In this document: positions 1 through 39,401 of the stretch, in pieces
Numbering within the stretch: the first letter of the stretch is position 1
Layout of the letters: the number at the start of each line of letters is the position of its first letter
DNA from: a virus
Length of the DNA: 39,401 nt
Strand: one strand, 5' to 3'
UHGV virus genome: UHGV-0067872
The notes under the pieces: model-generated
The model's input: only the letters and a program-made list of their open reading frames with translations
Told to the model about the DNA's origin: nothing
Databases searched by the model: none
Made by a program: the position numbers and the translations under genes

Positions 1-113
1 GGATTTTGCGGACTGGTACGGATTGGAGCGAACTGATAAATGGTGTCCCCTGCAGACATCTACTTGACGAGGCAGGGGATTGATTGGAATGGTGTTTTTT
101 AGATGTGAAAAAT

Positions 114-137
114 ATTTTACCCGCTATTTTACCCATT
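114..137 (+). repeat. Tandem 12-bp direct repeat ATTTTACCC(G/A)(C/T)T x2, each containing TTTTACCC
   Basis: Read directly: TTTTACCC at 115-122 and 127-134; the same octamer recurs three times near the int start at the other window end. Confidence 0.6.
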
Positions 138-329
138 GGCGCGGCTTAAGAGCTTATTTTTGAATTCACAATGGTCACGATATAACCATCTTGCTCGTCC
201 GTGGATAACTTTGGCTTTTGGCAGGTCGCCGGACTTAATCCGGTCGTAGATGAAGGTTTTACCGAAGCCAGTATCGGCCATGATGAATTTCAAATCAACC
301 AGTGAATCAGGCTGTAGTTCATGTTGCAT
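129..329 (-). CDS. AlpA/Xis-family excisionase-like small DNA-binding protein
   Basis: 66-aa ORF; segment IMADTGFGKTFIYDRIKSGDLPKAKVIHGRARW resembles the AlpA/phage excisionase HTH as I recall it; same strand as int across the window junction. Confidence 0.6.
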   Translation of the reverse strand: MQHELQPDSLVDLKFIMADTGFGKTFIYDRIKSGDLPKAKVIHGRARWLYRDHCEFKNKLLSRANG

Positions 330-374
330 GAGTGCTATCTCCGAATAGGGAATCGAACCTGCAAATCAGGCAAT

Positions 375-394
375 AAAAAACCGCCATCAGGCGG
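375..394 (-). terminator. Putative rho-independent terminator (minus strand)
   Basis: Minus-strand transcript forms CCGCC-UGAU-GGCGG followed by U6; stop codon of the 387..554 ORF lies in the loop. Confidence 0.4.
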
Positions 395-554
395 CTTGGT
401 GTTCTTTCAGTTCTTCAATTCGAATATTGGTTACGTCTGCATGCGCTATCTGCGCCCATATCATCCAGTGGTTATGGCAGTCGTTGATGTCCTCTGCTTC
501 GATAACCCTGTCGAATGGCTCTCCATTCCATTCACCTGTGACTCGGAAGTGCAT
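387..554 (-). CDS. Small hypothetical protein (55 aa), absent from the ORF track
   Basis: Hand translation MHFRVTGEWNGEPFDRVIEAEDINDCHNHWMIWAQIAHADVTNIRIEELKEHQAA; GGAG 7 nt upstream of ATG; ends in terminator hairpin. Confidence 0.3.
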   Translation of the reverse strand: MHFRVTGEWNGEPFDRVIEAEDINDCHNHWMIWAQIAHADVTNIRIEELKEHQAA

Positions 555-661
555 TTATCATCTCCATAAAACAAAACCCGCCGTAGCGAGTTCAGATAAA
601 ATAAATCCCCGCGAGTGCGAGGATTGTTATTCACATTTGACGGCAAGTTGCAGGTTAGCCA

Positions 662-922
662 TTACCGCACCTCCAGTCTCCATACCGCCTGACCAATCCG
701 GCTGGCATATGTATCTTTGGATACTGCTCCGTCTTTAGCCAGCTCCATAAGAATTTTGCGCAAATCTGCCGAACGCCATTCTTCATCAGGAAATTCCTTC
801 TCCATTGCCAACCGCAAATTCCAGGTTGCCATCCTGAATGGATATTCCCCGCCGAGAGCTTTATCTTGCAGGGCAGCCCGGGAACGCATCACCTGCAAAA
901 CCTTCTCTTTTACATCCATCAC
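662..922 (-). CDS. Hypothetical early-region protein (86 aa)
   Basis: ORF with ATGA start/stop overlap to the upstream gene (translational coupling); no recognised domain. Confidence 0.5.
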   Translation of the reverse strand: MMDVKEKVLQVMRSRAALQDKALGGEYPFRMATWNLRLAMEKEFPDEEWRSADLRKILMELAKDGAVSKDTYASRIGQAVWRLEVR

Positions 923-1779
923 TTCACCTCCTGCTGTGGTGCTGCTGGCATTTCACGCCAGTGCGTAACTGAGTGCGGATCCGGATATTCGGTGCCATCA
1001 TCCCAGCGATTGCCATTCCACATTGCAGACCACATCTCACCGTCTTCATACATGACCATTACCGGAATTAACTTATCCGGCATTCGATCACTACAGCTTA
1101 TCCAACTATCCGGAGTTACCGGAACTTGCGGAATGGCTGTCTGCTCTCGAACGTCATTAGGCGCTATAGGTTCTGCTGCCAACTGACTGGCATATTTGTT
1201 AATGGTAACGATAAGCTCTTGCTCAGCCTCATCCAGACAATCACCGATACCTCGCCTGTCACCGTCAAAATCATCGAAATCGGCACGAATCTTGGCAACC
1301 TTCTGGATTGCGGACAACACCTCACTAGGAATTACCGGATAGTTGGTTGACGTTTCCGCGATTTCACGAAAATTATTGGTTGACGAATTCTTGTTTTCCC
1401 GAAAGTTTCCGGACTGAAGCATGGCTGCGCGATAGGCGTTCCAGCCGACAGCTTTTCCGTGTTCAAACGCGCTGTCAAAGTCATCATCCATTTCCATCGC
1501 ATCAGGCACAGATACCGTCTCTGGAGGAGCGGCGTAAAGCGGAGTTACGGTAATTTCGTACTCGTTTATATCCTCGTCGCTGATATTTGCGAAATAGCGA
1601 AGGATGCCTTTCTCTCCACGACTACGAGCGTCAGAGTCCTGAATGATATACGCCACAGGCTCTGCTTCCAGCGATTCCAGCGTAATCCGTGCAAGTTCCA
1701 TTTGTTCACCACGGGTAAGCCCGTTTTCAAGCGGATTTTTAATGAACAATTCAATACGTTCTTTGGTAATAGTGGTCAT
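919..1779 (-). CDS. Phage protein with C-terminal DUF551-like domain
   Basis: 286-aa ORF; C-terminal W-rich segment (WSAMWNGNRWDDG...VTHWREMPAAP) matches my recollection of DUF551. Confidence 0.55.
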   Translation of the reverse strand: MTTITKERIELFIKNPLENGLTRGEQMELARITLESLEAEPVAYIIQDSDARSRGEKGILRYFANISDEDINEYEITVTPLYAAPPETVSVPDAMEMDDDFDSAFEHGKAVGWNAYRAAMLQSGNFRENKNSSTNNFREIAETSTNYPVIPSEVLSAIQKVAKIRADFDDFDGDRRGIGDCLDEAEQELIVTINKYASQLAAEPIAPNDVREQTAIPQVPVTPDSWISCSDRMPDKLIPVMVMYEDGEMWSAMWNGNRWDDGTEYPDPHSVTHWREMPAAPQQEVK

Positions 1780-1985
1780 GTGTTAATCCTCAAAACTTTA
1801 TGCCCGGGCGCAAAAGTACGTGTTTTGTCTTTGCTTATTCGCCACCCGTCTTTACGGGCCTCTTTTGCACAACCAGACCATGACGTACCGATATACTCAC
1901 CGAAGTCTGGCACTGGATATACACCTTCCGTACACTGGCGGCAGTCACAATAGAGATGCATGGTGTAACTTGCGGCAATAGCCAT
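1776..1985 (-). CDS. Small Cys-containing hypothetical protein (69 aa)
   Basis: ORF overlapping neighbours by 4 nt; CDCRQC and GC motifs; function unknown. Confidence 0.45.
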   Translation of the reverse strand: MAIAASYTMHLYCDCRQCTEGVYPVPDFGEYIGTSWSGCAKEARKDGWRISKDKTRTFAPGHKVLRINT

Positions 1986-1986
1986 A

Positions 1987-2526
1987 TCAGTCTCCTTTGA
2001 TGCCAGTGTTTACAACCTGACAAGCCTCTTTGAGCACCCAGTAAACAGCGTCTTTCCATGCTCCGGTTTCGGCTGGCGGATTCTCACGTTTTACCTGCTC
2101 ATAGAAGCGCACTGCTTTAACCAGTCCTTCCGGCACTACTGGCGATGGCTGTTTAGCTTCTAAATCAGCAATTCTGTCAACCACGGCATCGACAGCATCT
2201 GAAAAACTGAAACAGTTACTCCACTCAGACCTATCCCCGGTTGCTGCAAAGTACATATCAGCTAAAGCATACTCAGCATGGTCACGCTCGTTGATGAGTT
2301 GCTCTTCGCTTTTCTCCAGTTCAGCAATACGCTTACTCCCATCCGAGATAACGCCCTCGTAATACTCACGCTGCTCGTTGAGTTTTGATTCAAGTTCACC
2401 GAACTTACGGACAAGATATTCAGCGTTTGTTTCGTTAACCTTTAAATCTCGTGGGATGCATTTACCTTTCAGAAATCCATCCATCTCAATTAGTGTCATT
2501 TGTTTCATTTTTTTCCACTCCGCCAC
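1987..2526 (-). CDS. Ead/Ea22-like early protein (coiled coil)
   Basis: 179-aa ORF (GTG start in track; an internal ATG is also possible); acidic coiled-coil protein typical of lambdoid ea22-type genes; weak recognition. Confidence 0.4.
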
Positions 2527-2665
2527 ATCGCATTCAGATATTTGTTTTGATTCACTGATGGAAAAGAATTTCTCTTAAGCAATTCCTCTCTCGATGGCAT
2601 TGGCTTTACGCGTTGGCGAATAATCATTTCTGCCGGAAGAATGCCGGGATTGTATGCAAGTCCTC

Positions 2666-2947
2666 TCATGATTTACTCTCCGCGAACTGGTCAACAGCCG
2701 TGCTAAGTGATACACCTAAAGTCTCGATATGCTGCTGAATATCCTGTAGTGTCTGCGCCTGAGATAACAGGATTTCACGGTTGCATAACTCTTTAACCAG
2801 ATGCTCAAACTTGCTGTAATAACCGATACGACTTAGTGTTTCTTTCCCTGCATTCTCGCCTTCTTTGATAATTCCTCTTTCACTAAGAATCAGGTCGTGT
2901 TTGGTTCCGGTAATAACGTATTTTCCAAGGTCGATGTTTAGCTTCAT
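2666..2947 (-). CDS. Hypothetical protein (93 aa)
   Basis: ORF in the co-directional early gene string; no recognised motif. Confidence 0.45.
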
Positions 2948-2963
2948 TGTTAATTACTCCATG

Positions 2964-3278
2964 TTAATTTATTCGTATGCCTGCTCTTTCTTCATCGAGT
3001 TTTTTTAGCTTGTATCGCATAGCTCTTACTGAATAAATTGAGCGGCAGGTTGCAATTGCTATTTCTTCTGCGGAGAACTTACCGAAAAGTGATACTTCGG
3101 CTCTTGTCCATCGTCTTCCACGAAGTCGGCTAACAATGTCAGCGCCAATCCTTGTTGCTTTCGCCATTACTGCTTTTTCAGTCCTTTCCAGTTTTTCTGC
3201 GATAACTTCAACTGGCATTGTCGCCGCTACCTCGCGCAAGAAATCTACTTCCCATTTCTCCCATGGAGTCTTTTTCAT
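2964..3278 (-). CDS. Hypothetical protein with two internal Myb/SANT-like repeats (putative DNA-binding)
   Basis: Two internal repeats of the form W..EV.(F/L)....E.IA....R...V (residues ~6-45 and ~57-95). Confidence 0.45.
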   Translation of the reverse strand: MKKTPWEKWEVDFLREVAATMPVEVIAEKLERTEKAVMAKATRIGADIVSRLRGRRWTRAEVSLFGKFSAEEIAIATCRSIYSVRAMRYKLKKLDEERAGIRIN

Positions 3279-3289
3279 AGGCGATACCG

Positions 3290-3772
3290 TTATTTGATAA
3301 GAAGTGAAGGTTTCCCAACTTTGAGTTGAGCGCCGGGGATATTTATTCCTGCTTTTAGTTGGTGTTTGATTGCCAGTTTGTCGGCTTTAATTGTCGTTTC
3401 AAACTCAACGTATTCAGGAGGAAGGGCGCTTGAGTCGATGATTTCTACAGTTTCTGACGGTTTGCGGATTGTTACCTGGTGAATACCTGCTCTAATCTTT
3501 TTCTTGCCAACCATTTCAAGCGATGAGGCTATATATGCCATAATGCTGTCAATCTTATTTTGAATTACTGCGGCTCGCTCATTCAGTGACTTTGCCTCTT
3601 CCTTGAGGCGTTCAGCATAACCAGATTCATTTTTAATAATGGCAAGAAGTTGCTCTATTTTATCGGTAAATTCTCCTTCCATGCCTTCTATTGTGTCAGC
3701 AATCATCTCTGGTTCTAAATCTGAATCCATCAATTTTGCGTATTCATTGGCAATTTCATACAGTTTGCTCAC
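3290..3772 (-). CDS. Gp157-like coiled-coil protein adjacent to recT
   Basis: ORF track gives 3290..3805; I prefer the GTG at 3772 because GGAGG sits 6 nt upstream; family assignment from memory only. Confidence 0.4.
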   Translation of the reverse strand: MSKLYEIANEYAKLMDSDLEPEMIADTIEGMEGEFTDKIEQLLAIIKNESGYAERLKEEAKSLNERAAVIQNKIDSIMAYIASSLEMVGKKKIRAGIHQVTIRKPSETVEIIDSSALPPEYVEFETTIKADKLAIKHQLKAGINIPGAQLKVGKPSLLIK

Positions 3773-4667
3773 TGGCAACCTCCAGTTTCGCTTTGCATTC
3801 TGCATAAATGGCTTGTACGTTCTGCTGCAATTTCATCCCAGATGTCAGGCGATATGCTTCTGCAAAATATCGCTTCAAATCATCCATGTTTTCTGCCTGA
3901 GCCATTTCATCACAAAGAAGTTGTGCTTTTTCCATAATTTCCTGCTGGCGTTTCCGTTCATCTTCGCGGATATCTTCCTCTGATTTGTGCGGCATAACTG
4001 GTTCAGTCCACACACCTTCTTCTTCGTTTAGTACGTGAATAGCACTATCAAGACGTGATGCCTTAGGCCAATACTTGCTTGCACGCTTTACGACCGTCTT
4101 TCGCGCCATCTCATTCCAGTGATTTACCCATGGTCCTTTATCGCTGAATGCCGCCTTGCTTGTTTTCCTTACAGCCTCAATTTCAGCCAGACTCATCTCT
4201 TCCGTTAGATAATCACCTGCTGGCGTCTTAACTGTGCAGTAAACGCCAACGATATCACCACGATCACCGAAGGCGTTGTATTTATGGGTTGGTGCTTTAT
4301 CAAGCCCGTTTGACTCATAGGTATCGTTAGCATGAACAAGTTTTGCCTGACCCCATGAGATAACACCAGACTCCATTGCAATATGGAGCAATCCCATATA
4401 ACTGATATCAAGGCACACCATGCCGTCGCGCGGAACCAGATAAGCCAGTTTGCTAGCCGGGTTTAAGGTGATGCCGATCGCCGCAACATTGATGATGGCG
4501 TTCTGTGCGCTGGTTGGATTTGCCAGTGCCGTTTTAGCCAGGTAATCATTTTTCTGGAAATACTGAATTGCAAACTGGCTTTCCTTAGCCCATGTCACCG
4601 TCTGTTCAGTCAATGCTCCGCAGAATAACTGCTCCTGCTGTTTAACGAATTCAACGATATTGCTCAT
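3756..4667 (-). CDS. recT: RecT-family single-strand annealing recombinase
   Basis: 303-aa ORF with the RecT-like core as I recall it; position matches a lambdoid recombination module. Confidence 0.85.
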   Translation of the reverse strand: MSNIVEFVKQQEQLFCGALTEQTVTWAKESQFAIQYFQKNDYLAKTALANPTSAQNAIINVAAIGITLNPASKLAYLVPRDGMVCLDISYMGLLHIAMESGVISWGQAKLVHANDTYESNGLDKAPTHKYNAFGDRGDIVGVYCTVKTPAGDYLTEEMSLAEIEAVRKTSKAAFSDKGPWVNHWNEMARKTVVKRASKYWPKASRLDSAIHVLNEEEGVWTEPVMPHKSEEDIREDERKRQQEIMEKAQLLCDEMAQAENMDDLKRYFAEAYRLTSGMKLQQNVQAIYAECKAKLEVASEQTV

Positions 4668-4975
4668 GCTGCTTCTCCATAAATGTGTCTGCGTTTGAAT
4701 ATTGCGAAGGCATATTCAGCCTTAACTCTTTCGGTTATTGCATCCCAGAACCATTCAGCGGCTTTTTCCTGATAGTTACAGTCATCATCTTCCAGCCAGT
4801 CGATAGCGTCCTTAGTGTGTTCATCTGGTTTATATGAGCGAAGCATTTCGCTTATTGGGTCGCAACGTTTGCAGAGGCGATCAACTTCACTGTTGATTCG
4901 CTCGTAATCTTCATCAGTAAAACTTGCGATTATTTGCGATATTTCACGCTTATCATTCAGAGTCAGAATCATCAT
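4664..4975 (-). CDS. Hypothetical protein (103 aa) upstream of recT
   Basis: ORF coupled to recT (ATGA overlap); acidic; unknown. Confidence 0.5.
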   Translation of the reverse strand: MMILTLNDKREISQIIASFTDEDYERINSEVDRLCKRCDPISEMLRSYKPDEHTKDAIDWLEDDDCNYQEKAAEWFWDAITERVKAEYAFAIFKRRHIYGEAA

Positions 4976-5060
4976 CTTTCTCCTGTTCTTTGTGCTGATT
5001 GAGCATTTTGTTCATCTGACTAATGAATTCTTCGTCTGACCAGTTATCTGTAAAACTCAT
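4953..5060 (-). CDS. Small acidic ORF (35 aa) in the kil position
   Basis: Hand translation MSFTDNWSDEEFISQMNKMLNQHKEQEKDDDSDSE; ATG overlaps the cIII-like stop; too short for certainty. Confidence 0.2.
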   Translation of the reverse strand: MSFTDNWSDEEFISQMNKMLNQHKEQEKDDDSDSE

Positions 5061-5227
5061 GGACGGCCTTGTTGTTTCAAAATATCCCAAAGCTTTTCGA
5101 GCAAGCTTTTCATTCTTGGTTGTTTAAAGTCTGCTCCGGTTAAAATATTTTTTCGTGAATGCTGTACCGATAAAATCGGGTTGAAAGGGCGAACCGATGC
5201 CGCCCCTGCAATAGCGAACTGTTGCAT
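5057..5227 (-). CDS. cIII: cIII-like protease inhibitor (56 aa)
   Basis: Hand translation MQQFAIAGAASVRPFNPILSVQHSRKNILTGADFKQPRMKSLLEKLWDILKQQGRP; shares MQ.AIAG and SLLE...DIL.Q.G with lambda CIII as I recall it; correct map position. Confidence 0.4.
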   Translation of the reverse strand: MQQFAIAGAASVRPFNPILSVQHSRKNILTGADFKQPRMKSLLEKLWDILKQQGRP

Positions 5228-5317
5228 AGGATGCTCCTTCTGTTTGATTGCATAACGAAAACGCCTCGAGTGAAGCGTTATTGGTATGCGGTAAAGCCGC
5301 CAACAGGCGGCTATTTG

Positions 5318-5551
5318 CTATTGATTCTTTTCAAGAACATCAATGATGTCGTCCGGGTTGTCTCCGTTGTCTTCACAAAATGCTTCGAATTCAGCCCATT
5401 TCGCGCTGATAAAATCAATTACTCTCATTAATTCGTATTCCATATTTTTCTCCAGACCAAAAGAATGCCGCCCATATAGAGCGGCAAGACTATCAAGGAA
5501 TGATTTCCAATAATCAGAACAAGTCGGCTCCTGTTTAGTTACGAGCGACAT
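5318..5551 (-). CDS. Acidic hypothetical protein (77 aa)
   Basis: ORF between cIII-like and N; D/E-rich C-terminus; no recognised domain. Confidence 0.5.
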   Translation of the reverse strand: MSLVTKQEPTCSDYWKSFLDSLAALYGRHSFGLEKNMEYELMRVIDFISAKWAEFEAFCEDNGDNPDDIIDVLEKNQ

Positions 5552-5599
5552 TGCTCCGTGTATTCACTCGTTGGAATGAATACACAGTGCTTACTCGTA

Positions 5600-6070
5600 C
5601 TAATAAAATACCCAATTTTCTGTTTCTTGGTTGTGCCCAAAGTTATATTCAATATCTGGTGTTGATGTATCAATATTCTTCATCCCATCAACAAGAGTTG
5701 ATACAACAGCCAAATCTTGTTTGATTCTCATTAAATGGTATTTCTTCCGGCGCAATAAACTTTCAATGGCAAGTTTCTTCGTTGGGAATGCAAAAGATCT
5801 TTCTGCATTTTTTGCTACTTTCTTAATTGCATATCTATTTCTCCTTTGTTTCCATTCCTGTAACCACTGATTTGGTGCTGGTTTAAAATTAACAATCCAA
5901 TGCGCAGGAACCAACCATGCATAATGCTCTGTCTGATGAAAAGCTATATATTGAAGTGCGAATATTTTTATCCCATCTTCTTCAACTGTCGCCTGGAATC
6001 TCCAGAAAACAGGCATTCCATCATGTTCAGTTTCTGATTCAGGAAAAGGTACGCTCCATGATTTTGTCAT
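5600..6070 (-). CDS. Basic hypothetical protein (156 aa), AT-rich moron
   Basis: ORF directly downstream of N; markedly AT-rich DNA versus flanks; K/R-rich centre; no recognised domain. Confidence 0.5.
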   Translation of the reverse strand: MTKSWSVPFPESETEHDGMPVFWRFQATVEEDGIKIFALQYIAFHQTEHYAWLVPAHWIVNFKPAPNQWLQEWKQRRNRYAIKKVAKNAERSFAFPTKKLAIESLLRRKKYHLMRIKQDLAVVSTLVDGMKNIDTSTPDIEYNFGHNQETENWVFY

Positions 6071-6078
6071 ATCTCACC

Positions 6079-6378
6079 TCAAATAAGTGGTTTGCTGCCT
6101 AATTTCATTTTCTGGCGACCAACACAAGTCACACCCATTTCACTGCGCGGCTTGCGGTAGTAAATACGGTTCTGTTTACGCTCGACTTCTTCTGCCTTCT
6201 TGCAGCGAAGGCTTCCGAGTGATGCTGCTTTATCTGCTCTGACGCAACCAGAGAGCTTTAGCGCAATTTTTCGCGCCAGTCGCTGCTCTTGCATTGCCTG
6301 TTCACGTTGAGTCTGTCTGCGTGCTCTGCGGCGATTTCTGGCGTTATCGTCAGCCAGATATGTAATGACTACTGTCAT
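6079..6378 (-). CDS. N: N-type transcription antiterminator
   Basis: Arg-rich motif NARNRRRARRQTQREQ near N-terminus; C-terminus YYRKPRSEMGVTCVGRQKMKLGSKPLI parallels lambda N as I recall it. Confidence 0.75.
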   Translation of the reverse strand: MTVVITYLADDNARNRRRARRQTQREQAMQEQRLARKIALKLSGCVRADKAASLGSLRCKKAEEVERKQNRIYYRKPRSEMGVTCVGRQKMKLGSKPLI

Positions 6379-6571
6379 GTTGACCTCCGATGATTGACTT
6401 TGGTGATTGGATGGCCGGTGCTGAATTCCGGCTTACTGGTTAGAGCGCCCGCACTACCAGTGACGCTGTCTTGAGGCGCAGATTGGTTACTGCTTGCCAT
6501 GAGCGCTGTTTATACATTGGTCGAGCATCAGCCTGCTCATTCATCCAATCCCAAAGCCAACTACTCTTTGG

Positions 6572-6614
6572 TTCCCGCATTTCGGCGGGACAATCACATC
6601 AATGTTAAAGAGCC
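6572..6614 (-). promoter_or_regulatory. nutL (boxA-like GCTCTTTAA plus boxB hairpin)
   Basis: Minus strand reads TCCCGCCGAAATGCGGGAA; the same hairpin recurs on the plus strand at nutR. Confidence 0.5.
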
Positions 6615-6661
6615 TGCCAATCTGTTCCGTTTGGCTTCCAGCGTCCTGCTGATGGCTAAAG

Positions 6662-6746
6662 AATACTGTAGGTATTTTATTGTGTAAATACCCAAGGTAT
6701 TTGTTTTTGGTGAAATAATGATAAGCAAATGAATACAAAGGATATT
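6662..6746 (-). promoter_or_regulatory. OL operator cluster / PL region
   Basis: Palindromes AATAC-N5-GTATT at 6662-6676 and 6687-6701 and a weaker copy at 6732-6746; same consensus as the OR sites. Confidence 0.5.
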
Positions 6747-6832
6747 TATTTTTTCGCTGTCTGCTTGTTCAGTGATTTTTATGCGGGATATGTGAAGTGG
6801 ATCCCGATAGCTATTGCTGCCGGGATTATGGG

Positions 6833-7201
6833 TTAGTCAGCGAAGGTTAAGACGAGAATTACCTTAATGATGTCTGCTACAACAGACACGGCCATAGATA
6901 AACCAAAGACGATCCAAGCCACAGTGATGTCTTCACTACCATCGTATAGAGTTCCGTAATCACTGGTGTAAGGCGTAAATGTCGCGCCTTGATACAATAG
7001 GTATAAGCTTGATCCATAGAGGATAAATGCAGATATCCCTTGTATTGCTATGATCACAAGAATCATGAAACGAGCTGATCTATGCGCCCAAGCCTGGCTT
7101 ATTTTTTCTGATAGAGATTTCGCAATAAAAGCATGCGCTAAGCCGTAAATTGTCGAGATTGCCAACATCCCAAAAAAGCTTGCTATAGCGGTTCCAACCA
7201 T
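6833..7201 (-). CDS. Small polytopic membrane protein co-transcribed with cI
   Basis: ORF track 6833..7222 (TTG start overlapping cI stop); I prefer ATG at 7201 with AAGGGG SD; three predicted hydrophobic helices. Confidence 0.55.
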   Translation of the reverse strand: MVGTAIASFFGMLAISTIYGLAHAFIAKSLSEKISQAWAHRSARFMILVIIAIQGISAFILYGSSLYLLYQGATFTPYTSDYGTLYDGSEDITVAWIVFGLSMAVSVVADIIKVILVLTFAD

Positions 7202-7218
7202 AATCGCCCCTTGCGTGA

Positions 7219-7935
7219 TCAAACCAGCCTTAGTTTTGTCTCAATTGCAACGCCTATAATCTTGCAGTTTCCATTGATTGGCACGAGAGGCCATGCAGGA
7301 TTAAGTCCCTTGAGGTATTTATTTCCGCCGTCGATTATCAGCTTCTTGAATGTTGCTTCGTTAGAGTCAGAAAGTTTTGCTATGACCAAGCTGCCGTTGA
7401 TCGCCTCCCTTCCGGTATCGAAAAGAACGAATGTTCCCTCTGGAATGCTTAACCCAACCGGTGCCGTCATTGAATCACCTTCCACTTTAAGCCAAAACGC
7501 ATTACCTTGAATATGCGCGTCAGACTCAAGCCAAACATCTATGTCTTTAATGGTGTATGGTTCGCATGCTTCACACCACGAGCCAGCCTGGATACTGCTT
7601 AACACCGGATACCTCTTTCCTGCTCTGTATTCCCCTGCATACCTTACGTTGGCATCGCTCTTAAGGCTTTCTGCCTGTTCTGCAACCTTGGCAGCAATTG
7701 ACTGGCTAAAATCAGCAATTGAGACTTGCAACAATCGTGCAAAACCAGATGCAACCTCAACGTTTAGCGCGTTTCTGCCATTAAGATAATGCCCTACCGC
7801 TCCTTGGGTGATACCCAGTTCATCAGCGATTGAGTATTGGGTTATTCCCAATTCTTTCTTTTTTGACTCATACAAAGCCTTAAGCCGCTTAGCGTCTTCG
7901 AGCTGTTCTGTCGTCAGTGATTTTTTATTTTCCAT
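7219..7935 (-). CDS. cI: cI-type repressor (HTH + S24 LexA-like autopeptidase domain)
   Basis: N-terminus LTTEQLEDAKRLKALYESKKKELG resembles lambda cI; C-terminal domain with AGSWCEACEP and VEGDSM motifs of S24 peptidases; divergent from cro. Confidence 0.9.
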   Translation of the reverse strand: MENKKSLTTEQLEDAKRLKALYESKKKELGITQYSIADELGITQGAVGHYLNGRNALNVEVASGFARLLQVSIADFSQSIAAKVAEQAESLKSDANVRYAGEYRAGKRYPVLSSIQAGSWCEACEPYTIKDIDVWLESDAHIQGNAFWLKVEGDSMTAPVGLSIPEGTFVLFDTGREAINGSLVIAKLSDSNEATFKKLIIDGGNKYLKGLNPAWPLVPINGNCKIIGVAIETKLRLV

Positions 7936-7946
7936 AGCCTAATTCT

Positions 7947-8010
7947 AATAGCTAAGGTACTTAAACTAAAAATACCCTGAGTATTGATTGCTTTGAATAC
8001 CTGTAGTATT
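7947..8010. promoter_or_regulatory. OR operator cluster (three sites) with PRM/PR
   Basis: AATAC-N5-GTATT palindromes at 7971-7985 and 7996-8010 plus a degenerate copy at 7947-7961, about 25 bp apart. Confidence 0.55.
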
Positions 8011-8041
8011 CTTTGTTCATGGTTAATAACGGAGAGTGCAT

Positions 8042-8236
8042 ATGATTCGAATGACACTTGCCGATTACGCCAAAATCCATGGACAGGCTAAAGCAGCCAG
8101 TGACTTTGGTGTAATCCAGTGCGCTATCAGCAAGGCCATTCTGGCAGGCCGTAACATCATGGTTACGGTAAAGCCTGATGGCAGTGTGATTGGAGAGGAA
8201 GTTCGTCCTTTCCCAAGCAACAAGAAAAACAAATAG
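8042..8236 (+). CDS. cro: Cro-like repressor
   Basis: Track begins at GTG 8036; ATG 8042 has GGAG upstream; sequence parallels lambda Cro (DYA..GQ.K.A.D.GV.Q.AI.KAI.AGR...PFPSNKK). Confidence 0.7.
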
Positions 8237-8242
8237 TAACAC

Positions 8243-8287
8243 CGCTCTTTAACAGTCATGGTCATCATTCCCGCCGAAATGCGGGAA
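8243..8287 (+). promoter_or_regulatory. nutR (boxA CGCTCTTTA plus boxB hairpin TTCCCGC-CGAAAT-GCGGGAA)
   Basis: Read directly between cro and cII; hairpin identical to nutL. Confidence 0.55.
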
Positions 8288-8344
8288 TACAACGCGCATA
8301 AGTTGATGCGCATAACTTCTTATTTGTTAAGGAAATACTTACAT

Positions 8345-8638
8345 ATGGTTCGTGCAAACAAACGCAACGAGGCTCTACGAATAGAGAGTGCGTTGCTTAA
8401 CAAAATCGCAATGCTTGGAACTGAGAAGACAGCGGAAGCTGTGGGAGTTGATAAGTCGCAGATCAGCAGGTGGAAGAGGGATTGGATTCCAAAGTTCTCA
8501 ATGCTGCTTGCTGTTCTTGAATGGGGTGTCGTCGACGACGACATGGCTCGATTGGCACGACAAGTTGCTTCGATTCTCACCAATAAAAAACGCCCGGCGG
8601 CAACCGAGCGTTCTGATCAAATCCAGATGGAGTTCTGA
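8345..8638 (+). CDS. cII: cII transcriptional activator
   Basis: From ATG 8345 the protein MVRANKRNEALRIESALLNKIAMLGTEKTAEAVGVDKSQISRWKRDWIPKF... matches lambda CII as I remember it; the track ORF 8258.. is an upstream extension. Confidence 0.9.
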   Translation: MVRANKRNEALRIESALLNKIAMLGTEKTAEAVGVDKSQISRWKRDWIPKFSMLLAVLEWGVVDDDMARLARQVASILTNKKRPAATERSDQIQMEF

Positions 8639-8670
8639 GGTCATTACTGGATCAATCCACAGGAGTCATT

Positions 8671-9516
8671 ATGACAAATACAGCAAAAATACTCAACTTC
8701 GGCAGAGGTAACTTTGCCGAACAGGAGCTAAGAGTGGCTGATATCGATGATGGTTACACCAGATTCGCTAACGAGCTGCTGGAAGCTATCGCAAGTGCCG
8801 ATTTAACCGCTCGCCAGTTGAAAGTTATGCTGGCCTACGTCCGGAAAACATATGGCTTCAATAAGAAAACAGATCGAATAGCCGATGAGCAAATTGCTCA
8901 GTTAACAGGACTGTCAAGGCAGAATGTTAACAAGGCTAAAAAAGAACTGATTTCAATGAATTGCCTGTTTATGGATGGAAATAAAATCGGTGTAAACAGG
9001 GAGGTATCTGCGTGGCAATTCAGCAAGTGTCTCCAAGTTAGCAACTTTGTCTCGAAGTTAGAGACAAAAAATGTCTCCAAATTAGAGACACTCAATGTCT
9101 CGAAGTTAGAGACACACAAAAGACATTCTTTAAAGACAAAAGAAAATATTAATAAACCCCCTATATCCCCCAAAAAAGTTTCTCAGAAGTTCGACCCGCT
9201 AGAAACAGAGTTACCTGATTGGTTATCAGCAGAAACATGGTTGTCGTGGGTTACCTATCGCAAGGAGATAGGTAAGTCGATCAAGTCTAAGCAAAGTGTC
9301 ACTCAGGCTATCAACGTTCTAAGCAGAAGTCTGGAGAAGGGATATACACCTGAAGAAATTATAAACCAGAGCATCGCCAGTGGTTGGCAGGGGATTTTTG
9401 AGCCCAAGACTCCAAAGGGGAAACCTCAACCGAGGCCGCAGCATCGAGCTATGCAGGAAAACTTTGCCGCCAAAGATTACGGACAAACTGAAATGCCTTC
9501 ATGGGCGCAGGAGTGA
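8671..9516 (+). CDS. O: Replication initiator O
   Basis: N-terminus MTNTAKILNFGRGNFA as in lambda O; iterons embedded mid-gene. Confidence 0.85.
   Translation: MTNTAKILNFGRGNFAEQELRVADIDDGYTRFANELLEAIASADLTARQLKVMLAYVRKTYGFNKKTDRIADEQIAQLTGLSRQNVNKAKKELISMNCLFMDGNKIGVNREVSAWQFSKCLQVSNFVSKLETKNVSKLETLNVSKLETHKRHSLKTKENINKPPISPKKVSQKFDPLETELPDWLSAETWLSWVTYRKEIGKSIKSKQSVTQAINVLSRSLEKGYTPEEIINQSIASGWQGIFEPKTPKGKPQPRPQHRAMQENFAAKDYGQTEMPSWAQE
9028..9115 (+). repeat. Origin iterons: four copies of palindromic TGTCTC-N7-GAGACA, followed by an AT-rich tract
   Basis: Copies at about 9028, 9049, 9072 and 9097; AT-rich stretch 9130-9175; encoded peptide repeat VSKLET. Confidence 0.7.
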
Positions 9517-9518
9517 AT

Positions 9519-10412
9519 ATGAATACGACAAATGGTTACAACCTGGCACTGCAAAGGCAACTTGTAGACTCAAAAATCAATGACATTTCTGATCTGAAAC
9601 AGAAACTTGAGTTTAGCAAAATTGGATCAGCATCAGATGGAATGTCAGTTACCAGCACAGTGGAAGAGTGCGAGAAACACGGTAAATATACTTCCTATGA
9701 GAAATATCTGACCATCTCAGGAAAAAGAATTACTTCAAGTAAATCTGAGTGCCCACAGTGCCTTGAGGAGAAAATTCGTAAGAAAGAGATTGAACGTGAG
9801 CAGGCAGAACAAAGAGCAAGACAATCAAAAATTGAATACTTGTTGAATTCTCTCAATATTCCAGAGAGGTTCAAAAATTGCACTCTTCAGAATTATGAGC
9901 CTGTTAACGATGATGCAAAGCGAGTTCTTAAGGTATGCCAGGCATATGCCAGTAAGTGGCCTGAACGCCTTCAAAAAGGTGGCGGACTGGTCATGTGTGG
10001 TAAGCCTGGAACTGGAAAGAACCATCTTGCACTGGCTATCGCTAGGCACGCCATTATCGAGCATCAAAGCTCTGTGATATTTACCACTGCGTTGAAAATT
10101 GCCAGAGAGTACAAATCAACATGGTCTAAGGCCGCAACCAGAACTGAAGAAGAAGTCATTAGGCAATTTACGCATCCTGACTTGTTAATAATCGATGAGG
10201 TTGGCGTGCAGTTCGGCAGTGATGCTGAAAAGCTAATCATGTTCGAAATTATCAACACCAGATATGAATACATGAAGCCAACAATCCTGATTAGTAATCA
10301 GAGCAAAGATGAACTTTCGGCATTCATTGGTGAGCGTGTTATTGACAGAATGAATGATGGCGGCGGGTGCACTCTTGCGTTTACATGGGATAGTTACAGG
10401 AGCAGATCGTGA
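9519..10412 (+). CDS. DnaC/IstB-like AAA+ helicase loader
   Basis: Walker A VMCGKPGTGKNHLALAIA; ATG 9519 with GGAG upstream (track start 9501 is an extension). Confidence 0.85.
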   Translation: MNTTNGYNLALQRQLVDSKINDISDLKQKLEFSKIGSASDGMSVTSTVEECEKHGKYTSYEKYLTISGKRITSSKSECPQCLEEKIRKKEIEREQAEQRARQSKIEYLLNSLNIPERFKNCTLQNYEPVNDDAKRVLKVCQAYASKWPERLQKGGGLVMCGKPGTGKNHLALAIARHAIIEHQSSVIFTTALKIAREYKSTWSKAATRTEEEVIRQFTHPDLLIIDEVGVQFGSDAEKLIMFEIINTRYEYMKPTILISNQSKDELSAFIGERVIDRMNDGGGCTLAFTWDSYRSRS

Positions 10413-10699
10413 CTGGAAAAGAAATCATCCTGGAATATCTGAAAACTCATGAACAATTCTCCCCACATGAATTAGCACTGATCACAGGAATACCAAATAA
10501 CAGAATCGCTCAAGCAGCAAGGCATATGGTGAAACAAGGGCATTTGAGTGTTGTTGAGCGTAAGTGGAAGACGGTTATTTATGCAAAACGCAAAGTGAAG
10601 AAGGAGCCAATTAAAAGAAATCCAGATGGTACGGGGTGGGGATGTGCAAATCCAATGACGGCGTTTATTAATAGGGCGCTTATGGAGGTAAGGCAATGA
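10409..10699 (+). CDS. Hypothetical protein (96 aa)
   Basis: GTG start overlapping loader stop; no recognised domain. Confidence 0.4.
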   Translation: MTGKEIILEYLKTHEQFSPHELALITGIPNNRIAQAARHMVKQGHLSVVERKWKTVIYAKRKVKKEPIKRNPDGTGWGCANPMTAFINRALMEVRQ

Positions 10700-10771
10700 C
10701 CATCTACATCACTGAGCTAATAACAGGCCTGCTGGTAATCGCAGGCCTTTTTATTTGGGGGAGAGTAAATC

Positions 10772-10978
10772 GTGGCTGAGTTGATTTTCTCTGCATTGAG
10801 GCTTCTCGGTGCTCTGTGGATGGTGGCGACGTTCATTGTGGTTGCTGGCTGTTTTGTCCGGTTGGTAGGCGAAGGTAAAGACCTGGGGAATATGCTTTTA
10901 GGTAGCATTTTCCTGTGGGGGATTATCGGTGTTATGCCTGTCGCTGTAGCAAAAATGGCGTGGCGTTTTGTGAGTTGA
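10772..10978 (+). CDS. Small hydrophobic protein (68 aa)
   Basis: Two hydrophobic helices; GTG start; weak. Confidence 0.35.
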   Translation: MAELIFSALRLLGALWMVATFIVVAGCFVRLVGEGKDLGNMLLGSIFLWGIIGVMPVAVAKMAWRFVS

Positions 10979-10995
10979 ACTGAGGGTAAGTATCG

Positions 10996-11307
10996 ATGGA
11001 CGAATCAAGAAAGCAGTTTGAAGAATGGTTTGAAAATTACACCGGATGTGATCCTAAAAATAAAATATACGCCAATATGGTTGAGATGTATTGGCAAGCG
11101 TGGCAGGCATCGCGAGCAGCTATTGAACTGGATATCGACTGGCCCGAATCGAATGACGACTTTTGGAAAGATGGTGAAGAAGGTGCTTATGCGATGGGGC
11201 ATGAGGATGGGAAGGACAAAACGGTAATTGCAGTAATGAAAGCTATCAGAGCCGCTGGAATTAAAGAGAAGAATTTCGATGAAGCAAACAATCTTCCTCC
11301 GAACTAA
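10996..11307 (+). CDS. Hypothetical nin-region protein (103 aa)
   Basis: ORF upstream of ninB; acidic; unknown. Confidence 0.45.
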   Translation: MDESRKQFEEWFENYTGCDPKNKIYANMVEMYWQAWQASRAAIELDIDWPESNDDFWKDGEEGAYAMGHEDGKDKTVIAVMKAIRAAGIKEKNFDEANNLPPN

Positions 11308-11689
11308 GCAACAACAGCAAGCTGCAATAAATGCCATCCTCGCAACACCACTCGATAAAGACAAGCCAGTCACCATCCGCATTACTGACTACAAGCGCAA
11401 CCTTGACCAGAACGCAAAATTTCACGCGATGGTCGCAGATATCGCTAGGCAAGTTAAGTGGCGCGATAAATGGTTAAAACCGGAACAATGGAAGGTTTTG
11501 TTGATCAGCGGTCATGCAGTGGCTACAAAGCAGGAAGCTGATGTTTTGCCCGGCCTTGAAGGCGAATACGTCAACATTCGCGAAAGTAGCGCGCAGATGA
11601 GTGTGAAGCGTATGGCAAGTCTGATTGAGTACACGACAGCATGGGCTATTGGTCAGGGCGTCAGATTTACCGACAGGAGGTACGAATGA
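11279..11689 (+). CDS. ninB: NinB (Orf) recombination mediator
   Basis: Motifs [22 protein letters not shown] and order before ninE/ninF match lambda NinB as I recall it. Confidence 0.8.
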
Positions 11690-11862
11690 GACGACAGCGA
11701 CGAAGTATCACCGACATAATCTGTGAAAACTGCAAATACCTTCCAACGAAACGCTCCAGAAATAAACGCAAGCCAATCCCGAAAGAATCTGACGTAAAAA
11801 CCTTCAACTACACGGCTCACCTGTGGGATATCCGGTGGCTAAGACATCGTGCGAGGAAATGA
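11686..11862 (+). CDS. ninE: NinE-like small protein
   Basis: Internal ATG at 11686 (ATGA overlap with ninB) gives [30 protein letters not shown]..., matching my memory of lambda NinE. Confidence 0.5.
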
Positions 11863-12224
11863 CAATGGATTATTCACAGTTAAGTGATTTTGAAATTAAC
11901 GTGGCGGTATTCGAAGCCATTCATAACGGATCACCGGATTACAAAGAAGGTGAGAATGGCGCGATGGTGTTTATCTCATTTGAGGGAGACATTGTAAACG
12001 GAGACGCAGTTGAAGTAGAAGTTGAGCGCGGATCATTTAACCCATGCGTAAACCCAGCAGACGCATGGCCGATTATTGAAAAATACAGGATTAGCATTAT
12101 CAATCTCGATGAAGACGAGTGGGGTGCACGCGGTGCGGCCTACTGTAAATCTAAGCGAGCTATACATGAAAATCCCCTCCGCGCCGCCATGATTGTCTTT
12201 CTCATGATGCAGAGAATCCAATAA
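11859..12224 (+). CDS. Hypothetical nin-region protein (possibly DUF2591/NinX-like)
   Basis: ATG 11859 overlaps preceding stop; family assignment tentative. Confidence 0.45.
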
Positions 12225-12403
12225 TGCTTAGCCCATCCCAATCCATTCAATACCAGAAAGAAAGCGTCGAGCGGGCTTTAACGTGCGCTAACTGCGGTCA
12301 GAAGCTGCATGTGCTGGAAGTTCACGTGTGCGCCGATTGCTGCGCAGAACTGATGAGCGATCCGAATAGCTCAATGTACGAGGAAGAAGACGATGGTGAT
12401 TAG
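12224..12403 (+). CDS. ninF: NinF-like zinc-ribbon protein (59 aa), absent from the ORF track
   Basis: Hand translation [59 protein letters not shown]; CxxC...CxxCC motif. Confidence 0.55.
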   Translation: MLSPSQSIQYQKESVERALTCANCGQKLHVLEVHVCADCCAELMSDPNSSMYEEEDDGD

Positions 12404-12785
12404 CCGATACGGACAAATAACGTTTAAACATTTTCAAGACAATCCAACATGGGCTGCTGCGGCTGGATATGACTTTAATTATTTTGATTGTCTGTCAGTC
12501 GCATGTATTGCAACTACCAATGTTGCTAACAACATAATCGATGAATTCTTGGATTTTCCAGACTATCAGGTCAGAGAGTTGCCTGCATTTTTTGTGAAAG
12601 TATCTGTTGCTACAGCTCTGTTATTTATTTTGTTATTCGCATATCCATTGCTTGCCGTATTTGTTTATGTGAGATGCAAACACTCACAAAAGGAATACAG
12701 CGGAGAGCATACCGATATTACCAGCCAAAATATGCGAGTGTGGTTGAGGAGATGCCAAGAGAAATGGGGGAGACGTCATGGCTAA
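12393..12785 (+). CDS. AT-rich membrane-anchored hypothetical protein (130 aa)
   Basis: Coupled to both neighbours by overlaps; one strong hydrophobic helix (ATALLFILLFAYPLLAVFVYV); AT-rich relative to flanking nin genes. Confidence 0.45.
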   Translation: MVISRYGQITFKHFQDNPTWAAAAGYDFNYFDCLSVACIATTNVANNIIDEFLDFPDYQVRELPAFFVKVSVATALLFILLFAYPLLAVFVYVRCKHSQKEYSGEHTDITSQNMRVWLRRCQEKWGRRHG

Positions 12786-13068
12786 CCTACGCAAAGAAGC
12801 GCGCGGCAGAGAATGCCAGGTACGTATTTACGGCGTATGCAATGGTAATCCTGAAACTACAGTTCTGGCACATTACCGGATGGCTGGAATTTGCGGAACG
12901 GGAATGAAACCTGACGACCTGATCGGCGCATGGGCTTGTAGTGACTGCCACGCGGAGATCGACCGACGCACAAGGATTCTCGACAACAAAGACGCCAGAC
13001 TTTACCACCTCGAAGGCGTGATAAGGACGCAGGCGATACTGCTGAAGGAGGGGAAGATTAAGCCATGA
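12778..13068 (+). CDS. YbcO-like (DUF1364) putative nuclease
   Basis: MANLRKEARGRECQVRIYGVCNGNPETTVLAH...CSDCHAEIDRR resembles E. coli DLP12 YbcO as I recall it. Confidence 0.65.
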   Translation: MANLRKEARGRECQVRIYGVCNGNPETTVLAHYRMAGICGTGMKPDDLIGAWACSDCHAEIDRRTRILDNKDARLYHLEGVIRTQAILLKEGKIKP

Positions 13069-13427
13069 ACGAATATCAGTTTGTGCTTCCATACCCGCCG
13101 TCGGTGAATACCTACTGGCGAAGACGGGGAAGCCAATACTACATCAGCGATAAAGGCCAGAAATACCGAAAAGACGTTCAGCAAATCATCCGCCAACTTA
13201 AGTTAGACATTTTCACCAAATCACGACTCCGCATCAAAGTCATCGCAGACGTTCCAGACTCCCGCCGCCGCGACCTCGATAACATCCTGAAAGGTTTACT
13301 CGACTCCCTTATCCACGCCGGATTTGCGGAAGACGACGAGCAATTCGATGACATTCGCGTAATTCGTGGTGTGAAAGTACCAGGCGGACGGCTTGGAATA
13401 AAAATCACCGAACTGGAGAACGTATGA
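13065..13427 (+). CDS. rusA: RusA Holliday-junction resolvase
   Basis: RusA-like motifs (RRRDLDNILKGLLDSL, GGRLGIKITE) and size. Confidence 0.85.
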   Translation: MNEYQFVLPYPPSVNTYWRRRGSQYYISDKGQKYRKDVQQIIRQLKLDIFTKSRLRIKVIADVPDSRRRDLDNILKGLLDSLIHAGFAEDDEQFDDIRVIRGVKVPGGRLGIKITELENV

Positions 13428-13612
13428 ACGCCACAATTCAAACGATACCAGAGCTTCTTATCCAGACACGAGGCAATCAGACCGAAGTGGCGAGGATGCT
13501 TTCCTGCGCAAGAGGAACAGTGCTCAAGTACAACCGAGACAGCAAAGGCGAGCGTCACGTAATAGTTAACGGCGTCCTGATGGTCAAACAGGGCAAGAGG
13601 GGAAGACCATGA
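13424..13612 (+). CDS. ninH: NinH-like protein
   Basis: TIPELLIQTRGNQTEVARMLSCARGTVLKY parallels lambda NinH. Confidence 0.65.
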   Translation: MNATIQTIPELLIQTRGNQTEVARMLSCARGTVLKYNRDSKGERHVIVNGVLMVKQGKRGRP

Positions 13613-14232
13613 GACTCGAAAGCGTAGCTAAATTTCATTCGCCAAAAAGCCCGATGATGAGCGACTCACCACGGGCTACGGCTTCTGACTCTCTTTCCGG
13701 TACTGATGTGATGGCTGCTATGGGGATGGCGCAATCACAAGCCGGATTCGGAATGGCTGCATTCTGTGGTAAGCACGAACTCAGCCAGAATGACAAACAA
13801 AAGGCTATCAACTATCTGATGCAATTTGCACACAAGGTATCGGGGAAATACCGTGGTGTGGCAAAGCTCGAAGGAAATACTAAGGCAAAGGTGCTGCAAG
13901 TGCTCGCAACATTCGCTTATGCGGATTATTGCCGTAGTGCCGCGACACCGGGCGCAAGATGCAGAGATTGCCACGGTACTGGCCGGGCCGTTGATATTGC
14001 CAAAACAGAGCAGTGGGGGAGAGTTGTCGAGAAAGAGTGCGGAAGATGCAAAGGCGTCGGTTATTCAAGAATGCCAGCAAGCGCTGCATATCGCGCTGTG
14101 ACGATGCTAGTACCAAACCTTACCCAACCCACCTGGTCACGCACTGTTAAGCCGCTGTATGACGCTCTGGTGGTGCAATGCCACAAAGAAGAGTCAATCG
14201 CAGACAGCATTTTGAACGCGGTCACACGTTAG
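13609..14232 (+). CDS. Q: Late antiterminator Q
   Basis: 207-aa protein MRLESVAKFHSPKSPMMSDSPRATASD... matches lambda Q as I remember it. Confidence 0.9.
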   Translation: MRLESVAKFHSPKSPMMSDSPRATASDSLSGTDVMAAMGMAQSQAGFGMAAFCGKHELSQNDKQKAINYLMQFAHKVSGKYRGVAKLEGNTKAKVLQVLATFAYADYCRSAATPGARCRDCHGTGRAVDIAKTEQWGRVVEKECGRCKGVGYSRMPASAAYRAVTMLVPNLTQPTWSRTVKPLYDALVVQCHKEESIADSILNAVTR

Positions 14233-14274
14233 CAGCATGATTGCCACGGATGGCAACATATTAACGGCATAATA

Positions 14275-14317
14275 TTGACTTTTTGAATAAAGTTGGGTAA
14301 ATTTGACCCAAGAATGG
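14275..14317 (+). promoter_or_regulatory. PR' late promoter with qut element
   Basis: -35 TTGACT (14275-14280), 17-bp spacer, -10 TAAATT (14298-14303), then AAGAAT pause-inducing -10-like element. Confidence 0.6.
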
Positions 14318-14995
14318 CAGATTTATATCCGTTCACATTCTTTCAGCTTTTACCCACCTCATCTTTAAGTTCTAAGCGCACTGACATGCGCATCATAAAC
14401 TCGAGAGCACATAGGAATAGAGCCTGAGAAATATCGCTTTTGGCGACTTCTCTCGTGGTGATATTTCTATGTCAGCAGGCTCTAATATCTATGTGGTTCG
14501 CCTATGTTAAAACGTGAAGATGCATTGAGACTTTTTAATTACAATCCAGATACTGGAATTCTTACATGGAAGAATCCACCTCGGTCCTCTAGATTTATCT
14601 ATGGCGCTGTTGTTGGCTATAAAACAAATGGATATCTGCAGGTAAAACTTTATGGAATGCGGCTATATGTCCATAGAATTGCATGGCTGATGGTTTACAA
14701 TGATTGGCCAACCGATGTTATTGACCATATTAATGGTGATAGGTCTGATAACCGGATAGCCAATCTTCGTGTTGTTACTAACACTCAAAACTCATGGAAC
14801 AGCAAGATGAGGAAAAACAATTCATCTGGTGTGAAGGGGGTGACTTTTAATTCTGCTGCAAACAAGTGGGTTGGAAGAATTAGAGTTAATGGTAAAAGGA
14901 TTCATGTAGGGTGTTTTGACGATATCGAGGAGGCTAGAAAGGCAATGGAAAATGCCAGGATAAAATATCATGGTGAATTCTCCAGTATGGGATAG
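14318..14995 (+). mobile_element. Freestanding homing-endonuclease cassette inserted into the PR'/6S leader
   Basis: AT-rich block between the PR' initial transcribed region and the 6S-like sequence resuming at 14996; ATGG microhomology at both junctions; contains the HNH ORF ending exactly at the right junction. Confidence 0.5.
14504..14995 (+). CDS. HNH endonuclease with AP2 DNA-binding domain (homing-endonuclease-like)
   Basis: HNH motif HINGDRSDNRIANLRVVTNTQNSWN; AP2-like GVKGVTFNSAANKWVGRIRVNGKRIHVGCFDDIEEARKAMENARIKYHGEF. Confidence 0.85.
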   Translation: MLKREDALRLFNYNPDTGILTWKNPPRSSRFIYGAVVGYKTNGYLQVKLYGMRLYVHRIAWLMVYNDWPTDVIDHINGDRSDNRIANLRVVTNTQNSWNSKMRKNNSSGVKGVTFNSAANKWVGRIRVNGKRIHVGCFDDIEEARKAMENARIKYHGEFSSMG

Positions 14996-15125
14996 ATGGG
15001 TTAATTCGCTCGTTGTGGTAGTGAGATAAAAAGAGGCGGCGCTTACTACCGATTCCGCCTAGTTGGTCACTTCGACGTATCGTCTGGAACTCCAACCATC
15101 GCGGGCTGAGAGGTCTGCAAAATGC

Positions 15126-15186
15126 AATCCCGAAACAGTTCGCAGGTAATAGTTAGAGCCTGCATAACGGTTTCGGGATTTTTTAT
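15126..15186 (+). terminator. tR'-like rho-independent terminator (end of 6S-type RNA)
   Basis: Long hairpin AATCCCGAAAC...GTTTCGGGATT with nested GCAGG/CCTGC stem, followed by T6. Confidence 0.7.
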
Positions 15187-15210
15187 ATCTGTGCAACAGG
15201 TAAGAGCATT

Positions 15211-15609
15211 CTCCCTTATGGGGCTTGGCTTAAATGCACTGAGTGCTCTTATCGTTGTGGCAGCACAACGATAGTTTTCGTCAGAGTTGGCGACTTTGCG
15301 GGTTTTTAGAAACTGACCACAAAGATAAATGCAAACGATGATTTGATGTTGATGGCGGCCTAAGAAACCAAAATCACGGGGTCTTCCGACTCCCCGCTAC
15401 CAAATTCGGCGCACTGGCCCGGTGTGATTAATAATGGGCACCCATTCAAACGTACCCTCGGCAGGTTCGATTCCTGACTAGACCCAGATGGCGACGGGGA
15501 GGGTCCAATTGAGTGGGTAACAACGGGCATGTCGCCTTAGTAAATCCCTCAAGGGTGCGACGCATAGACCGGTACTAGCGTCGCCGTTAGCTCCACGAAA
15601 CGGAGCGCA
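15211..15609. other. ORF-free, GC-rich, hairpin-dense segment bounded by a 17-bp direct repeat
   Basis: Direct repeats CAACAGGTAAGAGCATT (15194-15210) and CAACAGGTAAGAGTATT (15610-15626); no ORF of 60 aa or more except one implausible minus-strand frame; perfect 10-bp-stem hairpin at 15250-15273. Confidence 0.3.
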
Positions 15610-16017
15610 CAACAGGTAAGAGTATTTGTAGAGTTCGACTCTCTACCGTGGGCTTTTTCCCGCGATGCGAGCCATAAATGCTCTTTCCGTTGTGCTGAAT
15701 TAAGCGAATGCCGGAAGCAGAACCGGATCACCAAATGCGTACAGGCGTCATCGCCGCCCAGCAACAGCACAACCCAAACTGAGCCGTAGCCACTGGTTAT
15801 CCTGAACTCATCAGTGATAGTTACGCTGCGGCCTTCTACACATGACCTTCGTGAAAGCGGGTGGCAAGAAGTTGCGCTAACAACCTCCTGCCGTTTTGCC
15901 CGTGCATATCGGTCACGAACAAATCTGATTACTAAACACAGTAGCCTGGATTTGTTCTATCAGTAATCGACCTTATTCCTAATTAAATAGAGCAAATCCC
16001 CTTATTGGGGGTAAGAC

Positions 16018-16341
16018 ATGAAGATGCCAGAAAAACATGACCTGTTAGCCGCCATTCTCGCGGCAAAGGAACAAGGCATCGGGGCAATCCTTGCGTTTGC
16101 AATGGCGTACCTTCGCGGCAGATATAATGGCGGTGCGTTTACAAAAACAGTAATCGACGCAACGATGTGCGCCATTATCGCCTGGTTCATTCGTGACCTT
16201 CTCGACTTCGCCGGACTAAGTAGCAATCTCGCTTATATAACGAGCGTGTTCATCGGCTACATCGGTACTGACTCGATTGGTTCGCTTATCAAACGCTTCG
16301 CTGCTAAAAAAGCCGGAGTAGAAGATGGTGGAAATCAATAA
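16018..16341 (+). CDS. S: Holin S (dual-start S107/S105)
   Basis: [34 protein letters not shown]... matches lambda S; tandem starts ATG-AAG-ATG. Confidence 0.95.
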
Positions 16342-16801
16342 TCAACGTAAGGCGTTCCTCGATATGCTGGCGTGGTCAGAGGGAACAGATAACGGACGAC
16401 AGAAAACCAGAAATCATGGTTATGACGTCATTGTTGGCGGAGAGCTATTCACTGATTACTCCGATCACCCTCGCAAACTTGTCACGCTAAACCCCAAACT
16501 CAAATCAACAGCAGCCGGACGTTACCAGCTTCTTTCCCGTTGGTGGGATGCCTATCGCAAGCAGCTCGGACTGAAAGACTTCTCTCCGAAAAGCCAGGAC
16601 GCTGTGGCACTGCAACAGATTAAAGAGCGTGGCGCTTTACCGATGATTGATCGCGGTGATATCCGTCAGGCAATTGACCGTTGCAGCAATATCTGGGCTT
16701 CACTGCCTGGCGCTGGTTATGGTCAGTTCGAGCATAAGGCTGACAGCCTGATTGCAAAATTCAAAGAAGCAGGCGGAACGGTCAGAGAGATTGAGGTATG
16801 A
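16325..16801 (+). CDS. R: Endolysin R (lytic transglycosylase)
   Basis: [26 protein letters not shown]... matches lambda R. Confidence 0.95.
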
Positions 16802-17235
16802 GCAGAGTCACCGCGATTATCTCCGCTCTGATTATCTGCATCGTCGTCTGTCTGTCATGGGCTGTTAATCATTACCGTGATAACGCCATCGCCTACAAAG
16901 ACCAGCGCGATAAAGCCACATCCATCATCGCTGACATGCAGAAGCGTCAACGTGATGTAGCAGAACTCGACGCCAGATACACAAAGGAGCTTGCTGATGC
17001 TAACGCGACTATCGAAAGTCTCCGTGCTGATGTTTCTGCTGGTCGTAAGCGCCTGCAAGTCTCCGCAACCTGTGCAAAGTCAACGACCGGAGCCAGCAGC
17101 ATGGGCGATGGAGAAAGCCCAAGACTTACAGCAGATGCTGAACTCAATTATTACCGTCTCAGAAGTGGAATCGACAGGATAACCGCGCAGGTTAACTACC
17201 TGCAGGAGTACATCAGGACGCAATGCCTTCGATGA
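16798..17235 (+). CDS. Rz: Spanin inner-membrane subunit Rz
   Basis: N-terminus [31 protein letters not shown] as lambda Rz; C-terminal half divergent. Confidence 0.85.
16991..17182 (+). CDS. Rz1: Spanin outer-membrane lipoprotein Rz1, nested in +1 frame within Rz
   Basis: Signal peptide plus lipobox-like LVVSAC, Pro-rich mature part; embedded like lambda Rz1. Confidence 0.65.
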
Positions 17236-17410
17236 TAGCGATAATTTTACTCATCATCCTTCACATCTGGCTCTGTAGACAGGGTGGTGATCACTTCTGG
17301 AGTAAATCCAGATTAAACATCTCATTGCTGATGCTTGATATTGAGCATCTGGCGCGCAGTAAGGGGCTGCGTTGAGATAAGAGCCAGTCATTACAAACAC
17401 CAGGATTTAG

Positions 17411-17435
17411 CCTCGCATTCGCGGGGTTTTTTATT
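17411..17435 (+). terminator. Putative rho-independent terminator after the lysis cassette
   Basis: CCTCGC-ATTC-GCGGGG followed by TTTTTTATT. Confidence 0.5.
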
Positions 17436-17456
17436 CCCAACTCCATAGGTAATTTT

Positions 17457-17936
17457 ATGACCCAGCATATTGGCGTAAAACTGATTAACGCCTTTCCGAT
17501 GACGAGACAGGCATATAACGATTTTCGTGGCTGGCAGCTTCCTGCCGGAGAAAACGGCGAGGACGAAGGCTATCTGGTTGAATATCTGGATGGCGGAAAA
17601 CCTAACACCGATCGCTTTGATGGCTACGTTAGCTGGAGTCCAAAAGAAGTATTCGAAAAGGCTTATCGTCCGGTATCAGGACTAAGTTTCGGCCTTGCCA
17701 TGGAAGCGTTAAAACAGGGCAAAAGTTTGCAGCGGGCAGGATGGAATGGGAAAGACCAGTTTGTTTATCTCGTGAAAGGGGAAAAATTAGCGTCTGCGTT
17801 GGGTTATGGCTTTGGCGAATATGTTGGCGAGCCAACTTTCAATGACACGCTTGTATTGAAAAACTCACAGAACCGCCTTGCTACATGGGTTCCATCCATT
17901 GGCGACCTGATGGCTGAAGACTGGCAAATCATTTAA
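17457..17936 (+). CDS. Hypothetical protein with C-terminal DUF2829/Tad2-like domain
   Basis: C-terminal half has AMEALKQGKSLQRAGWNGK...FVYLV...WVPSIGDLMAEDWQII, matching my recollection of the DUF2829 consensus; N-terminal 75 aa unassigned. Confidence 0.5.
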   Translation: MTQHIGVKLINAFPMTRQAYNDFRGWQLPAGENGEDEGYLVEYLDGGKPNTDRFDGYVSWSPKEVFEKAYRPVSGLSFGLAMEALKQGKSLQRAGWNGKDQFVYLVKGEKLASALGYGFGEYVGEPTFNDTLVLKNSQNRLATWVPSIGDLMAEDWQII

Positions 17937-18169
17937 CCATGTAGTCATTACAAAGCCCATCAACGGGTGGGCTTGATAATGAAACCGGAATTTATTCTAG
18001 GCAACCAGTTACGGCAGTACCACGAAACAACCCAAGCCAGTAAGTGGGGAAATAACACTGGCAGCCACTGAAAGATGAACCTCCTGCCTTATGGCAAAAA
18101 AGATTCTTTGTGGTGGCGGACTGATGGAAAGACATCCTAATCAAGCAACCACTCCACAGGGTCATAATT

Positions 18170-18550
18170 ATGAACGACCAGCAAATCGAAAAAGAAATCG
18201 TTGAGAAAGGCAAAACGGCACCGCGAATCACCCCGCAGCACATCGAAGACGTGATTAAAAGCGAGCATTACTTTACTGCTTATGATGGACGAAATGGTGC
18301 CATTTCCAGCAACGAATATTGTGGCAGGGAAAAACCAGAAGAAGGCGATCGTGATTTATCACCATTGAAGTTGCTCACTTTCTGCGTACTGGTGCTGAAG
18401 AATGGCTTCACCGTCACCGGAGAGAGTGCCTGTGCAAGCCCGGAAAACTTTGATGCAGAAATTGGTCGGAAGATTGCCCGGCAAAATGCTGTAAACAAAA
18501 TCTGGATGCTCGAAGGTTACTTGCTGAAGCAGAAGCTAAGCGAACAGTAG
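18170..18550 (+). CDS. Conserved phage protein, possibly Gp49-like
   Basis: 126-aa ORF; motif GESACASPENFDAEIGRKIARQNA recalled from phage Gp49-like proteins; tentative. Confidence 0.4.
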   Translation: MNDQQIEKEIVEKGKTAPRITPQHIEDVIKSEHYFTAYDGRNGAISSNEYCGREKPEEGDRDLSPLKLLTFCVLVLKNGFTVTGESACASPENFDAEIGRKIARQNAVNKIWMLEGYLLKQKLSEQ

Positions 18551-18606
18551 TTATTACAAAAGCCATTCCCTACAGAGTGGCTTTGATAATGGCTTATACC
18601 CTACAC

Positions 18607-18633
18607 GGGATATCTTAACTGATATCCCTTTTA
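18607..18633 (+). terminator. Putative terminator hairpin
   Basis: Perfect inverted repeat GGGATATC-TTAACT-GATATCCC followed by TTTT. Confidence 0.5.
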
Positions 18634-18653
18634 ACGGATAAACGGAGCCAACA

Positions 18654-18896
18654 ATGGCAGAGATTATTCCCATGACTGAAGAACAGAAATTCCAGTTAGA
18701 GATTTACAAACTGGTCATGAACCAGAACGCAGCCGCAGAAGAAGCATTTCAGTTCATTGGCACTGACGAGCTGAAGCTTGAGCTATTCAAAATTCACTTC
18801 CAGTCAGGTGGCGCTAATTCAGATATCACGACGCGCACTATCGAAGCGGTGCGTAAATCTAAGGAAGCGTTAGACCTGTTCACTACCGGAGCATAA
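18654..18896 (+). CDS. Hypothetical protein (80 aa) preceding terminase
   Basis: ORF with SD GGAG; position like small ORFs before TerS in P22-like phages. Confidence 0.45.
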   Translation: MAEIIPMTEEQKFQLEIYKLVMNQNAAAEEAFQFIGTDELKLELFKIHFQSGGANSDITTRTIEAVRKSKEALDLFTTGA

Positions 18897-18898
18897 AC

Positions 18899-19339
18899 AT
18901 GGCGCGCCCAACAAAGTATCAAGAGGCGTATGCCGAACAGGCACGCAAACTGTGCTTGCTGGGCTACACCGATGCAGAGCTTGCTGATTTCTTCGAAGTC
19001 AGTGAGTCAACTATTAACAAGTGGAAGCTTGATTATCCTAAGTTTTCGGAGTCCATAAAAAAGGGTAAGGCCGTCGCTGATGCAGAAGTTAGTGATCGTC
19101 TTTATCAACGCGCTATGGGCTTCGTGGCTCCAGACATCGATATTCGTGTTATTGAAAACAGAATTGTCGAAACTCCGCTTGAGAAGTATTACCCGCCTGA
19201 TACAACAGCTGCCATCTTCTGGCTTAAGAACCGACAGAAGGATAAATGGCGCGACAAGGTTGATCACGAGCTAACAGGCAAAGACGGCGGCGCAATTCAG
19301 ATTGAAACATCACCGATGAGCACTCTATTCGGAAAATGA
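18899..19339 (+). CDS. Terminase small subunit (Sf6 gp1-like)
   Basis: C-terminus ELTGKDGGAIQIETSPMSTLFGK matches my recollection of Sf6 small terminase; N-terminal HTH-like segment. Confidence 0.75.
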   Translation: MARPTKYQEAYAEQARKLCLLGYTDAELADFFEVSESTINKWKLDYPKFSESIKKGKAVADAEVSDRLYQRAMGFVAPDIDIRVIENRIVETPLEKYYPPDTTAAIFWLKNRQKDKWRDKVDHELTGKDGGAIQIETSPMSTLFGK

Positions 19340-20751
19340 CCACGATTAATCCTATCTTTGAACCGTTCATTGAGGCGCATCGCTACAAAGTCGCCAAAGG
19401 CGGTCGAGGTAGCGGTAAGTCATGGGCAATTGCGAGGCTGCTTGTTGAAGCGGCGCGTCGGCAGCCTGTGCGCATACTTTGCGCTCGTGAGCTGCAAAAC
19501 AGTATCAGCGATTCGGTAATCCGGCTGCTTGAAGATACCATCGAGCGTGAAGGGTATTCGGCTGAGTTTGAAATTCAGCGTTCCATGATTCGTCATCTCG
19601 GAACGAATGCTGAGTTCATGTTCTACGGCATCAAAAACAACCCGACGAAGATTAAATCGCTAGAAGGTATTGATATCTGCTGGGTGGAGGAAGCGGAAGC
19701 GGTAACGAAGGAATCATGGGATATCCTGATACCAACCATCCGCAAGCCGTTTTCCGAAATATGGGTGAGCTTTAACCCTAAGAACATCCTCGACGATACC
19801 TATCAGCGATTCGTTGTAAATCCTCCCGATGATATTTGTCTGCTGACGGTGAACTACACCGACAACCCGCACTTTCCTGAAGTTCTCCGTCTGGAGATGG
19901 AAGAGTGTAAACGCAGAAATCCGACACTGTATCGTCACATCTGGCTTGGTGAGCCAGTGAGCGCAAGTGATATGGCAATCATCAAACGTGAATGGCTTGA
20001 AGCCGCAACCGATGCGCACAAGAAACTCGGATGGAAGGCGAAAGGCGCTGTTGTCTCTGCGCATGACCCGTCAGATACAGGACCGGATGCTAAAGGTTAT
20101 GCATCGCGCCACGGTTCGGTAGTTAAGCGCATTGCCGAAGGCCTGCTGATGGACATCAATGAAGGTGCTGACTGGGCAACTTCGCTGGCGATTGAAGACG
20201 GCTCTGACCACTACCTGTGGGATGGTGATGGTGTTGGTGCCGGGCTACGCAGACAGACAACGGAAGCGTTCTCCGGCAAGAAAATCACCGCCACGATGTT
20301 CAAGGGCAGCGAATCGCCATTCGATGAAGATGCGCCATATCAGGCCGGAGCATGGGCTGATGAAGTCGTACAGGGCGACAATGTTCGCACTATTGGCGAT
20401 GTATTCCGCAATAAGCGAGCGCAATTCTATTACGCGCTGGCTGACAGGCTGTATCTGACATATCGGGCGGTTGTTCACGGTGAGTATGCAGACCCAGACG
20501 ACATGCTGAGTTTCGACAAAGAAGCGATAGGCGAGAAGATGCTGGAGAAGCTGTTTGCAGAACTGACGCAGATTCAGCGCAAATTCAATAACAACGGGAA
20601 GCTGGAGCTTATGACTAAGGTCGAAATGAAACAGAAGCTCGGGATTCCATCTCCTAACCTGGCTGATGCGCTGATGATGTGTATGCATTGCCCGGAGTCG
20701 GCTGCGCAACCCGACTATTCCAGTTACTCAATTCCTTGTGGTGTAGGTTGA
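19336..20751 (+). CDS. Terminase large subunit
   Basis: Walker A KGGRGSGKS near N-terminus; size 471 aa; follows TerS with 4-nt overlap. Confidence 0.9.
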   Translation: MTTINPIFEPFIEAHRYKVAKGGRGSGKSWAIARLLVEAARRQPVRILCARELQNSISDSVIRLLEDTIEREGYSAEFEIQRSMIRHLGTNAEFMFYGIKNNPTKIKSLEGIDICWVEEAEAVTKESWDILIPTIRKPFSEIWVSFNPKNILDDTYQRFVVNPPDDICLLTVNYTDNPHFPEVLRLEMEECKRRNPTLYRHIWLGEPVSASDMAIIKREWLEAATDAHKKLGWKAKGAVVSAHDPSDTGPDAKGYASRHGSVVKRIAEGLLMDINEGADWATSLAIEDGSDHYLWDGDGVGAGLRRQTTEAFSGKKITATMFKGSESPFDEDAPYQAGAWADEVVQGDNVRTIGDVFRNKRAQFYYALADRLYLTYRAVVHGEYADPDDMLSFDKEAIGEKMLEKLFAELTQIQRKFNNNGKLELMTKVEMKQKLGIPSPNLADALMMCMHCPESAAQPDYSSYSIPCGVG

Positions 20752-20752
20752 T

Positions 20753-22951
20753 ATGGCAGAAAAAAAGATGACTGACTGGCATCGCAAGGTGCTGTGCAAC
20801 TTTGATAATGCCTGGTCAGCAACGCAGGATATGCGTGAGCAGATTATTGAGGCTCAACGTTTCGTCCGGGTATCCGGCGCACAGTGGGAAGGCAGCACAA
20901 ACGCTGGTTACTCATTTGATGAAGGCAGGTTTGAGCATTACCCGCGCTTTGAACTGAATAAGATTGCCCGTGAATGTGATCGCATCATTGGCGAGTATCG
21001 ACAGAATCGCATCAGCGTTAAATTCAGGCCGAAGGACGATAAGGCATCGGAAGCGTTAGCCGAAAAAATGAACGGCAAATTCCGCGCTGACTATCAGGAA
21101 ACATCCGGTGGCGAAGCGTGTGATAACGCATTTGATGATGCCGTAACGGGTGGATTCGGTTGTTTCCGCATGTGTGCCGATTACGAAGATGAAATGGATC
21201 CGAGTAACGAGCAGCGACGCATCAGTCTTCTTCCTGTTTACGACCCGGCGACATGCGTCTTCTTCGATCAGGACAGCAAGCAATATGACCGCTCTGATGC
21301 TATGTGGGCTATGGAAATGTTCTCCATGACGCCTAAAGCGTTCGAAGCTGAATACCCTGATTCCATCGTTGCAAGTCTTTCTCGTGATGACACTGGCACT
21401 CAATATGACTGGTCAACTCCTGATGCTATCTATGTTGGTCGCTACTATGAAGTCCGCATAGAGAAGGTAAAGCTCACGGCGTGGCGCAACCCTGTTAGCG
21501 GAGAAACGGCAATCTATGATGAAGAGCAAATCAAAGATATTGTCGACGAGCTAACCGATGGTGCATTCGAACTGATCGGTGAGCGAACGGTGAAGAAACG
21601 CCGCGTTTATTGCGGTCTTCTGTCTGGCGCTGAATGGCTGGAAGAACCGAAGCGCATTCCGGGCGAACATATTCCTCTCATCCCGGTATATGGGCGTCGT
21701 TCATTTGTTGGTAATCAGGAGCGAATCGAAGGCCACGCAGCAAAAGCGATGGATGCACAGCGTCTTGAGAACCTGATGGTTTCCATGATTGCAGATAACG
21801 CTACTCAGGCTGGCGGTGATGGCATTCCTGTAGTTGATGTTGACATGATTCCTGGTCCTCTCGCCACTCATTGGGCGGAGCGCAACAAAAAGCGCCCGGC
21901 GTTCCTGCCGATGGTCAGTCTGAAAAACAAAAACGGAGATATTACTGCGCAGGCTCAGGTCAGCAGTTATACGCCTCCGACACAAATGCCTCCAGCTCTT
22001 GCCGGGCTATTGCAGTACACCGGAACGGCTATTCAGCAAATTACAGGTGCGTCGCAGCTTGAGAACATGCCGAGCAACGTCGCCACCGATACCGTTGATA
22101 GCATCTTTAACCGGATGGATACGCAGTCCTATATCTACATGGACAACATGGCTAAATCCATGCGTCGCGCTGGCGTTGTGTGGCTTTCTATGGCGCGTGA
22201 GGTCTATGGCAGTGATACGCCGATGCGTATCGTTAATGAGGACGGCAGCGATGACGTGGCGCTGATGACTGGTGAAGTGGTTGACCGTCAGACAGGGCAG
22301 GTTATCGCGCTTAATGACCTTTCGCAGGGCAACTATGAAGTGACTGTCGATGTCGGTCAGTCGTTCGCTACTCGCCGTGATGCAACGGTTAAGTCGTTAC
22401 TTTCCATGCTGGCACTTATCCCACCAGGAACGCCGAAGCACGACCTTGTATCGTCGATGATTCTCGACAATATGGACGGCGAAGGGATGGACGACCTTAA
22501 AGAATACAACCGCAATCAGTTGCTTCTGTCTGGAGTTATCAAGCCGAGAACGCCTGAAGAACAGCAGATGGTTGAACAGGCGAAACAACAACAGGCCAGT
22601 CAGCCAGATCCGGCTATGGTTGCAGCGCAAGGTCAGCTTCTTGCAGGTCAGGCTGAATTGCAGAAAGCGCAGAACGAACAGGCAGCCATTCAGGTTAAAG
22701 CATTCCAGGCACAGACTGATGCTCAGGTTGCAGCGGCAAACGTTGTGAAAATCCTCGCATCTGCCGATAGCCAGCAGAAATCTGATATCCGCGAGGCTCT
22801 GAAACTGCTCGGACAGTTCCAGCAACAGCAAGGAGACAATGCCCGTGCTGATGCAGAGCTTGTCCTGAAAAGTCAGGCACAGGGTCATGCGCAGCGCATG
22901 GACATCAGCAGCATCCTGCAAAAATCAACTCAGCAACAACCACAGCAGTAA
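20753..22951 (+). CDS. Portal protein (P22 gp1-like)
   Basis: 732-aa protein; segments GEHIPLIPVYG and C-terminal QAKQQQASQPDPAMVAAQGQLLAGQAELQKAQNEQ parallel the P22 portal barrel as I recall it. Confidence 0.9.
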   Translation: MAEKKMTDWHRKVLCNFDNAWSATQDMREQIIEAQRFVRVSGAQWEGSTNAGYSFDEGRFEHYPRFELNKIARECDRIIGEYRQNRISVKFRPKDDKASEALAEKMNGKFRADYQETSGGEACDNAFDDAVTGGFGCFRMCADYEDEMDPSNEQRRISLLPVYDPATCVFFDQDSKQYDRSDAMWAMEMFSMTPKAFEAEYPDSIVASLSRDDTGTQYDWSTPDAIYVGRYYEVRIEKVKLTAWRNPVSGETAIYDEEQIKDIVDELTDGAFELIGERTVKKRRVYCGLLSGAEWLEEPKRIPGEHIPLIPVYGRRSFVGNQERIEGHAAKAMDAQRLENLMVSMIADNATQAGGDGIPVVDVDMIPGPLATHWAERNKKRPAFLPMVSLKNKNGDITAQAQVSSYTPPTQMPPALAGLLQYTGTAIQQITGASQLENMPSNVATDTVDSIFNRMDTQSYIYMDNMAKSMRRAGVVWLSMAREVYGSDTPMRIVNEDGSDDVALMTGEVVDRQTGQVIALNDLSQGNYEVTVDVGQSFATRRDATVKSLLSMLALIPPGTPKHDLVSSMILDNMDGEGMDDLKEYNRNQLLLSGVIKPRTPEEQQMVEQAKQQQASQPDPAMVAAQGQLLAGQAELQKAQNEQAAIQVKAFQAQTDAQVAAANVVKILASADSQQKSDIREALKLLGQFQQQQGDNARADAELVLKSQAQGHAQRMDISSILQKSTQQQPQQ

Positions 22952-23041
22952 TTAACCCATAACGTGCAATGGCTGTCTTTATGAGGCCTGGCACCCTATT
23001 GCCTTCCGATGGGCTGAACATCGAGTAAACAGGGGTAACAA

Positions 23042-23935
23042 ATGGACCAGATGGCAGAAAACACACCAGAAGTTGAAATCGAAACCGACGCGTCAGAGCA
23101 GATTCCTGATGATGTCGAACTGGCTGAAGAAGTCGAAACAGAAGATGGCAGTGAGTCCTCCGGCAATGATGCAGAGGAAGCTACTGAAACTGATGACGAC
23201 GAATCAGAACAGGAATTCTACTTTGGTGACGAAAAGCTGGATTCGCCAACCAGCGAAGATGGCGCAGAGCATGGACTGGTAAAACACCTGCGCAAGACGA
23301 TTAAAGAGAAAGACCGCGAGCTGAAAGAGCTGATGCGTCAGTCTCAGAAACCAGTCGAGCAGCAGTCGGTAATCACTCAACCACCGCGAATGCCAAAACT
23401 GGATGATGAGGACATCGGTTTCGATGAAGAAATCTACCAGCAACGCATGGCTAAGTGGGCAGAGGATAACGGCAAGTACCAGCAACAGGAGATGGCTCGC
23501 AAGCAGAAGGAGCAGGAGCTTCAGGCTGCCTATCAAGAGCGATTATCCAAATATCAGCAACGTGTTAAGGCTCTCAAAGTTCCTGGCTATCAGGAAGCAG
23601 AACAGGCCGTACTCGAGGAAATCCCCATCGAGACACAAAACGCGATCCTGTTTGAGTCAGAGAAGCCGGAAATCGTTGTTCTGGCGCTCGGTCGCAACGC
23701 TGAACTGCGCAAGCAACTGGCAGAAGCTACCAACCCCGTAGCAATTGGTCGTCTGCTGGAACGTATCGAATCGAAGGCCAGAATCATGCCAAAAGCAAAA
23801 ACCACGGCAGCCACAACCCCGACAGTTAAGGGGAGCAACGGCGCAGTAATCAACAACCTCGACAAATTGAAAGCCAAGGCGCTGGAAACTGGTGACTGGA
23901 CGCCGTATTTCGCCGCTAAAAAGGCAAAAAAATAA
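23042..23935 (+). CDS. Scaffolding protein (gp8-like)
   Basis: Highly charged, helical, 297 aa, between portal and coat. Confidence 0.7.
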   Translation: MDQMAENTPEVEIETDASEQIPDDVELAEEVETEDGSESSGNDAEEATETDDDESEQEFYFGDEKLDSPTSEDGAEHGLVKHLRKTIKEKDRELKELMRQSQKPVEQQSVITQPPRMPKLDDEDIGFDEEIYQQRMAKWAEDNGKYQQQEMARKQKEQELQAAYQERLSKYQQRVKALKVPGYQEAEQAVLEEIPIETQNAILFESEKPEIVVLALGRNAELRKQLAEATNPVAIGRLLERIESKARIMPKAKTTAATTPTVKGSNGAVINNLDKLKAKALETGDWTPYFAAKKAKK

Positions 23936-23953
23936 CCTATCGGAGCATTAAGC

Positions 23954-25207
23954 ATGGCTAACCAATTAGCAAAAGACCTTGAAATCATGTTCGAAAACTA
24001 CGTTGAAGGCTTTGAGGCCGCCTGCGTAGTTTCCCGTAACGCTAAAAAATTCCGTCCCGGTGATACAGCAATGCAGCGAGCAGGTGATGTTCTGTATCGT
24101 CCGCAGCATTACCACATGAACATTGAGGAAGGCCTAGACCTCAGCGGCAAAACGCCAACAGCACTGGTTCAGCGCCTTGTTCCTTCCGTGTTCAAGGAGC
24201 CGAAAAACATTCTGTACACTCTGGATGCGCGTGAAATGCGTGACCCGGAACATAAAACTGAAGCTGGTCGCGCCGCAGGTATGCGCCTTGCTGCACAGAT
24301 TGACTCTGACCTGATTTCCATGGTTACGCAGCGTGCTACTAACGTGATCACGATGGCTGACTCAACCACAGGTTCACAGGGCCGTGATTTGTGGAACTGT
24401 GCGGCAGGTATTGATGCCACTATGACGGCGATTGGTGTACCGCAGGGTATCAACCGTCGCTCTTTCTGGAACCCCTTCAACTACAAAGACCTTGCTGGCG
24501 AGCTTGGTCACCGTGCCTATGCTCAGGGCGCAACCCTGACAGCATACGAAAAAGCGCAAATCCCTCCGGTTGCGTCCTTCGATAGCTACAAGACCGATAT
24601 TTCTGGTCGTGTTCCGAAGGGTACAGCAACTTCCATTACGCTGGCAGCAGCACCTGCGCACAAGGTTGAAGCGAAAGATGCTAACGATATGCCAGTGGAT
24701 AACCGACAGGGGACCATTACGGTATCTGCTGAAGGTTTGCAGGTTGGCGATGCGTTTACCATCGCAGGGGTGAATTCCGTACACCAGATCACCAAAGATA
24801 CCACCGGGCAGCCGCAGGTATTCCGCGTTCTGGCAGTTAGCGGAACGACAGTAACTATCTCCCCGAAAATTCTGCCGCCTGACAACGCGGATGTCGCCAG
24901 CCGTCCATATGCAAACGTTGATGCTAATGCGGCAAGTAGCGCAGCAATCACCATTCTCAACAAAAATGCCGCACCGGCTAACCTGTTCTGGGCTGATGGT
25001 TCTGTTGAACTGATGTACGGCAAACTGGCGTTCCCGACTGGTCAGGGTCCACAGGTAATGACAGCAACCACCGAGCAGGGCGCTACGCTGATCATGTCTT
25101 ATGCCTTCGACCACATCAAAGGCGTAACCACTGCTCGTTTCACCACTCTGTACGGTTGCTCTGTACTTGTTCCTGAATATACGGGCATCGTTATTGCCGG
25201 GCAGTAA
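23954..25207 (+). CDS. Major coat protein (P22 gp5-like)
   Basis: 417 aa; position and scattered similarity to P22 coat; followed by terminator. Confidence 0.85.
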   Translation: MANQLAKDLEIMFENYVEGFEAACVVSRNAKKFRPGDTAMQRAGDVLYRPQHYHMNIEEGLDLSGKTPTALVQRLVPSVFKEPKNILYTLDAREMRDPEHKTEAGRAAGMRLAAQIDSDLISMVTQRATNVITMADSTTGSQGRDLWNCAAGIDATMTAIGVPQGINRRSFWNPFNYKDLAGELGHRAYAQGATLTAYEKAQIPPVASFDSYKTDISGRVPKGTATSITLAAAPAHKVEAKDANDMPVDNRQGTITVSAEGLQVGDAFTIAGVNSVHQITKDTTGQPQVFRVLAVSGTTVTISPKILPPDNADVASRPYANVDANAASSAAITILNKNAAPANLFWADGSVELMYGKLAFPTGQGPQVMTATTEQGATLIMSYAFDHIKGVTTARFTTLYGCSVLVPEYTGIVIAGQ

Positions 25208-25214
25208 TTTTGGT

Positions 25215-25236
25215 GGGGCTTCGGCCCCATTTTTAT
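25215..25236 (+). terminator. Rho-independent terminator after coat gene
   Basis: GGGGC-TTCG-GCCCC followed by ATTTTTA. Confidence 0.55.
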
Positions 25237-25248
25237 TGGGAGAAGACA

Positions 25249-25437
25249 ATGGCACGAACAATGCTCTATAAGCCGGGCAACATGATCACCTGTGGTCAGT
25301 TTGCTGTCGATTACATCATTGTTGATGACGAAGAAGTTAAATCTCACCTGAAAAAAGGCTGGGTAAAAACTCCTGAAGAAACCGCAACGAAGCATAAAGT
25401 GGCTAAGGCGGAAGAAGATGGCGAAAACGAAGGGTGA
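25249..25437 (+). CDS. Small hypothetical protein (62 aa)
   Basis: Internal ATG 25249 with GGAGA upstream (track ORF 25210.. starts earlier, inside the terminator). Confidence 0.3.
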   Translation: MARTMLYKPGNMITCGQFAVDYIIVDDEEVKSHLKKGWVKTPEETATKHKVAKAEEDGENEG

Positions 25438-25879
25438 TCTCGTTCTTAAGGCTTTACGAAAAGCCGGGCTGTATTCCAATGCCACGTTGACAGATGCTGA
25501 CCCTCAGGCAATTGAAGATGCCATTAATGACCTCGAAGACATGATGGCAGCATGGCAGGCGAAAGGTATCGAGCTTGGGTATCAGTTTGCTGATACAGAA
25601 AACGGCATCATGCCGTTACCTGACGATGATTCAGGTATCCCTGCATGGGCAAATGATGGCGTCGCTTTGAAACTCGCTGTGCAAGTGTGCATGGATAACG
25701 TCATTCAGCCGTCGGATGCTCTCCTGACCGCTGCTGACAGCGCATATCAGACAATTTGCATCGCTTTAACCAAAATACCACCACTTGAGCGGCGAAATGA
25801 CATGCCTCGCGGTAGTGGTAACAAAAGCGCGTTTACGTGGAATCGGTTTTACATCGAGAAAGATGATCCGAGTACGTGA
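25418..25879 (+). CDS. Head-completion / tail adaptor protein (gp4-like)
   Basis: Position and size as P22 gp4. Confidence 0.6.
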   Translation: MAKTKGDLVLKALRKAGLYSNATLTDADPQAIEDAINDLEDMMAAWQAKGIELGYQFADTENGIMPLPDDDSGIPAWANDGVALKLAVQVCMDNVIQPSDALLTAADSAYQTICIALTKIPPLERRNDMPRGSGNKSAFTWNRFYIEKDDPST

Positions 25880-25888
25880 GGTGAATAA

Positions 25889-27307
25889 ATGCCGATTCAG
25901 CAACTTCCGCTTATGAAAGGTGTCGGCAAAGACTTTCGAAACGCCGACTATATCGACTATCTGCCAGTGAATATGCTGGCTACACCCAAAGAAATCCTGA
26001 ACAGCAGCGGATATCTTCGCTCATTCCCGGGCATTGCCAAACGTTCTGATGTGAACGGTATATCGCGCGGCGTCGAGTACAACATGGCGCAGAGTGCTGT
26101 TTATCGCGTGTGTGGTGGCAAGCTGTATAAGGGCGAAAGTGAAGTCGGTGATGTTGCCGGAAGTGGTCGTGTATCAATGGCGCATGGTCGGACATCTCAG
26201 GCTGTAGGCGTTAATGGTCAACTGGTCGAGTATCGCTATGATGGCACGGTTAAAACCGTCTCAAACTGGCCTACAGACAGCGGATTCACGCAGTATGAGT
26301 TAGGCTCAGTCCGCGACATTACGCGCTTACGTGGGCGTTATGCGTGGTCAAAAGACGGTACTGATTCATGGTTTATCACTGATCTTGAAGACGAATCGCA
26401 TCCTGACCGCTACAGCGCACAATATCGGGCAGAATCACAGCCTGACGGCATCATCGGCATCGGAACATGGCGAGACTTCATCGTCTGCTTTGGCTCATCG
26501 ACGATTGAATATTTCTCCCTGACTGGTGCAACCACCGTTGGTGCTGCTTTGTATGTCGCACAGCCATCACTGATGGTGCAGAAAGGCATTGCCGGGACCT
26601 ACTGCAAAACGCCGTTTGCTGATTCGTATGCGTTCATCAGCAATCCGGCAACAGGTGCGCCGTCTGTGTACATCATCGGTTCCGGTCAGGTATCACCAAT
26701 CGCCAGCGCGAGCATTGAGAAAATACTACGCTCCTACACTGCTGATGAACTGGCTGATGGCGTGATGGAGTCTCTGCGATTTGATGCGCATGAGTTGCTG
26801 ATTATCCACCTTCCGCGCCATGTCCTCGTGTACGACGCATCTTCAAGCGCCAATGGTCCGCAATGGTGTGTGTTGAAAACAGGCCTGTATGACGATGTGT
26901 ACCGCGCTATCGACTTCATTTACGAAGGCAATCAGATAACGTGCGGCGATAAGCTGGAGTCCGTGACCGGGAAATTGCAGTTCGACATCAGCAGCCAGTA
27001 TGGTCTTCAACAGGAACACCTGCTGTTTACTCCTCTGTTCAAAGCGGATAACGCCAGAGTTTTCGACCTTGAAGTTGAATCTTCAACTGGCGTTGCGCAG
27101 TACGCTGACCGCCTGTTCCTCTCTGCAACCACTGACGGAATCAATTACGGACGTGAGCAGATGATTGAGCAGAATGAACCGTTCGTTTACGACAAGCGCG
27201 TTTTGTGGAAGCGAGTCGGGCGCATCAGGAAAAATGTTGGCTTCAAATTGCGCGTTATCACGAAGTCACCTGTAACTCTGTCTGGCTGCCAGATAAGGAT
27301 TGAGTAA
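25889..27307 (+). CDS. Tail hub protein (gp10-like)
   Basis: 472 aa, same length and position as P22 gp10. Confidence 0.75.
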
Positions 27308-28260
27308 TGGCTGATTCGAATCTCAATGAGCCAGTAATCATCCAGGCTACGCGGCTCGATACATCAGTCCTTCCACGCAATATCTTCTCTCAGTCGTATC
27401 TGCTTTACGTTATTGCACAGGGTACTGATGTTGGTAATGTGGCTAACAAGGCCAACGAAGCAGGGAAGGGGGCTTATGATGCACAGGTGAAGAATGATGA
27501 GCAGGATGTCACCCTTGCAGACCATGAATCCAGAATTGAAACTGCTGAAGCAACTCTCATCAATCATGAACATAGAATCTCAGCAGCGGAAAGCACTCTT
27601 GCAGATCATGAAACAAGGATTACGGCTGCCGAAACAGAGCTGGCTGATCACGAGACGCGAATTGCTGCCAATGAATCTGAGTTAGCAAACCATGATGCGC
27701 GAATAACTCAGAATACAACCGATATCAACGCACTTGATACCAGGCTCACAGCGGCAGAGGGAAGTATTTCGACGCTACAAAGCACAGTTGGTGATCACTC
27801 AACAAGAATATCTGCGCTTGAGTATGCCACCACGCGCAAGAAATCAGAGGTTGTTTACTCAGGAGTATCTGTAACCATCCCGACAGCGCCGACTAACCTT
27901 GTTAGCCTGCTGAAAACGCTCACGCCGTCATCCGGCACGTTGGCACCATTCTTCGACACCGTTAACAACAAGATGGTTGTGTTCAACGAGAACAAAACCT
28001 TGTTCTTCAAGCTGTCGATTGTTGGGACGTGGCCCAGCGGAACCGCCAACAGGTCAATGCAGCTAACATTCTCCGGTTCTGTTCCTGACACACTGGTAAG
28101 CAGTCGCAACTCGGCGACAACAACCGATAACATCTTGTTAGCTACGTTCTTCAGCGTGGATAAAGACGGATTTCTTGCCACAAATGGCAGTACGTTAACC
28201 ATCCAGTCAAATGGTGCGGCGTTTACTGCCACAACCATCAAGATAATCGCGGAGCAGTGA
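27307..28260 (+). CDS. Tail needle (gp26-like) with extended C-terminal domain
   Basis: N-terminus [43 protein letters not shown] matches P22 gp26 as I recall it; heptad repeats ADHE(S/T)RI. Confidence 0.8.
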
Positions 28261-28715
28261 TGATTCAGTTCAAACCAACGCGAAACATCGACCTGATCGA
28301 AGCAGTCGGAAATCACCATGACATTATCGCCGGGAGCAATAACGGTGATGGATACGACTACAAACCTGATTGCCGTTACTTTGAGGTGAACGTGCACGGG
28401 CAGTTCGGCGGCATTGTTTACTATCAGGAGATTCAGCCTTTGACCTTTGATTGCCACGCCATGTACCTGCCAGAGGTTCGTGGATTCAGCAAGGAAATCG
28501 GGCTGGCGTTCTGGCGATACATTCTGACTAACACTACTGTTCAGTGTGTCACATCGTTCGCTGCACGCAAATTCCGCCACGGGCAGATGTACTGCGCAAT
28601 GATTGGCCTTAAGCGTGTAGGAACCATCAAGAAATACTTCAAAGGCGTGGATGACGTGACGTTTTACAGCGCCACACGCGAAGAACTAATCGACTTCCTG
28701 AATCACGGGAGATAG
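28257..28715 (+). CDS. gp14-like virion protein
   Basis: Position between needle and ejection proteins; 152 aa. Confidence 0.5.
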
Positions 28716-28717
28716 CC

Positions 28718-29410
28718 ATGTTATATGCATTTAAGCTGGGCAGAAAACTGCGCGGCGAGGAACCTTATTGCCCTGAAAAAGGCGGGAAAGGTGGCAGTTC
28801 TGATAAAAGTGCAAAGTATGCCGCAGAAGCTCAGAAGTATGCCGCAGACCTGCAAAATCAGCAGTGGCAGACGATCATGAAAAACCTTGCTCCGTTCACG
28901 CCTCTTGCGGAGCAGTATGTTAACCAGTTGCAGAATCTTTCCAGTTTAGAAGGTCAGGGGCAGGCACTTAATCAGTATTACAACTCTCAGCAGTATAAAG
29001 ACCTTGCAGGTCAGGCGCGTTACCAGAGTCTTGCTGCTGCGGAGGCGACGGGTGGACTTGGTTCGACAGCCACAAGCAATCAACTGGCTACGATCGCGCC
29101 GACACTCGGTCAGTCTTGGTTATCAAACCAGATGAGCAATTACAACAATCTGGCAAACGTTGGGCTTGGTGCGCTGCAAGGTCAGGCAAACGCCGGGCAG
29201 ACGTACGCCAACAACATGAGCAGCATTGCACAGCAAAGCGCAGCACTTGCCGCTGCTAATGCCAATAAACCATCAAGTCTTCAGACTGCAATTAGCGGTG
29301 GCACGTCTGGTGCGATTGCCGGTGCAGGTCTTGCCAGCCTTTTGGGAACATCAACGCCTTGGGGCGCTGGCATTGGTGCTGGTATCGGATTGCTTGGCTC
29401 GTTGTTTTAA
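28718..29410 (+). CDS. Ejection protein (gp7-like)
   Basis: 230 aa, Q/A-rich with Gly-rich hydrophobic C-terminus; position. Confidence 0.7.
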   Translation: MLYAFKLGRKLRGEEPYCPEKGGKGGSSDKSAKYAAEAQKYAADLQNQQWQTIMKNLAPFTPLAEQYVNQLQNLSSLEGQGQALNQYYNSQQYKDLAGQARYQSLAAAEATGGLGSTATSNQLATIAPTLGQSWLSNQMSNYNNLANVGLGALQGQANAGQTYANNMSSIAQQSAALAAANANKPSSLQTAISGGTSGAIAGAGLASLLGTSTPWGAGIGAGIGLLGSLF

Positions 29411-29419
29411 GGGGTAATC

Positions 29420-30826
29420 ATGGCTACTTGGCAAGGAATAAACGGCGGATTGTTGGCTGGTATCGGCGGCGTCAACTCAAACGCTCCGAGCGTAAATGAC
29501 ATCGGCAATACGCTTCAACTTATCAGGCAGAACAATGATATTGAGCGTTCAGGCGCTAACAATGTTGGGCTGACTGCTTTGCAAGGCCTTTCAGGTATTG
29601 CGGGGGTGTTTCAGCAGGAAAAGCAGGCTCAGCGGCAGAAAGAATTTCAGCAGGCGTACGCTAATGCTTATGCGTCTGGTGATCGCGGTGCTTTGCGTCA
29701 GTTGGCTACTCAATATCCAGACCAGATTGAATCTGTTCGCAAAGGCATGGGATTCATTGATGAAGACCAGCGCAATTCTATCGGCACCTTAGCGGCTGGC
29801 GCACGCCTTGCGTCATCGTCTCCAGAAGCAATGCAATCATGGCTGCAAAACAACGCCAAGGAACTGACTCGCGTCGGTGTTGACCCTAACAGCGTTGCTC
29901 AGATGTATCAGCAGAATCCTTCAGGATTTGGTGAGTTTGTTGATCACCTTGGGATGGCTGCGCTTGGTCCGATTGATTACTTCAATGTTCAGGACAAGAT
30001 GGCTGGTCGTGAAATTGACCGAGGCAGGCTGGCAGAGACAATCCGCAGCAATCAGGCTGGAGAAGCACTTCAGGCGAGAGGGCAAAACCTTTCCTATCAG
30101 TCAGCAATGACTGGACACAATATCGCAGCACAACGCTTGGCTCTGGATCAGCAAGAGTTCGGGTTTAAGATGCAGCAAGCACAGGAAAAGGCTCAGCAGT
30201 TGATTAGCGAAGCACCTAAGCTGTCAGTAAACATGGAAAAAGGCATCGAGACGGCTGTAAACAATGCTACAGCATCATCAAACTCAGCCAATTCTATGAG
30301 TGCGCTTGCTCAACAGTTCAGAGCAGAAAAACCAACGACAGGTTTGTTCGGTAACGCACAGAACATGTTCGCAAAACTTACCGGAAGCGATACAACATTG
30401 CGTGATTTGCGCATCCGCCAAAATGCCCTTGTTAACAGTCAGGTTCTTAAATTCCTACCTCCCGGCCCCGCAACGGATAAAGACGTTGAGATCGTTCGAC
30501 AGGGTGCTCCAACTGACATGGATAACCCTGAGACGGTAGCAAGATGGCTTGATGCAATGGCAAACCTTGAGCGACGAAACGCGCAGTTTAATGAGTTTAA
30601 AGCCGAGTGGATGAGCGCGAATGGCAACCCTGGACAATCGCGTAATGGCGGTCAGATATTGGGGTTGGATGTTAAAAAAGGTGAATCATTGGGGAGTGCC
30701 GTTAAGCGGTATATGTCAATGAATACTGACGCAGCGCCAGCACAAGATTCGACACCTTCAGGAGAACCACGGAATCAGGTTGGATCATATACCTCAAAAT
30801 CAGGCATTCAATTTACGGTGGAATGA
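29420..30826 (+). CDS. Ejection protein (gp20-like)
   Basis: 468 aa; position and size. Confidence 0.7.
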   Translation: MATWQGINGGLLAGIGGVNSNAPSVNDIGNTLQLIRQNNDIERSGANNVGLTALQGLSGIAGVFQQEKQAQRQKEFQQAYANAYASGDRGALRQLATQYPDQIESVRKGMGFIDEDQRNSIGTLAAGARLASSSPEAMQSWLQNNAKELTRVGVDPNSVAQMYQQNPSGFGEFVDHLGMAALGPIDYFNVQDKMAGREIDRGRLAETIRSNQAGEALQARGQNLSYQSAMTGHNIAAQRLALDQQEFGFKMQQAQEKAQQLISEAPKLSVNMEKGIETAVNNATASSNSANSMSALAQQFRAEKPTTGLFGNAQNMFAKLTGSDTTLRDLRIRQNALVNSQVLKFLPPGPATDKDVEIVRQGAPTDMDNPETVARWLDAMANLERRNAQFNEFKAEWMSANGNPGQSRNGGQILGLDVKKGESLGSAVKRYMSMNTDAAPAQDSTPSGEPRNQVGSYTSKSGIQFTVE

Positions 30827-32829
30827 TGAAAGTAACTGCAAACGGTAAGACATTTACCTTTCCTGATGGTACGAGCACCGAAGATATTGGCACCGCCATT
30901 GATGAGTATTTTGCTGGTCAGTCAGCACCAACACAACAAGGTGTTCAGCAATCGCCAGCAGACAACTCACTTGCATCAGGATATGCACAGCTTGCCACTC
31001 AGCAGAAGGAAGGACTAGATCGATCTGCTGAGCAAGGGGCTGTTTTAGGTGCTGCAATGCGCGATGCCGTTACCGGTGAAAGCCGAATGACACCAGAAAT
31101 GGAGAGACTGCAAAATGTTGGGTCTGCTCCAGAGCTTAATAGCTTAAGCACTGATGCGCTGCGTGCTGGATTGGGGCAGCTATTTGGTTCCGACGCTTCA
31201 CAGGAGAAAATACTGCAAAGTATTGGCGGGAAAATCCGGAAGGATGAGAAGGGAAATTCCATAGTCACCCTTCCTTCAGGGGAATATGCACTTAACAAGC
31301 CTGGTTTGTCACCGCAGGATATAACGTCATTCTTGGCAAATGCTCTTGCATTCACTCCAGCAGGTAGAGCTGCGTCTGTTGTAGGTGCAACACTAAAATC
31401 AGGCGCTACTGATTTAGCTTTACAGGGTGCCACAAAGATCGCTGGCGGTGAGAATGTTAATCCAGTTCAAACTGCAATTTCTGCTGGTCTTGGTGGGGTA
31501 CTGAAGGGTGTAGAAAACACCGCAAGCGCAGTGTCTCGTTCTGCTATGGGTAAGATTGCTCCTGAAAAACAAGCTCAGATTGACTTTGCCAAGCAGAACA
31601 ACTTGCCACTGATGACAACAGATCTTGTGGAACCGGGAACAAATATTGGTAAGCAAGCACGAGCTATGGCTGAGCGAATCCCAATAGCCGGAACAGGTGG
31701 GATAAGAAATGCACAGCAAAAGGCCAGGGAAGATTTAGTTAGAACATTTAGCGATAATGTTGGTGGAATATCTGACGCACAACTTTACCAATCAGCTACT
31801 CGTGGTCAGCAGCAATTTATTCAGGCTGCTGGCAAGCGGTACGACAGGATCATCAGTTTGATGGGGGATACTCCTGTTGACATCACTGGAACAGTGAAAG
31901 CAATTGATGAGCAGATTTCCAAGTTAACTCGCCCAGGAGTATCGCAAGACCGCTCAGCTGTTTCTGTCCTTCAACAGTTTAGAAATGACATCACCAGCGG
32001 TCCAAATAACCTGCAATTAGCTAGAGAAAACCGTACAAACTTACGTAAGCGCTTTATGGCAGCACCTGACGAGGTCGATAGAGATACGCTGGAGAAAGCT
32101 GCGCAGTCTGTTTATAACGCATACACAACAGACATGAAAAAAGCGGTTGGCGCAAAACTAGGTGCGAAGGAAGCGCAAAACATGTCGCGTGTTGATCGTT
32201 CTTGGGCAAAGTTCAACGACATGATGAGCAATACACGTGTCCAAAAAGCTATTCAGAGTGGTAAAACAACGCCAGAAGATGTCACTAAACTAGTATTCAG
32301 CCAAAGCCCAGCGGAAAGGGCGCAACTTTATCGATTGCTTGATGATAGTGGGCGTCAAAATGCTAGAGCAGCACTTGTTCAGCGTGCAATGGATAAGGCG
32401 ACAAGCGATTCAGGAAAGCTTAGCGTTGAGAAGTTTATTAATGAAATGAAAAGGAATCGGAAGCAGGCTGAGACGTTCTTCAGAGGAGAGCATGGGAAAC
32501 AGCTTGATGGGATAATGAAATATCTTGATTCCACTAGACAGGCAGCTACTGCTGCCGCAAGCCCACTAACAGGGCAAATGGTAGCTGGTCCAGCAGCGCT
32601 GATAACAGCTCTTGCATCTGTTACAAATCCAATGTTTGCAAAAGTTGCGGCAGTTGGAGCTGGTATCGGTATGGCTGGCAGGGGCTATGAGTCACGCGCG
32701 ATGAGGAACGCATTACTAAAGTTAGCAAACACACCAAAAGGAAGTACTGCTTATGATAGAGCGATCAGACGGGTATCTGAAACTCTTACACCTCTAATTC
32801 AGGCTTCAAGTGAGAAAGCCCAGCAGTAA
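30823..32829 (+). CDS. Ejection protein (gp16-like)
   Basis: 668 aa; position after gp20-like. Confidence 0.7.
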   Translation: MMKVTANGKTFTFPDGTSTEDIGTAIDEYFAGQSAPTQQGVQQSPADNSLASGYAQLATQQKEGLDRSAEQGAVLGAAMRDAVTGESRMTPEMERLQNVGSAPELNSLSTDALRAGLGQLFGSDASQEKILQSIGGKIRKDEKGNSIVTLPSGEYALNKPGLSPQDITSFLANALAFTPAGRAASVVGATLKSGATDLALQGATKIAGGENVNPVQTAISAGLGGVLKGVENTASAVSRSAMGKIAPEKQAQIDFAKQNNLPLMTTDLVEPGTNIGKQARAMAERIPIAGTGGIRNAQQKAREDLVRTFSDNVGGISDAQLYQSATRGQQQFIQAAGKRYDRIISLMGDTPVDITGTVKAIDEQISKLTRPGVSQDRSAVSVLQQFRNDITSGPNNLQLARENRTNLRKRFMAAPDEVDRDTLEKAAQSVYNAYTTDMKKAVGAKLGAKEAQNMSRVDRSWAKFNDMMSNTRVQKAIQSGKTTPEDVTKLVFSQSPAERAQLYRLLDDSGRQNARAALVQRAMDKATSDSGKLSVEKFINEMKRNRKQAETFFRGEHGKQLDGIMKYLDSTRQAATAAASPLTGQMVAGPAALITALASVTNPMFAKVAAVGAGIGMAGRGYESRAMRNALLKLANTPKGSTAYDRAIRRVSETLTPLIQASSEKAQQ

Positions 32830-32837
32830 AAAGTTGG

Positions 32838-33158
32838 TTAGCGGTTGATGGTTGCTTTTTTCGGGTCATACCATCTCGGCCATTCTTTCAGGAATGGGAA
32901 TGAGTCGGGTGCGTGGTTCTTTTTGTACGATTTAAGCAGCCTTAACCGCTCAATCGCACACTCATAAACCTCTTGTTGCCCTGTAGTCATCTCGGTCCAT
33001 GAAAGGTGATCCATTGATAAGACAACGTTTTCAGCTTCTTTTATGAGGGCGTTTTTATTTCTCACCGCAGCAGCATGGCTGACAGAGCAATCCTGCCATA
33101 TTCTTAAAAGCCAAATAGCTAAGCAGATGAAAAAAATGGTAGATAGCGATATATACAC
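32838..33158 (-). CDS. N-terminally membrane-anchored protein (106 aa) downstream of the immI-type repressor
   Basis: GTG start with perfect AAGGAGG SD; hydrophobic helix LSTIFFICLAIWLLRIW; AT-rich; occupies the sieA-like slot. Confidence 0.5.
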   Translation of the reverse strand: MYISLSTIFFICLAIWLLRIWQDCSVSHAAAVRNKNALIKEAENVVLSMDHLSWTEMTTGQQEVYECAIERLRLLKSYKKNHAPDSFPFLKEWPRWYDPKKATINR

Positions 33159-33218
33159 ACCAACCTCCTTAGTTTTGAACAGGATACCAGATGATAATGT
33201 GTCGCTTCCTAAAGGATA

Positions 33219-33860
33219 TCAAAGCAACGGGATTTCAAGGTAAACTGCGGTTGCCAAAATACTAACATCTTCATTTCTAACAAGAATATTAGGATACATT
33301 GGGTTTAGGGATACTAGGTTTGTCTCTATTTCACCAATGTAAACCTGTTTGAAGCTCAATATTTGCTCTTTATCCAATGATGCTATTACATAATCTTTGC
33401 TTTTAGCTTTTACTAGAGGGCTGAACGTGACAACCGATCCTCTGGGAAAGCTAATACCTGAACTTGTAGTCATAGCTTCACCTTCAATAGTCAATGCAAA
33501 TGCAGAGTCACCAACATTGTATATTGCCGGATGAAATCTAGACGATGAATGTTCACCTGTGTTTAGATAATGCATAACTTCATCTAGTTTGAGGATTGGT
33601 ATTTGCTTTACCAGAACGTCAGGCATGACGTTTTTTGTTCCCGGACCCTGACCTTCACCTAGAGCTAACCACTCAGCTGTAGTACCTAATGCGTTGGCTA
33701 ATGCCTGCAATACCCGAAGCCGTGGTTTAGCCTCACCACCCTCGTATGCAGCTATTTGACGTTGAACAACACCAGCTAATTTTGACAACTGCGCCTGCGT
33801 CATACCCCTGGACTGTCTTGCCAGAGATACTCTTGATGGGAATTGATCGTCAAAATTCAT
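33219..33860 (-). CDS. Second cI/LexA-type repressor (HTH_XRE + S24 peptidase domain)
   Basis: HTH segment MTQAQLSKLAGVVQRQIAAYEGG; C-terminal S24-like domain (TIEGEAMT...); divergent from Arc-like gene. Confidence 0.8.
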   Translation of the reverse strand: MNFDDQFPSRVSLARQSRGMTQAQLSKLAGVVQRQIAAYEGGEAKPRLRVLQALANALGTTAEWLALGEGQGPGTKNVMPDVLVKQIPILKLDEVMHYLNTGEHSSSRFHPAIYNVGDSAFALTIEGEAMTTSSGISFPRGSVVTFSPLVKAKSKDYVIASLDKEQILSFKQVYIGEIETNLVSLNPMYPNILVRNEDVSILATAVYLEIPLL

Positions 33861-33959
33861 TAGTTCACCATAAAAAATTCATTGACTCATACTGAGTGTG
33901 AGTGAATAATCAAACTACAAAAAGTGAGATTATGAGTTTTTTAAAAACAGGAGTGCATA

Positions 33960-34133
33960 ATGACTGAAAAGATATCTTCCATCAAGCCGCGTCAGGTTCG
34001 TTTTACAGAAAAGGTTGATTCACATATCCGCGAATCAGCAAAAAGATGCCATAGGTCAATTCAGGCAGAGATAGCTTATCGAATGGAGTTATTGATGAAA
34101 CTTGAGGCAAAGGGCGATGTTGTCATCCAATAA
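33960..34133 (+). CDS. Arc/CopG-like ribbon-helix-helix repressor (57 aa), absent from the ORF track
   Basis: Hand translation MTEKISSIKPRQVRFTEKVDSHIRESAKRCHRSIQAEIAYRMELLMKLEAKGDVVIQ; AGGAG SD; beta-strand then two helices. Confidence 0.5.
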   Translation: MTEKISSIKPRQVRFTEKVDSHIRESAKRCHRSIQAEIAYRMELLMKLEAKGDVVIQ

Positions 34134-34206
34134 AAATAGTGAAGCCCGGCAGTGCGCGAACACAAACCGGGCCTCTATGTCAGTAACCGTATACAAGGAA
34201 ACTAAC

Positions 34207-34845
34207 ATGAACATTGTAGCAAAATCAGATTATAACTTCCAAGGATTCACTTTTAACCCTGTAACAGAGGGTGGGTCTATCTGGTTTACCTCCACCGAAC
34301 TAGCTAAGGCTCTCGGCTATAAAAAAACTGATGCCATCAGCCAAATTTATGCCCGTAATGCTGACGAGTTTTCCGACTCAATGTCATTGACCCTCAATAT
34401 GAAGGTCAACGGGATAAACAATAGCTTACGTAACAAATCGGTCAGAGTTTACTCGCTCCGAGGCGCTCACTTGGTGGCGATGTTTGCTTCTACGCCCAAG
34501 GCCAAAGAGTTCCGCCGCTGGGTGCTGGATATTTTGGATCGGCAGGCAGAATGCTCACCGATTGCAAAACAGTTTACTGATGAAGAACTGGTTAATCTCT
34601 GCTACTTACAATTGTGGATGGAGAAGAGTCAACAAATGTGCAAACACATCTACCCAGGAATGAAGCAAATTGGTTCTGAGCTTTCAGGAAGAATTTACGA
34701 TATTGCATATGAGACTCGCTATATGTCAGAAGAAACCAAGAAATCACTTCTTCGTGAAATGAAGAATCTTGATACCAACAATTTTGTCGTAAAGAACGCT
34801 CAGCCAATGCTGACAAAACTGCGCGGCGAGGAATGGATTCATTGA
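34207..34845 (+). CDS. Antirepressor with Bro-N domain
   Basis: FQGFTFNPVTEGGSIWFTSTELAKALGY...VYSLRGAHLVAMFASTPKAKEFRRWVLDIL is a Bro-N signature; ATG 34207 with AAGGA SD. Confidence 0.7.
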   Translation: MNIVAKSDYNFQGFTFNPVTEGGSIWFTSTELAKALGYKKTDAISQIYARNADEFSDSMSLTLNMKVNGINNSLRNKSVRVYSLRGAHLVAMFASTPKAKEFRRWVLDILDRQAECSPIAKQFTDEELVNLCYLQLWMEKSQQMCKHIYPGMKQIGSELSGRIYDIAYETRYMSEETKKSLLREMKNLDTNNFVVKNAQPMLTKLRGEEWIH

Positions 34846-34933
34846 TTGGTGCGCCGGACGGCGCAAAAAGAAAACCGCCAGTGTGCTGCTGGCGGCCTAT
34901 GTCACACCCTTACAACCACATAAGGAATGCCTA

Positions 34934-35659
34934 ATGACTTTGAAGAATGTAGCAAACATCGGATCCGTTGTCACGGATAAAACCATTGACAGCCAAAGTC
35001 TTCTGATGATGGTTAATGAAGCTCGCAAGTTATGTGGAGAGCCATCAGTACGTAACAACAAATTCATCGAGAAAATTGAGGATGAATTGGAGGGCGAGAC
35101 CTACACAAAAAGTGTAGGTCGGAAAAACGGGGCTGACATTGATGTTATCTCCATGACTATCAAGCAGGCGCTTCGTGTTGCTGCTCGCGAATCTAAAGCA
35201 GTTCGCCGAACACTTGTAGACAAACTTGAAAGTATGCAGGAAGCACACATTAAAAGCGGTAAATCAGCGAGTGGACTTGTTGAGTATCGTCAAGCGCGAA
35301 CATTGAAAATGACGGTTGAAGCTGTTACCAATCTGTTCGATCTGATGCCAAATCTTGCGCCTGAGGCAAAGCAGACAGCGGCAGCAAGTATAATCAACCC
35401 GCTCGTTGGTTTTAATGCAATACCTCTTCCGGCAATAGAAGAGCATTACTACTCAGCAGGGGAGGTTGCAGAGCAGCTTGGAGTAACGGCCAACAAGATT
35501 GGTCGCATTGCTAACGCAAACAACCTCAAAACTGAGCAGTACGGGAAGTTCTTCCTGGATAAATCTGCACATTCCAGCAAACAGGTGGAAGCATTCCGCT
35601 ACAATGCGGAAGGTGTTAAAGCACTACAACACCTGATTCATGGGAGTAATGTTGCATAA
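34934..35659 (+). CDS. Rha-like regulator / second antirepressor-like protein
   Basis: ATG 34934 with AAGGA SD; C-terminal HTH-like AGEVAEQLGVTANKIGRIA; family assignment tentative. Confidence 0.45.
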   Translation: MTLKNVANIGSVVTDKTIDSQSLLMMVNEARKLCGEPSVRNNKFIEKIEDELEGETYTKSVGRKNGADIDVISMTIKQALRVAARESKAVRRTLVDKLESMQEAHIKSGKSASGLVEYRQARTLKMTVEAVTNLFDLMPNLAPEAKQTAAASIINPLVGFNAIPLPAIEEHYYSAGEVAEQLGVTANKIGRIANANNLKTEQYGKFFLDKSAHSSKQVEAFRYNAEGVKALQHLIHGSNVA

Positions 35660-35880
35660 TGGCAAAGAAAAAATATGGCATTATGCCGCCAAGAATCAAA
35701 GGAAGAGCCAGGGTAAAAGGCGATGCTGGAAGGTATCACATTCTTGGAGTTCTGTGGCATGAGAGAGCTTTAATTTTAAGCAGACCTCATGGGTATATTG
35801 AAAAGGTATCTATAGATAGAATTGAGATTCTTCCCCTTACTCCTGAAGAAGAAGAAACGTACGGACTTTTTGATAACTAG
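35659..35880 (+). CDS. Hypothetical protein (73 aa)
   Basis: Start overlaps upstream stop (TAATG); followed by strong terminator. Confidence 0.4.
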   Translation: MAKKKYGIMPPRIKGRARVKGDAGRYHILGVLWHERALILSRPHGYIEKVSIDRIEILPLTPEEEETYGLFDN

Positions 35881-35891
35881 CCAATTCACTA

Positions 35892-35916
35892 AACCCAGCT
35901 TCTGCTGGGTTTTTTA
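35892..35916 (+). terminator. Rho-independent terminator
   Basis: ACCCAGC-TTCT-GCTGGGT followed by T6. Confidence 0.65.
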
Positions 35917-35973
35917 TGCCCAAAATTCACCGTGGCAATGCTGCGGCGATTCCTTGTATCTGGAGTAAATTAA

Positions 35974-38025
35974 ATGACAGATTCAATAAATGCCAATGTT
36001 GTTGTTTCACAACCAAGTCAGTTATTCACTTTAGCTCGCTCGTTTAAAGCAAATGCTAATGGCAAAATTTATATCGGTAAAATTGATACTGACCCGGTAA
36101 ATCCTGAAAACCAGATTCCGGTTTATGTAGAGAACGAAGACGGTTCTCACGTTCCTGTTTCGCAACCAATCATCATTAACGCTGCTGGTTACCCGGTATA
36201 TAACGGACAGATTGCCAAGTTCGTTACTGTACAGGGCCATTCTATGGCTGTTTATGATGCGTATGGGGCACAGCAGTTTTATTTTCCAAATGTGCTGAAG
36301 TATGATCCGGATCAGCTAAGACATGAGCTAGCGTCGGAAGCGGGAACAACTTTAATAGGGAAGGGTGATCGAACTCTTGAAGAGTACTTAGAATCAAGCA
36401 AGGAAGATTTTGATAACTCATGGAAGAGATATGTAGGTAAATCTACAACGACACAAAAAGATAGCGCATACTCTGGAGCGGCTCACTACCAACCAGTTAG
36501 CGATGATGGGAGCACAATTGGTAATTATACATTTGAATCACCGGTGATTGTTGACTTCTCATCTACATCAGATTGTGTTATGCCAGATTCTGGTGTCGTT
36601 TTCAAAATGGGAGCTAATGGACTTACAAGTGGTAATTATTTTTCTCAAGATAATTACCACTTAAAAAATGTAACGGCAATTGGCGGTACCCCTGAAATTG
36701 TTACATTTGAACCATACACAGGATTGACAGCACTAGTAGATGGTGTTCGTATTATAAATAATGGCTCTCCAGACAAGACCGCTATTAATTTTAAAGGACA
36801 GAACTGGTGGCCTACAGTATCTAATAATATATTTAAAGATTATACAGATAAAAGAGGAAATTTTTGCAAGGCAATAGATGACGGAGGAGATTCATCTATA
36901 AGAAGGAGTGGGAATAGTAGATTGCTTTTCACTGGAAATAAAGTCTACTTTGGTGGGGATGCTCTTGGTGGTACGATGTTGAAAGCCAGCGCTGTCTTTA
37001 ATATTATAAAAGATAATGCCTGTGAACACGGAGAGAACGCGATTGTGTTTGAGTACCCATCATCATTCTCAGTTATCGACGGACTTTACACAGAATGTTC
37101 TTTTGGTGGTGGTAATCAGATAGTAATTGGTGACAAAGAACCTGATCCTAATATTGCAACAATGAATATGATTGGAATAACTATTAAGAATGTTTATTTC
37201 AATAATCATTCACATTCATCAAATAGGCTAATCAAATCTGGAAATGAAACCGTAAGAATAGACAGGTTAATTGTTGATAATATAATTGTCACAAATGCAA
37301 ATGTTGCATCGCCAGTTATTGAGTTGAATGATGTTCCTGGGCAATCGATTTGTGTCGGAAATGTATACTCTGGAGTTTCACTAATAAATAAAACAAGCAA
37401 TGCTGTAAAAATAATAGATATGAATAATAATTTTATTAAATCGCTAAATGGTAATTTAGCGTCTTCGGGGGGGGACTCCGCAACAGTAAATAATTCTAGA
37501 GAAAAAGTATTTGGTAACTTTTTTATTCAATCAACAGGAAGTTTGTCAGTTAGCAGATATGCAAGTGGTAATCAGTATCAAAAAAATAGAGAGTCAAAGA
37601 ACTACGCGGCTATAACCATAGCTCCTAATACTTCGTGCGGTTTTGAGTGGCAGAACCCAAGATATTCAGACCTATCTGGATCTACAGCAACAGTTCAGTT
37701 TCTAGCCAAAGCAAGCACTACAGTGAGTGCAGTAGTTTTAGTTAAATACAAGAACAGTTCTGGAGGTGACACGCTTGCAGCATCATCAATTAGTATTAAT
37801 GGTGGTGATTTTCAGGAGTTTACTATTCCATTCTTTGCTAACCGCAATGATGATGATGATTCTGTTCTCTCTGTTGATATTAGATTTGAAAATACATTAT
37901 CAAGCATTGTTTTTTATATTTGTGCTTTTAGATTAAACAGGGGGGATACAGGACTATGCCGGTCTGCTAATGATTATACGACAGGAGAGATTGATGCAGA
38001 GATATCAAAATTCACATTTTATTAA
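35974..38025 (+). CDS. Tailspike protein with P22-type N-terminal head-binding domain
   Basis: N-terminal ~115 aa closely parallels the P22 tailspike head-binding domain; the remainder is unrelated and AT-rich. Confidence 0.9.
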
Positions 38026-38122
38026 TCTACGCAGATCTTTATAAAATCTGAGACAAGAGTTGGTGGCGGAAAAGCTTTGTACTGGATTGCAAGGCTTTGT
38101 GCTCTTCGGTAGTTAAGGTGGG

Positions 38123-39280
38123 TCACTCCACCTTTTCATCAAGCCAGTCCGCCCACCACTGCATCATTTCTCTGCGCTTATCGAGATACTGCGCATGGTT
38201 GTAAATACCGCGCACAGATCCGCCGTTGGCATGTGCCAGTTGCATTTCAATAGCATCAGCAGGCCATTCGTTCTCGTTCATAATCGTGCTGAATTCATGC
38301 CTGAATCCGTGACCGCTTTCCAGACCCTCATAGCCGATTTGTTTGATCACAAGCAATACCGCGTTCTCGCAGATTGGCTTCTTCTTATCGTTGCGCCCGG
38401 CAAAAACAAACTCTGATACTGGTTTGGTGATTGAGCTTAGCGTAGTGAGAAGCTCAACCACCTGGTCTGACATAGGAACAACATGAATCTTGCGGCCCTT
38501 CATCACACTGGCGTCGATGGTGATAATCCTGTTATCAAAATCGACGTTCTTCCATAGCATGGAACGAAGCTCTTTTGTTCTTAGGGCTGTGTAGCGTAAA
38601 ACTTTGGTCGCAATGAGCGATACGATACTTCCTGAAAATGTTGCCAGTGCTTTGTTGAATGCCGGGATCTGGTCTGCAGGAAGAAACGGGAAGTTCTTCT
38701 TGCGGTACCCCTTCATGGCGTCAGCAAGGTCAGGTGCCGGGTTATATTTAGCCCTGCCGGTGACAATAGCGTAACGGAAAACCTCGCCGCATCTTCTGCG
38801 GGCTTTATTTGCTCGCTCCATTGCACCGCGATCTTCAAATCTGCGGATTACTTCCAGCAGTTGCATCGGCTCAATCTCCTGAATTTCAAGGCCGCCGATG
38901 ATAGGTAAAATGTCGTCATCAAACATTTTTGCAAGTTCAGTCGCATACCCTACTGACCATACTTGCTTCTTGTGCTCGTACCATTCCTTGTAAATCGCAC
39001 TAAAGGAATTGTTGTTAGACGAAGCCTTTTTCGCCTTTACCGGATCGATGCCAACCGAGATGTCTTTCCTCGCAGTCCATGCCTTATCCCTTGCCTCCTG
39101 CAAAGTCATTAGCGGATATTTTCCTACGGTCAGGATTTTCTCCTTACCGTCAATCTTGTAGCGAAGCTGCCATACCTTTTTCCCGGATACAGGGACATAA
39201 AGGTACAGGCCATTACCATCGAGAAGGCGGTATGGTTTTTCTTTCGGCTTTGCTGCTTCAATCTGCTTAACAGTGAGCAT
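38123..39280 (-). CDS. int: Tyrosine integrase
   Basis: Track ORF 38123..39316 (GTG); I prefer ATG 39280 giving MLTVKQIEAAKPKEKPYRLLDGNGLYLYV; C-terminal HGFRHEF...IYNHAQY catalytic region. Confidence 0.9.
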   Translation of the reverse strand: MLTVKQIEAAKPKEKPYRLLDGNGLYLYVPVSGKKVWQLRYKIDGKEKILTVGKYPLMTLQEARDKAWTARKDISVGIDPVKAKKASSNNNSFSAIYKEWYEHKKQVWSVGYATELAKMFDDDILPIIGGLEIQEIEPMQLLEVIRRFEDRGAMERANKARRRCGEVFRYAIVTGRAKYNPAPDLADAMKGYRKKNFPFLPADQIPAFNKALATFSGSIVSLIATKVLRYTALRTKELRSMLWKNVDFDNRIITIDASVMKGRKIHVVPMSDQVVELLTTLSSITKPVSEFVFAGRNDKKKPICENAVLLVIKQIGYEGLESGHGFRHEFSTIMNENEWPADAIEMQLAHANGGSVRGIYNHAQYLDKRREMMQWWADWLDEKVE

Positions 39281-39325
39281 GGGTAAAAATCCGGTGGGTA
39301 AAATTATTTTATCCACTTTTTACCC
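39281..39325. repeat. Three TTTTACCC octamers (two on minus, one on plus) just upstream of int
   Basis: GGGTAAAA at 39281-39288 and 39296-39303; TTTTACCC at 39318-39325; same octamer as the tandem repeat at 114-137. Confidence 0.55.
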
Positions 39326-39401
39326 GTCATGGAGTGCGGCTGTCAACGATCTGACGCGAACCATTACGAACTGTGAATCTACGGAAGGCTTGATATTCAG
39401 G

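What the first reader, a model, noticed from the sequence alone, without database searches (positions are those of the whole stretch)
5318..6070. AT-rich two-gene moron between N and cIII: basic 156-aa protein plus acidic 77-aa protein
The ORF at 5600-6070 is the most AT-rich coding segment of the early-left operon and directly follows N, where lambda carries ral/sieB-type accessory genes. It encodes a K/R-rich protein with no recognisable domain. The next gene (5318-5551) encodes a strongly acidic small protein. A perfect 9-bp inverted repeat (GTGTATTCA-N10-TGAATACAC) lies in the 48-bp gap between them. A basic/acidic pair in a PL-driven early slot could be an anti-restriction or anti-defence factor (possibly a DNA mimic), a toxin-antitoxin-like pair, or a host-takeover module.
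Basis: inference. Interest (0 to 1): 0.6.

Follow-up and report, generated by a model that had tools for sequence, protein, structure and literature searches.

The report
Orphan early gene, PreS sRNA, micro-gene
The supposed basic/acidic gene pair is really three unrelated, independently swapped pieces of a lambda-like phage's early operon: a widespread early gene of unknown function (HK97 gp45), a copy of the known lambda small RNA PreS with its hairpin and terminator, and a 41-residue acidic micro-protein gene.

Summary
The ORFs, the low GC and the inverted repeat are all present as described. The "two-gene module" reading does not hold.

- **orf156 (5600-6070, minus strand)** is a real gene. 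It is 99-100% identical to HK97 gp45 and 933W L0079 and belongs to phrog_1636. It starts 8 nt after N, with no predicted terminator between them. A confident AlphaFold model (pLDDT 95) has no relative among solved structures. Its function is unknown.
- **The inverted repeat** is a 12-bp RNA hairpin. It is conserved, with compensatory changes, in lambdoid phages that lack orf156. It abuts the 5' end of a copy of the lambda Hfq-dependent sRNA PreS/LPR1 (5556-5459). The first 55 nt, including the seed, are identical to lambda. The sRNA ends in a P22-type intrinsic terminator.
- **The 77-aa ORF** reads through this sRNA and its terminator. The real gene is most likely the last 41 codons (5318-5443). 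It has its own ribosome-binding site, and its homologues are annotated as 41-aa genes in lytic phages.
- **The two proteins assort independently.** orf156 is in 598 of 5426 complete E. coli genomes and the micro-gene in 15, and each occurs with other neighbours.

The toxin-antitoxin and obligate-pair readings are rejected. An early counter-defence or host-takeover role for orf156 alone remains possible but is untested.

The parts
6079..6378 (-). Antiterminator N (context). Its stop codon lies 8 nt upstream of the orf156 start.
   Evidence: phrog_271, E 1.6e-36. Weak match to Pfam N_peptide. Annotated as N in ON470589.
5600..6070 (-). orf156: a real protein-coding gene, equal to HK97 gp45 and 933W L0079. 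Function unknown. The predicted fold is a beta-sheet plus a long helix, with no solved relative.
5558..5585 (-). Conserved 12-bp RNA hairpin (5' arm 5585-5574, loop 5573-5570, 3' arm 5569-5558). It ends 2 nt before the sRNA 5' end.
   Evidence: Fold z = -5.4. 98% identical to the lambda ral-ea10 spacer. Four stem alleles; 98% of cells paired; 8 of 12 pairs changed on both sides. Retained in the lambda lpr1 deletion design.
5459..5556 (-). Orthologue of the PreS/LPR1 sRNA (98 nt). The 5' 55 nt are lambda-type, including the seed at 5521-5505. The 3' end is P22-type.
   Evidence: The first 55 nt are identical to lambda LPR1, as delimited by the cloning and deletion primers in Table S5 of bioRxiv 10.1101/2024.10.31.621285.
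5457..5486 (-). Intrinsic terminator of the sRNA (equivalent to lambda tL2a): TGCCGCTCTATATGGGCGGCA followed by TTCTTTTGG.
   Evidence: Terminator scan: 8 pairs, 6 of them G-C. About 92% identical to the P22/L sequence upstream of gene 17. Annotated as a terminator in phage L.
5318..5443 (-). Real downstream gene: a 41-aa acidic micro-protein (net charge about -9). SD GGAG at 5453-5450, ATG at 5443-5441.
   Evidence: phrog_15754 (43 positions) matches only residues 36-75 of the 77-aa ORF. Homology with P22 stops at this ATG, which aligns with the gene 17 start. P0036 starts at this Met. Annotated as 126-nt CDSs in Erwinia phage Bue1 and in SECphi18.
5444..5551 (-). 5' extension of the 77-aa ORF call: most likely not coding.
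   Evidence: The SD lies only 2 nt from the ATG and sits in the hairpin/sRNA. The ATG is ATA, followed by an in-frame TGA, in P22/L. The same ATG gives a 29-aa ORF in 933W. An intrinsic terminator lies inside it.
5260..5312 (-). Two terminator-like hairpins between the micro-gene and cIII (tL2 cluster, context).
   Evidence: About 80% identical to the lambda ea10-cIII spacer. HK620 annotates tL2A and tL2B in the equivalent place.
5057..5227 (-). cIII (context).
   Evidence: phrog_550, E 1e-22.

Best explanation
The interval holds three adjacent cassettes of the lambdoid leftward early (pL) operon. They assort independently and are not a gene pair.

1. **orf156** fills the slot just after N, where lambda has sieB, orf28 and ral. 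No terminator is predicted between N and orf156. I infer that it is made on the same first transcript as N, before N-dependent read-through is needed. It belongs to a phage-only family found in temperate and virulent phages. Its predicted fold has no solved relative. My committed guess, at about 0.25 confidence and based on inference only, is a non-essential early accessory protein. It would use its conserved basic sheet/helix face to bind a nucleic acid or a conserved host or defence protein, to the benefit of the incoming or induced phage.

2. **A covarying 12-bp hairpin followed by an orthologue of lambda PreS/LPR1.** In lambda this Hfq-dependent sRNA is made in the lytic cycle and ends at terminator tL2a. 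It raises translation of the host sliding-clamp gene dnaN and represses alaS. The copy here keeps the lambda 5' part and seed exactly and ends in a P22-type terminator. I infer that the hairpin marks the processing point that creates the sRNA 5' end, and/or protects the 3' end of the upstream mRNA.

3. **A 41-aa acidic micro-protein gene** with its own ribosome-binding site fills the slot where lambda has ea10 and P22 has gene 17. The 77-aa ORF arises only because the frame stays open across the sRNA and its terminator.
For: - **Mosaic boundaries.** Homology to 933W covers 5494-6132 at 99.2%. Homology to lambda covers 5494-5590 at 98%. Homology to P22/L covers 5437-5556 (5437-5498 at about 92%) and ends at ATG 5443, which aligns with the gene 17 start.
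- **Hairpin independent of orf156.** The hairpin/sRNA segment is in 412 phage records, including lambda, 434, HK620 and SfI, which lack orf156.
- **PreS identity.** The cloning and deletion primers in Table S5 of the PreS preprint place the sRNA +1 at GAGCAATG, right after the hairpin, and define the seed. The window is identical over the first 55 nt and the whole 17-nt seed.
- **Hairpin covariation.** 98% of cells are paired, against 22-54% when the partner is slid. Eight of 12 pairs change on both sides.
- **Terminator** inside the 77-aa ORF.
- **41-aa gene.**
- **Independent assortment.**
- **orf156 family and fold.**. Its contexts are always early or DNA-metabolism regions, with no constant neighbour.
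Against: - Nothing was measured in this phage: neither the sRNA, its ends, Hfq binding, nor the translation start sites.
- GenBank and PGAP annotate the 77-aa ORF, and the frame is open in the copies I examined.
- The terminator's U tract is short and interrupted (UUCUUUU).
- In the predicted fold of this recombinant allele, part of the seed pairs with the P22-type insert. This could reduce its activity.
- This allele combination is rare: 1 of 112 sampled loci.
- The function proposed for orf156 rests only on position, timing and charge pattern. No homology, structural match or paper supports it.
Confidence: 0.75

Rival explanations
1. One reading: orf156 and the acidic protein form one functional module. 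This would be a toxin-antitoxin-like pair, or an anti-defence factor with its partner, or a DNA mimic.
For: The two lie next to each other on the same strand in this phage and have opposite net charges. One IMG/VR locus has the same arrangement. The genome of Erwinia phage phiEa2809 holds both a fold relative of orf156 and a homologue of the micro-gene.
Against: - Prevalence is 598 against 15 of 5426 E. coli genomes.
- Each gene occurs with other neighbours.
- The genes next to micro-gene homologues in lytic phages are unrelated to orf156: hhalign probability below 1%.
- No HMM hit to the orf156 family in the 49 kb around the phiEa2809 homologue.
- 156 nt holding an sRNA gene and an intrinsic terminator separate the two genes.
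- No significant PADLOC or Pfam match to a toxin or antitoxin family.
Confidence: 0.04
2. The 77-aa ORF is truly translated, so the PreS region is a dual-function RNA (an sRNA plus the 5' part of an mRNA).
For: The ATG at 5551 is preceded by GGAG. The frame is open for 77 codons and is annotated as such in GenBank and RefSeq. Two variants keep the frame open.
Against: - The SD-ATG spacing is 2 nt, and both lie in or next to the hairpin.
- P22/L have ATA in place of ATG, with a TGA at codon 7.
- Lambda and 933W give a 29-aa ORF from the same ATG.
- Transcripts not antiterminated by N would end inside the ORF.
- All distant homologues start at the internal Met.
- Thirty-six sense codons without a stop are expected by chance roughly one time in five (my estimate).
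Confidence: 0.08
3. orf156 serves the phage's own DNA transactions (a recombination, replication or transcription accessory, perhaps DNA- or RNA-binding) rather than acting on host defences.
For: - Family members sit among RecT, YqaJ, SSB, Sak4-like (AAA_24), ParB-like, RusA and methylase genes, or just before xis-int.
- Conserved basic residues lie at about positions 79-117, on a strand plus a long helix.
- Members occur in virulent phages.
Against: There is no constant neighbour and no match to any DNA-binding family. hhalign against an integrase arm-binding domain and against HK620 HkaQ was negative. Most lambdoid phages lack the gene, so it is dispensable.
Confidence: 0.3
4. orf156 is a true moron expressed from the prophage, for example for superinfection exclusion or lysogenic conversion.
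For: It is AT-rich relative to its neighbours. It is usually followed closely by an intrinsic terminator in other genomes. The same slot in lambda, P22 and HK620 holds sieB-type exclusion genes.
Against: No sigma-70-like promoter lies between pL (about 6688-6660) and the gene. It shares strand and transcription unit with N, which the repressor shuts off in a lysogen. Relatives occur in virulent phages.
Confidence: 0.08

Closest known systems
Lambda sRNA PreS (LPR1), bioRxiv 10.1101/2024.10.31.621285
   Same: Same position in the pL operon, right after the conserved hairpin and ending at the first tL2-type terminator. The first 55 nt are identical, including the 17-nt seed that the authors deleted or mutated.
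   Different: The 3' 32 nt of lambda PreS (the tL2a hairpin) are replaced by a 43-nt P22-type tail and terminator, giving 98 nt against 87. This combination was seen in 1 of 112 sampled loci. Expression and Hfq binding were not tested here.
HK97 gp45 / 933W L0079 (phrog_1636)
   Same: 99-100% identical protein, also placed directly after N and before the hairpin/PreS element.
   Different: None of substance. These are annotated as hypothetical proteins, and I found no paper on them.
Lambda ral / sieB and P22 ral-orf78-orf87 accessory slot after N
   Same: orf156 occupies exactly this interval, bounded by N and the conserved hairpin. The slot's known occupants act on restriction (Ral) or exclusion (SieB).
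   Different: No sequence or profile similarity to Ral, SieB or HK620 HkaQ. A shared function is only inferred from position.
P22 gene 17 / lambda ea10 slot
   Same: The 41-aa gene uses the same terminator-SD-ATG junction as P22 gene 17, and homology ends at the start codon.
   Different: The coding sequences are unrelated. The product has 41 aa, against 103 (gp17) and 122 (Ea10).
Type II toxin-antitoxin pairs and acidic DNA-mimic anti-restriction proteins (Ocr, ArdA)
   Same: Opposite net charges in the two products, and a strongly acidic small protein.
   Different: The genes are not co-inherited, are separated by an sRNA gene and a terminator, and match no such family. The acidic product has only 41 aa.

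Membership tests
PreS/LPR1 sRNA (lambda) | Located in the pL operon between the post-N accessory gene(s) and the ea10-type slot, directly 3' of the conserved hairpin | tested here: met
   Window 5494-5590 is 98% identical to lambda 33950-34045, which lies between ral and ea10. The primers place +1 just after the hairpin.
PreS/LPR1 sRNA (lambda) | Seed sequence TGTTCTGATTATTGGAA and the 5' body | tested here: met
   17 of 17 seed bases and 55 of 55 5' bases are identical.
PreS/LPR1 sRNA (lambda) | Full-length conservation as used by the authors (at least 92% identity, at most 3 gaps) | tested here: not met
   The 3' 32 nt are replaced by a 43-nt P22-type tail.
PreS/LPR1 sRNA (lambda) | Rho-independent terminator with a U tail at the 3' end | tested here: met
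   8-bp stem with 6 G-C pairs, followed by TTCTTTTGG. By prediction only.
PreS/LPR1 sRNA (lambda) | Hfq binding, lytic-cycle expression, dnaN activation | not testable with these tools
   Needs Northern, RIL-seq or reporter assays.
HK97 gp45 / 933W L0079 family (phrog_1636) | Full-length match to the family profile | tested here: met
   E 2.7e-112 over residues 1-156 against profile positions 1-156 of 156. 99.4% identity to HK97 gp45.
41-aa micro-protein family (phrog_15754) | Match confined to a roughly 41-aa unit that starts at its own Met | tested here: met
   Residues 36-75 of the 77-aa ORF match profile positions 2-41 of 43. 41-aa CDSs in Bue1 and SECphi18.
Toxin-antitoxin pair | Co-inheritance of the two genes | tested here: not met
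   598 against 15 of 5426 genomes, and each gene has alternative neighbours.
Toxin-antitoxin pair | Tightly linked bicistronic unit | tested here: not met
   A 156-nt spacer holds an sRNA gene and an intrinsic terminator.
Toxin-antitoxin pair | Similarity to known toxin or antitoxin families | tested here: not met
   No significant Pfam or PADLOC match, and no NCBIfam match.
Moron (own promoter and terminator, expressed from the prophage) | Own promoter upstream of the gene | tested here: inconclusive
   The consensus scan finds none between pL and the gene. A scan cannot exclude a weak or non-sigma-70 promoter.
Moron (own promoter and terminator, expressed from the prophage) | Deviant base composition and a downstream terminator | tested here: met
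   GC 36% against 40-49% in the neighbours. The terminator lies 113 nt downstream here and directly after the gene in other genomes.
DNA-mimic anti-restriction proteins (Ocr, ArdA type) | Sequence or fold similarity; an extended acidic surface that mimics DNA | tested here: inconclusive
   No sequence match.

The most novel reading that the evidence does not exclude
The HK97 gp45 / 933W L0079 family would be an unrecognised class of immediate-early phage effector with a new fold, acting in counter-defence or host takeover. It is made on the very first pL transcript together with N and PreS. It is carried by about 11% of complete E. coli genomes, including the main Stx phages. Separately, the covarying hairpin would be the processing determinant that releases PreS from the pL transcript.
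Probability: 0.3. Interest if true: 0.6.

Novelty: new member of a known kind. Interest (0 to 1): 0.35.

Why it matters
1. **Annotation.** GenBank and RefSeq call a 77-aa protein that most likely does not exist. It masks a copy of a functional phage sRNA and its terminator.
2. **PreS variation.** PreS occurs as recombinant alleles, here a lambda seed with a P22 terminator. It is always preceded by a hairpin whose stem covaries. This gives a concrete, testable lead on how the sRNA 5' end is made. The PreS preprint does not mention RNase E or RNase III.
3. **A target for experiment.** orf156 is a widespread gene of unknown function. It is placed early in the pL operon of HK97 and of the Shiga-toxin phages, and it has a confidently predicted fold with no solved relative. 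HK97 gp45 is easy to delete.

Tried and rejected
- **Family and structure scans gave nothing useful.**
  - Pfam, NCBIfam, PADLOC and PDB-sequence scans of both ORFs returned only chance-level hits.
  - A permissive Pfam scan of 94 family members showed no recurrent family.
  - Rfam found nothing in 4500-7500, so PreS has no Rfam model.
- **First structure model was unusable.** The model built from 20 close homologues had pLDDT 60. It was replaced by a 94-sequence model with pLDDT 95.
- **Fold searches.**
  - Foldseek-PDB: best E 0.48.
  - BFVD: only uncharacterised phage proteins.
  - The afdb50 library was not available.
- **HK620 HkaQ, which sits in the same slot, is unrelated to orf156**.
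- **Conserved pairing in distant phages rejected.** Neighbours of micro-gene homologues in SECphi18 and Bue1 are unrelated to orf156. There is no HMM hit in the 49 kb around the phiEa2809 copy.
- **Literature searches found nothing on orf156.** I searched for L0079, phrog_1636, HK97 gp45 and lambdoid anti-defence hotspots. The accessory-gene screen of PMC12373910 does not contain either protein. The EHEC sRNA HnrS (PMC13502914) is a different RNA.

Full report
**What the window is.** The window is a lambdoid phage. Bases 5250-6120 are 100% identical to Escherichia phage vB_EcoP-611R6 (ON470589, genus Lederbergvirus). The early-left operon runs on the minus strand in this order:
- cI, 7219-7935
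- a promoter-like site, about 6688-6660
- N, 6079-6378
- the 156-aa ORF, 5600-6070
- the 77-aa ORF, 5318-5551
- cIII, 5057-5227
- RecT, 3756-4667

**Checking the observation.** Both ORFs exist at the stated coordinates, with a 48-nt gap between them.
- orf156 has 36.1% GC (GC3 28%), the lowest of the ten early-region genes I measured. The 300-nt window 5551-5850 has the lowest GC in bases 1-12000.
- orf156 is only mildly basic: 21 K+R against 18 D+E, pI 9.07. Its basic residues cluster around positions 74-117.
- The 77-aa ORF is acidic (pI 4.27).
- The 9-bp inverted repeat is real (5585-5577 and 5566-5558). As RNA it extends to a 12-bp stem with a 4-nt loop. The 91 nt around it fold at -30.7 kcal/mol, with z = -5.4 and no shuffle of 200 as stable.

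**The repeat belongs to a conserved non-coding element.**
- Window 5494-5590 is 98% identical to phage lambda 33950-34045, the spacer between ral and ea10.
- The same segment is present in 412 phage records. These include lambda, 434, HK620, HK446, SfI and many Stx phages that lack orf156.
- A review (PMC12197685) and a preprint (bioRxiv 10.1101/2024.10.31.621285) place the Hfq-dependent sRNA PreS (LPR1) exactly there. It is about 88 nt, its 3' end is terminator tL2a, and it is processed to about 68 nt. It is expressed only in the lytic cycle. It activates translation of host dnaN, represses alaS, and supports phage DNA replication.
- The preprint's primer table fixes the sRNA 5' end at GAGCAATGTCGC. 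This lies immediately after the 3' arm of the hairpin, and the full lpr1 deletion leaves the hairpin in place. The table also defines the seed as TGTTCTGATTATTGGAA.
- In the window the sRNA runs from 5556 to 5459 (98 nt). Its first 55 nt, with the whole seed (5521-5505), are identical to lambda.
- After that point the lambda tL2a hairpin is replaced by a P22-type tail and terminator: TGCCGCTCTATATGGGCGGCA followed by TTCTTTTGG, at 5486-5457. This tail is about 92% identical to the sequence upstream of P22 and L gene 17. Phage L's annotators marked a terminator there.
- Rfam has no model for this RNA.

**The hairpin is under structural selection.** A motif scan of IMG/VR for the start of PreS returned 119 stretches. 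Of these, 112 had enough flanking sequence to analyse.
- Immediately upstream of the sRNA start there are at least four different stem sequences: lambda type GTGTATTCATTC/GAGTGAATACAC, P22 type TATAGCAGATT/AGTCTGCTATG, and two others.
- All fold into 11-12-bp hairpins that end 1-2 nt before the sRNA.
- On an alignment of 17 distinct sequences, 98% of cells form standard pairs, against 22-54% when the partner is slid by 1-3 columns. Eight of 12 pairs show changes on both sides. The covariation score is 0.68, against 0.21 in shuffles.
- I infer that the hairpin defines the sRNA 5' end by processing, and/or protects the 3' end of the upstream mRNA. The preprint mentions neither RNase E nor RNase III, so this step is open.

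**The 77-aa ORF is over-extended.** Its ATG (5551) lies at +6 of the sRNA. The GGAG before it is only 2 nt away and sits at the base of the hairpin.
- P22 and L have ATA at that position and a TGA at codon 7 of the same frame.
- In 933W and lambda the same ATG opens a 29-codon frame.
- An intrinsic terminator lies inside the ORF.
- phrog_15754, a 43-position profile, matches only residues 36-75.
- Homology with P22 ends at ATG 5443-5441, which aligns with the gene 17 start and is preceded by GGAG and a 6-nt spacer.
- One database homologue (P0036) starts at this Met.
- Homologues with 50-61% identity are annotated as 126-nt (41-aa) genes in Erwinia phage Bue1 and in Dhillonvirus phages such as SECphi18.
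- The real gene is therefore most likely 5318-5443, encoding a 41-aa peptide with net charge of about -9.

**The two proteins are not a pair.**
- In 933W, orf156 (L0079) is followed by ea10. In HK97 (gp45) it is followed directly by the terminator and cIII.
- Among the IMG/VR loci, orf156 sits upstream of PreS in 18 cases. Downstream there is ea10, gene 17, nothing before cIII, or once the micro-gene.
- Outside the lambda-type layout, homologues with 55-75% identity occupy several positions:
  - after N (Cronobacter, a metagenome contig);
  - just before xis-int (Pectobacterium, Brenneria);
  - ahead of a RecT module (Rosenbergiella);
  - first in an operon with a ParB-like gene (metagenome contigs, BASEL phage Bas81).
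- orf156 occurs in 598 of 5426 complete E. coli genomes. The micro-gene occurs in 15.
- In those 15 genomes the micro-gene can follow a DUF7446 gene or sieB instead of orf156.
- Genes next to the micro-gene homologues in lytic phages are unrelated to orf156. No family member lies within the 49 kb around the phiEa2809 copy.

**What orf156 is.**
- It matches phrog_1636 over its full length (E 2.7e-112). It has no meaningful Pfam, NCBIfam, PADLOC or PDB-sequence match.
- Close homologues are confined to Enterobacterales.
- A profile search of 1.84 billion representative proteins found 87 relatives, mostly 130-150 aa. They fall in phrog_1636, phrog_13631 and phrog_25384, all of unknown function.
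- With a 94-sequence alignment, AlphaFold2 gives a confident model: pLDDT 95.4, pTM 0.82. It has strands at 19-30, 33-46, 50-55 and 83-86, short helices, and a 33-residue helix at 98-130.
- BFVD returns 13 matches at E below 1e-3. All are uncharacterised phage proteins. They include phages of Erwinia (phiEa2809, family Ackermannviridae), Delftia, Achromobacter, Rhizobium, Tenacibaculum and Cellulophaga.
- Distant members lie among recombination, replication and methylase genes, with no constant neighbour.
- I found no paper on L0079, HK97 gp45 or the PHROG.

**How it most likely works.**

*Shown by the sequence:* orf156 starts 8 nt after N, behind a good ribosome-binding site. No terminator-like site lies between pL and the PreS terminator.

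*Inferred:* N, orf156 and PreS form the first pL transcript, made before N-dependent read-through is needed. orf156 would therefore be an immediate-early product. The slot it fills carries Ral and SieB in lambda, P22 and HK620. The gene is dispensable, since most lambdoid phages lack it. Its conserved residues include a basic face (R79, K84, K87, R91, R107, K109, R115).

My committed but weak guess (about 0.25) is an early accessory protein that binds nucleic acid or a conserved host or defence component. A role in the phage's own DNA transactions is about equally likely. Lysogen-expressed exclusion is unlikely.

**Comparison with what is known, and novelty.**
- The hairpin/PreS/terminator block is a known lambda element in a rare recombinant form: 1 of 112 sampled loci has the lambda hairpin and seed joined to a P22 terminator.
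- orf156 is a known but uncharacterised ORF.
- The micro-gene belongs to a small uncharacterised family.
- No feature of a toxin-antitoxin pair or an obligate pair is met.
- The useful new points are the re-annotation, the covarying hairpin as a lead on PreS biogenesis, and the flagging of HK97 gp45 as an easily tested orphan with a confident fold that has no solved relative.

Noticed in passing
window 6833-7222 (-): A 129-aa ORF whose sequence looks like several transmembrane segments. Its start overlaps the cI stop codon (7219-7222), so it is probably co-transcribed with cI in the lysogen, in the position of lambda rex. No PADLOC or NCBIfam match.
   Followed up: partly
window 6573-6612 (-): A nutL-like site upstream of N: boxA-like GCTCTTTAA (about 6612-6604) and a boxB-like hairpin TCCCGC-CGAAAT-GCGGGA (6590-6573). 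Read from the sequence.
   Followed up: no
window 6079-6132 (-): Homology to 933W starts at 6132, which corresponds to the 933W N stop codon. The last 17 or so codons of this phage's N are therefore read from what is N-L0079 spacer in 933W. A mosaic junction lies inside the end of N.
   Followed up: no
window 6440-6580 (-): The GenBank record of the identical phage annotates a 46-aa 'repetitive proline-rich cell wall protein 2' CDS in the N leader region. It is probably a spurious call.
   Followed up: no
L012 (P22) and L011 (phage L), upstream of gene 17; IMG/VR loci L022-L140: The hairpin allele, the seed type and the terminator type of the PreS locus recombine with one another. The commonest combination (lambda hairpin, lambda seed, tL2a) was seen 80 times, and about 12 other combinations were seen. 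P22-type PreS has a different seed region (CGTTCTGGTTATTGGAG).
   Followed up: partly
window 5459-5521 (-): In the predicted fold of this recombinant PreS allele, part of the seed pairs with the P22-type insert. The seed may be less accessible than in lambda.
   Followed up: no
L146 (Erwinia phage phiEa2809) 107401-107523, and BFVD entry A0A0A0YXB3: This virulent phage has both a 41-aa homologue of the micro-gene and a fold relative of orf156. No orf156-family HMM hit was found within 49 kb of the micro-gene.
   Followed up: partly
window 4953-5090 (-): A 45-aa acidic ORF (pI 4.2) overlaps the end of cIII and the start of the 103-aa ORF, in the position where lambda and P22 have kil. It had no PADLOC or NCBIfam match and was not scanned against Pfam or PHROGs.
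   Followed up: no

What the first reader, a model, noticed from the sequence alone, without database searches (positions are those of the whole stretch)
6833..7222. Polytopic membrane protein co-transcribed with cI at the rexAB position
A 122-129 aa ORF with three predicted transmembrane helices starts within 20 nt of the cI stop on the same strand, upstream of OL/PL. It would therefore be expressed from PRM in lysogens, the position lambda uses for rexA-rexB. It has no similarity to RexB or SieB that I can recognise. Lysogen-expressed small membrane proteins at this locus are classic superinfection-exclusion or abortive-infection effectors, so this is a candidate single-gene defence determinant.
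Basis: inference. Interest (0 to 1): 0.65.

Follow-up and report, generated by a model that had tools for sequence, protein, structure and literature searches.

The report
Orphan membrane gene behind phage repressor
A small three-helix membrane protein gene (hkaS, listed since 2001 as "unknown") sits directly behind the repressor gene of this P22-like prophage, so dormant phages should make it; its position suggests it blocks other phages, but nobody has tested this.

Summary
ORF 6833..7222 (-) is a real gene. Its conserved product is 122 aa, starting at ATG 7201, which lies 17 nt after the cI stop and has its own Shine-Dalgarno sequence. The protein has three long hydrophobic helices (AlphaFold pLDDT 92) and a predicted N-out/C-in topology. 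cI and this gene together lie between the OR and OL operator clusters, where lambda carries rexA-rexB.

The gene is not a new discovery. It is hkaS of coliphage HK620 (GenBank 2001, "unknown"; PHROG 6534, unknown function). It occurs in 146 of 5,426 complete E. coli genomes and is always fused to the same cI lineage.

It is a true orphan. There were no Pfam, NCBIfam or PADLOC hits. A profile search of 1.84 billion proteins found only its own family. It shows no similarity to RexB, SieA, SieB, Hex or holins, and no specific fold match.

It is under purifying selection (omega 0.14, against 0.03 for cI).

Defence is plausible by position. In other lambdoid phages the same slot holds rexAB, a type II restriction-modification system, hex, bstA or stk, or nothing. 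I found no functional evidence.

My best guess is a lysogen-expressed exclusion protein in the inner membrane. A moderately interesting, testable candidate.

The parts
6833..7201 (-). hkaS coding sequence (122 aa from ATG 7201; stop TAA 6833-6835). The mechanical ORF extends to TTG 7222 (129 aa).
   Evidence: It is 99% identical to HK620 hkaS. It matches phrog_6534 over its full length, E 2.4e-79. omega is 0.14. AlphaFold model pLDDT 92.
7202..7218 (-). 17-nt cI-hkaS spacer TCACGCAAGGGGCGATT carrying the Shine-Dalgarno sequence AAGGGG.
   Evidence: An AAGG(A/G) motif upstream of the ATG is kept in all four divergent lineages, although the rest of the spacer differs.
7219..7935 (-). cI repressor (238 aa; HTH_3 plus Peptidase_S24), first cistron of the maintenance operon.
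   Evidence: Pfam E 5e-24 and 8e-10. HK620 cI annotation.
7942..8011 (.). OR region: OR3 7946-7962, OR2 7970-7986, OR1 7995-8011. It also holds an inferred PRM -10 (TAGAAT, 7947->7942 on the minus strand), which would give a near-leaderless cI mRNA.
   Evidence: Coordinates transferred from the HK620 annotation with an offset of +3886. Operator motif matches at 7971-7985 and 7996-8010. The PRM hexamer is my own reading of the sequence, so it is an inference.
6801..6826 (-). GC-rich stem-loop starting 6 nt after the hkaS stop. It is a candidate 3' end or stabiliser of the PRM transcript and has no clear U-tract.
   Evidence: A hairpin occupies the same position in L003, L007 and L009, with a different sequence in L003 and L007. 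The HK620 record places tIMM further downstream, equivalent to window 6721-6751.
6660..6746 (-). OL1 (6662-6676), OL2 (6687-6701), OL3 (6732-6746) and PL (-35 TTTACA 6688-6683; -10 TATTCT 6665-6660).
   Evidence: 9 motif matches against 0.39 expected, all at OL or OR. HK620 annotation.
6578..6619 (-). nutL (boxA GCTCTTTAAC and a boxB hairpin).
   Evidence: Transferred from the HK620 annotation through the alignment.
6079..6378 (-). N-like antiterminator, first gene of the PL operon. It marks the far side of the slot.
   Evidence: phrog_271, E 1.6e-36. Pfam N_peptide match, sub-threshold.

Best explanation
Shown or strongly supported: hkaS is a genuine, selectively maintained gene. It encodes a 122-aa cytoplasmic-membrane protein with three transmembrane helices. 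The predicted topology puts the N-terminus and the acidic Tyr-rich loop 71-92 in the periplasm, and the basic loop 25-45 and the C-terminus in the cytoplasm. It is the second cistron of the cI maintenance operon of HK620-type immunity regions, with the order OR/PRM - cI - 17 nt - hkaS - hairpin - OL/PL.

Inferred from that layout: the protein is made whenever cI is made, that is from PRM in lysogens and from PRE during establishment, and its synthesis stops on induction.

Inferred function: it is a prophage accessory exclusion protein acting at the inner membrane. The most likely mechanism is interference with genome delivery by superinfecting phages across the cytoplasmic membrane, as described for P22 SieA, T4 Imm and HK97 gp15, without killing the cell. 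An invariant polar cluster in the inner leaflet (Q54, D110, K113), together with the near-invariant cytoplasmic loop KISQAWAHRxARF and the C-terminal tail ILVLTFAD, would form the functional core. The variable periplasmic hairpin would be the face exposed to incoming phage proteins.

My sub-confidences:
- Real membrane-protein gene co-transcribed with cI: about 0.9.
- Anti-phage role of any kind: about 0.55-0.6.
- Entry block specifically: about 0.3-0.35.

The overall confidence given (0.35) refers to the full statement, including the entry-block mechanism.
For: Gene reality and selection:
- omega is 0.14 at dS 0.67, against cI omega 0.03 at dS 0.74 in the same genome pair.
- Salmonella alleles L003 and L005 have 0 nonsynonymous differences and pS 0.12.
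- The exact protein is found on at least 1000 public contigs.

Membrane topology:
- Hydropathy peaks are 1.67, 2.29 and 2.28.
- The AlphaFold model has pLDDT 92 and three helices of 28-33 residues.
- In all six lineages the region 25-45 (cytoplasmic end of TM1 plus loop 1) carries 3-6 Lys/Arg, while loop 71-92 carries 0-1 Lys/Arg and 2-4 Asp/Glu.

Operon structure:
- The spacer is 17-20 nt with a conserved SD in all lineages.
- The scan found no promoter or terminator on this strand in cI or the spacer.
- Operator motifs occur only on either side of the cI-hkaS pair.
- The HK620 record annotates tIMM, OL and pL downstream.

Linkage:
- hkaS and this cI occur together in 16 of 16 phage records and in 146 of 146 E. 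coli genomes.
- The module is found in P22-like phages, in HK- and mEp-series lambdoid coliphages and in Stx phages.

Guilt by position. The same slot holds:
- rexAB in lambda.
- A type II R-M system in TL-2011c and F004.
- hex in 434 and Sf101.
- bstA in BTP1 and stk in 933W (PMC8585504, PMC3564112).
- Nothing in P22, mEp213, SEN22, 720R6 and OS31.

Other points:
- Like SieA, whose best-conserved motif is predicted to be cytoplasmic (PMC10883804), the best-conserved part here is cytoplasmic (78% mean identity, against 53-61% elsewhere).
- This window has no SieA homolog.
Against: - There is no experimental datum. I found no paper in the searched library that mentions the gene.
- It matches no defence model in PADLOC.
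- I saw no signature of positive selection. It is only 4-5 times less constrained than cI.
- The periplasmic loop is only about 20 residues, which is a small surface for binding ejection proteins.
- The conserved face is cytoplasmic. That fits a cytoplasmic partner or trigger at least as well as an entry block.
- The family is confined to one cI lineage and has never been seen with another repressor. bstA, by contrast, is reported across diverse Gram-negative bacteria (PMC8585504). This may hint at a function tied to this particular immunity switch.
- Expression from PRM is inferred, not measured. The downstream hairpin lacks a U-tract.
Confidence: 0.35

Rival explanations
1. Abortive-infection effector. 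HkaS oligomerises into a latent pore or ion-conducting assembly, like RexB but without RexA. Phage infection triggers it, the membrane potential collapses or lysis comes early, and the cell is sacrificed.
For: It occupies the RexB position. Invariant polar and charged residues (Q54, D110, K113) sit inside TM2 and TM3 at the same depth, and conservation in TM3 falls on one helical face (2% of shuffles reach the observed value). It has the three-TM N-out/C-in layout of class I holins (my own knowledge). Three characterised occupants of the slot (RexAB, BstA, Stk) are abortive systems (PMC8585504, PMC3564112).
Against: There is no partner or sensor gene: nothing lies between cI and hkaS or between hkaS and OL. 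There is no soluble domain to sense infection. It shows no similarity to RexB or to the P22 holin. It lacks the charged C-terminal tail of holins. Constitutive expression of a pore-former needs tight gating, and nothing in the sequence indicates such gating.
Confidence: 0.2
2. Modulator of the phage's own lysogeny switch or induction, analogous to 434 Hex (lowers spontaneous, RecA-dependent induction) or lambda RexA (biases the switch). The conserved cytoplasmic face would act on cI, RecA access or a host protease, and any exclusion would be secondary.
For: Linkage and co-divergence with a single cI lineage are perfect: 16 of 16 phage records, 146 of 146 genomes, and similar dS for both genes. 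The most conserved parts face the cytoplasm. There is precedent for slot genes affecting induction (PMC3564112; bioRxiv 10.1101/2021.04.19.439022, listed).
Against: The protein is almost entirely membrane-embedded, with only about 20 cytoplasmic residues. It is unrelated to Hex (probability 0.1%). The tight linkage is also explained simply by the 17-nt spacing inside one recombination module.
Confidence: 0.12
3. Lysogenic-conversion factor unrelated to phage defence. It would be a small inner-membrane protein that modulates a host transporter or stress pathway, or that gives immunity to a membrane-targeting toxin, as the three- or four-helix immunity proteins of pore-forming colicins do.
For: Its size and three-TM architecture resemble small regulatory membrane proteins and pore-forming-colicin immunity proteins (my own knowledge, not tested here). 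It is common in gut Enterobacteriaceae: E. coli, Salmonella and Hafnia.
Against: There was no Pfam or NCBIfam match to any such family. Every characterised occupant of this slot has an anti-phage phenotype (PMC8585504; PMC3564112).
Confidence: 0.13
4. Functionless passenger: a conserved ORF that hitch-hikes with cI, or a mis-called gene.
For: No function is known. Rare variants have a frameshifted N-terminus (P0006, P0007 and P0009).
Against: omega is 0.14. Alleles with 12% synonymous and zero nonsynonymous change exist. The SD and the 122-codon length are conserved down to 52% identity. All sampled RefSeq copies are intact.
Confidence: 0.03

Closest known systems
HK620 hkaS (AAK28867; phrog_6534; RefSeq WP_000233129 and WP_000233128)
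   Same: It is the same gene, with 99% amino-acid identity. It has the same position between cI and tIMM/OL3 and the same 17-nt spacer.
   Different: Nothing of substance differs: one amino-acid change (G20V in HK620). All records call it 'unknown' or 'hypothetical'.
Lambda RexB (with RexA)
   Same: It is a polytopic inner-membrane protein encoded downstream of cI, between OR and OL, in the PRM maintenance operon.
   Different: There is no sequence relationship (hhalign probability 0.7%). It has three predicted helices, not the four reported for RexB (my own knowledge). It is 122 aa, not 144 aa. There is no RexA-like partner gene.
P22 SieA
   Same: It is a small polytopic inner-membrane protein made by P22-like prophages, and its best-conserved segment is on the cytoplasmic side (PMC10883804).
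   Different: It is unrelated in sequence (probability 0.3%) and lacks the FxRYPxEAxxFNK motif. sieA lies between genes 16 and 9 under its own promoter, not in the cI operon.
434 / Sf101 Hex
   Same: It is the second cistron after a related cI (52% identical) on the PRM transcript. Hex excludes P22 and lowers spontaneous induction (PMC3564112).
   Different: Hex is a 134-aa protein with a signal-peptide-like N-terminus and no internal TM helices. It is unrelated to hkaS (probability 0.1%).
BstA (BTP1), Stk (933W) and the type II R-M system of TL-2011c/F004
   Same: They occupy the same cI-proximal slot and are presumed or shown to share the repressor promoter. All are anti-phage (PMC8585504; PMC3564112).
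   Different: They are soluble enzymes or DNA-binding proteins, much larger, and unrelated in sequence and mechanism.
T4 Imm and HK97 gp15
   Same: They are small inner-membrane proteins that block phage DNA entry. These are the functional analogues for the favoured mechanism (my own knowledge).
   Different: They differ in size, number of helices and genomic location. I did not compare the sequences here.

Membership tests
hkaS / phrog_6534 | Full-length sequence match to the family profile | tested here: met
   E 2.4e-79 over residues 1-122 of 122. 99% identity to HK620 hkaS.
PRM-operon accessory gene of a lambdoid immunity region (rexAB slot) | Same strand as cI, directly downstream, with no intervening promoter or terminator, and located between OR and OL | tested here: met
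   17-nt spacer. The scan found nothing on this strand in cI or the spacer. Operators flank the pair. HK620 annotation.
PRM-operon accessory gene of a lambdoid immunity region (rexAB slot) | Transcript terminator (tIMM) after the accessory gene | tested here: inconclusive
   A GC hairpin at 6801-6826 is conserved in position in four lineages but has no U-tract. The consensus scan found no terminator. HK620 annotates tIMM at the equivalent of 6721-6751.
PRM-operon accessory gene of a lambdoid immunity region (rexAB slot) | Expressed in lysogens | not testable with these tools
   I found no transcriptome of a lysogen with this immunity type.
Lambda Rex system (RexB) | Sequence homology to RexB | tested here: not met
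   hhalign probability 0.7%. No PADLOC hit.
Lambda Rex system (RexB) | Adjacent RexA sensor gene | tested here: not met
   There is no other ORF between cI and OL.
Lambda Rex system (RexB) | Infection-triggered membrane depolarisation and exclusion of T4 rII | not testable with these tools
   Needs experiments.
P22 SieA | Sequence homology and the cytoplasmic motif FxRYPxEAxxFNK | tested here: not met
   hhalign probability 0.3%. The motif is absent from the 122-aa sequence. The motif is taken from PMC10883804.
P22 SieA | Gene located between the homologs of genes 16 and 9 | tested here: not met
   hkaS lies in the immC region. The gene 16-gene 9 interval of the window (32838-35974) holds other genes.
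SieB | Sequence homology, and location in the PL region opposite N | tested here: not met
   hhalign probability 1.8%. The location differs.
434 Hex | Sequence homology | tested here: not met
   hhalign probability 0.1%. Hex has a signal-peptide-like N-terminus and no TM bundle.
Class I holin | Three TM helices with N-out/C-in topology | tested here: met
   Predicted from hydropathy, charge distribution and the AlphaFold model only.
Class I holin | Homology to a holin family, location in the lysis cassette, and a charged C-terminal tail | tested here: not met
   No Pfam or PHROG holin hit. Probability 0.5% against P22 gp13. The gene is in the immunity region. The protein ends ...VLTFAD straight after TM3.
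Known anti-phage defence systems (PADLOC-DB v2) | Match to any defence-protein model | tested here: not met
   0 families at E <= 10.

The most novel reading that the evidence does not exclude
HkaS is a self-contained defence system in a single 122-aa protein. It would be a three-helix inner-membrane protein that both senses phage genome entry or envelope perturbation and responds, by plugging the entry conduit or by opening an ion leak through its conserved Q54/D110/K113 cluster. That would found a new, sequence-orphan family of repressor-operon exclusion proteins and show that a RexB-type outcome needs no RexA-type sensor.
Probability: 0.15. Interest if true: 0.65.

Novelty: new member of a known kind. 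Interest (0 to 1): 0.38.

Why it matters
[quoted passage not shown] It repeatedly houses anti-phage cargo: rexAB, bstA, stk, hex and R-M systems. HkaS fills that slot in about 2.7% of complete E. coli genomes, including O145:H28 and O111:H8 strains, and in Stx2c-converting phages. It has no homolog outside its own small family and no assigned function.

If it is an exclusion protein, it would be a new minimal membrane defence family that current defence finders miss. It would bear on the choice of phages for therapy or biocontrol against lysogens. It would also give a simple model, with one small protein and a confident structure model, for how inner-membrane proteins stop phage genome entry.

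If it instead tunes induction, that would matter for the stability of Stx and other prophages that carry this immunity type.

Tried and rejected
- Family assignment failed everywhere. Pfam gave only sub-threshold, composition-driven hits to Cation_ATPase_C and TssN. NCBIfam and PADLOC gave none. The PDB sequence search gave none.
- Remote homology failed. The word-indexed search found 12 clusters, all of them family members. The exhaustive HMM search of 1.84 billion representatives found 2.
- I tested whether 434 Hex, the slot gene of the nearest well-studied cI relative, is a homolog. It is not, and it is not a polytopic membrane protein.
- I looked for positive selection as an arms-race signal. 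I found only purifying selection, relaxed relative to cI. The distant pairs are saturated at synonymous sites.
- The lower nucleotide identity of hkaS compared with cI among E. coli genomes comes partly from indels in the spacer that was included in the query. I do not count it as evidence of diversification.
- Helical conservation periodicity was significant only for TM3.
- Literature searches found nothing on function. I searched for hkaS, for the accessions, and for mEpX2, HK630, HK140, Hf4s and phi296. I also checked the DefensePredictor supplements.
- The Kapi1 lysogen transcriptome paper was not usable, because Kapi1 lacks this immunity region.
Full report
**1. What is there**

The window is a complete-looking P22-like (Lederbergvirus) temperate phage genome. 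It is a mosaic: its best large-scale matches are Kapi1, 611R6 and CUS-3, while its immunity region is that of coliphage HK620 (99.4% identity).

On the minus strand the order is:
- OR operators and the PRM region (7942-8011)
- cI (7219-7935; HTH_3 plus Peptidase_S24)
- a 17-nt spacer
- the flagged ORF
- a GC hairpin (6801-6826)
- OL3, OL2 and OL1, overlapping a PL-like promoter (6660-6746)
- nutL
- N (6079-6378)

The operator half-site pattern AATACCNNNNGTATT occurs only at these two clusters. There are 9 strand-matches against 0.39 expected, and no shuffle reached that number. The cI-ORF pair is therefore bracketed by OR and OL exactly as cI-rexA-rexB is in lambda.

**2.

The mechanical ORF runs 6833..7222 (129 aa from TTG), and the TTG overlaps the cI stop. 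The conserved start is ATG 7201 (122 aa), preceded by AAGGGG. Relatives only 52-83% identical all begin at the equivalent ATG with an AAGG(A/G) box. In L003 an in-frame TAA immediately precedes the ATG.

Three hydrophobic stretches reach Kyte-Doolittle means of 1.67, 2.29 and 2.28. From a 7-sequence alignment, AlphaFold2 gives:
- mean pLDDT 92.1 and pTM 0.79
- helices 2-29, 41-73 and 89-121
- a short amphipathic helix at 31-38
- a beta-hairpin at 78-86

In all six divergent lineages the region 25-45 (cytoplasmic end of TM1 plus loop 1) carries 3-6 Lys/Arg. The 71-92 loop carries 2-4 Asp/Glu and at most one Lys/Arg. By the positive-inside rule this gives an N-out/C-in topology. No dedicated topology predictor was available.

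**3. It is a real gene under selection**

I used Nei-Gojobori estimates on codon alignments.
- Window against the 83%-identical relative (called Hafnia paralvei by NCBI; DNA taken from metagenome contigs L009/L010): hkaS dN 0.093, dS 0.67, omega 0.14. The adjacent cI in the same pair has dN 0.022, dS 0.74, omega 0.03.
- The matching dS values indicate that the two genes have diverged together as one unit.
- Two Salmonella alleles differ at 12% of synonymous sites and at no nonsynonymous site.
- At greater distances cI stays 86-88% identical and Cro 82-92%, while HkaS drops to 52-61%.

HkaS is thus clearly constrained, but 4-5 times less so than the repressor. I saw no evidence of positive selection.

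**4. It is already catalogued, but as unknown**

The gene is hkaS of HK620 (AAK28867, "unknown"). The HK620 record also annotates tIMM, OL1-3 and pL downstream. It matches phrog_6534, "unknown function", over its full length. All public names are "hypothetical protein". The exact protein occurs on at least 1000 contigs, and its 90% cluster has 525 members.

I found no paper in the searchable library that mentions it. The papers on phages that carry it (Hf4s; phi296/phi367) do not discuss it.

**5. It is a sequence and fold orphan**

- Pfam gave only sub-threshold hits. NCBIfam, PADLOC and the PDB sequence search gave nothing.
- The word-indexed search found 12 clusters, the named ones from Escherichia, Salmonella and Hafnia.
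- An exhaustive HMM search of 1.84 billion representatives found just two proteins, both family members.
- Profile-profile comparisons gave these probabilities: lambda RexB 0.7%, lambda SieB 1.8%, 434 Hex 0.1%, P22 SieA 0.3%, P22 holin gp13 0.5%.

**6. Linkage and distribution**

In the phage collection, 16 records carry hkaS and 16 records carry this cI at 99% identity or more, and every hkaS-carrying phage listed also appears among the near-full-length immunity-region matches. In complete E. coli genomes, both genes are found in 146 of 5,426 genomes, at 147 places each. Every divergent homolog I could place sits 17-20 nt after a cI of the same lineage and before OL/PL/N.

The next-nearest cI relatives lack hkaS:
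- Serratia phage OS31 (71% identical cI) has an empty slot.
- 434 and Sf101 (about 52%) carry hex.

The module travels with P22-like virion genes, with other lambdoid coliphages of the HK and mEp series, and with Stx-phage genomes. Whatever HkaS does is therefore not tied to the carrier's own virion type.

**7. What the slot holds elsewhere**

| Phage | Cargo after cI | Source |
|---|---|---|
| P22, mEp213, SEN22, 720R6, OS31 | none | |
| lambda | rexAB | |
| 434, Sf101 | hex, named for heterologous exclusion of P22; also lowers spontaneous induction | PMC3564112; |
| TL-2011c, F004 (Stx phages) | type II methyltransferase plus restriction endonuclease (PADLOC MTase_II, E 1.7e-235) | |
| Stx2 phage 1717 | soluble 173-aa protein of unknown function | |
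| BTP1 | bstA | PMC8585504 |
| 933W | stk | PMC3564112 |

Owen et al. explicitly call the cI-N interval a hotspot whose occupants share the highly active repressor promoter (PMC8585504). Every characterised occupant has an anti-phage phenotype. This is the main argument, and a purely positional one, for a defence role.

**8. Clues from the protein itself**

The best-conserved parts are:
- the cytoplasmic loop SxKISQAWAHRxARF (78% mean pairwise identity; 9 of 16 positions invariant)
- the last ten residues, D-I-x-K-x-I-L/F-VLTFAD

The tip of the periplasmic hairpin is the most variable part (4 of 22 positions invariant).

Three polar residues inside the bilayer are invariant: Q54 in TM2, and D110 and K113 in TM3. 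Given the predicted topology, all three lie about 7-10 residues from the cytoplasmic ends of their helices. They would therefore form a polar cluster in the inner leaflet (the depth is my inference).

This pattern fits several roles: an oligomeric or ion-conducting core, a site for a partner helix, or simply a structural core. SieA likewise has its best-conserved motif on the cytoplasmic side (PMC10883804). The pattern therefore does not discriminate between an entry block and abortive infection.

**9. Most likely mechanism and rivals**

My best-supported account is this. HkaS is made with cI in lysogens, and from PRE during establishment. It inserts into the inner membrane and acts as an exclusion factor. 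Most characterised single small prophage or phage inner-membrane exclusion proteins (SieA, Imm, HK97 gp15) block genome entry without needing a sensor, and HkaS has no partner gene or soluble domain. I therefore favour an entry block at about 0.3-0.35, and an anti-phage role of any kind at about 0.55-0.6.

The rivals are:
- a RexB-like or holin-like abortive effector (0.2)
- a Hex-like or RexA-like modulator of the switch, suggested by the exclusive association with one cI lineage (0.12)
- a non-defence conversion function (0.13)
- a functionless passenger (0.03, largely excluded by selection)

Two steps are inferred rather than shown: expression from PRM and every functional statement.

**10. 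Verdict**

The positional interpretation is supported. The functional interpretation is plausible but untested. The gene is not newly discovered. It is a long-catalogued orphan in a well-known accessory slot.

It is a reasonable, cheap experimental target. One caution applies: over-expressed hydrophobic peptides can give non-specific, Rcs-dependent phage resistance (PMC12704755), so tests must be done at native dose. Interest is moderate, at 0.38.

Noticed in passing
window 32838-33158 (-): A 106-aa ORF with an N-terminal hydrophobic anchor (VYISLSTIFFICLAIWLLRIW...), phrog_10450, function unknown. It sits just after the gene-16 (ejection protein) homolog. P22-like phages keep sieA at that position, so this is a second candidate membrane exclusion gene in the same phage.
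   Followed up: partly
window 33219-33860 (-), 34102-34845 (+), 34883-35659 (+): The immI-equivalent region holds a second LexA/S24-type repressor-like gene (213 aa) and two Ant-like antirepressor genes. There is no SieA homolog.
   Followed up: partly
window 6729-6836 (+): A 35-aa very hydrophobic ORF (MNTKDIYFFAVCLFSDFYAGYVKWIPIAIAAGIMG) converges on hkaS and overlaps OL3 and the post-hkaS hairpin. The underlying DNA is identical in HK620 but unrelated in the Salmonella relatives, and there is no good SD. It is probably a chance ORF.
   Followed up: partly
window ~6456-6540: An 85-bp segment between nutL and N is present here and in phage 611R6 but absent from HK620. The sequence just upstream of N also differs from HK620. 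In 611R6 an ORF here is annotated, dubiously, as 'repetitive proline-rich cell wall protein 2'.
   Followed up: no
L014:2109-2513 (lambda imm434 hex): Hex begins MIRIAALLSILLTTSANSEC, which looks like a signal peptide and suggests an exported protein. That is hard to square with its published role of shielding the cytoplasmic 434 repressor from RecA. It may also explain why over-expression of the full-length protein was toxic.
   Followed up: no
L021:2688-4278 and L022:2616-4296 (Stx phages TL-2011c, F004): A complete type II restriction-modification pair sits directly downstream of cI on the same strand, in the rexAB-equivalent slot.
   Followed up: partly
proteins P0006, P0007, P0009 (E. coli hkaS variants): Rare alleles have a frameshifted, hydrophilic N-terminus (MITQGGAYGWNRYSKLFGDVGNLNNLRLSACF...) in place of TM1, then return to frame near residue 27. 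They could be sequencing errors in the T6/G3 run, or natural two-TM variants.
   Followed up: no
window 5600-6070 (-): A 156-aa ORF directly downstream of N matches phrog_1636 (function unknown) over its full length. HK620 has a different gene (hkaQ) at this position, so the mosaic junction lies right after N.
   Followed up: no

What the first reader, a model, noticed from the sequence alone, without database searches (positions are those of the whole stretch)
8671..10412. Replication module: lambda-type O with in-gene iterons paired with a DnaC-type loader instead of P
O carries four 19-bp palindromic iterons (TGTCTC-N7-GAGACA) followed by an AT-rich tract inside its coding sequence, as in lambda ori. 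The downstream gene is a Walker-A AAA+ DnaC/IstB-like loader rather than a lambda-P-like protein. This is a known lambdoid variant but it defines the replication specificity.
Basis: partly seen in the sequence, partly recalled or inferred. Interest (0 to 1): 0.22.

Follow-up and report, generated by a model that had tools for sequence, protein, structure and literature searches.

The report
Lambdoid origin with DnaC-like loader
This is an ordinary, already annotated phage replication module: an origin-binding protein with the origin inside its own gene, followed by a helicase-loading ATPase. Comparing many relatives suggests that a short tail at the very end of the origin-binding protein decides which loader it works with.

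Summary
Window 8671-9516 encodes a lambda-type O initiator. Its N-domain is 58% identical to lambda O. The origin lies in-frame: one half-degenerate iteron plus three perfect TGTCTC-N7-GAGACA iterons, spaced 20/24/24 bp (lambda: 20/24/23). An A-rich tract of 25% G+C follows.

Window 9519-10412 encodes a DnaC-type AAA+ loader, 35% identical to E. coli DnaC, with all ATPase motifs intact. It is unrelated to lambda P. The module is 99% identical to phage mEpX1 and is annotated the same way there, so it is already known.

Three corrections:
- Only three iterons are perfect palindromes.
- The O C-terminal half is not lambda-like.
- The loader has an extra N-terminal helical hairpin with an invariant Cys/His cluster that DnaC lacks.

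One new lead: the last ~19 residues of O (ENFAAKDYGQTEMPSWAQE) are the only part shared by unrelated initiators that sit next to this loader family. Two other tail motifs track lambda P and DnaC/YdaV in the same way. The DnaC/YdaV tail also ends host DnaT and loader-less "O-only" phage initiators. I infer, but have not shown, that the tail is the loader-docking peptide.

The parts
8671..9516 (+). O-type replication initiator gene (281 aa)
   Evidence: Pfam Phage_rep_O E=4.6e-36 over aa 21-115. NCBIfam phage_O_Nterm. PHROG 678 'replication initiation O-like' E=3.9e-82. 99% identical to mEpX1 gp46.
8671..9015 (+). O N-terminal origin-binding domain (aa 1-115)
   Evidence: 58% identical to lambda O aa 1-115, E=3e-44; similarity stops at aa 115.
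9028..9046 (.). Iteron 1, half-degenerate (TGTCTCCAAGTTAGCAACT)
   Evidence: Left arm perfect, right arm 3/6. It lies 20 bp before iteron 2, as lambda iteron 1 does. Kept with a degenerate right arm in relatives.
9048..9066 (.). Iteron 2, perfect TGTCTC-N7-GAGACA
   Evidence: Exact match; 0 expected by chance.
9072..9090 (.). Iteron 3, perfect TGTCTC-N7-GAGACA
   Evidence: Exact match; 24-bp period.
9096..9114 (.). Iteron 4, perfect TGTCTC-N7-GAGACA
   Evidence: Exact match; 24-bp period.
9115..9165 (.). A-rich, AT-rich tract (presumed DNA-unwinding element)
   Evidence: 25.5% G+C and 53% A on the top strand. Aligns with lambda's AT-rich region, starting CACAAAAGACA.
9205..9414 (+). O C-terminal three-helix domain (aa 179-248, ends GWQGIFEPK)
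   Evidence: AlphaFold2 pLDDT about 90, three helices. No Pfam model. Large family: 8,958 cluster representatives at E<=1e-3. Includes Rac YdaU, E=2e-22. Not similar to lambda O or to DnaT.
9457..9513 (+). O C-terminal tail ENFAAKDYGQTEMPSWAQE (aa 263-281), candidate loader-docking peptide
   Evidence: Follows a low-confidence, variable linker. It is the only segment shared with the unrelated initiator of phage Louie. Present in 77 of 79 initiators found next to this loader family.
9519..10412 (+). DnaC-type AAA+ helicase loader gene (297 aa; alternative ORF start 9501)
   Evidence: Pfam IstB_IS21. Best NCBIfam hit is DnaC, below its cutoff. PHROG 50 'DnaC-like helicase loader' E=1.5e-85. 35% identical to E. 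coli DnaC over 211 aa.
9519..9851 (+). Loader N-terminal helical hairpin with a beta-ribbon at its tip; invariant C51, H54 (9669-9680) and C78, C81 (9750-9761)
   Evidence: AlphaFold2 pLDDT 81-93 for aa 11-100. The four residues are invariant in 25 homologues and present in 85 of 85 loaders next to tail-1 initiators. Loader residues 1-85 have no counterpart in the alignment to E. coli DnaC.
9999..10022 (+). Walker A (GKPGTGKN; K167)
   Evidence: Aligned with DnaC GKPGTGKN (K112); invariant.
10179..10199 (+). Walker B (DLLIIDE; D226/E227)
   Evidence: Aligned with DnaC DLLVIDE; invariant.
10335..10349 (+). Arginine-finger region (RVIDR; R277)
   Evidence: Aligned with DnaC RVMDR (R220); R273 and R277 are invariant.
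10409..10699 (+). Ren-like / MarR-like small gene that closes the module
   Evidence: 41% identical to lambda Ren over 58 aa. PHROG 1687 and 142. Its start overlaps the loader stop codon.

Best explanation
This is the replication module of a P22-like/lambdoid temperate phage, and it works as a lambda-type origin.

Shown: the anatomy and the homologies.

Inferred from lambda:
- O dimers bind the three full iterons and the half-site through the N-terminal winged-helix domain.
- The resulting O-some bends the DNA and opens the adjacent A-rich tract.
- Rightward transcription from pR crosses the origin.

Inferred from E. coli DnaC: lambda P hijacks host DnaB, whereas this phage brings its own ATP-dependent DnaC-type loader. 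The loader binds host DnaB through its N-terminal hairpin, opens the ring and places it on the unwound strand. It is released by ATP hydrolysis, so release should not need DnaK/DnaJ/GrpE.

New inference: the initiator and the loader are coupled through the last ~19 residues of O (ENFAAKDYGQTEMPSWAQE). This tail sits after a disordered linker. I propose that it docks onto the loader, and that it, rather than the O C-terminal domain, matches an initiator to a loader family.
For: Module identity:
- Pfam, NCBIfam and PHROG assignments for both genes.
- The O N-domain is 58% identical to lambda O.
- Three exact palindromic iterons against 0 expected.
- Spacing 20/24/24 bp versus lambda's 20/24/23 bp; the AT-rich tract aligns with lambda's.
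- Iteron number varies among relatives in 24-bp, frame-preserving steps (1, 3 or 4 perfect copies), as expected for binding-site repeats.
- The loader aligns with E. coli DnaC (E=1.5e-33). K167, D226/E227, N260 and R277 are invariant.
- No P-like or DnaB-like gene in the window.
- The same module is annotated this way in mEpX1, Bas106 and N7.

Tail:
- Phage Louie's initiator has no Pfam family and shares only its last 19 residues with this O (100% identical). The same loader type follows it.
- Of 79 loci chosen by loader similarity, 77 upstream ORFs end in F-x-x-K-[DN]-Y-G-x-T-x-x-P-x-W or a close variant. They span at least two unrelated initiator N-terminal families and three C-terminal bodies.
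- A degenerate DNA pattern for the tail hit 119 places, 118 of them 1-5 codons before a stop codon. In 111 a loader of this family follows. Six have too little downstream DNA. One (L240) keeps only the loader's N-terminal stub.
- Third codon positions are close to saturated while the residues stay fixed.
- All 85 unique loaders next to this tail carry the Cys/His cluster.
- Two other tails behave the same way. NTDWIxGV precedes a lambda P homologue in 87 of 87 informative loci, including one initiator with this window's C-domain. [VI]SxPDxxIPxGFRG precedes YdaV/DnaC-type loaders in 63 loci, none with the Cys/His cluster.
Against: - Nothing here is functional evidence. Origin activity, O-iteron binding, zinc binding and the O-loader contact are all untested.
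- The tail and the loader gene are physically adjacent, so their co-occurrence could reflect linkage and favoured recombination joints rather than a protein contact. The last 16 nt of the tail region also hold the loader's ribosome-binding site and an alternative start codon.
- The residues used to define each DNA pattern are conserved by construction in those sets.
- The loader's N-terminal domain varies among close relatives (100%, about 36%, or undetectable identity) while the tail stays constant. If the tail docks there, it must bind only the conserved Cys/His core, or else it binds the AAA+ domain.
- The AAA+ part of the structure model is poor (pLDDT 40-65). Fold searches gave no informative match for the O C-domain or for the loader N-domain.
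Confidence: 0.85

Rival explanations
1. The tail is conserved only because it is linked to the loader gene. Modules would recombine at a joint just upstream of the loader's translation start, and O would recruit the loader or DnaB through its three-helix C-domain, as textbook lambda O does with P.
For: The tail directly abuts the loader gene and overlaps it by 16 nt if the 9501 start is used. In close relatives the O C-domain and the loader AAA+ domain are both highly conserved (98% and 89-100%). The C-domain family is very large and typical of initiators.
Against: Conservation runs 54 nt or more upstream of the stop codon and is at the protein level, with near-saturated third positions. The C-domain is dispensable for the association: 25 O-type and 27 non-O initiators lack it yet keep the tail and the loader. 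The same C-domain is found with other tails and other partners, namely YdaU with YdaV and L416 with a lambda P homologue. C-domain-bearing initiators without this tail are not followed by this loader family.
Confidence: 0.3
2. The 24-bp repeats are simply a repetitive coding linker (VSKLET x3) with no origin function, and replication starts elsewhere.
For: The repeats are in-frame and encode a low-complexity linker between two domains. No experiment was done here.
Against: Each unit is a 6+6 inverted repeat, which a peptide repeat does not require. Position, number and spacing match lambda's mapped iterons. A matching A-rich tract follows and aligns with lambda's. No comparable repeat cluster exists elsewhere in the window: all three exact matches lie here.
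Confidence: 0.05
3. The AAA+ protein is an IS21-type IstB transposition helper, or a defence or other ATPase, rather than a helicase loader.
For: The top Pfam hit is named IstB_IS21. NCBIfam also lists IS21 helper models.
Against: It scores far better against DnaC than against IstB: NF005931 DnaC 165 bits versus IS21_help_AAA 80 bits, and 6qel DnaC E=1.5e-33 versus IstB E=1.7e-10. It shares the DnaC-specific C-terminal WDSYRSR. No IstA transposase is adjacent. It sits at the P position between O and a ren-like gene in an early operon.
Confidence: 0.03
4. The phage DnaC-like protein mainly sequesters host DnaB, or competes with host DnaC as a takeover function. Loading at the phage origin would still need host DnaC.
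For: Lambda P works by capturing DnaB (established knowledge). The phage protein is only 35% identical to host DnaC and has a different N-terminal domain.
Against: All catalytic residues of an active ATPase are invariant, which a pure sequestering protein would not need. The gene is tightly coupled to the initiator in more than 100 loci.
Confidence: 0.07

Closest known systems
Phage lambda ori / O / P replication module
   Same: The gene order cro-cII-O-loader-ren is the same. The cII 3' end, the oop region and the first ~90 nt of O are ~97% identical to lambda. The O N-domain is 58% identical. The origin lies inside O at the same codon positions, with four sites spaced 20/24/24 bp and then a similar A-rich tract.
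   Different: The iteron sequence differs: TGTCTC-N7-GAGACA here, ATCCCTC...GAGGGA in lambda. The first site is half-degenerate. The O C-terminal half and tail are unrelated to lambda's. P is replaced by an unrelated AAA+ ATPase. By inference, loader release would use ATP hydrolysis rather than the DnaK/DnaJ/GrpE chaperones.
Escherichia phage mEpX1 gp46/gp47 (NC_019709); also Bas106 and N7
   Same: 99.1% nucleotide identity over the whole 1,742 bp. The origin is identical in mEpX1 and Bas106; N7 differs by 1 nt. The annotation is the same: 'replication protein O' plus 'DnaC-like helicase loader'.
   Different: Essentially nothing inside the module. The surrounding genome differs: this window has P22-like virion genes and a different immunity region. 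N7 carries a different loader N-terminal variant.
E. coli DnaC (helicase loader; PDB 6QEL)
   Same: 35% identical over 211 aa, covering the second helix of the DnaB-binding N-domain, the whole AAA+ fold and the C-terminal WDSYRSR. Walker A, Walker B, sensor I and the arginine finger are conserved.
   Different: The loader scores 165 bits against an NCBIfam DnaC cutoff of 357, so it is not an orthologue. It has about 50 extra N-terminal residues that form a long hairpin with a Cys-x2-His...Cys-x2-Cys ribbon, which DnaC lacks.
Rac prophage YdaU/YdaV (E. coli K-12) and chromosomal DnaT/DnaC
   Same: YdaU carries the same C-terminal three-helix domain as this O (33% identical, E=2e-22). A DnaC-type loader follows it. 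The layout of initiator, then tail, then loader is the same.
   Different: YdaU has a DUF1376 N-domain. YdaV has no Cys/His cluster and is closer to DnaC (50% identical). The YdaU tail is VNTVSLPDSAIPPGFRG, nearly identical to DnaT's and unlike this O's tail.
Bacillus subtilis DnaI (helicase loader with an N-terminal zinc module)
   Same: It is an AAA+ loader of the same Pfam family, with an N-terminal helicase-interaction domain that contains a Cys/His zinc site (PMC1636449, abstract seen). The NCBIfam DnaI model gives a weak hit, E=2.4e-13.
   Different: There is no detectable sequence or fold match between the two N-domains. Zinc binding here is only inferred from four invariant residues.

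Membership tests
Lambda-type replication initiator (Pfam Phage_rep_O / TIGR01610) | N-terminal winged-helix origin-binding domain that matches the family model above its curated cutoff | tested here: met
   PF04492 scores 123.7 bits (cutoff 28.7). TIGR01610 scores 108.8 bits (cutoff 45.5). 58% identical to lambda O aa 1-115.
Lambda-type replication initiator (Pfam Phage_rep_O / TIGR01610) | Origin (inverted-repeat iterons plus an AT-rich tract) inside the initiator gene, between its two domains | tested here: met
   Three perfect sites and one half-site at 9028-9114, then 25% G+C at 9115-9165, at the same codon positions as lambda.
Lambda-type replication initiator (Pfam Phage_rep_O / TIGR01610) | Lambda-like C-terminal, P-binding domain | tested here: not met
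   No similarity to lambda O beyond aa 115. The C-terminal half belongs to a different, widespread three-helix domain family. The protein is therefore a member by its N-domain only.
Lambda-type replication initiator (Pfam Phage_rep_O / TIGR01610) | Sequence-specific binding of O to the iterons, and origin function | not testable with these tools
   Needs footprinting or EMSA and a plasmid replication assay.
DnaC/DnaI-type AAA+ helicase loader (Pfam PF01695 clade) | AAA+ fold of the DnaC/IstB clade with an intact Walker A, Walker B, sensor I and arginine finger | tested here: met
   PF01695 scores 67.9 bits (cutoff 24.1). K167, D226/E227, N260 and R277 align with DnaC K112, D169/E170, N203 and R220 and are invariant in 25 homologues. 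The residue roles come from my own knowledge of DnaC.
DnaC/DnaI-type AAA+ helicase loader (PF01695 clade) | Orthology to enterobacterial DnaC (NCBIfam equivalog NF005931) | tested here: not met
   164.8 bits against a cutoff of 357. 35% identity. It is a phage paralogue, not DnaC itself.
DnaC/DnaI-type AAA+ helicase loader (PF01695 clade) | N-terminal domain that binds the replicative helicase | tested here: inconclusive
   The second helix of the N-terminal hairpin aligns with DnaC residues 39-72. The model shows a confident helical hairpin. The extra ribbon has no structural match, and DnaB binding was not tested.
DnaC/DnaI-type AAA+ helicase loader (PF01695 clade) | Loads DnaB onto single-stranded DNA in an ATP-dependent way | not testable with these tools
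   Needs biochemistry or genetics.
IS21 IstB transposition helper | Equivalog-level match to IstB and an adjacent IstA transposase | tested here: not met
   NF038214 scores 79.8 bits against a cutoff of 200. The neighbours are O and a ren-like gene, with no transposase.
Lambda P-type helicase loader | Sequence similarity to lambda P | tested here: not met
   BLASTP E=0.069 over 20 residues, which is noise. tblastn of lambda P against the whole window gives no hit.
DnaT C-terminal ssDNA-binding domain (PF17948), considered for the O C-domain | Profile-level similarity to DnaT residues 84-153 | tested here: not met

The most novel reading that the evidence does not exclude
Phage and prophage replication initiators carry interchangeable C-terminal 'address tags' of about 15-20 residues. 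Each tag would specify which helicase-delivery protein the initiator recruits.
- Tail 1 (ENFxxKDYGxTxxPxW, on this window's O) goes with Cys/His-cluster DnaC-like loaders.
- Tail 2 ([VI]SxPDxxIPxGFRG) goes with DnaC/YdaV-type loaders.
- Tail 3 (NTDWIxGV) goes with lambda P.

Tail 2 is also the C-terminus of host DnaT, and of 'O-only' phage initiators such as those of HannyBb and SfII. Two predictions follow. DnaT would recruit DnaB-DnaC through its last ~17 residues. Loader-less lambdoid phages would replicate by mimicking that tail to borrow host DnaC.
Probability: 0.45. Interest if true: 0.6.

Novelty: already known. Interest (0 to 1): 0.3.

Why it matters
The module itself only fixes this phage's replication specificity and shows once more how lambdoid replication genes are shuffled. 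Near relatives on the same P22-like backbone carry O plus a DnaB-like helicase, or O plus P.

The comparative by-product could matter more. If the C-terminal tail is the loader-docking element, it gives a simple sequence rule for predicting which loader any phage initiator uses. It would explain how initiator bodies and loaders can recombine freely without losing function.

It also makes two open questions testable:
- How DnaT recruits DnaB-DnaC during replication restart, stated to be unknown in PMC13377028.
- How the roughly 10% of lambdoid phages that encode only an O homologue replicate, stated to be not understood in PMC12315714.

Tried and rejected

4. PDB sequence search with O and with the O C-domain profile: chance hits only.

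5. A word-indexed homologue search with the O C-domain alone returned only 22 candidates, mostly fragments. The exhaustive profile search was needed to see the family.

6. Rfam: no RNA family reached its gathering threshold anywhere in the window.

7. IstB/IS21 and lambda P readings of the loader: rejected.

8. L240, the one apparent exception to the tail-loader rule, is a deletion remnant that keeps the loader's first 102 residues.
Full report
WHAT IS THERE. The window is a P22-like/lambdoid temperate phage genome. It has an integrase at one end, then a cI/cro/cII region, nin genes, lysis genes, portal, coat and tailspike. The finding covers two co-directional genes downstream of cII. ORF 8671-9516 (281 aa) matches Pfam Phage_rep_O (E=4.6e-36, aa 21-115), NCBIfam phage_O_Nterm and PHROG 'replication initiation O-like'. 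ORF 9501/9519-10412 matches IstB_IS21/DnaC-type AAA+ models and PHROG 'DnaC-like helicase loader' (E=1.5e-85). A Ren-like gene follows at 10409-10699, 41% identical to lambda Ren.

CHECK OF THE OBSERVATION: ITERONS. The pattern TGTCTC-N7-GAGACA occurs exactly three times in 39.4 kb, all inside O at 9048, 9072 and 9096. Shuffles give none. Allowing two mismatches adds nothing. It is not noise. The four sites are spaced 20/24/24 bp, against 20/24/23 bp for the four annotated lambda iterons, and they occupy the same codons of O. The degenerate right arm persists in relatives whose O C-terminal part is only 77-83% identical.

CHECK OF THE OBSERVATION: AT-RICH TRACT. An A-rich tract follows at 9115-9165 (25.5% G+C, 53% A). 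It aligns with lambda's AT-rich region from the shared CACAAAAGACA onward. Among 57 related loci the number of perfect copies is 1, 3 (most) or 4. Copies are always gained or lost in 24-bp, frame-preserving units. This behaviour fits binding-site repeats embedded in a coding linker. In lambda, two iterons plus the AT tract suffice for unwinding and three iterons suffice for growth (PMC7466680). Three full sites are therefore ample.

THE INITIATOR IS A CHIMERA RELATIVE TO LAMBDA. Residues 1-115 are 58% identical to lambda O, and the similarity then stops. The cII 3' end, the oop region and the first ~90 nt of O are ~97% identical to lambda. The C-terminal half consists of four parts:
- the iteron-encoded linker;
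- a confidently modelled three-helix domain, aa ~179-248, ending GWQGIFEPK (pLDDT ~90);
- a low-confidence, variable linker;
- a conserved 19-residue tail.

The three-helix domain has no Pfam model and no informative PDB match by sequence or fold. It nevertheless defines a very large family: 8,958 50%-identity cluster representatives at E<=1e-3. In that family it is fused to many different origin-binding N-domains: HTH_36, DUF1376, Phage_rep_O and DnaD_N. E. coli K-12 Rac YdaU is a member (E=2e-22).

THE LOADER. The protein aligns with E. coli DnaC over residues 86-296 (35% identical; 6qel_G E=1.5e-33), including the C-terminal WDSYRSR. Walker A K167, Walker B D226/E227, sensor I N260 and arginine finger R277 align with DnaC K112, D169/E170, N203 and R220. 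All are invariant in 25 homologues.

The protein is not DnaC's orthologue: it scores 165 bits against the 357-bit equivalog cutoff. It is not IstB either: 80 bits against a cutoff of 200, and no transposase is nearby. It is unrelated to lambda P, and the window holds no P-like or DnaB-like gene. The likely start is the ATG at 9519, 5 nt after GGAG. Homologues begin there, and Bas106 is annotated that way.

Unlike DnaC, the loader has a ~110-residue N-terminal region. This is modelled with pLDDT 81-93 (aa 11-100) as a long helical hairpin with a beta-ribbon at its tip. It carries invariant C51-x2-H54 and C78-x2-C81, a probable zinc site. This recalls DnaI's zinc module (PMC1636449), but no fold match supports homology.

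ALREADY KNOWN. The 1,742-bp module is 99.1% identical to phage mEpX1, where it is annotated 'replication protein O' and 'DnaC-like helicase loader'. Bas106 and N7 carry it too, and 31 of 5,426 complete E. coli genomes hold it at full length. Lambdoid replication modules with DnaC-type loaders are established in the literature, and enterobacterial dnaC is regarded as a domesticated phage gene (PMC5109545, citing Wrobel and Wegrzyn 2002). Near relatives of this phage's backbone carry O plus a DnaB-like helicase (Kapi1) or O plus P (CUS-3) instead. The module is an exchangeable cassette.

WHAT TRACKS THE LOADER. In 57 close relatives this C-domain is always followed by this loader and never by P. 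Those loci are mosaics: O N-domain variants (100% or 88% identical) and loader N-domain variants (100%, about 36%, or undetectable) occur in several combinations.

The decisive case is phage Louie. Its initiator has no Pfam family and a different body. It shares only its last 19 residues with this O (100% identical), and the same loader type follows it.

Three wider tests agree:
- In 79 IMG/VR loci chosen by loader similarity alone (58-100% identical), 77 upstream ORFs end in F-x-x-K-[DN]-Y-G-x-T-x-x-P-x-W or a near variant.
- Among 134 unique tail-bearing initiators, 107 have O-type N-domains. Of these, 82 have this C-domain and 25 have another. The other 27 belong to the unrelated 'MARSRNIKPGFF' family.
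- A degenerate DNA pattern for the tail hit 119 places. Of these, 118 lie 1-5 codons before a stop codon and 111 are followed by this loader family. Six have too little downstream DNA. The one real exception (L240) is a deletion that keeps the loader's first 102 residues.

Third codon positions in the tail are near saturation (up to 1.9 bits) while the residues are fixed. All 85 unique loaders next to this tail have the Cys/His cluster.

OTHER TAILS BEHAVE ALIKE. Members of the C-domain family end in a handful of discrete tail motifs.
- YdaU ends ...VNTVSLPDSAIPPGFRG and precedes YdaV, which is 50% identical to DnaC. Chromosomal DnaT ends ...VNTVSEPDSQIPPGFRG and precedes DnaC.
- In IMG/VR, 118 of 120 matches to this second tail lie at the extreme C-terminus of initiator-sized ORFs. 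Of these, 63 precede YdaV/DnaC-type loaders, none with the Cys/His cluster. In another 47 the next sizeable ORF matches none of the reference loaders or helicases. In the two such loci examined, that ORF is a ~140-aa gene and no loader is found anywhere in the locus.
- Named phages with this tail and no loader are HannyBb and SfII. There the next gene is annotated as a Ren-like exclusion protein (HannyBb) or a transcriptional activator (SfII). Their initiators have a lambda-O-type C-domain.
- Lambda's own tail (NTDWIxGV) precedes a lambda P homologue in 87 of 87 informative loci. One of these (L416) carries this window's type of C-domain.

So C-domains and tails assort independently, and the tail follows the partner.

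MECHANISM. Shown: the anatomy, the homologies and the associations above.

Inferred from lambda and DnaC biology: O binds the iterons, forms an O-some and opens the A-rich tract. The phage loader, bound to host DnaB through its N-terminal hairpin, is brought to the open DNA. It loads the helicase using ATP and leaves after hydrolysis. Release would then not need the DnaK/DnaJ/GrpE step that lambda P imposes.

My added inference, at about 45-50% confidence: the O tail is the docking peptide for the loader, perhaps on its conserved Cys/His core or its AAA+ domain. The main rival is plain genetic linkage of the tail to the adjacent loader gene. The protein-level conservation argues against that rival. 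So do the independence from initiator body type and the two parallel tail-partner systems. None of these arguments excludes it.

VERDICT. The tail-partner rule is the only potentially new result. It bears on how DnaT recruits DnaB-DnaC (unknown per PMC13377028) and on how loader-less lambdoid phages replicate (not understood per PMC12315714). It needs the experiments listed above.

Noticed in passing
window 8587-8696 (minus strand): An oop-like antisense RNA unit. It has a promoter-like site (8696..8668, TTGAGT-17-CATAAT with an upstream TG) and an intrinsic terminator-like hairpin (8614..8587) antisense to the cII 3' end. The 146-bp stretch 8560-8705 is ~97% identical to lambda's cII-end/oop/O-start region. 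No Rfam family reached threshold.
   Followed up: partly
E. coli K-12 loci L285 (dnaT-dnaC) and L286 (Rac ydaU-ydaV): DnaT and the Rac prophage initiator YdaU end in nearly the same 17-residue tail: VNTVSEPDSQIPPGFRG versus VNTVSLPDSAIPPGFRG. BLASTP of the two proteins gives E=9e-9. Each gene sits immediately upstream of a DnaC-type loader, and DnaC and YdaV are 50% identical. The pair dnaT-dnaC therefore looks like the syntenic counterpart of a phage initiator-loader pair. I found no paper in the held library that links DnaT and YdaU.
   Followed up: partly
IMG/VR loci L321 and L287; phages HannyBb (L407) and SfII (L408): 'O-only' replication modules. The initiators have a lambda-O-type C-domain but end in a DnaT/YdaU-type tail (...ISEPDTEIPPGFRG in HannyBb; a shorter ...YSQIPAGFRG in SfII). 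The next gene is not a loader or a helicase (annotated Ren-like exclusion protein in HannyBb, transcriptional activator in SfII), and no loader or helicase gene follows it. This suggests they borrow host DnaB-DnaC by mimicking DnaT's tail.
   Followed up: partly
window 9205-9414; proteins P0140-P0287: The three-helix C-domain of O (LPxWL...W..WV..R...KKP......I..L.....G..P..VI..SIANGWQGLF.PK) has no Pfam model. It is nevertheless found in about 9,000 50%-identity clusters, fused to HTH_36, DUF1376, Phage_rep_O, DnaD_N and HNH-containing N-terminal regions. It is an uncurated, widespread initiator domain.
   Followed up: partly
IMG/VR loci such as L160-L162, L167, L205 (initiators beginning MNTAEILQFPSESGG...): A second class of O-type initiators next to the same loader family replaces the three-helix domain with a segment (FSPTE..LA..LGVNLQ.EF.AF.DYH.SKGS.FKNWDAAL.TW) that resembles the DnaT DNA-binding domain weakly (Pfam PF17948 E=0.08; hhalign E=0.006). 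This is not significant on its own.
   Followed up: partly
IMG/VR loci L026, L029, L043, L013: Natural origin variants of the same module. Some have four perfect iterons (a 24-bp unit duplicated), one has a single perfect iterons copy (two units deleted), and in L013 iteron 3 is replaced by a second copy of the iteron-4 unit. These are ready-made material for testing iteron-number requirements.
   Followed up: no
window 7219-7935 (minus), 8036-8236, 8258-8638: The immunity region is mosaic. Cro (Pfam Cro) and cII (Phage_CII; its 3' end is ~97% identical to lambda at the DNA level) are lambda-like. The 238-aa S24-peptidase repressor and the leftward genes differ from those of mEpX1 and Bas106, which carry the same replication module.
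   Followed up: no
window 10725-10748 (plus strand): An intrinsic-terminator-like hairpin (AGGCCTGC...GCAGGCCT followed by TTTTATTT) lies just after the ren-like gene, at the end of the O-loader-ren block.
   Followed up: no

What the first reader, a model, noticed from the sequence alone, without database searches (positions are those of the whole stretch)
14275..15186. Homing-endonuclease cassette lodged inside the PR'-to-tR' late leader
In lambda the PR' transcript runs about 194 nt to tR' and Q loads at qut. Here the promoter (-35 TTGACT, -10 TAAATT) and the AAGAAT pause-like element are intact. About 8 nt later an AT-rich block of roughly 680 bp (14318-14995) intervenes before the 6S-like sequence ATGGGTTAATTCGCTCG resumes at 14996, and a 4-5 bp ATGG microhomology marks both junctions. 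The block encodes a complete HNH-AP2 endonuclease whose stop codon abuts the right junction. This would put a selfish endonuclease in the one short transcript made constitutively from PR', even without Q, and the insertion may alter Q loading or late-gene timing. The lambda comparison is from memory.
Basis: partly seen in the sequence, partly recalled or inferred. Interest (0 to 1): 0.62.

Follow-up and report, generated by a model that had tools for sequence, protein, structure and literature searches.

The report
Endonuclease cassette with structured leader RNA
A 683-base selfish-looking gene cassette (a folded leader RNA plus an HNH-AP2 nuclease gene) sits between a lambda-type phage's always-on late promoter and its terminator, and the same leader RNA, absent from Rfam, precedes many other accessory genes in related phages.

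Summary
Relative to lambda, window 14312-14994 (683 nt) replaces one base about 2 nt after the PR' start. The lambda 6S/tR' sequence resumes at 14995. All 114 matching phage records lack the block. It is present at 16 of 1233 E. coli genomes that have this site, in several different prophage backbones. The ORF (14504-14995) is an intact HNH_3 + AP2 nuclease. The block is three times less diverse than its flanks, and decayed copies exist. Both fit a mobile homing-type element, but cleavage and homing are untested.

Two things were missed. The "intact" AAGAAT pause element belongs to the insert, because it co-segregates with it. Also, about 120 nt upstream of the ORF (14376-14495) form a conserved double-pseudoknotted RNA with strong covariation. 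Rfam has no match. Diverged copies precede Rha, KilA-N, Bro-N, P22_AR_N, T5orf172, HNH and Acb2-like genes after the lysis genes of lambdoid phages (184 phage records, 971 of 5426 E. coli genomes). Its basal helix covers the ribosome-binding region, so it probably gates translation.

Diverged HNH-AP2 relatives (62-86% identity) also sit directly after Q genes of other types.

The parts
13609..14232 (+). Lambda-type late antiterminator Q gene (207 aa)
   Evidence: Pfam Antiterm, E 1.5e-57. Same length as lambda Q (207 aa), and the Q end and downstream leader match lambda 44510-44795 at 96.8%.
14275..14303 (+). PR' late promoter (-35 TTGACT, 17-nt spacer holding the Q-binding region by homology, -10 TAAATT)
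   Evidence: Promoter scan. 96-98% identical to lambda and HK446 PR'.
14310..14315 (+). -10-like element AAGAAT in the initial transcribed region. The last four bases are insert-derived. Lambda has AACGAT here.
   Evidence: Perfect co-segregation of GA with the insert and of CG with the insert-free state. Its role as a sigma70 pause inducer is from memory of the lambda literature.
14312..14994 (+). The whole inserted cassette (683 nt)
   Evidence: Indel against lambda and 114 phage records. Present in 16 E. coli genomes at 98.5-100% identity. GC 0.40. Nucleotide diversity 0.009 against 0.029 in Q.
14312..14375 (+). 5' spacer of the cassette. Loosely conserved with the start of the late leaders in L023-L027. 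It becomes the first ~65 nt of the transcript.
   Evidence: Sequence comparison. A small 5' hairpin is predicted.
14376..14495 (+). Conserved double-pseudoknotted leader RNA. P0 14376-80/14387-91. PK1 14381-86/14470-75. PK2 14401-07/14450-56. P1 14408-26/14476-95 (14484 bulged). P2 14427-37/14458-68.
   Evidence: A1: 98.3% of cells paired and 8 pairs with compensatory change. A3: 24 of 35 nested pairs compensatory, 0 of 500 shuffles as high. 8 distinct PK1 and 12 distinct PK2 duplexes. CM R1 scores 143.5 bits here. No Rfam hit.
14469..14510 (+). Short upstream ORF (13 codons). Its AUG lies in the PK1 strand and its stop overlaps the HNH start (AUGUUAA). It is kept in L023 and L024, and fused in frame to HNH in L025.
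   Evidence: Read from the sequence. Translation and coupling are inferred.
14504..14995 (+). HNH_3 + AP2 endonuclease gene (163 aa; RefSeq WP_000919140.1 in relatives)
   Evidence: Pfam. Invariant D74 H75 D82 N83 R84 N87 R89 N99. Alignment with the I-HmuI HNH motif. Annotated as HNH endonuclease in 16 genomes.
14995..15186 (+). Lambda-type 6S leader from GATGG onward, with the tR' hairpin (15126-15180) and U-run
   Evidence: 96-98% identity to lambda. Fold -38.7 kcal/mol, z -5.3.
14418..14426 (+). First copy of the 9-bp direct repeat TAGAGCCTG (second copy at 15154-15162). Deletion between the two copies reproduces the L002/L003 leader.
   Evidence: L002 keeps 14312-14426 and then runs straight into CATAACGGTTTCGGGATTTTTTAT.
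15154..15162 (+). Second copy of the TAGAGCCTG repeat, inside the tR' loop
   Evidence: Sequence. Alignment.

Best explanation
The block is a free-standing homing-endonuclease-type cassette that has invaded the lambda-type late leader about 2 nt after the PR' start. It has three parts: a 64-nt spacer, a ~120-nt double-pseudoknotted leader RNA, and an HNH_3-AP2 nuclease gene that ends exactly at the junction. Shown: the precise indel, the domain content, the RNA covariation, the spread across backbones, and the decayed copies. Inferred: PR' is always active, and no terminator lies before tR'. A lysogen should therefore make a ~877-nt RNA carrying the nuclease gene in place of the 194-nt 6S RNA, and Q-modified polymerase should read through it during lytic growth. 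The leader RNA buries the ribosome-binding region in helix P1. In this lineage it also buries the AUG of a coupled upstream ORF in PK1/P2, which would keep nuclease translation low or conditional. When it is made, the nuclease nicks or cuts cassette-free late leaders of related phages. Repair from the cassette-bearing copy uses Q/PR' homology on the left and 6S/tR' homology on the right, and this copies the cassette in. The cassette brings its own -10-like AAGAAT element, so Q loading can persist.
For: Precise presence/absence polymorphism: 0 of 114 phage records and 16 of 1233 E. coli genomes. The same cassette occurs with at least four different downstream contexts and with different nin, replication and packaging modules. 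Diversity is 0.009 in the cassette against 0.029 in Q and 0.027 in the promoter, among 25 haplotypes. Flanking SNPs as close as 4 nt to the left junction vary among carriers. Decay series: an in-frame deletion (L031, L038), frameshifts (L035, L042, L049), and a deletion between 9-bp repeats (L002, L003). HNH_3 and AP2 domains with invariant catalytic residues. HNH-AP2 is a recognised HEG family (PMC10448857). Relatives at 62-86% identity all sit 247-271 bp after Q genes of other types. ES18 is an insert-free relative of one of these, and homology ends right after its -10. No + strand terminator lies inside the cassette, and tR' is intact. PR' is always active in lysogens (PMC7547250). RNA structure. 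The SD-like bases lie in the 3' strand of P1 in every variant.
Against: No cleavage, homing or expression data exist, and the target site is unknown. Ordinary homologous recombination between mosaic lambdoid phages could also move a Q-leader module that carries a passive insert. The low diversity could partly reflect constraint on the RNA and the ORF. There is no recognisable SD before the HNH AUG in the window. Rho or RNases might prevent the full PR' transcript from being made in lysogens. The function of the leader RNA is inferred only from its position. Whether Q still loads on the altered initial transcribed sequence is untested.
Confidence: 0.55

Rival explanations
1. The cassette is a passive moron-like passenger. 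It arrived once by illegitimate recombination at GA(A)TGG microhomology and now spreads only because the Q-PR'-leader module is shuffled among lambdoid phages by ordinary homologous recombination. The nuclease is inactive or irrelevant to the spread.
For: Microhomology at both junctions. Lambdoid mosaicism is pervasive, and the flanking modules differ among carriers. Occupancy is low at 1.3% of sites. Several copies are decayed.
Against: The cassette is three times less diverse than the Q gene next to it, which linked co-transfer of the whole module does not predict. The ORF is intact with invariant catalytic residues in most copies. A whole subfamily of diverged homologs keeps the same position behind different Q types.
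Confidence: 0.2
2. The nuclease is a domesticated exclusion or defence function. The prophage expresses it from constitutive PR' to cut superinfecting relatives that lack the cassette. This benefits the prophage or host rather than only copying the element.
For: Placement upstream of tR' gives Q-independent transcription in lysogens (PMC7547250). The same leader RNA precedes an Acb2/Tad1-like anti-defence gene and antirepressor-like genes. HEGs are known to mark exchange boundaries and to mediate exclusion between phages (PMC10448857).
Against: Mechanistically this overlaps with homing and cannot be separated from it here. The leader RNA seems built to limit translation. Frequent decay and loss argue against strong selection for the protein.
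Confidence: 0.15
3. The block is an RNA-level element such as a group I intron or a self-cleaving ribozyme cassette. It removes itself or processes the late transcript, which restores a functional leader.
For: A highly structured, pseudoknotted conserved RNA lies next to a nuclease ORF. Phage HNH genes are often intron-borne. Ribozymes flank genes in prophages (PMC3088659).
Against: No hit to the group I, group II, hammerhead, pistol, hatchet, twister or HDV models, even at E up to 10. The structured part lies wholly 5' of the ORF, and the ORF ends at the junction, so no room is left for a 3' intron core. The same RNA precedes ordinary genes at intergenic sites where nothing needs splicing.
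Confidence: 0.05

Closest known systems
HNH-AP2 homing endonucleases (Magnani et al. 2004; 'IPA-HNH' HEGs of ICP1-like phages, PMC10448857; HNH-AP2 genes of Xanthomonas phages Xp10/OP1, PMC2248197)
   Same: The same two-domain layout, with an N-terminal HNH_3 and a C-terminal AP2 DNA-binding domain. Small size, free-standing, phage-borne, and a presence/absence polymorphism between close relatives.
   Different: It lies in a non-coding regulatory leader, between a constitutive promoter and its attenuating terminator, rather than between or within structural or replication genes. It also carries a conserved pseudoknotted 5' leader RNA.
I-HmuI (PDB 1U3E), HNH nicking homing endonuclease of Bacillus phage SPO1
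   Same: The catalytic motif aligns: vDHkdGnkdnNlstNLRwvTqkiN with viDHinGdrsdNriaNLRvvTntqN.
   Different: Only a weak overall match (E 0.66). I-HmuI is encoded in a group I intron and uses different DNA-binding modules, not AP2.
Lambda PR'-qut-6S RNA-tR' late leader, and the StxS small RNA of Stx phages (PMC7547250)
   Same: The same promoter, Q-binding region, 3' leader and tR' (96-98% identity to lambda). The same logic of a constitutive short transcript that ends at tR'.
   Different: The transcript would be ~877 nt and protein-coding instead of 194 nt. The initial transcribed sequence from about +3 is replaced, including the pause site.
T4 I-TevI and other phage HEGs whose translation is held back by RNA secondary structure over the ribosome-binding site (recalled from the literature, not checked here)
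   Same: A selfish nuclease gene embedded in host-phage transcription, with an RNA structure covering its translation start.
   Different: Here the structure is a large, conserved double pseudoknot shared with many non-nuclease genes, not a simple local hairpin.
Phage morons (accessory gene units inserted between late genes of lambdoid phages)
   Same: The sister cassettes (leader RNA plus a Rha, KilA-N, Bro-N, P22_AR_N, T5orf172, HNH or Acb2-like ORF) sit between R and Rz or after Rz as discrete added units.
   Different: No promoter of their own was recognised by eye in the short stretch between the terminator and the RNA (not scanned). Instead they have an upstream terminator and a shared structured leader, which implies dependence on antiterminated read-through.

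Membership tests
HNH (His-Me finger) endonuclease, Pfam HNH_3 | Profile match over the beta-beta-alpha-metal motif | tested here: met
   PF13392, E 5.7e-17, 61.5 bits against a cutoff of 24.8, covering profile positions 2-45 of 46.
HNH (His-Me finger) endonuclease, Pfam HNH_3 | Catalytic His (in a DH pair) and Asn residues conserved | tested here: met
   D74, H75, N87 and N99 are invariant and N96 is nearly invariant in 28 homologs. The motif aligns with I-HmuI.
HNH (His-Me finger) endonuclease, Pfam HNH_3 | Metal-dependent DNA nicking or cleavage activity | not testable with these tools
   Needs purified protein.
HNH-AP2 homing endonuclease family | C-terminal AP2 DNA-binding domain after the HNH domain | tested here: met
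   PF00847, 33.6 bits against a cutoff of 33.3, residues 108-157. Weak matches to plant AP2/ERF structures.
Free-standing homing endonuclease gene | Precise presence/absence polymorphism at one site between otherwise homologous genomes | tested here: met
Free-standing homing endonuclease gene | Element younger than, and spread across, diverged flanks; degenerate copies present | tested here: met
   Diversity 0.009 against 0.029. Several backbones. Decayed copies.
Free-standing homing endonuclease gene | The enzyme cleaves the element-free allele near the insertion site and drives unidirectional gene conversion | not testable with these tools
The target is unknown.
Group I intron with an internal HEG | Intron catalytic core (P3-P9) flanking the ORF | tested here: not met
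   No Rfam intron hit at E up to 10. The ORF stop lies at the right junction, which leaves no 3' core.
Lambda-type PR'/qut/tR' late control region | Q gene, PR' hexamers, Q-binding spacer and tR' terminator homologous to lambda | tested here: met
Lambda-type PR'/qut/tR' late control region | Native initial transcribed region (AACGAT element and the +16/+17 pause sequence) | tested here: not met
   Replaced from 14312 onward. The element reads AAGAAT.
Any described RNA family (Rfam 15) for the leader RNA | Covariance-model match | tested here: not met
   Only chance-level hits for the window, L007, L021 and six other loci.
HK97 gp74-type HNH (terminase-associated) | Sits next to the terminase and cos-packaging genes; small HNH without a DNA-binding domain | tested here: not met
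   It lies after Q, carries AP2, and occurs in P22-like headful packagers. HK106 carries a separate gp74-like HNH.

The most novel reading that the evidence does not exclude
The ~120-nt double-pseudoknotted leader is a new class of cis-acting riboregulator: a ligand-, factor- or RNase-gated switch, or possibly a ribozyme. It would control a whole guild of late-operon accessory and selfish genes in lambdoid phages (Rha, KilA-N, Bro-N, P22_AR_N, T5orf172, HNH-AP2, Acb2-like). The HNH cassette would use it to stay silent while riding the constitutively transcribed PR' leader of a prophage.
Probability: 0.35. Interest if true: 0.8.

Novelty: new variant of a known kind. Interest (0 to 1): 0.66.

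Why it matters
The PR'-qut-tR' leader is a textbook antitermination switch. A natural allele has its transcribed region replaced from about +3 by a 683-nt coding cassette. That allele is a ready-made test of how much of the initial transcribed sequence Q loading needs, and of what happens when the constitutive 6S transcript becomes an mRNA for a nuclease. The leader RNA may matter more widely. It is well supported by covariation, is found in about 18% of complete E. coli genomes and in Stx phages, is absent from Rfam, and sits in front of antirepressor-like, homing-nuclease and anti-defence genes. Working out what it senses or how it gates translation could explain how lambdoid phages time these accessory genes.

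Tried and rejected
(1) Composite insert. The first 109 nt of the block also occur without HNH in three E. coli prophages. I first read this as an alternative ancestral leader. I rejected that reading because a deletion between the 9-bp repeats TAGAGCCTG (14418-14426 and 15154-15162) reproduces the L002 leader exactly. In addition, the tRNA-Asn/Thr context of L002 and L003 matches the insert-bearing loci L015-L018, and the 109-nt segment is absent from all 50,697 phage records.

(2) Group I intron, hammerhead, pistol, hatchet, c4 antisense RNA, STnc100/PasD and StxS-like families. No Rfam hits were found. The pistol-like topology fails because PK1 pairs with the 3' side of the internal loop.

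(3) Protein-anchored scan of species-representative genomes with the single protein. It found nothing. A DNA-pattern scan succeeded instead. Three pattern hits (Treponema L056 and L071, Limimaricola L061) are chance matches and were dropped.

(4) HK97 gp74-type packaging HNH. Rejected on context and domains.

(5) Literature searches for this insertion or this RNA. They found the HNH-AP2 family and PR'-derived small RNAs, but no description of either feature. This is absence within the held library only.

(6) Look-ups of P0008 and P0009 contexts failed because they are not on record.

Full report
**What is there.** Window 13609-14232 encodes a lambda-type Q antiterminator (Pfam Antiterm, E 1.5e-57). 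A PR'-like promoter follows, with TTGACT at 14275 and TAAATT ending at 14303. A megablast of 14233-15200 against 50,697 phage records found 114 matching records. None contains the middle ~680 nt. Lambda, HK630, HK446, Kapi1 and others match as two pieces spanning 272-286 bp at 96-99% identity.

Direct alignment places the difference precisely. Sequence is shared through ...TTTGAC(C/T)CAA (to 14311). Window 14312-14994 (683 nt) then stands where lambda has a single C. GATGGGTTAATTCGC... resumes at 14995 and runs through an intact tR' hairpin and U-run at 15126-15186 (fold -38.7 kcal/mol, z -5.3).

The junctions share GA(A)TGG/ATGG microhomology.

**One correction to the observation.** Lambda and every insert-free relative read AACGAT. 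Every insert-bearing copy and its derivatives read AAGAAT. These bases belong to the insert. If lambda's +1 is the first A of AACGAT (from memory), the cassette begins at about +3 and replaces the +16/+17 pause sequence as well.

**The gene.** ORF 14504-14995 (163 aa) matches HNH_3 (E 5.7e-17) and AP2 (33.6 bits, just above the 33.3 cutoff). In an alignment of 28 homologs at 38-86% identity, D74, H75, D82, N83, R84, N87, R89 and N99 are invariant. The motif viDHinGdrsdNriaNLRvvTntqN aligns with that of the nicking homing endonuclease I-HmuI. HNH-AP2 is a recognised homing-endonuclease family (PMC10448857, citing Magnani 2004). The TAG stop straddles the right junction.

**Is it an insertion, and is it mobile?** The site occurs in 1233 of 5426 complete E. 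coli genomes, and 16 of them carry the block at 98.5-100% identity. IMG/VR adds about 20 more contigs. Carriers differ in several ways:
- Their nin regions differ (RusA/DUF1364 against NinG/phosphatase).
- Their replication genes differ.
- Their packaging genes differ (P22-like PBSX terminase against nohD-type).
- At least four different sequences follow tR', including a tRNA-Asn/Thr type.

Among 25 distinct carrier haplotypes, nucleotide diversity is 0.009 in the block. It is 0.029 in the adjacent Q gene and 0.027 in the promoter stretch. SNPs as close as 4 nt to the left junction segregate among carriers. The block is therefore younger than the divergence of its flanks and has entered, or been converted into, several backgrounds.

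Decayed copies exist:
- An in-frame internal deletion leaving 54 aa (L031, L038).
- Frameshifts (L035, L042, L049).
- A deletion between the 9-bp direct repeats TAGAGCCTG (14418-14426 and 15154-15162). It leaves only the first 115 nt of the block fused to the 3' half of tR' (L002, L003).

This invade, decay and loss series is what a homing-endonuclease gene is expected to show. Cleavage and homing themselves were not and could not be tested here.

**The position is a family trait.** The closest diverged homologs are P0002 (86%), P0003 (74%), P0004 (66%) and P0006 (62%, Xenorhabdus bovienii). All lie 247-271 bp downstream of a Q-family gene of a different length (254-276 aa). At 48% identity (P0012) the context is different. 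For the 254-aa Q type, phage ES18 is an insert-free relative. Its homology to the HNH-bearing contig ends immediately after the -10 hexamer. Behind two different Q types, then, the cassette begins at the downstream edge of the late promoter.

**A structured RNA inside the block.** The five diverged cassettes share a highly conserved non-coding stretch just upstream of the ORF. A pattern search for it found 24 viral contigs and 20 Xenorhabdus loci. Many of these have no HNH gene.

In window coordinates the structure is:

| Element | Coordinates |
|---|---|
| Hairpin P0 | 14376-80 / 14387-91 |
| Basal helix P1 | 14408-26 / 14476-95 |
| Helix P2, stacked on P1 | 14427-37 / 14458-68 |
| PK1 (P0 loop with the strand between P2 and P1) | 14381-86 / 14470-75 |
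| PK2 (upstream strand with the P2 apical loop) | 14401-07 / 14450-56 |

The evidence for this structure is as follows:
- On 28 distinct sequences, 98.3% of cells pair and 8 pairs show changes on both sides. No shuffle out of 500 reaches this, and slid controls give 0-4 such pairs.
- A covariance model built from P0, P1 and P2 only found diverged copies at 29-69 bits.
- On that wider set of 27 distinct sequences, 24 of 35 nested pairs have compensatory changes. Slid controls give 3-7. This alignment is model-fitted, which biases the count upward.
- The two pseudoknots were not in the model. They appear as 8 and 12 different complementary duplexes, for example CUGACA/UGUCAG, UCUCAC/GUGAGA, UUCUCG/CGAGAA and CCGCA/UGCGG. 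Own-partner complementarity averages 5.9 and 6.5 bp, against 3.3 and 4.2 bp for mismatched partners.
- Rfam 15 has no match, even at E up to 10 on short slices.

**Where else the RNA occurs.** The diverged copies lie between R and Rz (Xenorhabdus) or just after Rz (E. coli, Salmonella, Klebsiella, Enterobacter and Stx phages). In the copies inspected, a rho-independent terminator lies directly upstream. Each copy sits directly in front of one ORF. The ORF types are Rha, KilA-N (+P63C), Bro-N, P22_AR_N, T5orf172/MUG113 (HK106 gp64), another HNH_3 (phage Dewey, 39% identical to the window protein) and an Acb2/Tad1-like protein.

By blastn alone, one variant is found in 184 phage records and another in 971 of 5426 E. 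coli genomes. Many HNH carriers hold two copies, one before HNH and one after Rz. The window holds only the first.

In every variant the SD-like bases 5-14 nt before the start codon form the 3' end of P1. In the window lineage there is also a 13-codon upstream ORF. It starts at an AUG inside the PK1 strand (14469) and stops overlapping the HNH AUG.

**Most likely mechanism.** The block is a "leader RNA + ORF" cassette of the kind that normally sits among the lysis genes, where it is reached only by Q-antiterminated transcription. Here the payload is a homing-type nuclease, and the cassette has moved to the one place upstream of tR'. PR' is always active in lysogens (PMC7547250), and no + strand terminator-like site lies in the block. 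A lysogen should therefore make a ~877-nt PR'-tR' RNA that carries the gene, with the leader RNA limiting its translation. The nuclease would then cut cassette-free leaders of related phages and be copied in by repair. These last steps are inference.

Q loading is probably retained, on indirect evidence only. The arrangement recurs behind several Q types, the cassette supplies a -10-like AAGAAT, and the deletion derivatives keep the cassette's 5' end.

**Rivals.** Four alternatives were considered.
- A passive passenger moved by module shuffling. This is disfavoured by the diversity contrast and by the conserved position of diverged homologs.
- A domesticated exclusion nuclease. This overlaps mechanistically with homing and is not separable here.
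- An intron or ribozyme element. There is no model hit, no room for a 3' core, and the same RNA sits at plain intergenic sites.
- A packaging HNH of the HK97 gp74 type. This is excluded by context.

**Novelty.** The nuclease family and the homing logic are known. I found no description of this insertion site, of its recurrence behind Q genes, or of the leader RNA in the held literature or in Rfam. Both are limited sources. I rate the finding a new variant of a known kind. Its more novel component is the RNA, whose function is open.

Noticed in passing
window 15260-15678: A second indel lies downstream of tR'. It is a ~420-nt non-coding block absent from lambda and from most carriers, and present in L013 and L045. 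Homologs at 75-81% identity lie just after the HNH cassettes of L023 and L025. The block contains a tmRNA-like tag template, AUAAAUGCAAACGAUGAU...GCGGCCUAA, which reads ANDDLMLMAA-stop. L023 reads ANDDQFLAVA and L025 reads ANEEVYLAVA. It gives sub-threshold Rfam tmRNA and tmRNA_permuted hits (9-23 bits). ARAGORN finds no tmRNA.
   Followed up: partly
L002 4001-4135; L003 3900-4075: These are deletion derivatives of the cassette. They keep 14312-14426 fused to the 3' half of tR'. In L002 the former PK2 strand CUCGAGA is predicted to pair with UUUCGGG ahead of the U-run, which would form a makeshift terminator. L003 has also gained a 46-nt GC-rich hairpin insert and lost 7 nt (CATAACG) of the tR' region.
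   Followed up: partly
L007 7960-8102, L015 5309-5451, L017 5309-5451, L031 8826-8969, L035 3993-4135, L049 4161-4303, L053 1911-2053: Many HNH-carrying prophages hold a second, diverged copy of the same leader RNA after Rz. Where the gene was annotated, it lies in front of a Rha family gene (L007, L015). The window has no second copy.
   Followed up: yes
L066 1140-1520 (Xenorhabdus beddingii): The leader RNA directly precedes an 80-aa ORF that matches the Acb2/Tad1 hairpin domain (anti-CBASS/anti-Thoeris sponge family; E 4e-14). This links the RNA to anti-defence genes as well as to DNA-binding and nuclease genes.
   Followed up: partly
L027 1940-2012: In X. bovienii a tRNA gene (57.6 bits) overlaps the last codons of the HNH-AP2 ORF (1385-1954). 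The cassette's right end abuts a tRNA there. A terminator-like hairpin lies between the late promoter and the leader RNA, so in that phage the cassette is downstream of the first terminator.
   Followed up: no
L078 1537-2160 (phage HK106); L080 1133-1817 (phage Dewey): In isolated, sequenced phages the leader RNA precedes a T5orf172/GIY-YIG-like gene (HK106 gp64) and an HNH_3 gene (Dewey CDS0070), both right after Rz. Nuclease payloads therefore recur in this cassette type.
   Followed up: partly
window 14271: The window alone has A where all 22 compared relatives have G (CATAATATTGACT against CATGATATTGACT), 4 nt upstream of the PR' -35 hexamer.
   Followed up: no

What the first reader, a model, noticed from the sequence alone, without database searches (positions are those of the whole stretch)
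17388..18640. Post-lysis moron locus: DUF2829/Tad2-like domain protein and Gp49-like protein
After the Rz terminator, where lambda has bor, sit two single-gene units. The first (17457-17936) has a C-terminal half resembling the DUF2829 fold used by Tad2-type cyclic-nucleotide sponges that counter Thoeris, fused to an unassigned 75-aa N-terminal region. The second (18170-18550) is a Gp49-like protein. Each unit is followed by a similar imperfect palindrome of about 40 bp (ATTACAAAGCC...GGCTTGATAATG at 17946-17980 and 18553-18591), and the motif TCATTACAAA recurs three times (about 17388, 17945, 18552). This suggests a modular cassette site carrying an anti-defence gene.
Basis: partly seen in the sequence, partly recalled or inferred. 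Interest (0 to 1): 0.58.

Follow-up and report, generated by a model that had tools for sequence, protein, structure and literature searches.

The report
Two immune-signal sponge genes, hairpin-bounded
Between the lysis and DNA-packaging genes of this P22-like E. coli phage sit two genes predicted to soak up the alarm molecules of the bacterial Thoeris and CBASS defences; each ends in a conserved RNA hairpin that marks where phages swap such genes, and the first carries an extra, undescribed domain that other phages fuse to at least three, possibly four, known families of such "sponges".

Summary
ORF1 (17457-17936) has an unassigned 74-aa N-terminal domain. Its C-terminal domain is a clear Tad2/DUF2829 homologue (Pfam E 6e-22; SPO1 Tad2 E 3e-26), and the four main gcADPR contacts are invariant. 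ORF2 (18170-18550) is the orthologue of Sf6 gp66. The locus therefore carries two predicted immune-signal sponges inside the Q-dependent late operon. No promoter was detected, so these are not strict morons.

The two palindromes are real two-tier hairpins. They belong to an enterobacterial-phage family with strong covariation and fold on the mRNA strand (57 G·T against 4 A·C). They start a few bases after the stop codons of more than 20 unrelated gene families and coincide with mosaic breakpoints. The ORF1 cassette is flanked by CATTACAAA direct repeats, and Sf6 shows the empty site.

The most novel lead is the N-terminal domain. It has about 2,650 representatives. It occurs alone, or fused in many combinations with Tad2, Acb4 and Sequestin, and once with an Acb2/Tad1 domain. 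It has no Pfam model and no close structural match. It is a candidate new sponge module.

All functions are inferred.

The parts
17223..17375 (+). 50-aa hydrophobic ORF overlapping the end of Rz (Sf6 gene 65 homologue). It is the left neighbour of the cassette slot.
   Evidence: Sf6 gene 65 sits at the same place; cluster C2.
17388..17397 (+). Left half-site TCATTACAAA. It matches the left outer arm of the hairpin, has no right arm, and forms the left copy of the direct repeat flanking the ORF1 cassette.
   Evidence: In Sf6 this half-site is joined directly to hairpin B (GCCAGTTCATTACAAA|GCCTATCTACGGGTGGGCTTGATAATG).
17409..17435 (+). Canonical intrinsic terminator (8-bp stem plus TTTTTTAT). 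It is shared by all filled versions of the slot examined here (HK620, epsilon34, Huey).
   Evidence: The epsilon34 record annotates the equivalent as a Rho-independent terminator.
17457..17678 (+). ORF1 N-terminal domain (aa 1-74). Small beta/alpha domain with no Pfam model. Candidate new sponge or accessory module.
17679..17936 (+). ORF1 C-terminal Tad2/DUF2829 domain (aa 75-159) plus stop codon. Predicted sponge for Thoeris signals (gcADPR / 3'cADPR, possibly His-ADPR).
17945..17982 (+). Hairpin B. Two tiers: outer stem TCATTA/TAATGA, a 2x2 internal loop CA/GA, and a 9-bp GC-rich inner stem. It begins 8 nt after the ORF1 stop codon.
   Evidence: 60.1 bits, E 1.8e-9.
17983..18169 (+). 187-nt non-coding spacer between hairpin B and ORF2, conserved in relatives. 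No promoter-like site was found.
18170..18550 (+). ORF2, 126 aa. Acb4 family (PF13876) and orthologue of Sf6 gp66. Predicted sponge for CBASS cyclic dinucleotides.
18551..18592 (+). Hairpin C. Same two-tier design as hairpin B but with a different 10-bp inner stem. It starts directly after the ORF2 TAG stop codon.
   Evidence: 38.3 bits, E 2.7e-5.
18607..18632 (+). Small perfect hairpin GGGATATC-ttaact-GATATCCC followed by TTTT, upstream of the DUF2560 gene. Possibly a weak terminator.
   Evidence: Read directly from the sequence; inverted repeat I2. Not flagged by the terminator scan.
18654..18896 (+). DUF2560 gene (P22 orf80 / HK620 hkbM / Sf6 gene 67 homologue). It is the right-hand conserved anchor of the variable region, just before the small terminase gene.

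Best explanation
The window is a mosaic P22-like (Lederbergvirus) temperate phage of E. coli. Between its lysis genes and its packaging genes, inside the Q-antiterminated late operon, it carries an exchangeable accessory segment with two genes for immune-signal 'sponges'.

ORF1 is a two-domain protein. Its C-terminal Tad2 domain should assemble into a tetramer and sequester the TIR-made Thoeris signal (1''-3' gcADPR, also called 3'cADPR, and possibly His-ADPR). Its N-terminal 74-aa domain is an independent, very conserved module of unknown ligand or partner.

ORF2 is an Acb4-family protein (Sf6 gp66 orthologue). It should form a tetramer and sequester CBASS cyclic dinucleotides: 3'3'-cGAMP, and probably 3'3'-c-di-AMP, as reported for homologues from phages of Gram-negative hosts.

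Each gene is closed by a two-tier hairpin that folds in the mRNA. The hairpins most likely act as leaky terminators or 3'-end stabilisers within the late transcript. The same roughly 40 nt follows many unrelated accessory genes in enterobacterial phages, so it also provides the homology at which cassettes are gained, lost and swapped.

Shown here: family membership, conserved contact residues, hairpin structure and strand bias, cassette polymorphism, and breakpoints at the hairpin.

Inferred: ligand binding, anti-defence activity, timing of expression, and the molecular role of the hairpin.
For: Tad2 domain:
- Pfam PF11195, E 6.4e-22.
- SPO1 Tad2 (8sme/8wje), E about 3e-26 over aa 75-159, ungapped.
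- AF2 model pLDDT 89.7. Foldseek top hits are all Tad2 structures, including the gcADPR and His-ADPR complexes (E down to 7e-9, target-normalised TM 0.8-0.93).
- SPO1 contacts W25, N26, W73 and D79 map to W96, N97, W144 and D150. These, and S147, are invariant in 47 homologues.

Acb4 family:
- PF13876, 120.8 bits.
- A profile of ORF2 relatives reaches the solved Acb4 structure 9e4w at E 1.2e-7.
- The Acb4 paper equates the family with PF13876. All 8 tested homologues bound 3'3'-cGAMP, and those from phages of Gram-negative hosts also bound cAA.

Gene pairing:
- 25 of 80 NTD-Tad2 loci found by protein homology have an Acb4 gene directly adjacent.
- Tad2-Acb4 fusions are reported, and one of them blocks both Thoeris and CBASS (PMC12265669).

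Late-operon context:
- Q gene at 13609-14232 and a promoter-like site at 14275-14303.
- No + strand promoter in 16800-19400.

Hairpins:
- 30 distinct variants are 99.7% paired. Six pairs show changes on both sides. 0 of 500 shuffles reach any measure.
- A strand-neutral count gives 248 Watson-Crick, 57 G.T and 4 A.C pairs.
- The hairpin lies 2-16 nt after the stop codons of 23 clusters of upstream ORFs.
- All 25 covariance-model hits in 411 kb of unbiased loci are on the + strand at gene 3' ends.
- Canonical T-run terminators occupy the same position in more distant homologous loci.
- Homology breakpoints fall at the hairpin (query positions 741-752) and inside its loop (L207 group).
- The Sf6 empty site equals the left repeat plus hairpin B.
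Against: - No experiment exists on these proteins.
- Secondary Tad2 contacts differ from SPO1: T78 to G149, T65 to N136, D67 to Q138, H71 to A142.
- Only 3 of 8 mapped Acb4 contacts are identical: F80, F94 and I98. E49, V56, Y57 and T70 are replaced.
- Late-operon expression is unusual, because SPO1 sponges act early.
- The hairpins lack the U-run of a strong terminator and were not called by the terminator scan.
- The outer arms were fixed by my search pattern in the covariation set. Their conservation is shown independently only by the protein-anchored loci.
- G.T asymmetry would also fit folding as + strand single-stranded DNA.
Confidence: 0.68

Rival explanations
1. ORF1 (and ORF2) are anti-CRISPR proteins of the AcrIIA7 type, as annotated in phage Huey.
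For: Huey annotates both homologues as 'anti-CRISPR protein'. PDB hits include AcrIIA7 entries (8kbi at E 4e-6, 9kzr at E 1.6e-5).
Against: The AcrIIA7 protein of 8kbi is HgmTad2. Li et al. could not reproduce any Cas9 inhibition and showed that it binds gcADPR and cyclic dinucleotides; a second group notes the same. ORF1 is far closer to SPO1 Tad2 (E 3e-26) than to AcrIIA7. From my own knowledge, E. coli does not carry type II-A Cas9 systems. ORF2 has no Acr homology at all.
Confidence: 0.04
2. The palindromes are ordinary Rho-independent terminators of independently transcribed morons. Their mutual similarity reflects only common descent, with no role in recombination and no special two-tier structure.
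For: They have GC-rich stems directly after stop codons. Canonical T-run terminators sit at the same position in other homologous loci. The upstream A-tract and downstream T-rich tail resemble bidirectional terminators. They fold on the mRNA strand.
Against: There is no U-run: the tails are UUGAUAAU and UUUGAUAAU, and neither was called. No promoters define separate units. The outer AU stem and the CA/GA internal loop are kept across different inner stems, and are even replaced compensatorily (L232 and L237), which a simple terminator does not need. Mosaic breakpoints coincide with the element or fall inside it.
Confidence: 0.2
3. The hairpins are attC-like recombination sites. They would fold as single-stranded DNA and be used by a site-specific recombinase to insert and excise gene cassettes, as in an integron.
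For: An imperfect palindrome with conserved outer 'core' sequences and a variable centre follows each cassette. A 9-10-bp direct repeat CATTACAAA flanks the ORF1 cassette, and the empty site exists in Sf6. The strand-biased G.T pairs are also compatible with ssDNA folding.
Against: No IntI-type integrase or attI lies nearby. The only integrase (38123-39316) is the prophage integrase, about 20 kb away. The left junction is a half-site fused to a terminator, not a second full site. The same hairpin also follows structural genes such as a 250-aa tail-like protein (cluster C5). Flanking homology usually extends beyond the hairpin, as expected for general homologous recombination.
Confidence: 0.05
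4. The N-terminal domain of ORF1 is not a ligand-binding sponge. It would be an accessory module, for example an oligomerisation or scaffold domain, or a domain that binds a host protein such as RNA polymerase or a defence effector, and it is reused by sponge proteins.
Confidence: 0.3

Closest known systems
Tad2 of Bacillus phage SPO1 (gp34.65; PDB 8SME/8SMF/8SMG; Pfam PF11195/DUF2829)
   Same: ORF1 aa 75-159 aligns without gaps at roughly 50% identity (E 3e-26). The predicted fold is the same. The main gcADPR contacts W25, N26, W73, D79 and S76 are conserved.
   Different: ORF1 carries an extra 74-aa N-terminal domain. The adenine-side and water-coordinating residues differ (T78G, T65N, D67Q, H71A). 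It is encoded in the late operon of a temperate Gram-negative phage rather than expressed early in a lytic Bacillus myovirus. It has no long beta2-beta3 insertion, so the cyclic-dinucleotide site of HgmTad2 is not expected.
Acb4 of phage SPO1 (PDB 9E4W) and the PF13876 family (N4 gp49 / Sf6 gp66)
   Same: ORF2 differs from Sf6 gp66 at a single residue among 126. Sf6 gp66 is the protein the Pfam family is named after. ORF2 scores 120.8 bits, and a profile reaches 9E4W at E 1.2e-7. The ENFxxEIGR core and F48, F62 and I66 are kept.
   Different: ORF2 is 30 aa longer. The extra sequence is a lineage-specific, hypervariable insertion at about aa 40-67. The guanine-reading E49, and V56, Y57 and T70, are replaced, so ligand preference may differ. 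Homologues from phages of Gram-negative hosts also bind cAA.
Fused sponges and 'guilt by fusion' (Acb4-Tad2 of Pasteurella phage Pm86; Sequestin, PF21825); preprint PMC12265669
   Same: The same two sponge families are combined. Here they are adjacent genes; elsewhere they overlap (ATGA) or are fused. The ORF1 N-domain shows the fusion pattern that identified Sequestin.
   Different: In this phage the two sponges are separate genes, divided by a hairpin and a 187-nt spacer. The N-domain has no Pfam model, so a Pfam-based fusion screen could not see it. It is beta/alpha, not helical like Sequestin and not a beta-rich hexamer like Lockin.
Morons of lambdoid phages (HK97/HK022 concept) and the 'boundary sequences' of HK620 and Sf6
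   Same: These are extra genes, present or absent among otherwise collinear relatives, at a fixed junction after the lysis genes. Short conserved sequences sit at the module borders. The Sf6 record itself annotates a 'bsq7; boundary sequence' nearby.
   Different: No own promoter was detected. The boundary element here is a structured, strand-specific hairpin with covariation, not just a conserved linear sequence. It carries no feature of its own in the records examined: most list nothing under the match, and a few list only a hypothetical-protein CDS.
Integron attC sites
   Same: An imperfect palindrome with conserved ends and a variable middle follows each cassette, with strand-biased folding.
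   Different: There is no integron integrase or attI. One junction is only a half-site. The element also follows structural genes. See the rival explanation.

Membership tests
Tad2 (PF11195 / DUF2829) immune-signal sponge | Match to the family profile above the curated cut-off | tested here: met
   78.3 bits against a cut-off of 25, E 6.4e-22, covering profile positions 2-73 of 73.
Tad2 (PF11195 / DUF2829) immune-signal sponge | Same fold as solved Tad2 structures | tested here: met
   AF2 model pLDDT 89.7. The top 24 Foldseek PDB hits are all Tad2/AcrIIA7 entries, with target-normalised TM up to 0.93.
Tad2 (PF11195 / DUF2829) immune-signal sponge | Main gcADPR-contact residues (SPO1 W25, N26, W73, D79) | tested here: met
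   They map to W96, N97, W144 and D150, which are invariant across 47 homologues.
Tad2 (PF11195 / DUF2829) immune-signal sponge | Adenine-side and water-coordinating residues (SPO1 T78, T65, I63, D67, H71, S76) | tested here: inconclusive
   S76 to S147 is kept and I63 to L134 is conservative. T78 to G149, T65 to N136, D67 to Q138 and H71 to A142 differ. Most homologues in A1 have SQTD where the window has SIGD.
Tad2 (PF11195 / DUF2829) immune-signal sponge | Homotetramer that binds gcADPR and cancels Thoeris defence | not testable with these tools
   Needs multimer modelling, binding assays and plaque assays.
Acb4 (PF13876) anti-CBASS sponge | Match to the family profile above the curated cut-off | tested here: met
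   120.8 bits against a cut-off of 27, E 3.4e-35, covering profile positions 1-82 of 82. ORF2 is the orthologue of Sf6 gp66.
Acb4 (PF13876) anti-CBASS sponge | Detectable homology to the solved founding member (9E4W) | tested here: met
   Single sequence E 0.007. A profile of 15 relatives gives E 1.2e-7 in one stretch, positions 26-90 against chain residues 14-80.
Acb4 (PF13876) anti-CBASS sponge | 3'3'-cGAMP contact residues of SPO1 Acb4 (F48, E49, V56, Y57, F62, N63, I66, T70) | tested here: inconclusive
   F80, F94 and I98 are conserved. The others are T81, C88, A89, D95 and I102 (alignment, residue list). N63 contacts the ligand through its backbone.
Acb4 (PF13876) anti-CBASS sponge | Tetramer that binds cyclic dinucleotides and cancels CBASS | not testable with these tools
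   All 8 tested family members bound cGAMP. This protein has not been tested.
Moron (independent transcription unit in a prophage) | Own promoter upstream of the gene | tested here: not met
   No sigma-70-like site on the + strand in 16800-19400. Only 28 nt separate the terminator from the ORF1 start codon.
Moron (independent transcription unit in a prophage) | Presence/absence polymorphism among collinear relatives | tested here: met
   Sf6 lacks ORF1. HK620, epsilon34 and others carry different genes in the slot.
Intrinsic (Rho-independent) terminator | GC-rich stem-loop followed by a U-run (at least 5 U in 8) | tested here: not met
   The stems are present, but the tails are UUGAUAAU and UUUGAUAAU. 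Neither hairpin was listed by the terminator scan, whereas the 17409-17428 terminator was.
Structured RNA element (conserved hairpin family) | Covariation that supports the pairs, with strand specificity | tested here: met
   99.7% of cells are paired. Six pairs show changes on both sides. 0 of 500 shuffles reach any measure, and slid controls give at most 52% pairing. The strand-neutral count is 57 G.T against 4 A.C. There is no Rfam match.
Integron attC site | Adjacent IntI integrase and attI; full sites on both sides of each cassette | tested here: not met
   The only integrase is the prophage integrase at 38123-39316. The left junction of the ORF1 cassette is a half-site.
Phage immune-signal sponge, generic (for the ORF1 N-domain) | Short protein that also exists alone, is phage-borne, and recurs fused to known sponges | tested here: met
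   Stand-alone 73-79-aa forms exist. Among 143 representatives, 47 also have Tad2, 38 Sequestin, 15 Acb4 and 1 an Acb2/Tad1 hairpin domain. The domain order is combinatorial.
Phage immune-signal sponge, generic (for the ORF1 N-domain) | Homo-oligomer with inter-subunit pockets that binds an immune nucleotide | not testable with these tools
   Only a monomer model could be made (pLDDT 94.3). There is no ligand or multimer prediction.

The most novel reading that the evidence does not exclude
The 74-aa N-terminal domain of ORF1 is a previously unrecognised family of phage immune-signal sponge, or an obligate partner module of sponges. It would be one more 'bead' that phages string together with Tad2, Acb4, Sequestin and Acb2/Tad1-type domains to neutralise several signalling defences at once. 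It would have escaped the published fusion-based search because it has no Pfam model.

In addition, the two-tier hairpin would be the shared punctuation element that lets enterobacterial temperate phages trade such anti-defence cassettes.
Probability: 0.35. Interest if true: 0.78.

Novelty: new variant of a known kind. Interest (0 to 1): 0.6.

Why it matters
Sponges that sequester immune nucleotides are a major way for phages to escape Thoeris, CBASS, Pycsar and type III CRISPR. New families have mostly been found by chance or by looking at what is fused to known ones.

This locus shows three things:
1. Very common E. coli, Shigella and Salmonella prophages (the exact proteins occur on at least 1,000 contigs each, the counting cap) carry a Tad2 plus Acb4 pair in a defined, exchangeable late-operon slot.
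2. A large uncharacterised domain family (about 2,650 representatives at 50% identity) has the fusion signature of a sponge. It can be tested directly with a ligand panel.
3. A conserved, unannotated mRNA hairpin marks the 3' ends of accessory genes and the mosaic joints in at least 145 sequenced phages. This gives a concrete handle on how lambdoid and P22-like phages shuffle accessory and anti-defence genes. It also offers a simple sequence tag for finding further accessory cassettes.

If the sponges are active, they also matter for phage-therapy host range and for interpreting defence-system screens done in lysogenic E. coli strains.

Tried and rejected
- Rfam scan of 17200-18950 at E up to 1: no family.
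- NCBIfam on ORF1, ORF2, the DUF2560 protein and the 50-aa ORF: no hits.
- tRNA/tmRNA scan of the window: none.
- Promoter scan: nothing on the + strand near either gene. The 'independent moron' reading was therefore dropped.
- First gapped pattern for the palindrome (ATTACAAARCC...GGCTTTGATAAT): too strict, 0 hits.
- Test of whether the N-domain is a diverged Tad2 duplicate: hhalign probability 0.3%. Rejected.
- Descriptions of Lockin and Sequestin do not fit the N-domain fold. TadIV-1 (T4) is described as structurally distinct, and no PDB entry matched the N-domain by sequence.
- Supplementary tables of the 2025 sponge preprint are not held, so I could not check whether the N-domain was among its untested or negative candidates.
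- Literature searches for boundary sequences in HK620/Sf6 and for further named sponges found nothing relevant.
- Designer WD40 'WRAP-T' hits in the profile-against-PDB search are sums of weak repeat matches, with no single stretch passing. They were discarded.
- The anti-CRISPR annotation in phage Huey was rejected on the published negative data.
Full report
CONTEXT

The 39.4-kb window is a complete, mosaic P22-like (Lederbergvirus) temperate phage or prophage of E. coli. Its gene order is:
- integrase (38123-39316, minus strand) and the early genes;
- a Q antiterminator (13609-14232, PF03589);
- a promoter-like site just after Q (14275-14303);
- holin, endolysin and Rz/Rz1 (16018-17235);
- the locus in question;
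- a DUF2560 gene;
- small and large terminase, followed by the virion genes.

No sequenced phage matches more than 57% of the first 25 kb. The closest relatives at the locus are phages Huey, IME10, HZ41 and Sf6. The locus therefore lies inside the Q-dependent late operon, and all its genes are on the + strand.

CHECK OF THE OBSERVATION

- ORF1 (17457-17936, 159 aa) matches the Tad2-like Pfam model only in aa 77-159 (E 6.4e-22). Nothing is assigned to aa 1-74.
- ORF2 (18170-18550, 126 aa) matches Phage_gp49_66 (E 3.4e-35).
- Two inverted repeats follow the genes, at 17945-17982 and 18553-18590. As RNA they fold at -19.1 and -20.6 kcal/mol, and no shuffle out of 200 does as well.
- TYATTACAAA occurs exactly three times in the window, all on the + strand within this 1.2-kb stretch. 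The expectation is 0.26.
- A covariance model of the hairpin finds only these two copies in the 39 kb.

ORF1, C-TERMINAL DOMAIN

Residues 75-159 align without gaps to Tad2 of Bacillus phage SPO1 (gp34.65) at E about 3e-26. They also match ModTad2 and, more weakly, HgmTad2/AcrIIA7 and SptTad2. An AlphaFold2 model built on 47 homologues has a mean pLDDT of 89.7. Its top 24 Foldseek matches in the PDB are all Tad2-family structures, including complexes with 1''-3' gcADPR, 1''-2' gcADPR and His-ADPR.

The published SPO1 contacts map by a constant offset of +71.
- W25, N26, W73 and D79 become W96, N97, W144 and D150. These, and S76 (S147), are invariant in the homologue alignment.
- The minor contacts differ: T78 to G, T65 to N, D67 to Q, H71 to A.

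Family membership is therefore solid. The main pocket is conserved, but fine specificity cannot be read off. The 'anti-CRISPR' label that phage Huey gives both genes traces back to AcrIIA7, whose Cas9 inhibition could not be reproduced.

ORF2

ORF2 differs at one residue from Sf6 gene 66 protein, which is one of the two proteins PF13876 is named after. Chang et al. (bioRxiv 10.1101/2024.12.30.630793) showed that SPO1 Acb4 is a tetrameric sponge for 3'3'-cGAMP and related CBASS signals. They showed that it belongs to PF13876. All eight homologues they tested bind cGAMP, and those from phages of Gram-negative hosts also bind 3'3'-cAA.

ORF2 alone reaches the Acb4 crystal structure at E 0.007. 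A profile of 15 relatives reaches it at E 1.2e-7. Of eight mapped ligand contacts, three are identical (F80, F94, I98) and five differ.

Among E. coli phage relatives the N-terminal 38 and C-terminal 60 residues are almost invariant. A central segment (about aa 40-67), which is absent from short family members, is hypervariable in both sequence and length.

THE TWO GENES AS A PAIR

I fetched 80 loci by protein homology to ORF1, so they were not selected for neighbours. Of these, 25 have an Acb4-family gene directly adjacent, on either side and often with overlapping stop and start codons. Five have an adjacent or fused Sequestin domain.

A 2025 preprint (PMC12265669) reports that Tad2 and Acb4 are frequently fused. 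It also reports that one such fusion cancels both Thoeris and CBASS. The window's arrangement is the unfused version of that recurrent combination.

THE N-TERMINAL DOMAIN OF ORF1

This is the least expected part.
- Conservation. The domain is more conserved than the Tad2 domain. Invariant or near-invariant residues include K8, R17, Y20, N21, R24, W26, P29, the GYLVEYxDGG motif, N50 and the GYxSWSP motif.
- Stand-alone forms. It exists as a 73-79-aa protein, for example in Erwinia phage phiEaP8.
- Family size. A profile search of 1.84 billion representatives finds 2,657 proteins at E up to 1e-3, and 1,302 at E up to 1e-10.
- Partner domains. Of the best 143, Pfam finds Tad2 in 47, PF21825 (Sequestin) in 38, Acb4 in 15 and an Acb2/Tad1 hairpin domain in one.
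- Domain order. The domain sits at the N-terminal, middle or C-terminal position, including in triple fusions such as Acb4-NTD-Sequestin.
- Fold. A model of the domain alone is confident (pLDDT 94.3). It is a small beta/alpha domain.

This is the same 'fused to known sponges, also found alone, phage-borne' signature that led to the discovery of Sequestin. That search used Pfam families, however, and this domain has none. I could not find it described in the papers available to me. I could not check that preprint's candidate tables. Whether it binds a nucleotide or a protein remains open.

THE HAIRPINS

Both have the same design:
- an outer AU stem (ATTA/TAAT plus flanking pairs);
- a 2x2 internal loop (CA/GA);
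- a GC-rich inner stem of 9-10 bp whose sequence differs between the two copies.

Two scans of IMG/VR for the outer arms gave 43 distinct GC-rich variants. An alignment of 30 variants of equal length gives 99.7% pairing and six pairs with changes on both sides. No shuffle out of 500 reaches any measure, and slid controls pair at 52% at most.

With a filter that treats G.T and A.C alike, the stems contain 248 Watson-Crick, 57 G.T and 4 A.C positions. The structure is therefore selected on the + strand, which is the mRNA strand. The outer arms were fixed by the search pattern, so their conservation needs an independent sample. In the 80 protein-anchored loci:
- the model finds 25 hits, all on the + strand and all at the 3' end of the Tad2-like or Acb4-like gene, and none elsewhere in 411 kb;
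- two diverged lineages keep the two-tier design through compensatory changes, AAAG/CTTT becoming GAAG/CTTC in L232 and ATTA/TAAT becoming TTTC/GAAA in L237;
- several more distant loci have a canonical T-run terminator at the same position.

The hairpin starts 2-16 nt after the stop codon of 23 clusters of upstream ORFs. These include Rha, KilA-N, hkbL, a tail-like protein and several small proteins, one of which resembles Sequestin by eye. Hairpin B alone is present in 145 phage records, covering both P22-like and lambda-like phages of Escherichia, Salmonella, Shigella, Klebsiella and Enterobacter. It is almost never annotated. There is no Rfam match.

CASSETTE STRUCTURE

After the small gene that follows Rz, Sf6 reads GCCAGTTCATTACAAA|GCCTATCTACGGGTGGGCTTGATAATG. 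The window reads GCCAGTCATTACAAA|CACCAGGATTTAG, then a terminator, then ORF1, then GTAGTCATTACAAA|GCCCATCAACGGGTGGGCTTGATAATG.

HK620 has the same two junctions around hkbK and hkbL. Epsilon34, with a GIY-YIG gene in the slot, shares the left half-site and terminator, but no full hairpin was found there.

The first slot is therefore filled or emptied between two copies of CATTACAAA. In the loci examined its contents include nothing, Rha-type genes, KilA-N plus hkbL, GIY-YIG, other small genes, and NTD-Tad2. The second slot, between hairpins B and C, holds variants of the Acb4 gene.

BLAST homology to other phages starts or stops at the hairpin. In one group of loci the sequence switches to another module in the hairpin loop.

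The simplest reading has two parts. The hairpin is kept for an RNA-level function. Because it is a shared 35-45-nt sequence, it is also where general recombination joins modules. A dedicated site-specific system is unlikely, since no recombinase is nearby and one junction is only a half-site.

EXPRESSION

The scan found no sigma-70-like promoter on the + strand between 16800 and 19400. Only 28 nt separate the strong terminator at 17409-17428 from the ORF1 start codon. The genes are therefore most likely read as part of the antiterminated late transcript, so 'moron' in the strict sense is not supported. This is an inference from a consensus scan, not a measurement.

VERDICT

The finding is real and its interpretation is largely right. 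The sponge genes are new members of known families. ORF2's family assignment to Acb4 upgrades the locus to a two-sponge anti-defence segment. The extra domain of ORF1 and the hairpin-punctuated cassette organisation are, as far as I could search, undescribed. All functional statements are inferences from homology, conservation and context.

Noticed in passing
window 14504-14995 (+): A 163-aa ORF with HNH_3 plus AP2 domains (homing-endonuclease type) sits between the Q gene with its late promoter-like site and the holin gene, that is, in the leader of the late operon. One of the 143 N-domain representatives also carries HNH_3 and AP2 hits.
   Followed up: partly
window 18287-18370 (ORF2 aa ~40-67): Among E. 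coli and Salmonella phage relatives the two ends of the Acb4-like protein are almost invariant. This central segment exists in at least six unrelated sequence and length variants (proteins of 112-126 aa). It is absent from short family members of 95-102 aa. It looks like a swapped or diversifying loop; its role is unknown.
   Followed up: partly
L251, L253, L271 (Acb4-like ORFs) and protein P0220: A Cys-rich C-terminal tail, DDDFPLGxACDLSGEGxCEACQ, is appended to some Acb4-like proteins and, in a similar form (DDFPLGVACDAAGLGEACEGCQ), to an N-domain protein. It may be another small shared module, perhaps metal-binding.
   Followed up: no
L207, L210, L214, L215 (about position 2990): In these four loci the hairpin after the Tad2-like gene is cut in its loop (ATTACAAAGCCTAT|ACCTTAATG...). 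A different downstream module follows, and no right arm is found in the locus. This is a mosaic joint inside the element.
   Followed up: partly
window 18607-18632 (+): A perfect 8-bp hairpin GGGATATC-ttaact-GATATCCC followed by TTTT lies between hairpin C and the DUF2560 gene. The sequence immediately after hairpin C (GGCTTATACCCTACACGGGATA), which runs into the hairpin's left arm, is identical in the relatives examined. It was not called by the terminator scan.
   Followed up: no
window 35891-35912 (+): A terminator-like hairpin AAACCCAGCttctGCTGGGTTT lies just upstream of the tailspike gene (35974-38025). It is a weak, inner-stem-only match to the hairpin model (14.5 bits, E 0.93).
   Followed up: no
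window 15000-16000, compared with L002 1-76: Sf6 carries a tRNA-Thr gene upstream of its holin gene. This window has no tRNA or tmRNA gene at all. It has about 1 kb without a convincing ORF before the holin gene, including a strong terminator-like hairpin at 15249-15274.
   Followed up: no
L001 (phage Huey) 1758-2258 and 2493-2873; L006 (vB_EcoP-611R6) 2603-3043: There are annotation problems in public records. Huey labels both the Tad2-like and the Acb4-like gene 'anti-CRISPR protein'. 611R6 labels the small-terminase homologue 'HNH homing endonuclease' (compare phrog_309 terminase small subunit).
   Followed up: partly
L095 (ORF ending about 9 nt before the hairpin at 2301): A 64-aa protein (MQAHQQRVVDEQTELQDKATKLAEFIKSSPIF...) that precedes a variant hairpin resembles, by eye, the Sequestin/PF21825 region of P0236. 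If confirmed, the hairpin would tag a third sponge family. It was not scanned against Pfam.
   Followed up: no
BFVD hit A0A0B4ZZN3 (Yersinia phage vB_YenM_TG1, 208 aa): A protein named 'Ryanodine receptor Ryr domain-containing protein' matches the N-domain model at 32% identity (E 1.7e-4). This is a further possible fusion partner of the domain.
   Followed up: no

Follow-up and report, generated by a model that had tools for sequence, protein, structure and literature searches.

The tailspike gene and its surroundings

The DNA analysed here is a stretch of 39,401 nucleotides (virus genome UHGV-0067872), which is called the window below. An intact open reading frame is located at 35974..38025 on the plus strand. 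It starts with ATG and encodes a tailspike protein of 683 residues, the body of which is rich in Ser and Asn. The features of the locus are as follows.

35891..35917, plus strand: terminator-like hairpin (CCCAGC-ttct-GCTGGG, then a T run), 5' of the tailspike gene, read from the sequence
35961..35964, plus strand: Shine-Dalgarno-like GGAG, 9 nt 5' of the ATG, read from the sequence
35974..36315, plus strand: head-binding domain, residues 1–114, ending in the YDPDQ motif (PF09008 and PDB N-domain matches)
36316..36525, plus strand: neck or linker, residues 115–184, with the motif LRxxLAxxxGAxLIG and two predicted helices
36526..37575, plus strand: right-handed parallel beta-helix predicted by AlphaFold2, residues ~185–534, the receptor-binding and presumed catalytic module
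37093..37095, plus strand: codon of Glu374, located from the alignments of homologues
37576..38022, plus strand: C-terminal beta-sandwich of CenC/CBM4/CBM11/CBM22-like fold, residues 535–683 (AlphaFold2 strands at model residues 438–551)
38023..38025, plus strand: stop codon TAA of the tailspike gene
38123..39316, minus strand: convergent tyrosine integrase of the IntS type (Pfam Phage_integrase and Arm-DNA-binding domain)

The window belongs to a temperate P22-like (Lederbergvirus) phage or prophage of Escherichia coli. A virion set of the P22 type was detected with Pfam: P22_portal, P22_CoatProtein, Phage_stabilise (gp10) and Phage_tail_NK, the Sf6-type tail-needle knob. The closest sequenced genome is phage Kapi1; over 57% of the window's initial 25 kb, the identity to it is 97%. 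The genome is otherwise mosaic with HK620, CUS-3 and others. The tailspike gene lies at the late region's end, and the gene order matches those of Kapi1 and HK620. An identical stretch of 9.4 kb is present on a human-associated metagenome scaffold.

An immI-like region precedes the tailspike gene. Besides the CI-like S24 repressor of immC (7219-7935, minus strand), a second repressor with HTH_3 and Peptidase_S24 (LexA/CI-type) domains is encoded in this region at 33219-33860 on the minus strand. An Arc-like gene and a pair of antirepressor genes (33960-34133, 34102-34845 and 34883-35659, all on the plus strand) are oriented divergently to it. Arc/Mnt-type regulators are found at the same position in the AHB3, Kapi1 and GCA_042737205 prophages. 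A self-cleaving repressor in the immI-like region could link the expression of the antirepressors to the SOS response. Kapi1 has a gene for an HNH endonuclease, in the opposite orientation, immediately 5' of its tailspike gene (Kapi1 record 2960-3460). At that place (35659-35880), the window has a 73-residue open reading frame of phrog_4977, which has no annotated function. The DNA that adjoins the tailspike gene upstream is variable in its own right.

The hairpin at 35891..35917 is the counterpart of the tANT terminator remnant annotated in HK620 (HK620 record 2421-2441), and the positions 35893-36315 of the window align with 2419-2842 of the HK620 record. A simple promoter/terminator scan did not report this hairpin. 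Within the tailspike gene, the sites from the scan were no commoner than in shuffled sequence, and no obvious internal signals were detected.

Head-binding domain

PF09008 (Head_binding) is the sole Pfam domain of the protein. It covers residues 4–114, corresponding to positions 3–113 of the 113-position profile, with E = 1.8e-64. In the PDB sequence search, the tailspikes of the Sf6, P22 and HK620 types match within residues 1–123 only. The identity of the head-binding domain is 75.5% to P22, 88.6% to Sf6 and 87.6% to HK620, and lies between 87 and 91% for HK620, CUS-3 and E212. In the initial annotation, the first ~115 residues were regarded as near-identical to the P22 tailspike. The homology is confirmed by the PF09008 match, but the near-identity was overstated, because the identity is only 75.5%.

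At the nucleotide level, the gene is similar to Kapi1 (93.5%) and HK620 (87%) as far as nt 342–345, right after the YDPDQ motif (codon 114), and no further. The similarity to other Lederbergvirus tailspikes ends at the same place, codon 114/115.

Relatives of the body and their anchors

The rest of the protein, called the body below, was initially described as unrelated to the P22 endorhamnosidase, and the searches agree with this description. No Pfam match was obtained for the body at E<=1. The P22 tailspike chains 8tvr, 2xc1 and 5gai match residues 2–118 only in the PDB sequence search; thus the full-length collinearity with the P22 tailspike that would speak against a chimera is absent. In the profile–profile alignment (hhalign) of the family profile with the HK620 tailspike, only the N-terminal anchor is aligned. 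The transfer of the HK620 catalytic residues D339/E372 by hhalign was also attempted, and was ruled out since the alignment is confined to the anchor. PDB searches with the single protein and with the family profile gave anchor matches only; a laminarinase CBM at E=0.037 is not significant.

The term "unrelated" holds against P22, but a recognisable relative does exist in a 75% identical Kuttervirus tailspike. Residues 115–683 are collinear with residues 484–1048 of Det7 gp206 (TSP4, 1048 residues, AJQ21020.1; Det7 record 4552-7698), with 75% protein identity by tblastn. The DNA identity is 80.6% from nt 610 of the gene to the stop codon. The match to phrog_36390 (E=9.5e-302) aligns residues 114–683 with the profile positions 483–1048. 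By segment, the identity to Det7 is 39% in the neck (residues 115–200), 81% in residues 201–534 and 81% in residues 535–683. The same TSP4 is also found in SenM-2, Phi_10 and RA148, which are close relatives of the Salmonella Kuttervirus Det7. Another profile, phrog_8280 ('colanic acid degradation'), was considered as a functional lead for the body and rejected. Its match is lost when residues 181–683 are scanned alone, and therefore stems from the N-terminal part, outside the body.

The body is found behind several kinds of anchor. In Det7 gp206, PF18668 (TSP1/Gp66 N-terminal) is located at residues 416–481, and the body homology starts at 484. Two metagenomic homologues are arranged in the same manner, with PF18668 at 181–240 and body homology from 243 (P0010), and with PF18668 at 57–128 and body homology from 131 (P0012). 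In the homologue P0013, a T7-type tail-fibre N-domain (PF03906) precedes the body, and in Citrobacter proteins of 777 residues the body is located behind an unrecognised anchor. The window protein has PF09008 instead, and PF18668 was not detected in it by Pfam. In each partner, the homology to the body sets in just behind the anchor domain. The body is therefore a horizontally mobile cassette, carried on at least four different virion anchors and always joined to them at a domain boundary.

The neck was compared separately over residues 115–200. It shows 84–100% identity in the closer homologues of the head-binding type (P0001-P0007), and 70% (P0011), 48% (P0014) and 34% (P0019) in more distant homologues of this type. 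The identity is 35–52% to Det7, the PF18668-anchored proteins and the other homologues lacking PF09008 (P0008-P0017), which are 50–78% identical overall. The divergence of the neck follows the anchor type.

The combination of PF09008 with this body, at 682–685 residues, is found in prophages of Citrobacter freundii (85%), Dickeya (71%) and Xenorhabdus (61%). The architecture of head-binding domain and body is therefore old and widespread. The cassette itself is rare: the body family comprises 25 representative clusters (50% identity) at E<=0.001 among 1.84 billion proteins.

Base and amino-acid composition

The GC content is 0.466 in the whole window, 0.409 in nt 1–345 of the gene and 0.364 in nt 346–2052. 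The latter is the lowest-GC stretch of 1.7 kb in the window, where 0.3% of such stretches are equally low. The GC content at third codon positions (GC3) is 0.24 in the body, as against 0.45–0.55 in the portal, coat, gp10 and integrase genes. The commonest residues of the body are Ser, Asn, Gly and Ile, with Ser at 11.3%, Asn at 9.3% and Ile at 7.6%. The early description of an AT-rich body, rich in Asn, Ser and Ile, is thus correct, and the uniform GC content that would weigh against a chimera is not seen in the gene (0.409 vs 0.364).

The best two-segment split of the GC content within the gene is located around nt 542 (codon 180), where it falls from 0.42 to 0.354 with a log-likelihood ratio of 3.8. 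The step within the gene is modest, and it sits at the start of the beta-helix, away from the domain junction at codon 115.

Predicted structure and candidate active site

Residues 106–683 were modelled as a monomer by AlphaFold2, using 24 homologues with the Det7 row left out (mean pLDDT 84.6, pTM 0.82). The two helices of the neck are located at residues 7–15 and 30–44 of the model, with low pLDDT. The following module is predicted to adopt the pectin-lyase-like right-handed beta-helix fold, and the model superposes on solved beta-helix enzymes. The structural matches of the body are hydrolases, lyases, epimerases and adhesins, with 7–15% identity. The beta-helix expected for residues 120–683 in the initial annotation is accordingly found in the model, whereas the glycosidase family, which was to be identified at the same time, is not assigned by any Pfam or PDB sequence match.

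For the C-terminal sandwich, the Foldseek search of the PDB gave CBM4, CBM11 and CBM22 structures with a probability of 1.0, E values of 1e-5 to 1e-4 and TM scores (target) of 0.5–0.69. The BFVD matches of the sandwich are annotated 'Carbohydrate-binding, CenC-like' and are located at the C-termini of tail fibres; Pfam gives no match. In the distant homologues (P0016-P0027), the CBM-like domain shows 23–40% identity and the beta-helix 41–62%. The C-terminal domain thus diverges much faster, and the two domains may evolve or be exchanged semi-independently.

The conservation across homologues down to 26% identity peaks at residues 270–390. In the QNWWP motif, Asn277, Trp279 and Pro280 are invariant, and Gln276 and Trp278 nearly so. 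The other conserved residues of this region are Lys299, Asp302, Asp303, Asn314-Ser315-Arg316, Glu351, Tyr372, Glu374 and Asp387; His412, just past residue 390, is conserved too. The body is matched by no sequence family in CAZy, Pfam or the PDB, and we therefore infer its mechanism and catalytic residues from conservation only. Glu374 is the only carboxylate of residues 270–390 that is invariant down to 26% identity; Asp226, located earlier in the helix, is invariant as well. Glu351 precedes Glu374 by 23 residues, about one coil, and Asp387 follows it. The spacing between Glu351 and Glu374 would resemble that of the catalytic carboxylates in beta-helix glycosidases. Glu374 is the best candidate for a catalytic residue, and a candidate active site would be composed of Glu374 with Glu351 and/or Asp387 and Asp302/Asp303. 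The corresponding groove is located within a subunit in P22 and HK620, and between subunits in Sf6.

Recombination at the domain junction

The tailspike gene was compared with that of E. coli AHB3, a human blood isolate, in which the orthologous prophage adjoins a tRNA-Arg gene and yfdC. The bodies of the two tailspikes are 97–99% identical, and the head-binding domains differ by 15% at the DNA level. Over the whole gene (AHB3 locus 6265-8313), 66 nucleotide differences were counted. Nucleotides 1–315 contain 48 of them, and the remaining 1737 nt contain 18 (~1%; Fisher p=2e-26). An almost identical body located behind head-binding domains with 15% divergence indicates recent recombination at the junction. 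Thus, the body has been exchanged recently between P22-like prophages of E. coli at the end of the head-binding domain. Relative to Kapi1, the entire body is replaced.

Eleven of the 18 differences are located in a 60-nt patch (nt 717–777), and seven are spread over the other ~1.65 kb. At residues 253–256 in this patch, the sequence is LVDG in the window, VIDN in AHB3 and VLDN in Det7. The patch, which belongs to an early beta-helix coil, resembles a micro-conversion tract.

A recent swap had been proposed initially. The comparison with AHB3 supports the recent exchange, but a single recent fusion does not account for the same architecture in Citrobacter, Dickeya and Xenorhabdus. Nor is the separation from the Det7 copy recent, with a DNA divergence of ~20%.

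Probable receptor and proposed catalytic activity

Among the complete E. coli genomes, the tailspike was found in AHB3 only; the two AHB3 records, of 4,946,734 bp each, are apparently the same genome. Among draft assemblies, proteins of the P0001 cluster are encoded in GCA_029719545.1, GCA_022975715.1, GCA_025261995.1, GCA_016859035.1 and the ROX36 assembly, and variants at 92–93% occur in others such as GCA_042737205.1. The O-antigen cluster of AHB3 is annotated with wzx and wzy of the O114 family, and the O114 wzy is present in 9 of 5426 complete E. coli genomes. The tailspike is absent from the other seven complete O114 genomes. The strains lysogenised by temperate P22-like phages are normally those with an O-antigen that serves the phage as its receptor, and the O114 O-antigen is therefore the best receptor candidate. 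It is probably the substrate and receptor of this tailspike, on an association that comes from one lysogen lineage.

A tailspike fragment (HDX9402887.1, locus tag ROX36_003024) and an O114 Wzy fragment (HDX9404637.1) have accession numbers 1750 apart, a hint that both come from one draft assembly and represent a possible second O114 lysogen. There is no overlap between the five Logan samples that contain O114 Wzy and the few tailspike samples listed, both lists being small subsets, and the O114 Wzy gene calls are heterogeneous. In AHB3, the gene of the O-antigen chain-length regulator, wzzB, is annotated as frameshifted (AHB3 chromosome locus 35555-36531); if the length of the O-antigen is altered, adsorption through the tailspike or superinfection could be affected.

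The O114 O-antigen is composed of Gal, Ribf, GlcNAc and Qui3N(N-acetyl-L-seryl), that is, 3,6-dideoxy-3-(N-acetyl-L-seryl)aminoglucose, and contains no uronic acid (PMC7685785, PMC2905691). Hydrolysis of this polymer is therefore likelier than lyase chemistry.

Our reading is that the gene encodes a receptor-binding and receptor-destroying tailspike of a Lederbergvirus, with a PF09008 anchor, a mobile body of beta-helix and CBM-like domain, and the O114 O-antigen as the most likely substrate. We assign it a probability of roughly 0.7. By analogy with P22, Sf6 and HK620, trimers would dock on the P22-type tail hub through residues 1–114, and the beta-helix would bind the O-antigen of the host and cleave it as an endoglycosidase. 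The cleavage would let the virion reach the outer membrane, where the tail needle would trigger DNA ejection. A possible role of the C-terminal sandwich is to stabilise the trimer or to provide a second sugar-binding site.

The body might instead depolymerise a capsule (K antigen), colanic acid or another exopolysaccharide, so that the O114 host would be coincidental. The best full-length Foldseek matches, Kp7 gp52, K2-2 TSP and Depo32, are depolymerases of Klebsiella capsules in which a C-terminal sandwich likewise follows the beta-helix, and the endosialidase tailspike of CUS-3 is a precedent in P22-like phages. The link to serogroup O114 also comes from one independent lineage. However, the matches to the capsule depolymerases have 10–12% identity and TM scores of 0.3–0.4, which are generic for beta-helices, and a single lysogen would be O114 by accident with a chance of ~0.2% (9/5426). 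TSP2 and TSP3, the Det7 tailspikes with known receptors, both target O-antigens (PMC11721090), and the phrog_8280 match stems from outside the body, as described above. A capsule or exopolysaccharide substrate is thus unlikely.

We consider it somewhat less likely still that the body is a non-catalytic adhesin spike, or that its chemistry is a different one, for instance that of a deacetylase or a lyase, and it is no glycoside hydrolase. The carboxylates Glu351, Glu374, Asp387 and Asp302/Asp303 are conserved on successive coils down to 26–35% identity, as in catalytic tailspikes, and an O-antigen without uronic acid offers no substrate for beta-elimination. The characterised tailspikes of P22-like phages (P22, Sf6, HK620 and CUS-3) are enzymes.

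That the protein is no chimera but a diverged orthologue of P22 gp9, collinear with the endorhamnosidase and AT-rich through its amino-acid composition, is already refuted by the limits of the P22 chains (residues 2–118) and of the HK620 profile comparison (the N-terminus), by the 75% identity to a myovirus tailspike from residue 115 on, by the breakpoint seen in the differences to AHB3, and by the GC3 of 0.24, a value roughly half as high as in adjacent genes and not explicable by amino-acid composition.

Comparison with known tailspikes

The modular construction of P22-like tailspikes, as in P22, Sf6, HK620 and CUS-3, is textbook knowledge. The tailspikes P22 gp9, Sf6 gp14, HK620 gp9 and that of CUS-3 have no detectable sequence similarity to the window protein in the body, and the structural alignment with HK620 gives 9% identity. 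The window body is much more AT-rich than these four tailspikes. In addition, the window protein ends in a CBM-like sandwich, whereas the P22 type has a C-terminal trimerisation domain and CUS-3 an endosialidase chaperone domain.

Det7 TSP4 resembles the window protein in its collinear body, with the beta-helix and the C-terminal domain each 81% identical. It differs in its N-terminal region of 483 residues with PF18668, as against the head-binding domain of 114 residues in the window protein. The N-termini of TSP4 proteins are described as XD domains of the baseplate hub (PMC8432352). The hallmark of Ackermannviridae TSP4, XD1/XD2(/XD3) followed by TD1 (PF18668), is not shared by the window protein, which lacks PF18668 and is homologous to Det7 from residue 484 only. 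The host genus also differs (Salmonella vs E. coli), and the specificity may differ at this level of identity.

The receptors reported for Det7 tailspikes are O:3,10 for TSP2 and O:4 for TSP3; for TSP4, none is reported in the same papers (PMC8432352, PMC11721090, PMC9965104). The gene cluster of Salmonella O28 (Pomona) is syntenic with that of O114, and the two antigens do not cross-react serologically (PMC2905691). It is conceivable, and put forward here only tentatively, that the body family is the first identified depolymerase specific for O114, an O-antigen with an unusual repeat, and, via the 81% identical counterpart, a pointer to the receptor of Det7-type TSP4, possibly of the Qui3N-containing Salmonella O28 (Pomona) type.

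A body exchange between Lederbergvirus and Kuttervirus was published for P22 gp9 and Det7 TSP3 (2008 work, as cited in PMC9965104). The case is alike in that phages of the two genera have a common receptor-binding body on unrelated anchors. It is unlike in that the body is the O:4 endorhamnosidase; the body treated here belongs to gp206, the adjacent gene in Det7. The Klebsiella proteins K2-2 TSP, Kp7 gp52 and Depo32 have the order of neck, beta-helix and C-terminal beta-sandwich that is predicted here, but they act on capsule substrates, have other anchors and show 10–12% identity.

Module swapping of this kind is well known, and the understanding of tailspike function and evolution is unchanged by the present case. 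Tailspike bodies set the host range of phages, and they also serve as depolymerases, as reagents for the detection of particular serogroups and as components of engineered phages. What is new, to a modest degree, is a rare body family in common with Det7 TSP4, the hypothesis of an O114 receptor, and a well-resolved junction of recent recombination. The gene provides a natural example of a recent exchange exactly at the boundary between head-binding domain and neck, and the common body cassette links a temperate podovirus of E. coli with a lytic myovirus of Salmonella.
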